A DNA stretch of 32,572 nucleotides from the IMG/VR virus record IMGVR_UViG_3300028586_000749; one strand, 5' to 3'. Positions 1 through 32,572 of this stretch are shown here, in pieces (the stretch's first letter is position 1; each line of letters starts with the position of its first letter). This stretch comes from an uncultured virus (IMG/VR IMGVR_UViG_3300028586_000749) (lineage: Duplodnaviria > Heunggongvirae > Uroviricota > Caudoviricetes). A model generated the notes under the pieces. It searched no databases and was not told the origin of the DNA. It worked only from the letters and a program-made list of their open reading frames with translations. The position numbers were made by a program, and so were the translations under genes.

Positions 1-6659: not shown

Positions 6660-6872
6660 ATGACTAATTCTGAACAATATAAAGCTATTACCGACCCTTG
6701 GGATGGTTTTCCCGACACACCTTGGGTTCTAGATGGTTATAGCCTAGATGATGCTATTTGTGACCATATTATGATGGTACGTGGTCGCCATGATGGTCGT
6801 CATTTTGAAAATGGTGAAGATGCATTAAACAGTTTGCTAGAACTAGTTCGCTCTCGTAGATTTGATGCGTAA
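6660..6872 (+). CDS. hypothetical protein (leaderless)
   Basis: TG.TATGAT lies 6 nt upstream of the ATG. Confidence 0.75.
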   Translation: MTNSEQYKAITDPWDGFPDTPWVLDGYSLDDAICDHIMMVRGRHDGRHFENGEDALNSLLELVRSRRFDA

Positions 6873-7116
6873 TATGACTTTTTGTGATGTTTCGGCTTTC
6901 TACGATGATGTTTTAATGTTTTGGCGTTGGCATATTTCTTTCAGTAAAGATACTGATGTGCTAAGCGATGTTGAATTTGAGTACGGTAATGTGAGTTTAG
7001 CTTTAGACGGAGCTTTGTCATATGTAGATGTATTAGGTGGACCTTCATGTATTGTAAGGTCATGTAAAACTTTTTATACATATGATGCTTTTGAAACACA
7101 TCTGTCTACTATTTAA
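6862..7116 (+). CDS. hypothetical protein
   Basis: ORF overlapping the previous stop; exact start uncertain (6865 or 6874 also possible). Confidence 0.55.
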   Translation: MMRNMTFCDVSAFYDDVLMFWRWHISFSKDTDVLSDVEFEYGNVSLALDGALSYVDVLGGPSCIVRSCKTFYTYDAFETHLSTI

Positions 7117-7155
7117 AGCTAGCGTTTGATTATCTTTTATGATAGTATTGTATGT

Positions 7156-7425
7156 ATGAGTGATGACAACAAAGAAATCAACGACCTCACTGAGGTTATT
7201 AATTTAAATAAGAAAGCTGAAACAGAAGTTTCTGGTTTGACTGAAACGGATTTGCGTTCTTTGCTTCATATTATGTCTCATGTTAGGCGTTTAGATGCTT
7301 CTTACGTCAAGATGATTCCTTCTGTAGAAGTTTCTCTACCTTCCGGTTTAGCTGGTCATCTTGTTTGGAAACCTAAAGTTGGCTATGTTTTTGCGCTAGA
7401 TTTGGTTTCTTCTTTGAAGATGTAA
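7156..7425 (+). CDS. hypothetical protein
   Basis: In-frame ATG (MSDDNKE...) preferred over TTG 7126. Confidence 0.65.
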   Translation: MSDDNKEINDLTEVINLNKKAETEVSGLTETDLRSLLHIMSHVRRLDASYVKMIPSVEVSLPSGLAGHLVWKPKVGYVFALDLVSSLKM

Positions 7426-8041
7426 GTTCTGGCGTGTTTTCGAGCCAGTCAACTATTGTTGACATTGGCACTGGCGTAAAATCATGCGCGTCAACCCCTA
7501 CGTGATATTCGTAGGGGTTTTCTGCATTTGTTTTATTCTCTGAATGAGTATGCCCATGAATAAGAGGTTTACCTTCAAACTCTGGACGATACTTTTTATG
7601 CTTATCTTTAATGCTTTCATGTTGAGTTCTTCCATAAGGGAAATGTGAAAGAACTACTTCAACATTACCATTCTTAGTAGGAATATCCATATGATATGTT
7701 TCTGGTAGAATTTCAAAACCTACTTCTTCATATTTCTTCCACCATCTTTCAACATGTGTTTTTGAGTTACCAGAAAAAATCTTGTCATGATTTCCTGGCA
7801 CTAGAAGTTTAATTCCTGGTAGCCATCTGAAATAATCTAGGCTTTTTTCTGCATCCCCAAGGGCGATATCTCCAAGTAGGATAATTTTATCTGAAGGCGC
7901 AACAGTTCTGTACCAATTGTCACAAAGTATCTTATCGTGATGATTAATGGTTTTGAACTGTCCATGACCTCTTCCAAATTTGATTATATTTTCATGTTGG
8001 AAATGGTGGTCGCTTGTAAAGTGTATTTGTTCGGTATTCAT
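7373..8041 (-). CDS. calcineurin-like metallophosphoesterase
   Basis: SDHHF, LGD, GNHD, H and HGHTH motifs. Confidence 0.92.
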   Translation of the reverse strand: MNTEQIHFTSDHHFQHENIIKFGRGHGQFKTINHHDKILCDNWYRTVAPSDKIILLGDIALGDAEKSLDYFRWLPGIKLLVPGNHDKIFSGNSKTHVERWWKKYEEVGFEILPETYHMDIPTKNGNVEVVLSHFPYGRTQHESIKDKHKKYRPEFEGKPLIHGHTHSENKTNAENPYEYHVGVDAHDFTPVPMSTIVDWLENTPELTSSKKKPNLAQKHSQL

Positions 8042-8175
8042 AATTTAGAACTCGCTTGTTAGTATTATATAAAGCTAAGTATACGTTATTTGCATTATTT
8101 TTACAAGGTTTTGCAGAGATTATAAGTAGAGGTTCAGCCCATATATATTATGGTTGCTTTTGGAAGGGTAGTTCG

Positions 8176-8715
8176 TTGGGTTCTAGCGAGGGTTTGTTTA
8201 TTTTAGAGTTTTCCGATTATCCTCGTTTGTTGGCATTACGTGATGATGTTGTCCGTGAATATGATGCTATGGGGTCTATTGTATTAACTGCTAATATGCA
8301 AGTTGAAGTTTTGATGCGTGATGTTTTAGACAAAAAACGCCGCGCAATAGCTAGGATTGATGCTAGCTCAGAAGGTCGTCAATTTTTGTCCCATTTAGTT
8401 GAAAATGGTGACGTTGAAGAACTAGATGCAGTTTTACGTAGATTACGTATTGGGGCTAAATTATATAAACGTAGAATTAGCGTGAATAATGAGTTAGTAG
8501 AATATCAGAGACAACTACAAGTTCTAGGTGTAACAGGAAAAGACTATCGCGTTTTATGTGGACGGTATGTTTTTGGACGCATAGATGTTTTGAAGAAAAT
8601 GCATGAACAATTTAGCGAGTTGGAAGATAATTCGGTTGATGGTTTTGTTTCTTTAGTTTTGGTTGAAGAGTTAGAGTGGCTGCTGACAAATATTGTCAAA
8701 AATAGAATTCTTTAA
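8176..8715 (+). CDS. hypothetical helical protein
   Basis: In-frame TTG at 8176 after GGAAGG; the ORF-track start at 8056 runs through the divergent promoter region. Confidence 0.65.
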   Translation: MGSSEGLFILEFSDYPRLLALRDDVVREYDAMGSIVLTANMQVEVLMRDVLDKKRRAIARIDASSEGRQFLSHLVENGDVEELDAVLRRLRIGAKLYKRRISVNNELVEYQRQLQVLGVTGKDYRVLCGRYVFGRIDVLKKMHEQFSELEDNSVDGFVSLVLVEELEWLLTNIVKNRIL

Positions 8716-8779
8716 TGTTCTCAATATGTGTGCTATAGTTATTTTAGATGAAGCTCGTCACTTCGTTGTTCATTTTCTA

Positions 8780-8810
8780 GAAAGCCCCGTTTAAACTAAA
8801 CGGGGCTTTC
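8780..8810. terminator. inverted repeat terminator
   Basis: GAAAGCCCCGTTTA / TAAACGGGGCTTTC. Confidence 0.8.
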
Positions 8811-8895
8811 GTTATGTATTTGTGACCTTTTTAAGGGCCTTATACTTGAAGTCTTTTTAGTTTTTAAGAGATAATAGTTATAGGAGAAGATTTTT

Positions 8896-9624
8896 ATGAG
8901 TTTAAAACCCGCTTTTGTTATTCTTGCCGCTGGTATGGGCACACGTTTAGGTAAACCACATCCAAAATGTTTAACTGTTCTTGATAATGGTGAAACTATT
9001 ATGGCGCGTCAAATCAGAAATATTCGTGCAGCGTTTGGCGAAGATGTAGATATCCACATTGTTGTGGGTTTCCAAGTTGATAAAATTGTTGAAGTATTTC
9101 CTAAAGAGAAATATATTTACAATGCTCAATATGACCAAACTAACACTTCTAAAAGCTTGCTATTAGCTTTACAACACATTAACCATAAAAAGTATGATGG
9201 TATCGTATGGATAAATGGTGATGTTGTATTTGACAATGATTTGCCTTTCTACTTAAAGAATATTGTTAATAATGGGCAATCATTTGTCAGCGTTGATAAC
9301 AAGAACATTGGTGAAGAAGAAGTTAAATATACTTTAGATGCTACTGGTAAAATTGATAGCCTATCCAAAAAAGTTCTCATAGCAGATGCTTTAGGGGAAG
9401 CTGTTGGTATTAACTATGTTACTTCTAAAGATGCTTTAGAATTTTCCTACTTTTTAAAACATGTTGACGACCAAGATTACTTTGAAAAAGGAATCGAAAA
9501 ATCTATTCAAAAGAAAGCCCTAGAATGGGTTCCTTTTGATATTTCCAGCTTAGGTTTAAATGCTGTTGAAGTAGATTTCGGTGCTGATTTGGAAAATGCT
9601 AATAAGACTTTCTTTCCTGCTTAA
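8896..9624 (+). CDS. nucleotidyltransferase, LicC/phosphocholine cytidylyltransferase-like
   Basis: ILAAGMGTRL...PKCL, NGDVVFD, EVDF motifs; AGGAG RBS. Confidence 0.88.
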   Translation: MSLKPAFVILAAGMGTRLGKPHPKCLTVLDNGETIMARQIRNIRAAFGEDVDIHIVVGFQVDKIVEVFPKEKYIYNAQYDQTNTSKSLLLALQHINHKKYDGIVWINGDVVFDNDLPFYLKNIVNNGQSFVSVDNKNIGEEEVKYTLDATGKIDSLSKKVLIADALGEAVGINYVTSKDALEFSYFLKHVDDQDYFEKGIEKSIQKKALEWVPFDISSLGLNAVEVDFGADLENANKTFFPA

Positions 9625-9643
9625 CTAGGCGATAGTTTAAAAC

Positions 9644-10249
9644 ATGAATGACCTTGTTTTATTAACTAATGACAGAGTGGGTAAGGCTTCTGCTTTCCAA
9701 CTAGTGTATCAAGGTCTATATCTACATTATGCGTCATTGTGGGGGCCTCTGAGAGCTTCTAAACGTTTCCGCACAGAGGAACCCCTATGGCTTTTTAAAG
9801 TCCTTACACGCTGGTTTAAGGAATACGGCCTTAACTTTATTATTTTATTATTAATCTTGGCAACGTTCGCTCTTTATGTACCTCACTTAATAGTTTTAGG
9901 TTCAGCTATTAGTGTAGCTGCCTTACCTTTGTTAACAGTTGCACAAATGTTCATAGATAATTCAAGAAAAGATATTGTTGTTCTTTTTGATAGAGAAGCT
10001 TTATCTGGTCTTACAGTCAAAAAGTCTATTGATATAGACGGCAGAACAGTTTGGTCTTTCTATAATCATTTTGCTTTACCAATTGGTGATAAGAAGGGTG
10101 TATTTCTACGTTCTAGGTTGCATATGTTAGCATCAGAAAACAAAGTGATGCTAGTTTGCCATGCGCAAAGCAAAACTGTTGCTAAATACTATTTAGCTGA
10201 GAAAACTTTGGGTAATGACTTTGGCGGTTCTAGACCTTTTCTTCGCTAA
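9644..10249 (+). CDS. membrane protein with soluble C-terminal domain, possibly truncated by a frameshift
   Basis: Two hydrophobic segments; a second frame is open from 10234 to 10392. Confidence 0.65.
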   Translation: MNDLVLLTNDRVGKASAFQLVYQGLYLHYASLWGPLRASKRFRTEEPLWLFKVLTRWFKEYGLNFIILLLILATFALYVPHLIVLGSAISVAALPLLTVAQMFIDNSRKDIVVLFDREALSGLTVKKSIDIDGRTVWSFYNHFALPIGDKKGVFLRSRLHMLASENKVMLVCHAQSKTVAKYYLAEKTLGNDFGGSRPFLR

Positions 10250-10429
10250 GGAATTACACGATAGATGCCGATAATAACAATGTTACTTACAATAAAGAGG
10301 GCTTATTGGGCTTCTTTAAAAAGTTATTTGGGGTTACTTCTATAAGAAATTCTGGACAATTTCCGTTAGGTAATTTAAAAGTAGCTTTTTGATGAAAAGT
10401 ATGCTACTATTACTTTAGTAACAAAGTTT

Positions 10430-10519
10430 GGAAGCGTGGCTGAGTCCGGTTTAAGGCACATCACTGCTAATGATGCGTGGGTAAAACCACCGCAGGTTCA
10501 AATCCTGTCGCTTCCGCCA
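10430..10519 (+). tRNA. tRNA-Ser(GCT)
   Basis: GGAAGCG/CGCTTCC, CATCA-CT GCT AA-TGATG, long variable arm, G-CCA end. Confidence 0.95.
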
Positions 10520-10521
10520 AC

Positions 10522-10559
10522 AAATAGCCCTTCACATTAATTAATGTGAAGGGCTATTT
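10522..10559. terminator. perfect 38-bp palindrome, likely terminator
   Basis: AAATAGCCCTTCACATTAA / TTAATGTGAAGGGCTATTT. Confidence 0.75.
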
Positions 10560-10614
10560 CCTTAAAATGGGTTAGAAATATTCTTTTTGCTGTTTTTCCC
10601 GATAATCATATTGT

Positions 10615-11160
10615 ATGCTATCTCAAACACCTTCAACTTTTAATCATAAAGAAGTGACCTTCAAAGAACTAGATGAATTAAGTTCATTAGAAAAAGTTCT
10701 ATTCAACGAATTTATTGTTTCTTCTTACAGTCACATGGATAGCCAACGCCTTAGTTGGGCACCTTATAACGCTGACCAGATTTTCCACAGCTTAAACACA
10801 ACGTTTAAAGAAGATATCCGTTGGGTTATTTATAGTAAAGGTAGATTAGCTGGTTTCTGGTTTATTACAGAAAAAGATAACAACGAACTTGGTATAGAGT
10901 TTTATGTTTCTCATGGTTTTGAAGGTGGAGCATTAGATTGTTTCTTGTCAACGTTTTTCTCTCACCTTAGCCAGCAGGTTAAAAGTAACTTATTTTTGAA
11001 TTTGAATAACTTTTCAGACCGTCGTTTAAATTGTTTCCTTGATGAAGAAACTCTTAAAGTCGCAGACTTAAAACACGTGAATTGCCGTGACCTAAAATCA
11101 GAAATAGAAGACCCGAATTTTGAAATTCTAATTGAACAGGTAAAAGAATATTACCTGTAA
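10615..11160 (+). CDS. hypothetical protein, weak GNAT-fold resemblance
   Basis: WVIYSKGRLAGFWFI...ELGIEFYV resembles GNAT beta strands, but there is no clear acetyl-CoA motif. Confidence 0.6.
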   Translation: MLSQTPSTFNHKEVTFKELDELSSLEKVLFNEFIVSSYSHMDSQRLSWAPYNADQIFHSLNTTFKEDIRWVIYSKGRLAGFWFITEKDNNELGIEFYVSHGFEGGALDCFLSTFFSHLSQQVKSNLFLNLNNFSDRRLNCFLDEETLKVADLKHVNCRDLKSEIEDPNFEILIEQVKEYYL

Positions 11161-11216
11161 ATAACCCTATTTATGGTATAATTTAATTACAAATCAATAG
11201 AAAATGAGACAATATT

Positions 11217-11702
11217 ATGGGTTACTACAGTTCAATTAAAGAAACCAATCTTACAATTACTTTTCCTGCAAAAGAAAACCCCAATAAAGTAGAAGACCCT
11301 ATTTTAGTTGCGTTAAAAGAGCAAGCAGAAGCTCGTGGTCTTAAATTAATTGATGTCAATGATAACACTTCTGAATCAAACAAAGAGGCAAGCGATTTGT
11401 TTGACATTCTTAATAGCGAATTTGGAGATTATCCAACCATTAACTATTGCTTAGCTGCTTCTCTACAAGATAATGTTATAACTTTTGAACCTAATGAAGA
11501 AGGCAAACTTTACGAGTTAGAAAATGAACTAAAAAGATTAGGTGCACATGTTGCTTCTAAAAATGGAACTATAACTGGTGAAGTTCAACGTTCAGGTGAA
11601 GAAAATGGCGATTTAGAACGTTACTACTTTGAAGATAACAAACTAAAAACAGAAGGTGTTGTTATTATGTGGGCAAATAGTAAAAAACCAGTCGACTTAT
11701 GA
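11217..11702 (+). CDS. phage hypothetical protein (MGYYS...GEE.GD..RY type)
   Basis: ORF with own TG.TATAAT promoter; ATGA overlap with the next gene. Confidence 0.75.
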   Translation: MGYYSSIKETNLTITFPAKENPNKVEDPILVALKEQAEARGLKLIDVNDNTSESNKEASDLFDILNSEFGDYPTINYCLAASLQDNVITFEPNEEGKLYELENELKRLGAHVASKNGTITGEVQRSGEENGDLERYYFEDNKLKTEGVVIMWANSKKPVDL

Positions 11703-12187
11703 TTTTATTAGATATTGACGGGGTGCTAAACCCGCTGTTTTCATTTACGTTGACAGAAGATGGTTTTACTCCCTTTTCTAAAGGTTGGGCTTCCTGGTCT
11801 TTGAATTCTAAACTCCATTCGCCTATGCTTGAAAGCTTGGATAGAATTGACGACATAGTTTGGTGTTCTTCGTGGCTAGAAGAAAGTAACTACATTAATT
11901 TTCATTTTGGTTTAAGCAGAACATACGAATGTGTTCCTCTTAAAAATGAAGGTTTTATTAATATTGATAGTAACGTCCAAGAAAGCTGGAAGTTAAATTC
12001 TGTCAAAAAATATACTTCTTCATTTGAAGGTAAAGTAGTATGGATAGATGATGAACTCTATGATGATGCGTTTTTATGGGCTAACCAGCGTGGTTTAGAA
12101 AGAACATTACTTATTAAAACTAACCCAGCGCAGGGTTTCACCTTCAAAGACTATCAAAAGATTTTTGATTTTTATAAACAAACATAA
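11699..12187 (+). CDS. HAD-superfamily phosphatase, Swiss-Army-Knife RNA-repair type
   Basis: LLDIDGVLNP motif I, VWCSSW motif II, K, VWIDD motif IV. Confidence 0.8.
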   Translation: MILLDIDGVLNPLFSFTLTEDGFTPFSKGWASWSLNSKLHSPMLESLDRIDDIVWCSSWLEESNYINFHFGLSRTYECVPLKNEGFINIDSNVQESWKLNSVKKYTSSFEGKVVWIDDELYDDAFLWANQRGLERTLLIKTNPAQGFTFKDYQKIFDFYKQT

Positions 12188-12189
12188 TT

Positions 12190-12378
12190 ATGGATTTAAG
12201 AAAATACTCTAACGCAGAATTAGCTAATTTTGCTATTAACATTGAAGATAGTTTAATATCTTCAAATCATGACATTAGCCATACCTCTTTTGCACTTTTA
12301 ATACAAGATCGCGGTCATGTAGCCTCCGAAGTTCAACGTCGTGGGTTGGATTATAAAACGTTGTTACGTTCAATTTGA
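12190..12378 (+). CDS. hypothetical protein
   Basis: 62-aa ORF starting 2 nt after the previous stop. Confidence 0.6.
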   Translation: MDLRKYSNAELANFAINIEDSLISSNHDISHTSFALLIQDRGHVASEVQRRGLDYKTLLRSI

Positions 12379-12469
12379 TTTCAGCTTACATGTTTGCTAA
12401 GCTCTGAACATAACTAAAAGCATGTTTTCTCTGTAAGCCGATATTTAGGTAAAGGAAAGTAGAGGAAAC

Positions 12470-12664
12470 ATGCTAAACCCATCCGCCCCAAATGTAACAC
12501 GTCAAATTCATTTAACGTATGTGACAGATGACAACGGTGACATGGAAATTAAAGTAGACAGCGAAGGGTTTGACGAAGACCCACGTGCTGTATCTGTTTT
12601 CCTTTCTGCAACCATTGCTTGTCTAAGTGAAGTAGATTCACCTTCTGATACTTTAACTGAATAA
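12470..12664 (+). CDS. small acidic hypothetical protein
   Basis: GAGG RBS; CCGATA upstream. Confidence 0.7.
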   Translation: MLNPSAPNVTRQIHLTYVTDDNGDMEIKVDSEGFDEDPRAVSVFLSATIACLSEVDSPSDTLTE

Positions 12665-12708
12665 TACTGATAGTTATATAGGGAACTCTAAGAAGGACTT
12701 TATATATT

Positions 12709-13545
12709 ATGGCTAAAAAGGTTTTATACCTAGGTAGCGGCAAGTGGTGCTACACGGAAGCTTGTAAACAGCACGCTGGAATGATTGCTGCTAAAAATGC
12801 TTTCGTTGCTGCACGTAAAAGCGGCGATGAAGAAGCGCTTAAAGCTGCCAGCAATACTTTGCTTAGCTCACAAGAGGGGCGTTCTGCTCTAAATTATATT
12901 GTCGCACAAGATTTACGCGACAAACTTGGACGTGCACCAACTATTGGTTTAGACCTTGATGGCACAAGCGGTTCATTCACTGATGGTTTACGTTGGCACA
13001 TGGCAACCAAAGAACCTATTCGTATTCCTAAAAAAGAATGGGCACAAAGATTTCCTGACCCAGACCGCTACGACTACCACGAAGGTACCAACCCTTGGTT
13101 CACTTCCCGTGAAGATTTTGTAACACACTTTAAGGAAGCTGAAAAGCGTGGAGTTTACAAACAAATTCCAATTTATCCTAACGCTAGTAAAACTTTAAAT
13201 GAACTTAAAAATTTAGGTTTCAAAATTAAAGTTGTTACCGCTCGTAATGCTGACTTCAATGCAGATACAAGCGCTTGGCTTAAAAAGAATGCCATTCCTT
13301 ACACCGGACTATACAATCCTGGTCATGCTAAAGAGCAAGTAAAAGGAATTGACGTATACATGGATGATGCACCTGTTGTTATCAACCGTTTACTTAGTCA
13401 CCAAAAAAAGGTTGTTGTTATGACGCAACGTTATAACCAAGATGGTTTAGATGAAAGTGAAAACAGTCGTCGTGTGCAAGATTGGCAAGATGACGTTGTG
13501 GGAGCAATCTTTGATTTACTAGACGAAAACAAAAAGAAGAAATAA
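12709..13545 (+). CDS. 5'(3')-deoxyribonucleotidase-like HAD protein with N-terminal extension
   Basis: GLDLDGT, VVTAR, K, YMDD motifs; extra ~75-aa N-terminus with CxxxxCxxH. Confidence 0.8.
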   Translation: MAKKVLYLGSGKWCYTEACKQHAGMIAAKNAFVAARKSGDEEALKAASNTLLSSQEGRSALNYIVAQDLRDKLGRAPTIGLDLDGTSGSFTDGLRWHMATKEPIRIPKKEWAQRFPDPDRYDYHEGTNPWFTSREDFVTHFKEAEKRGVYKQIPIYPNASKTLNELKNLGFKIKVVTARNADFNADTSAWLKKNAIPYTGLYNPGHAKEQVKGIDVYMDDAPVVINRLLSHQKKVVVMTQRYNQDGLDESENSRRVQDWQDDVVGAIFDLLDENKKKK

Positions 13546-13570
13546 GTCTTCCAACCGATATACTTTAGGT

Positions 13571-14356
13571 ATGTCATCAGAAAAAACTTTATTTATTCGT
13601 AAATGGGAAAGAGCAGAAGGCAATGCGCCTTCTGCTCTTCTTATTCATGGCTTAGCTAGCTCATCAGGAACTTGGAAACAGCTAGCTAAAGATTTGTATA
13701 ACCAAGGTTATACAGTATTAGCGCCAGATTTATTAGGTCATGGTCGTAGCCCTCGTTCTACTGAATATTCTTTGGAAACTTGGTCAGAAGCTATATTAAG
13801 CCTAAACTTAGGCCAGCCAGATATTATTGTAGGCCACTCAATGGGTGGTTTAATTGCAGCGCAACTTCAAGAGACTTTACAAGCCAAAACTCTCATTTTA
13901 ATTGATCCAGTATTTCATTTACCTAAAACAAAAGTCCTTCTTCGTAGCGTGCAAAGTGGATTTGCCTCTGTAATGATTTATAAAGGTATAACAACGTTAC
14001 CTTCTATTAAGAAAATAACTAAAGCTAAAGATAATCAATCGCAAAGAGAACTTTTCCATATTTATCGTTGGGATAGAAAAGCAGTTAATGGCTTAAAACC
14101 GAACCCTAAAATAATTGCCAAACGGTTACTAAGCGGTCAAGAAGAAATCCTTTTAATCAGAGCTAAAAGAAGCTTTATTCTTCCTGCAAAAGTAATGAAC
14201 AGAGTTTTTCCTGAAAACGTAAAAGTTTCGTATTTTAATAATGGGCATAATATACATTTAGAGAATTATGAACAATTTTGGCTTGAATTAGCCCCTTTTC
14301 TGAAAGAGAGAATAAATAATGGCGGAAACATTTTATCCCCAGCGCCAACGCTGTAA
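13571..14356 (+). CDS. alpha/beta hydrolase
   Basis: HGL, PDLLGHGRS, GHSMGG nucleophile elbow, C-terminal GH. Confidence 0.9.
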   Translation: MSSEKTLFIRKWERAEGNAPSALLIHGLASSSGTWKQLAKDLYNQGYTVLAPDLLGHGRSPRSTEYSLETWSEAILSLNLGQPDIIVGHSMGGLIAAQLQETLQAKTLILIDPVFHLPKTKVLLRSVQSGFASVMIYKGITTLPSIKKITKAKDNQSQRELFHIYRWDRKAVNGLKPNPKIIAKRLLSGQEEILLIRAKRSFILPAKVMNRVFPENVKVSYFNNGHNIHLENYEQFWLELAPFLKERINNGGNILSPAPTL

Positions 14357-14858
14357 AACCTGTCGTAAAGGTTTTTCTGATACCATTTTAGCTGGTTTAT
14401 ACTGCTCATACCGTTGTGGTGGTTTTGCAGCCCCAGCAAAAACTATAGAGGAAGCACCGCGTTCTTGTAAACGCCAAGTTAATGATAGTTGGGGTTACAA
14501 AACGCGCTACAAATCTGAAATAGAAGTTCCAGAGAAATATCGTAGTGACCCTTCTACTAATATCTATTTATGTGATAATTGCAAATTTTATCATATAGGT
14601 CACTCTCGTCCTGATGCGACAGAAGTACCAAGAGAAAAACTTGTACGTTATGTTAAAGATGAAAAAGAACTTGGTTCGGTTATTGAAAGATATATGGCTA
14701 GCAGAAAAATTGATAAAAAAGTTTTAGCTAAAAAGCTGAAAATTCCTGCAATCCGAATTACTGAAATACATAACGGGTCAGCTAATGTAAAAGCATCAAC
14801 ACTGTTTACAGTTATGAATGAATTACGATTACGCATCGAAATAACCAGTCCCAAATAA
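14319..14858 (+). CDS. Cys-rich (Zn-binding) protein with C-terminal XRE-type HTH
   Basis: CxxC, CxxxC, CxxC+H clusters; LAKKLKIPAIRITEIHNG...STLFTVMNEL HTH. Confidence 0.75.
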   Translation: MAETFYPQRQRCKTCRKGFSDTILAGLYCSYRCGGFAAPAKTIEEAPRSCKRQVNDSWGYKTRYKSEIEVPEKYRSDPSTNIYLCDNCKFYHIGHSRPDATEVPREKLVRYVKDEKELGSVIERYMASRKIDKKVLAKKLKIPAIRITEIHNGSANVKASTLFTVMNELRLRIEITSPK

Positions 14859-14899
14859 AATAAAGTAGCCACCATTTATTATGGTGGCTACTTTATTTT
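14857..14899. terminator. inverted repeat terminator
   Basis: AAAATAAAGTAGCCACCAT / ATGGTGGCTACTTTATTTT. Confidence 0.8.
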
Positions 14900-14973
14900 T
14901 GAGTAAATTTCTGGTATGATTGTTGTTGTACTGTAGGTGATATCTATAGGACAACAACATAGAATATGAGAAC

Positions 14974-16614
14974 ATGACTACTCCTGAGTATAAACATTAT
15001 CAAGTTGACCTTGATGGTAAAGGTATATCTCACCGCAAAGCAACTGATGACTTTCATTATATAAACCGTAAAGAAGATCGTTTTGCTTTTTCAAAGCGCC
15101 GCCAACTCTCTGGTACCACTGTTGCTGAACGCAAGTGGAAACGTTGGGTGAACGCTTTTGTGCTCAGTGCCACAATTAAAACACCTTCTTATAACCCAAT
15201 TCCTACCATTAACTTTTTTGCTTCTGGTAAAGATTTAGTAAATCCTAGTACAGCAAGTAAAGGGGTAGGCAACTTCACTTCAAGACCTCATAACATTGTT
15301 GGTAGAGTTTCTGTAAAATCGTCAAAGGAAAATTTTTTCACTTCCAAAGAGTTAGACTTGTTTACAGAAGAATTTATAAGCCTTTTGGATAGAAATAATA
15401 TTGAACATGACTTTGCATCTTTAGTAAGTAAGTATGATTTAGGTATAGCTATCAAGATAGTTTCTTACCCTCTAATTACGCATATCAAATATGCAAAAGA
15501 TATTAATTTCACTGGTGCATCTGCAATTCCGCGTATGGTATCAACAGTTTGCCGTGCACGCACTGAAGAGCAATTCGTAAACTACTTTGGGTTTAAATCC
15601 TCTCAATTGAATGAGGCTATCCGTTCACTATATACAAATAAAACTTTAACAATCAACCAGCTTACATATCTTGAAATAATGAATACAGTGTATTCTGAAC
15701 AAGAAATCTTGCAAGTTATCAATACGGAAAAATTTGCACTAATCCCCATTACTGAACCTCAACTATTTTCCAAACCTGAGCAAATTCGAGGAATGTTAAG
15801 GAAAGTAAATTTTGCTACTTTTCTTAATGTATTAGAAAAAGCTAGCAACCCTAGCGATTTTCGTTTCCTCGAAAATGAGAAGTTTCCACCTGAGCCAACT
15901 TTAGTTGATTTATGGACAAAAAATTATAAATCTTTACGTGCATCTAAAACTAAATTAACTGATTTCAATGAGCAAACAATTAAAGAGTACATTAAATCGC
16001 ATACTATAGATGATGAAGCATTTGATGAAATCACCGCTCCTTTAGCAAAACTAAAACTAAAATGTATTATCACTCATTCATGCATAGAATATGAAGGCTT
16101 TAAATTTGTCATAGATAGCAAGAGAAGGCTCCCTAGTGGTTTCAAACCATGGTCTTTATCTGCTTACACTAATTTCAACAAAAATAGCTTTTTATATAAC
16201 GAAATGAAAAAGTGTACTTATAGCCTTAAAGATAATCAGAATTTGTTTAGAAGTTTAGCTGATGTTGTAAATATTATTCTTACAATAGAAAAACTTGTTT
16301 TAAAGCAGTTTGAACTAGCCGGAATAGAATTTAATGTAGAGCAAGGAAAACTAGTTTGTGAAAAGTTAGTTTACTTACATAAAGAGTCATCAGTTTCACG
16401 CTTCAAAGGCATACCTAGAAAAAGCTATTTGAAACTTGTCAAAGAAGGTGTAAGTGATGAGCTAGCATTTGACCTTATGTTAAATAGTGTTTCTTTTGAA
16501 GCAAGTAAACAATTTGCTGTTGGTGAAGATAAGTTACCTACTAGTTGGATTGAAGATATGTTTGTAACTAAGAAAATGTATAGAAAAGTAGAACAAGTTA
16601 CAGATACTCTCTAA
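14974..16614 (+). CDS. large hypothetical protein
   Basis: 546-aa ORF with no recognised motif; C-terminal LPTSWI. Confidence 0.8.
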   Translation: MTTPEYKHYQVDLDGKGISHRKATDDFHYINRKEDRFAFSKRRQLSGTTVAERKWKRWVNAFVLSATIKTPSYNPIPTINFFASGKDLVNPSTASKGVGNFTSRPHNIVGRVSVKSSKENFFTSKELDLFTEEFISLLDRNNIEHDFASLVSKYDLGIAIKIVSYPLITHIKYAKDINFTGASAIPRMVSTVCRARTEEQFVNYFGFKSSQLNEAIRSLYTNKTLTINQLTYLEIMNTVYSEQEILQVINTEKFALIPITEPQLFSKPEQIRGMLRKVNFATFLNVLEKASNPSDFRFLENEKFPPEPTLVDLWTKNYKSLRASKTKLTDFNEQTIKEYIKSHTIDDEAFDEITAPLAKLKLKCIITHSCIEYEGFKFVIDSKRRLPSGFKPWSLSAYTNFNKNSFLYNEMKKCTYSLKDNQNLFRSLADVVNIILTIEKLVLKQFELAGIEFNVEQGKLVCEKLVYLHKESSVSRFKGIPRKSYLKLVKEGVSDELAFDLMLNSVSFEASKQFAVGEDKLPTSWIEDMFVTKKMYRKVEQVTDTL

Positions 16615-16702
16615 TATAAATAGTTAGATTATCTATCAATTTGCTTTGTGGTATAACTTCTGCTATAGTTAATATAATTATTCATCTACGAAAGAAGTTA
16701 TT

Positions 16703-17404
16703 GTGATTGCCGCTGTAAACCCCTTTGAAGTGTGGACACTTGTCTTCACAATCATTGGTGTGCTTGCTTTCGTATTTGTACCTTACGTTCGTAAGGTTGC
16801 AGAGTGGTTTGTTACTATCATTCACGAAGTAGGCCATGGTTTCTTCTCACTTATCACTGGTGGTGGAATTAGTGGAATTGCTTTACATAAGGACGGCTCA
16901 GGTTCTACTAACACAACTCACCGTGTAGGATTGTTTACCTGGTTTACTCGAACTATCGTTCTATTTGCAGGTTACGCAACACCACTTTACCTCGGTGTAT
17001 TTATGCTATTTATGACAGTAAATGGTCACGCCCAAGCTATGTTCTACGTGCTTATTGGTATTGGTATCCTTACGCTAATTTTCATTAGAAACTTCTTCGG
17101 TATTCTTATTGTATTCCTTTACTTTGCTTCATTAGGTGTTGGTATGCTATTGTACCAAGGTGCTTACATTCCAGTGTTCGTTGTGTTCTTTGGTATCCTA
17201 TTCGTCTTCCGTGGCATTCTTGACCTTCTTACCGCTGGATATCTAGTATTCTTCGTTCCACGTAACGACCCACTTTTCCAACGTTCTGACTTCCACATCC
17301 TTGCGGACGAGTCATTCTTTGGAATTCCTGAGCATGTTTGGTATATTGTTTACATTATCCTTAATGCTGTAGCTGTATTCTTTATCTTTAACTTCTTCGG
17401 ATAG
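16703..17404 (+). CDS. M50B-like intramembrane metallopeptidase
   Basis: IHEVGH in a hydrophobic context, AGY, downstream SD, multiple TM helices. Confidence 0.88.
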   Translation: MIAAVNPFEVWTLVFTIIGVLAFVFVPYVRKVAEWFVTIIHEVGHGFFSLITGGGISGIALHKDGSGSTNTTHRVGLFTWFTRTIVLFAGYATPLYLGVFMLFMTVNGHAQAMFYVLIGIGILTLIFIRNFFGILIVFLYFASLGVGMLLYQGAYIPVFVVFFGILFVFRGILDLLTAGYLVFFVPRNDPLFQRSDFHILADESFFGIPEHVWYIVYIILNAVAVFFIFNFFG

Positions 17405-17406
17405 TA

Positions 17407-17458
17407 TTTAATTAGAAAAGCCCCACCAGTTAATTCTGGTGGGGCTTTTCTAATTAAA
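17407..17458. terminator. bidirectional terminator between convergent genes
   Basis: 23-bp perfect arms TTTAATTAGAAAAGCCCCACCAG / CTGGTGGGGCTTTTCTAATTAAA. Confidence 0.85.
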
Positions 17459-17462
17459 CGTG

Positions 17463-18044
17463 TTAACAGTTATATTTTTGCAGTTCATTATCTTTAACAA
17501 AGACTTCCTGCTTGTAATAATTGTAAGCATATGTTGCTTGTTGTTCTGTGCCACCTAAACCTGTTACTACAAGCTTAATATTACGAATGCCTAAACACTG
17601 AATTTCATCTTCTTTTTCGGTTTTACCAGCTATTCTTACACTTTCAGCGGATAGAAGTTGGAATGCTTTAACTTCATCTAAAGTAGGATTAACTTTAGGG
17701 TCACTACGGTAATAACCTAAGATTTGAGAACAAGAGTTATATTTAATACCAGCACTAGCTTTACCGCTATCAACTGTTTTTTCTGATGCCCACACGTCAA
17801 CGAAAGCAAACATTAAACGTTGGCAATTTAAAGTCGAGTCATCAATACCAGAAATAGCTTGAACTACATTTGCACTAATTTCTTTCTGATCTTCTTGATA
17901 TTCATACTCAAAATAAGATAGCGCACCTGCGGGAGCTATTAAAACAAAGATAATCAACCAAGAAATTTTTCTTCTATTGATGATACCTGCAATAATAATC
18001 CAAAGCGCCAAAATCACAAGGGCTGCGATAACAACAATTCTCAT
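17463..18044 (-). CDS. membrane-anchored protein with Cys-containing soluble domain
   Basis: Two N-terminal hydrophobic helices, four Cys. Confidence 0.8.
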   Translation of the reverse strand: MRIVVIAALVILALWIIIAGIINRRKISWLIIFVLIAPAGALSYFEYEYQEDQKEISANVVQAISGIDDSTLNCQRLMFAFVDVWASEKTVDSGKASAGIKYNSCSQILGYYRSDPKVNPTLDEVKAFQLLSAESVRIAGKTEKEDEIQCLGIRNIKLVVTGLGGTEQQATYAYNYYKQEVFVKDNELQKYNC

Positions 18045-18072
18045 TTAAAACCTAACATTGATTATATCTCTT

Positions 18073-18729
18073 TTATATCGGATAAACTTGTCGGTTCGCT
18101 TGTGGAACTTTGTTCATAAAAGGTAACGTGATTTGTGTATATACAGGGTTAATGGGAATGCTATCTACTAACCATGATAAAGGTAACTCAGTTAGCTCCG
18201 CTAACTCTTCCTTAGGTAAATCATGAACTTTAGATAAATAGATAACTTGCTCTACCCTATCTTTATCAACTTTAGGGAACAAATAATCAAATGTGTTAAT
18301 ACTTTGATTTAAGACTTTGCGAGTATTGGTACTATTATGCTCATTTTTCAAAATATTTGTTGAAGCACTTGCTAACAACGAATATATATCTTGATAAGGA
18401 CGAGCGTTCTTTAAAGGTATAACATGATTTTCGTGGACCATACGGCTACCATGCTTTTTGATAAAATCTTTAAGAGTGTATATTAGATAAGTTGGTTGAT
18501 TAGAAATACCTATACTTAAAGCTAAGACCTTGTTAACTTTATTTGCGTCTTCTACTAAATTAGTTTCATTAAGAATTGTTTGTATCTTTGTGTCTGCATA
18601 TGTCATAAAGAAAGCAACTTGTTCAGACTTTTCGGTCATCTTGTAACGAACTAAGGGTTCTCCTAATAAGAAATAGCCTTTTTGTTCTAATAGCTTAATA
18701 TAGTCTTTGACTTTTAAGTGATTTGTCAT
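18073..18729 (-). CDS. hypothetical protein (leaderless)
   Basis: ATG (MTNHLKV) lies 7 nt after TATAAT on the minus strand; the longer ORF-track start overlaps the divergent gene. Confidence 0.75.
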   Translation of the reverse strand: MTNHLKVKDYIKLLEQKGYFLLGEPLVRYKMTEKSEQVAFFMTYADTKIQTILNETNLVEDANKVNKVLALSIGISNQPTYLIYTLKDFIKKHGSRMVHENHVIPLKNARPYQDIYSLLASASTNILKNEHNSTNTRKVLNQSINTFDYLFPKVDKDRVEQVIYLSKVHDLPKEELAELTELPLSWLVDSIPINPVYTQITLPFMNKVPQANRQVYPI

Positions 18730-18796
18730 TTGTTTTATTATATAAGCTATTTTCCATTTATAGTCGTTTTTGAGTAAAAGCCGATAGATAAATATT

Positions 18797-19396
18797 ATGC
18801 AACACATTGAACGTAAAAAGTTAGTTACTATTATCGCGCTAGTAGCAGCGGTTGTTTTAGCTGGAATTATTGTTACTATTTCTCTTGTTTTCTCTTCAAC
18901 CTCAGAGGGTAATGATGACAACACCCCACAACCGCAAGTAACCTCAACAGAAACACCTTCTAACCAAGATGAGCCTGTTGAACAAGGTGCACCTATTGGT
19001 AATGCTTCCGATGAAGAAGCTCCACCTGAGAATTTATACGATAACGATTACAGTAATGATTTAGGATACACTGCTTTACCAGAAGGTTTCGACCCTAGCG
19101 CGAATACTACAGAAGGTACTGTATATGATGACGCTTTCGTGTACGACACCTTTAATAGGGTTATGTGTGAGCTATCTACAAAGCCAACATCAACTGAAAG
19201 AGCTTTGCAACCATTAAATGACCTTATTATTGACTTGCGCAAGAGTGGTACTTCTATTTCAATTAATTATGCGACCGAAGGTGGAACGCATCTTCAATGG
19301 TACCAAGATAGACTCAACCAGCGTGTTGGCTCTGATAAACAGAATGAATTGAGCTTAGTCTACTGTGATGCTGGTGTTGTAGAAGACGAAGAATAA
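18797..19396 (+). CDS. single-TM exported protein with acidic low-complexity linker
   Basis: N-terminal basic residues + hydrophobic helix, P/T/E/D-rich linker. Confidence 0.8.
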   Translation: MQHIERKKLVTIIALVAAVVLAGIIVTISLVFSSTSEGNDDNTPQPQVTSTETPSNQDEPVEQGAPIGNASDEEAPPENLYDNDYSNDLGYTALPEGFDPSANTTEGTVYDDAFVYDTFNRVMCELSTKPTSTERALQPLNDLIIDLRKSGTSISINYATEGGTHLQWYQDRLNQRVGSDKQNELSLVYCDAGVVEDEE

Positions 19397-19403
19397 AATA
19401 TTT

Positions 19404-19454
19404 CTTTTGCCTGTTGTACAAAATAGTTAAATTGTTTTGTACAACAGGCAAAAG
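19404..19454. terminator. inverted repeat upstream of tmRNA
   Basis: CTTTTGCCTGTTGTACAAAA / TTTTGTACAACAGGCAAAAG. Confidence 0.7.
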
Positions 19455-19507
19455 TATGTTATACTTCTTTTAGATGATATTCCGATATTATCTTTATAAC
19501 TAAACAT

Positions 19508-19861
19508 GGGCGTGTCCTGGTTTCGATTGATGAAGCGGACACTTGGAGAAGCAAGCAGAGACAGACTACATATTCTCTTCAATAAGTGTAGTAAAAATAA
19601 ACGGCACAAAAACCGATTTCGCTCTAGCTGCTTAAGCGAGCGGAGGGTAGATAAGGCATTCTCGCCCTTTCTATAAACCCTCTCATAAAGTGAGAATAGT
19701 TTAAACAAAGAGCTTCTAATTTGTTTAAATGAATTTTAATGAAGCAACGGCGTTCCTGATGAGGTAAGCAAAGCAGGAGCCTAACACTAAATTTACCTAA
19801 GCTTGTAGAAGGCCGAGTTCAGTACATTAAGACAGGGGTTCGATTCCCCTCACGTCCACCA
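19508..19861 (+). ncRNA. ssrA: tmRNA, tag (A)GTKTDFALAA
   Basis: 5' GGGCGTGTCCTGGTTTCGA; 3' AGGGGTTCGATTCCCCTCACGTCCACCA; G3-U70 alanine pair; tag ORF 19603-19635 ending ALAA-TAA. Confidence 0.96.
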
Positions 19862-19903
19862 TAAAAAGTATTAGATTATTTTAGAGTTGTTAGAAATATA
19901 AAC

Positions 19904-20110
19904 ATGACTACTAATCTAAAAACAGTTCCCATCCTAACTCATTTCTCAGCTTCCGAGAAGGTAGAAAGAAACATTCGTAATTTCTTGTTTACTCTTCATG
20001 TTGGTGAAAAAGTTATTTTAGAAAACAGTAAACAAGGCATTACTGCTGTTGCTACCGTTGATAGTTTAGATATTAGCCGTTCAAATGCGGTATTTGTATT
20101 AGAAAAGTAA
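19904..20110 (+). CDS. hypothetical protein
   Basis: 68-aa ORF between tmRNA and the next promoter. Confidence 0.65.
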   Translation: MTTNLKTVPILTHFSASEKVERNIRNFLFTLHVGEKVILENSKQGITAVATVDSLDISRSNAVFVLEK

Positions 20111-20163
20111 TTGCTTTTCTGAAAAATGTGTGATAATATACTAGAAGTGTAATTTATTCACAT

Positions 20164-20254
20164 GGCATGGTGGCAGAGGCAGGATTAATGCGCCCACCTT
20201 TGTAAAGGTGGTGTAGGGGTCTACCCCTCGGAGGTTCGAATCCTCCCCATGCCG
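20164..20254 (+). tRNA. atypical long-variable-arm tRNA-like gene (Tyr-GTA or Ser-like body) with 8-nt anticodon loop TTTGTAAA
   Basis: GGCATGG/CCATGCC acceptor, G discriminator, GCA/TGC D-stem, CCACC/GGTGG stem, AGGGG/CCCCT variable arm, GGAGG-TTCGAAT-CCTCC T-arm. Confidence 0.82.
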
Positions 20255-20306
20255 CGTTGGTGAAGTACGCCACACAAAGGAAACCCTAATCAAGAAATGA
20301 GAGAAG

Positions 20307-20873
20307 ATGAGAAGCACATTACTTTTAAATGCGTCTTATGAACCTCTCTCTGTTGTATCCGCGCAGAGAGCGGTTACCCTAGTTATTCAAGGCAAAGCAA
20401 CTGTTGAAGATGCCAGCCCCTACTTTTTCCACGCGTCAGGTGGACTACAAATTGAAATTCCATATGTAGCGCGTCTGACCAAAGAGGTAAAAAGAGGACG
20501 AAACGCTAGAGCGCCCCGCTTCTCACGCAGGGGGGTACTCATACGTGACAACTTCACATGTGCTTACTGTGGAAACTACGGTGACACGATTGACCACGTT
20601 CTACCACGTGCCCGTGGTGGACTTTCAACGTTTGACAACTGTGTAACAGCTTGTAAGCGTTGTAACCACAAGAAGAGTGACAAAACTCTTGCACAAATGG
20701 GTTGGACAATCAAAACCAAGCTTACACATCCTTCACCTTACAGCAACATGCTTAACAAGGTACGTAACAACGATGAACTATTCGATTCTTGGATTGAATA
20801 CATTTCATGGTACGACGAAGGTGCCAAAGCTGAAAAGGCTAAAAGAAAAGAACTTCTAACAGAAGCTAACTAA
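20307..20873 (+). CDS. HNH endonuclease with PLMP-like N-terminus (IshB-like)
   Basis: RDNFTCAYCG, TIDHVLPRARGG, NCVTACKRCNHKK; N-terminal LLLNASYEPL...RAVTLVIQGKA. Confidence 0.88.
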   Translation: MRSTLLLNASYEPLSVVSAQRAVTLVIQGKATVEDASPYFFHASGGLQIEIPYVARLTKEVKRGRNARAPRFSRRGVLIRDNFTCAYCGNYGDTIDHVLPRARGGLSTFDNCVTACKRCNHKKSDKTLAQMGWTIKTKLTHPSPYSNMLNKVRNNDELFDSWIEYISWYDEGAKAEKAKRKELLTEAN

Positions 20874-20915
20874 CAAAGAACCTCACCAGAAAATTTTCTG
20901 GTGAGGTTCTTTGTT
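20872..20915. terminator. perfect 44-bp palindrome, terminator
   Basis: AACAAAGAACCTCACCAGAAAA / TTTTCTGGTGAGGTTCTTTGTT. Confidence 0.8.
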
Positions 20916-20985
20916 TTAGGAATAACATAAAAAGATTTTGTGTTATGATACATAAGTTAAATTTAAAACACGAATGGAATAAACT

Positions 20986-21990
20986 TTGCCTGATATTAAC
21001 GAAGAAAAACTTATTGAAGCGATCAAGAACCCTACAGTATTTGATATTGCTATTATTGGTGGCGGTGTAGCAGGACTAACAGCAGGTCTATATGCTGCAC
21101 GTGATGGTTTCAAAACTTTAGTTCTTGAAGGAACCGTTGAATCATCAACTGACTCTCCCGGTGGAGCATTGCTTCTTACCTCAGAAATTGCTAACTATCC
21201 AGGTTTTGAAGCAGCAGAAGGATTAGAACTTGTTAGTATCATGCGTACACAAGCTCTTGAAGTCAATGCTGACATTCGTGAAGAAAGAGCAGCTACATTA
21301 GATTTAGCTAAAGAAAAAGGAAAATGTCACGGAATTACTACAAATGAAGGTAACGAATACCGCGCACGAGCAATTATCCTTGCCAGTGGAGCGGTAGCAC
21401 GAAGACTAGGCATCCCTGGCGAAGATGAAATGTACGGACGTGGCGTTAGCTCATGTGGTACTTGCGATGGTTTCTTCTTCCGTGACAAAGTAGTAGCTGT
21501 AGCTGGTGGTGGAGACACAGCAGTTGAAGATGCTCTACTTCTTACACATTATGCTGAAAAAGTTTATTTATTAGTTCGTGGGGATAAACTTAAAGCCTCT
21601 GGTCCAGAAGCGCGAGAAGTATTGACACATCCTGATATTGAAATCCACTGGAACACAAGTGTACATGAAGTTCTTACTAACGAAAACAAAGAAAACGTTG
21701 TTGGTATTAAAGTTCGTGATAACGGCGAAGACAAAGAAATTGCTCTTGATGGTTTATTCGTTGCCATTGGCTCTGACCCTGCTACAAGCTTCTTAGAAGG
21801 CACAGGAGTTGCCCTAGACAGCGAGCGTTACATTCTTGTTGATGGAGCGTCTACGGCTGTCCTAGGCGTAGATACAGGTGTTTTTGCGGCAGGTGACGTT
21901 GCAGATAAGATTTACCGTCAAGCTATTACATCTGCGGGTAAAGCAGCACAAGCAGCACTTGAAGCTCGCTCATATTTGAACTCCTACTAA
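20986..21990 (+). CDS. trxB: thioredoxin-disulfide reductase
   Basis: GGGVAG FAD motif, GG.L..T.EI.NYPGF, GRGVSSCGTCDGFFF, GGGDTAVE, FAAGDV...YRQAITSAG. Confidence 0.93.
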   Translation: MPDINEEKLIEAIKNPTVFDIAIIGGGVAGLTAGLYAARDGFKTLVLEGTVESSTDSPGGALLLTSEIANYPGFEAAEGLELVSIMRTQALEVNADIREERAATLDLAKEKGKCHGITTNEGNEYRARAIILASGAVARRLGIPGEDEMYGRGVSSCGTCDGFFFRDKVVAVAGGGDTAVEDALLLTHYAEKVYLLVRGDKLKASGPEAREVLTHPDIEIHWNTSVHEVLTNENKENVVGIKVRDNGEDKEIALDGLFVAIGSDPATSFLEGTGVALDSERYILVDGASTAVLGVDTGVFAAGDVADKIYRQAITSAGKAAQAALEARSYLNSY

Positions 21991-22071
21991 AGGCATCAAA
22001 AACGAGGTAGAAATTTTTTCTGTTGTATTATATAAAGTAATAACGCTCTAAAAATTAAGGATATACTTGTT

Positions 22072-22293
22072 ATGAGTAAAATTAAACCACTGGTAATGTC
22101 TTTTGCGAGTTTAGATGAGCTAGAAAAAGCTAAAGCTGATTATGATTTCATTGGACGTGAAGTTGAAGTTGACAGAAAAGGACTTCGCTTAACCGTTCTT
22201 ACAGTACCTAAAAAGTATAAAAAGAAATCTGATAGAGAAGCCAAAGTACGCTCTCGCAAAGAAACAGACAGTTACGAAGATTACGGTTATTAA
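22072..22293 (+). CDS. small hypothetical protein
   Basis: AAGGA RBS, terminator downstream. Confidence 0.7.
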   Translation: MSKIKPLVMSFASLDELEKAKADYDFIGREVEVDRKGLRLTVLTVPKKYKKKSDREAKVRSRKETDSYEDYGY

Positions 22294-22297
22294 ACCA

Positions 22298-22345
22298 AAA
22301 ATAAGTAACAGCCCGCCTCAAAAGTCGCGGGCTGTTACTTATTTT
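22298..22345. terminator. inverted repeat terminator
   Basis: AAAATAAGTAACAGCCCGC / GCGGGCTGTTACTTATTTT. Confidence 0.8.
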
Positions 22346-22389
22346 AATGATATAATACTGAAAGAACTATAAAGGAATATTAACCAAGA

Positions 22390-23799
22390 ATGAATTTGAA
22401 TTCACTAATCGAAAAAGCTTTTCTTTGCAGCTTATTCGTAGATAGCACTCTCTTACCAACTGTTACAGAAATTCTTGAAGCAGAAAGCTTCTTAGAGCCA
22501 CGTAACGAACTTATCTATCGCACAATAGCTTCTCTTTATGAGCAAGGCCATGATGCCAGCGTTACATCCGTAGCCGCTAATTTAAATAAAGAAGGTTTGC
22601 TAGAAAACGCCGGAGGCATTAGCTACCTAAGAGAAATTGTTATTCCTACAGAAATGCATGCAATGGGTGCTGACCCTATTGGAATGGCTGAGATCATCAA
22701 AGAAGAAGCTAAACGTAGAGATTTGCGTTTAGCTGGTGAACAAATTACAAACAAATCTGTTGAACGAAATGGTACAAGTGCAGATGATGTACTTGCAATT
22801 GCAGAACAAGCCATTCTAGAAATTTCTAACAAAGATGCCGCGTCAACAACTAGCGCATCTTTAACTGATTTACTTCCTGATGCTTTAGAAGAACTAAGAA
22901 CAGCTAAAGAACGTGCAGAGAACGCTACAGCCGGTATTCCAACTGGTTTACCAGAACTAGATGAAATGACAAACGGTTTCAAAGCCGGTCAAATGATTAT
23001 TATTGCTGCTAGACCAGCTATTGGTAAATCTACTTTAGCTGTAGACTTTGCTCGCAGTGCTGCTTTCCTTGCTGGCAAAACAGTTCTATTCTTTTCACTT
23101 GAAATGGCAAAAATGGAACTAGTTAACCGTATCATTTCAGCGGAAGCTCGTGTAGAAACATCTAAAATGAAAAAAGGTGAACTAGACGAAAATGACTGGA
23201 TGAACATTGAGGAAGCTAAAAGTAGACTTCAAAATGGTACATTTATTATTGATGATCAACCCAAAACAGGTTTAAGTAGAATTCGTTCCGTAGCAACAAG
23301 ACAAAAATACAAGCCAGAAGGTTTAGATATGATTGTTATTGACTACCTTGGTCTAATGGAGACACCATCAACTGGACGTTCATCTGACAGCCGTCAAACA
23401 GACATTAGTTCTTTATCTCGTGGCATTAAGTTGCTTGCAAAAGAACTAGAAGTACCAATTATTATTCTTTCTCAGCTTAACCGTAAATCAGAAGAAAGAA
23501 CAGACGGTAAGCCTATGCTTTCAGACCTAAGAGAATCAGGTTCTTTGGAACAAGACGCTGACATGGTATTCCTTATCCACCGACCAGAAGCTGTTGACGA
23601 AAACAACAGACCTGGCGAAACCGATTTGATTGTAGCAAAACATCGTGGAGGTCCAAAAGGAACAGTTCCTCTTACCTCAATGCTTTCTTATTGTAAGTTT
23701 GTGCCTGGTCAAGGTGTTTACGAAAGAGAACCAGAATTCTTGCCTGTAGAAGGCGAAAAGGCAGTGTTTGCAACAACAGAGGATGAAGTTCCTTGGTAA
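22390..23799 (+). CDS. dnaB: replicative DNA helicase
   Basis: AARPAIGKS, FFSLEM, IDYL, LSQLNR, SDLRESGSLEQDAD, AKHRGG; no intein. Confidence 0.96.
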   Translation: MNLNSLIEKAFLCSLFVDSTLLPTVTEILEAESFLEPRNELIYRTIASLYEQGHDASVTSVAANLNKEGLLENAGGISYLREIVIPTEMHAMGADPIGMAEIIKEEAKRRDLRLAGEQITNKSVERNGTSADDVLAIAEQAILEISNKDAASTTSASLTDLLPDALEELRTAKERAENATAGIPTGLPELDEMTNGFKAGQMIIIAARPAIGKSTLAVDFARSAAFLAGKTVLFFSLEMAKMELVNRIISAEARVETSKMKKGELDENDWMNIEEAKSRLQNGTFIIDDQPKTGLSRIRSVATRQKYKPEGLDMIVIDYLGLMETPSTGRSSDSRQTDISSLSRGIKLLAKELEVPIIILSQLNRKSEERTDGKPMLSDLRESGSLEQDADMVFLIHRPEAVDENNRPGETDLIVAKHRGGPKGTVPLTSMLSYCKFVPGQGVYEREPEFLPVEGEKAVFATTEDEVPW

Positions 23800-23847
23800 C
23801 TTTCAGCTTTATAGCCGATATTCTAGTAGACTAAAGGAAGGTAACTC

Positions 23848-24066
23848 ATGGTACTTGACCCATTTGTAGCTCTAGGTATTGTTGCAGTTTTCATTATAGG
23901 TTTATGTGTAGTAGGCGTTGTAGTCTACAAAGTAGTTAGCGGTAACATCAAAAAAGAATCCAAAACATCGATGCCATTAGGTAGTGACAGCACTACCACA
24001 GCATCTATGTTACAAGACAAGTATAGGTCAGAACGAGACAGTGGCGAATTCAAACGAAACATCTAA
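23848..24066 (+). CDS. small single-TM membrane protein
   Basis: AAGGAAGG RBS, N-terminal hydrophobic helix. Confidence 0.75.
   Translation: MVLDPFVALGIVAVFIIGLCVVGVVVYKVVSGNIKKESKTSMPLGSDSTTTASMLQDKYRSERDSGEFKRNI

Positions 24067-32572: not shown

Follow-up and report, generated by a model that had tools for sequence, protein, structure and literature searches.

A tRNA-Ser-derived RNA with a rebuilt anticodon arm upstream of a PLMP-like and HNH nuclease gene of IshB architecture

Background

The stretch of DNA analysed here (hereafter the window, 32,572 nt) carries a gene for a tRNA-shaped RNA just in front of a gene for a small HNH nuclease, and the question raised by this locus is whether the two belong together. 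An earlier note, made from the sequence alone, read the nuclease as a PLMP-like plus HNH protein co-transcribed with the RNA, and suggested that the RNA may serve the protein as scaffold, guide or antitoxin or, alternatively, that the nuclease is a homing-type element tied to tRNA genes. It also proposed that the N-terminus of the protein be compared in structure with the PLMP domain of IscB, and that homologues be inspected for a conserved tRNA-like RNA upstream. Proteins of about 180 aa consisting of PLMP and HNH are called IshB in the portions of PMC10734217 and PMC11610941 available to us. The features of the locus are collected in Table 1.

Table 1. Features of the locus, with positions in the window
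Feature	Position	Strand	Basis
tmRNA gene	19508..19861	+	ARAGORN; Rfam 133 bits
298-bp segment with 68-aa ORF and promoter-like motif	19862..20159	+	missing from related strain
Promoter-like motif: TTGCTT, 15-nt spacer, TG-extended GATAAT	20111..20137	+	read from sequence
tRNA-Ser-derived tRNA-like RNA, class II body	20164..20255	+	ARAGORN, Rfam tRNA, L081 comparison, run X4
Remodelled anticodon arm: longer stem with one unpaired U, 8-nt loop UUUGUAAA	20193..20213	+	
Short hairpin (5 bp) in the RNA-ORF spacer	20258..20272	+	MFE fold
188-aa PLMP-like and HNH nuclease gene, IshB architecture	20307..20873	+	ORF, Pfam, AF2
Predicted PLMP-like N-terminal domain of four strands and a helix (residues 1-64)	20307..20498	+	AF2, VIA-align, Foldseek
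HNH catalytic core with two CxxC pairs	20559..20696	+	invariant columns, Pfam
Terminator-like perfect hairpin of 44 nt that overlaps the stop codon	20872..20915	+	dG -34.3 kcal/mol

Orthology of the upstream RNA to tRNA-Ser(CGA)

ARAGORN reports the RNA (20164..20255, + strand) as 'tRNA-???' with a four-base anticodon, tgta. In a permissive scan it scored 36.7 bits against the Rfam tRNA family RF00005, above the gathering threshold of 29, and thus it has the cloverleaf of this family; the default-filter Rfam scan returned no RF00005 match for it. The RNA possesses a 7-bp acceptor stem, a long variable arm and a canonical T arm, with G as the discriminator and CCA unencoded. Its anticodon arm is composed of 5 perfect pairs, an extra C-G pair and one unpaired U, and ends in a loop of 8 nt, UUUGUAAA, in which there is no serine anticodon. 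The usual combination of a 5-bp anticodon stem, a 7-nt loop and a readable triplet was not found in it by ARAGORN, and the cmscan alignment to RF00005 needed insertions within this arm. The results agree with the claim of the earlier note that the RNA is tRNA-shaped and has a non-canonical anticodon arm. Over positions 20050-20950 Rfam matched tRNA only and no omega-RNA-like element. ARAGORN makes 12 tRNA or tmRNA calls in the window, and another tRNA of the window, at 1750-1825, also has an 8-nt loop.

A related locus, L081, was found on an 885-kb contig, where tRNA-Ser(cga) is followed 60 nt later by an HNH gene and then by TrxB, a small ORF and DnaB, the same order as in the window. The nuclease of L081 is 52% identical to the window protein, and the tRNA bodies are identical at 64 of 66 positions when the D loop and the anticodon arm are left out. 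The two RNAs have the same acceptor stem, D stem, variable arm, T arm, discriminator and genomic place, whereas the anticodon arm of the window RNA is wholly unlike that of L081, is 4 nt longer, and bears the 8-nt loop without a serine anticodon. We concluded that the tRNA-like RNA is the orthologue of the tRNA-Ser(CGA) gene.

Positions 19450-20901 are also represented in a contig assembled from another, independent DNA run (X4), which shows 2 differences, at 19930 and 20042, neither of them within the RNA. This identity over the RNA rules out an assembly error as the source of the 8-nt loop. In a third strain (X10 record 3) the anticodon arm is different again and the loop is again non-canonical; all 9 of the differences over 20160-20243 fall within 20198-20213 (clustering p about 2e-5). 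The same record joins 19861 to 20160, with the tmRNA gene abutting the tRNA-like RNA and the 298-bp segment missing. The 68-aa ORF of that segment (19904..20110) has no match in Pfam or NCBIfam. The comparison within the clade comprises the window, L081 and contigs of sequencing runs; the nuclease gene is carried by the window, L081 and run X4, and no presence/absence polymorphism of it was seen there. A tRNA body that is kept while the anticodon arm changes three times is unlike simple decay and points to some retained function, which counts against the reading preferred below.

A scan of genome contigs with the nuclease protein found distant relatives only (30-45% identity), and in a metagenome scan of at least 80 loci L081 was the sole close relative among the matches listed. 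The window region had no blastn match in the phage collection, and none of the 120 loci from viral contigs scanned with a 15-base piece of the RNA contained the tRNA-like RNA. The named relatives of RecA are Actinomycetota (63-69% identity), and no phylum was assigned with confidence.

Expression signals of the locus

The promoter-like sequence proposed earlier is present as TTGCTT (20111-20116) and GATAAT (20132-20137) with TG ahead of the latter (TGTGATAAT). The 17-nt spacer given for it did not hold, as the spacer is 15 nt by coordinates and would be 17 nt only if TAATAT were taken as the -10 element. The motif is absent from the list of a generic consensus scan, because TTGCTT matches 3/6. 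Both TTGCTT and the TG-extended -10 are kept in L081, and the distance from the end of the -10 to the start of the tRNA is 26 nt in both the window and L081.

The nuclease ORF begins about 51 nt after the end of the RNA, and the non-coding space between the ORFs that flank the RNA amounts to 196 nt. The short hairpin described earlier in this spacer was seen in the MFE fold; it is not conserved in L081 and is altered in one X10 variant contig, and the spacer as a whole was unconserved in the L081 comparison. The palindromic terminator of the earlier note is indeed a 44-nt perfect hairpin, having a perfect 20-bp stem (20872-20891 with 20896-20915), a dG of -34.3 kcal/mol and a z of -10.8, with 0 of 200 shuffles as good. 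As the note had also stated, no terminator-like site lies between the two parts on the + strand (20092-20872).

Two metatranscriptome contigs, 20064-20844 and 20189-20866, span both the RNA and the gene and stop just short of the terminator-like hairpin. RNA-contig cover is absent at 19882-20043 and at about 20867-20972, and such gaps in contigs prove nothing. The start of one contig at 20064, upstream of the proposed promoter, counts against the unit proposed below, and contigs cannot reveal transcript ends. Co-transcription is partly backed by the lack of an intervening terminator and by RNA contigs over both parts, while a single transcript is more than contigs can prove.

Domain structure of the nuclease

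The 188-aa HNH gene of the earlier note was recovered as an ORF in which Pfam HNH_5 and HNH match residues 85-130. The AF2 model of the whole protein has a pLDDT of 95.9, and apart from the PLMP-like and HNH parts no further domain, including RuvC, was found. In the HNH core the residues C85, C88, D96, H97, N111, C116, C119 and N120 are invariant in alignments of 24, 28 and 118 sequences; judged by these conserved catalytic and zinc residues, the domain is predicted to be catalytically intact. The NCBIfam models of IscB and Cas9d match residues 70-132; the IscB model matches the HNH part of the protein only, with 53.4 bits against a cut-off of 175. The nearest structures of the HNH domain are NbaCas9 (Z 8.8), YnpsCas9 (7.4) and IscB (7.0 and 6.5). 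A full-length profile searched against the PDB sequences likewise matched IscB and Cas9 over the HNH domain only, and in Foldseek with the whole model the HNH domain dominates the matches. The protein thus has an HNH domain of IscB/Cas9 type with its catalytic residues, lacks RuvC, and is 188 aa long as compared with about 180 aa for IshB.

Residues 1-64 modelled alone by AF2 (pLDDT 90.8) form strands at 3-7, 13-18, 31-42 and 48-57 and a helix at 19-27. In the part of PMC9581776 available to us, the PLMP fold, as in IsrB residues 1-59, is a four-stranded sheet plus helix. In VIA-align against 48,161 chains the top 5 were all PLMP domains of IscB/IsrB (Z 8.1, 7.0, 6.2, 5.9 and 5.5), the best being HfmIscB (9k2z, Z 8.1, rmsd 1.7 A over 49 aa), with DtIsrB (8dmb) at Z 6.2; IF3-N came next with Z 3.1. 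The top 8 Foldseek matches of this domain were also all IscB/IsrB, with probabilities of 0.91-1.0 and E-values of 0.08-0.3, and no row reached E <= 1e-3. The profile of the N-terminus found no IscB chain among the PDB sequences at E <= 10. The structural comparison proposed in the earlier note therefore came out as the note expected, and the PLMP-like plus HNH (IshB) architecture is backed by structure and not by sequence profile. On these models, the view that the N-terminus would adopt the IscB/IsrB-type PLMP fold is supported. The N-terminal pattern that had been recognized by eye is conserved throughout the family, with P13 and A22 invariant and K30 and A31 at 90% or more; the M and the second P of PLMP are replaced, so that the motif is reduced to E-P-L, in which P13 is invariant and L14 is kept.

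A search of 1.84 billion representatives with the N-terminal profile gave 5,802 representative clusters of the PLMP plus HNH family at E <= 1e-3, and the best 150 of the 5,802 matches were short family members only. No transposase family was found among 18 further ORFs of the window or 12 homologue neighbours scanned. Carriage of the IS200/IS605 type with an adjacent omega RNA was not seen at the locus, the neighbours being the family-less 68-aa ORF and TrxB. The nuclease therefore resembles IshB, both by the published description and by fold, in its size, its PLMP-type and HNH parts and its lack of RuvC, but differs from the IshB/OMEGA systems in having no IS200/IS605 setting, no omega-RNA-like non-coding region and a reduced PLMP motif.

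tRNA genes beside homologues of the nuclease

Among 160 cellular loci of homologues, one has a tRNA upstream and four have a tRNA-Arg(ccg) downstream; the neighbours are clade-specific housekeeping genes. A conserved upstream tRNA-like RNA, for which the earlier note had suggested looking, is thus not a feature of the cellular homologues. Of the 80 viral loci, 11 carry tRNAs, all on the same strand as the nuclease gene and 10 of them within 1 kb, whereas among 120 control windows from viruses, which are shorter (mean 2.1 kb vs 5.1 kb), one has a tRNA (Fisher p = 2e-4 and 5e-4). A tRNA ends 13-58 nt upstream of the homologue in 4 of 9 isolate phage groups, and the tRNAs upstream of phage homologues are of many isotypes and have ordinary anticodons. 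In the window and L081 the tRNA ends 51-60 nt upstream of the nuclease gene, and homologues in phage arrays also lie beside tRNAs; taken together, the window, L081 and 6 phage loci have a structured RNA 13-60 nt 5' of the ORF. The idea that the nuclease is tied to tRNA genes accordingly holds in part, for the phages, where members of the family lie within or just after tRNA genes, but not for the cellular genomes. In the family tree, the tRNA-adjacent members are scattered over at least 7 places, and the clade of the window and L081 groups with no phage tRNA-array member; the backbone of this tree is poorly resolved, 35 of the 84 inner branches being open.

Discussion

The reading that we tentatively prefer, with a probability of about 45%, is that an IshB-type nuclease is expressed behind a relic tRNA-Ser that no longer decodes. 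The promoter-like site would drive the tRNA-Ser-derived gene, the nuclease gene would come next, and the strong hairpin would close the unit. The acceptor, D stem, variable arm and T arm of the tRNA-Ser would have stayed almost unchanged, and the anticodon arm would have been rebuilt with a longer stem and an 8-nt loop that should not decode. In 26 ORFs of the window TCG accounts for 18 of the 511 Ser codons; since UCG is a rare codon in an AT-rich small genome, decoding by tRNA-Ser(CGA) may be dispensable. The tRNA body may have been retained because it would still be processed, and possibly serylated, and because the gene would carry the promoter together with a processing site freeing the downstream mRNA. 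As the family appears habitually to lie directly downstream of same-strand tRNA genes in phage tRNA arrays, the nuclease may be a free-standing homing-type endonuclease which lodges beside a conserved tRNA gene and uses its transcription; the recurrent adjacency to tRNAs in phages fits endonucleases of this kind.

Similar arrangements have been described. In mycobacterial tRNA arrays HNH endonucleases are the most widespread CDS (PMC5966550, PMC6409571), one group carries an endonuclease annotated as Cas9 (PMC5966550), and SegB is a homing endonuclease of the tRNA region of T4 (PMC2330249); a PLMP domain is not described in the portions of these three papers available to us. The likeness to the present locus lies in a small endonuclease gene on the same strand between or just after tRNA genes. 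However, SegB is a GIY-YIG and not an HNH enzyme, and unlike those genes, the nuclease gene studied here is chromosomal, and two divergent genomes share its synteny with TrxB and DnaB. It is also known that HNH genes from many families accumulate in tRNA arrays, which counts against a habit specific to this family.

It is also conceivable, if rather unlikely, that the two genes are chance neighbours, a decaying tRNA-Ser pseudogene that in a compact genome lies upstream of a stand-alone HNH gene, unrelated to it and inherited vertically, with a read-through that has no meaning. As there is no tie to tRNA in the cellular genomes (159 of 160 loci have no upstream tRNA), the adjacency in the window could be plain synteny. 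The housekeeping neighbours, the lack of a transposase among those scanned and the rarity of UCG all agree with such an origin, and in a window as dense in tRNAs as this one adjacency is cheap. Against it stand the order of tRNA and HNH gene shared with L081 despite a protein identity of 52%, the near-identity of the tRNA bodies beside changing arms, a pattern unlike uniform decay, and the phage members of the family that are repeatedly adjacent to tRNAs.

An improbable explanation is that the RNA is a working, serine-charged tRNA with an expanded loop, as SerRS disregards the anticodon; it would act as a natural frameshift suppressor or in recoding, by reading a quadruplet (UACA, for instance) or by misreading a triplet. 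SufJ and SufB2 are frameshift-suppressor tRNAs with an extra base in the anticodon loop, and the RNA studied here has the 8-nt loop in common with them. The reproduction of this loop by the independent assembly, the intact acceptor, D stem, variable arm and T arm with a discriminator, G, that fits serine identity, and the same loop size in another tRNA of the window may be cited in its favour. Unlike in SufJ and SufB2, the stem is altered too; being lengthened and containing an unpaired U, it should misplace the loop on the ribosome. Moreover, the related strain carries yet another non-canonical loop, the 32.6-kb window has 130 generic candidate sites for +1 frameshifting of which not one is at TACA or CGGA, and no gene needing quadruplet reading was found within the window.

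We see little chance, too, for a dedicated RNA partner, in which PLMP binds the upstream tRNA-like RNA as scaffold, guide or antidote of the HNH nuclease, much as the PLMP of IscB/IsrB binds 3' hairpins of the omega RNA. It has in its favour the predicted PLMP fold, RNA contigs joining both parts, a body conserved without decoding, and a geometry like that of the omega RNA of IsrB, with a structured RNA shortly upstream of the ORF in the window, L081 and the 6 phage loci; in the part of PMC9581776 available to us, the PLMP of IsrB contacts a terminal omega-RNA hairpin that holds the Shine-Dalgarno directly before the ORF, and the PLMP domain is said to resemble IF3-N. Yet most family members have no adjacent tRNA, and the upstream tRNAs of phages are ordinary and of many isotypes. 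The RNA has no variable guide-like single-stranded segment, its variable part being a stem-loop; the 196 nt between the ORFs leave no non-coding space of omega-RNA size, Rfam recognizes tRNA only, and the spacer is not conserved. The guide, scaffold or antitoxin role put forward in the earlier note is not supported, the gene orthologous to the RNA being an ordinary tRNA-Ser(CGA), and a specific partnership between RNA and protein is probably absent.

A long shot is a broader idea, that IshB-type nucleases bind tRNA-shaped RNA through their IF3-N-like PLMP, that the RNA 13-60 nt upstream is the RNA handle of the protein, varying in this lineage in its anticodon arm only, because it would be freed from decoding, and that the tRNA-adjacent IshB is a picture of the state preceding the alliance between PLMP and the omega RNA in IsrB/IscB, and hence preceding Cas9.

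Conclusions

Within the IscB/IsrB/IshB group, IshB is the one member on which no experiment was found in the portions of the literature searched that were available to us. The present analysis describes a large PLMP plus HNH family with a predicted IscB-type PLMP fold, which occurs mostly outside insertion sequences and lies directly behind tRNA genes in phages and in the small genome studied here. This adjacency gives a way to ask what PLMP binds and what HNH cuts. The frozen tRNA body with an anticodon arm rebuilt in three related organisms would be a clear example from nature of a tRNA that gives up decoding. If the idea of an RNA handle were true, loci of this kind would show, in present-day organisms, the stage out of which the pairing of PLMP with the omega RNA, and hence Cas9, developed.

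Organization and transcription of the locus

All the elements that the earlier note had claimed from the sequence, namely a tRNA-shaped RNA, a short hairpin, a 188-aa HNH gene and a 44-bp palindrome, were located in the order it gave, and their positions are listed in the table together with those of other features of the window. The promoter proposed there, TTGCTT with a TG-extended GATAAT, is present, but its spacer was measured as 15 nt and not 17. A generic promoter scan did not include this motif among its listed sites; in L081, a metagenome contig with a close homologue and the one close relative compared, both halves are kept at the same distance of 26 nt from the RNA. The scan for terminators showed no terminator-like site between the RNA and the ORF, in agreement with the note.

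Features of the transcription unit and of other parts of the window
Feature	Position	Strand	Basis or remark
ORFs between tRNA genes	1061-1717, 2534-3052, 3136-3954		no Pfam family
tRNA with 8-nt loop	1750-1825	+	ARAGORN 'tccg'; Rfam 57.1 bits
tRNA-Met	1893-1967
tRNA-Gly(tcc)	4163-4239	+	Rfam 35.3 bits, model positions 3-68 only
20-pair hairpin	19406-19452	+	immediately 5' of tmRNA gene
Promoter-like site	19438-19465		overlapped by 20-pair hairpin
298-bp segment	19862-20159		separates tmRNA from tRNA-like RNA
Promoter-like motif	TTGCTT 20111-20116; TG-extended GATAAT 20132-20137	+	spacer 15 nt, read from sequence
tRNA-shaped RNA	20164-20255	+	ARAGORN, Rfam
5-bp hairpin	20258-20272	+	predicted fold
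188-aa ORF	20307-20873	+	HNH gene
Perfect 20-bp hairpin	20872-20915	+	dG -34.3 kcal/mol, z -10.8

The 298-bp segment holds the promoter-like motif of the unit and a 68-aa ORF, for which Pfam and NCBIfam gave no family match. It is missing from one related-strain contig (run X10), in which position 19861, the tmRNA end, is joined straight to 20160 and thus adjoins the tRNA-like RNA.

Two leaf-litter metatranscriptome runs each yielded one contig that spans the RNA and the HNH gene and matches the window without a difference, over 20064-20844 in one run and over 20189-20866 in the other; coverage of the tmRNA was much deeper in either run, and 19882-20043 was uncovered. These joint contigs, with no terminator in between, speak in part for the co-transcription suggested in the note, but they prove neither the ends nor a single molecule, and the first of them begins upstream of the proposed promoter. 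The data fit one transcript terminating at the 20-bp hairpin.

The tRNA-like RNA and its anticodon arm

ARAGORN left the isotype of the RNA unassigned and gave its anticodon as 'tgta', and the Rfam tRNA model scored it at 36.7 bits against a threshold of 29, with permissive filters only. The body is that of a class II tRNA: its variable arm is long, its discriminator is G, and CCA is not encoded. The abnormal anticodon arm, already noticed from the sequence, was reproduced; it has five perfect pairs, an outer C-G pair plus one unpaired U, and an 8-nt loop, UUUGUAAA. Since a contig of another, independent DNA run, spanning 19450-20901 and carrying the same 8-nt loop, differs from the window at two positions that both lie outside the RNA, the RNA is not an assembly slip.

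The protein encoded on L081 (885 kb) is 52% identical and is the closest homologue among the matches listed. Window and contig have in common the gene order tRNA, HNH gene, TrxB, ~70-aa ORF and DnaB, and in L081 the HNH gene lies 60 nt after a tRNA-Ser(cga) of 43.6 bits. With D loop and anticodon arm left out, 64 of 66 positions were identical between the window RNA and this tRNA, and the former is an orthologue of tRNA-Ser(CGA). The two anticodon arms have almost nothing in common, that of the window being 4 nt longer. A third organism, represented by the X10 contig, is the same as the window over 20160-20197 and 20214-20243, and its 8 substituted positions and one deletion all fall inside 20198-20213; such confinement of nine changes to one 16-nt span of 84 has a corrected p of ~2e-5. 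From these comparisons, the body is constant across three related organisms while each of them has an arm of its own, with a canonical 7-nt loop only in L081. This combination is not fully explained, as our preferred reading and its rivals alike leave part of it unaccounted for.

Fold and family of the nuclease

Pfam recognized only the HNH part of the protein (residues 85-130), which the NCBIfam IscB and Cas9d models also matched, far under their cut-offs. A word-indexed search gave 235 homologues at E <= 1e-3, and the N-terminal profile alone reached 5,802 representative clusters. The N-terminal pattern described in the note proved to be conserved family-wide, with P13 and A22 invariant and K30 and A31 nearly so. 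Its likeness to PLMP, the N-terminal domain of IscB/IsrB, was borne out by the predicted structure but not by a sequence-profile search, which found no match to IscB N-termini among PDB sequences.

AlphaFold modelled the full-length protein with a pLDDT of 95.9 and residues 1-64, taken separately, with 90.8, both of them confident predictions. In the N-terminal domain a single helix accompanies four strands. When this domain alone was searched against 48,161 chains, the best five were PLMP domains, all from IscB/IsrB: HfmIscB (Z 8.1, rmsd 1.7 A over 49 residues), TbaIscB (Z 7.0), DtIsrB (Z 6.2) and two more IscB chains (Z 5.9 and 5.5). Directly below, in sixth place, stood IF3-N (Z 3.1), an order that agrees with the PLMP-to-IF3-N relationship set out in passages of PMC9581776. 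The first eight Foldseek rows were likewise all IscB/IsrB, none at E <= 1e-3. The nearest structures to the HNH domain were the HNH domains of early Cas9 and IscB (Z 8.8-6.5), and in this domain the residues for catalysis and zinc binding do not vary across the alignments. From the modelled PLMP fold and these HNH matches, the protein has the architecture of IshB, described in passages of two reviews (PMC10734217, PMC11610941) as ~180 aa with PLMP and HNH and without RuvC. It differs in setting, since IshB is attributed an IS200/IS605 context and an adjacent omega RNA, neither of which was found at the window locus.

tRNA genes beside homologues in phages and cells

Relatives at 30-43% identity, N-terminus included, lie at 80 viral-contig loci, 11 of which have tRNA genes, all on the HNH-gene strand and 10 within 1 kb. 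Several of these HNH genes lie within tRNA arrays. At L284 the HNH gene follows 21 tRNAs, 39 nt past the last one; at L351 it lies 46 nt past a tRNA; at L345 tRNA arrays flank it on both sides. Only one of 120 control windows, picked from the same collection by an unrelated 15-mer, has a tRNA (Fisher p 2e-4; 5e-4 for the within-1-kb count), the controls being shorter (mean 2.1 kb vs 5.1 kb). Homologues occur in 73 isolate phage records, of which nine groups were inspected. In four, those of Arthrobacter phage Mimi, Microbacterium phage Cece, Tunturiibacter phage Tunturi_5 and Myxococcus phage Mx1, a tRNA ends 13-58 nt 5' of the gene on the same strand; the S-CRM01 group has tRNAs more than 1 kb from the homologue, and no tRNAs were near it in the remaining four. 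Around the Tunturi_5 homologue (L367) ARAGORN found 11 tRNAs, none annotated in the record. One of them, a tRNA-??? with a two-base 'anticodon' and a 6-nt loop, lies at L367 1311-1387, so that aberrant tRNAs are found beside a member of this nuclease family in a phage array as well.

For a quick tree, 239 sequences were reduced at 80% identity to 87 non-redundant members. On it the tRNA-adjacent members are dispersed over at least seven places, with 35 of 84 inner branches unresolved; the sole partner of the window is L081 (SH-aLRT 98). According to passages of PMC5966550, no other CDS is as common in the tRNA arrays of mycobacteria as HNH endonucleases, one group being 'annotated as Cas9', and passages of PMC6409571 describe HNH core genes in phage tRNA clusters that are thought to spread the clusters; in these passages we found no mention of a PLMP or IshB nature.

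The 160 cellular loci (80 species-genome and 80 metagenome, among the matches listed; 30-48% identity except L081) gave a different picture: an upstream tRNA occurs at one, L081, a downstream tRNA-Arg(ccg) at four, and no tRNA at 155. The four (L002, L003, L072 and L073, one labelled Omnitrophota) have the tRNA 76-166 nt after the homologue on the same strand, and the three retained in the tree form a single clade (SH-aLRT 99). The idea that the nuclease is tied to tRNA genes thus holds in phages but not at cellular loci. Plain chance synteny of the tRNA-like RNA and the HNH gene, a rival reading, is unlikely, though not negligible.

The note had further proposed that the RNA is a dedicated partner of the nuclease. 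As a family-wide feature this is unsupported, because an upstream tRNA is so rare at cellular loci, because the neighbours there are housekeeping genes specific to each clade (GNAT, hydrolases, methyltransferase, prolyl oligopeptidase, lipoate ligase, amidase), and because many of the 5' gaps are too small to house an RNA gene; we consider such a partner very improbable.

Genome setting and decoding

The window, which is rich in AT (GC 33-42%), belongs to the chromosome of a cellular genome. It encodes RecA, DnaB, TrxB, tmRNA and eleven tRNA-type genes, and contigs of ~0.79 Mb encode the same proteins; the closest named sequences to RecA are from Actinomycetota (63-69% identity). Positions 1-6400 are an array-like tRNA region of this ~0.8 Mb genome, in which nine tRNA genes within 6.4 kb alternate with the three ORFs of the table. 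The tRNA-Gly(tcc) is the lowest-scoring tRNA of the default-filter Rfam scan in the window. The second tRNA with an 8-nt loop, UUUCCGAG, has acceptor, D and T arms near-alike to those of the tRNA-Met that starts 67 nt past its end, and its 'tccg' would correspond to codon CGG.

In 26 window ORFs, hand-picked at >=100 aa with opposite-strand overlaps excluded and no other validation, TCG accounts for 18 of 511 Ser codons and CGG for 3 of 316 Arg codons; each of the two odd tRNAs therefore corresponds to the rarest codon in its family. This rarity fits a relaxed decoding need in an AT-rich small genome, through which the anticodon arm may be free to change. That the RNA is a working tRNA which reads with its expanded loop is hardly probable, as a generic scan of the 32.6-kb window for +1-frameshift candidates gave 130 sites, none of them at TACA or CGGA, where quadruplet reading was looked for.

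We tentatively prefer, at a probability of about 0.45, the reading that an IshB-type nuclease gene stands directly behind a tRNA gene and shares its transcription, the tRNA being a tRNA-Ser(CGA) that would have left decoding. The tRNA body would be retained perhaps for processing and mRNA release, or for use as a serylated tRNA-like RNA, and the slot beside the tRNA would be a position that this nuclease family often takes.
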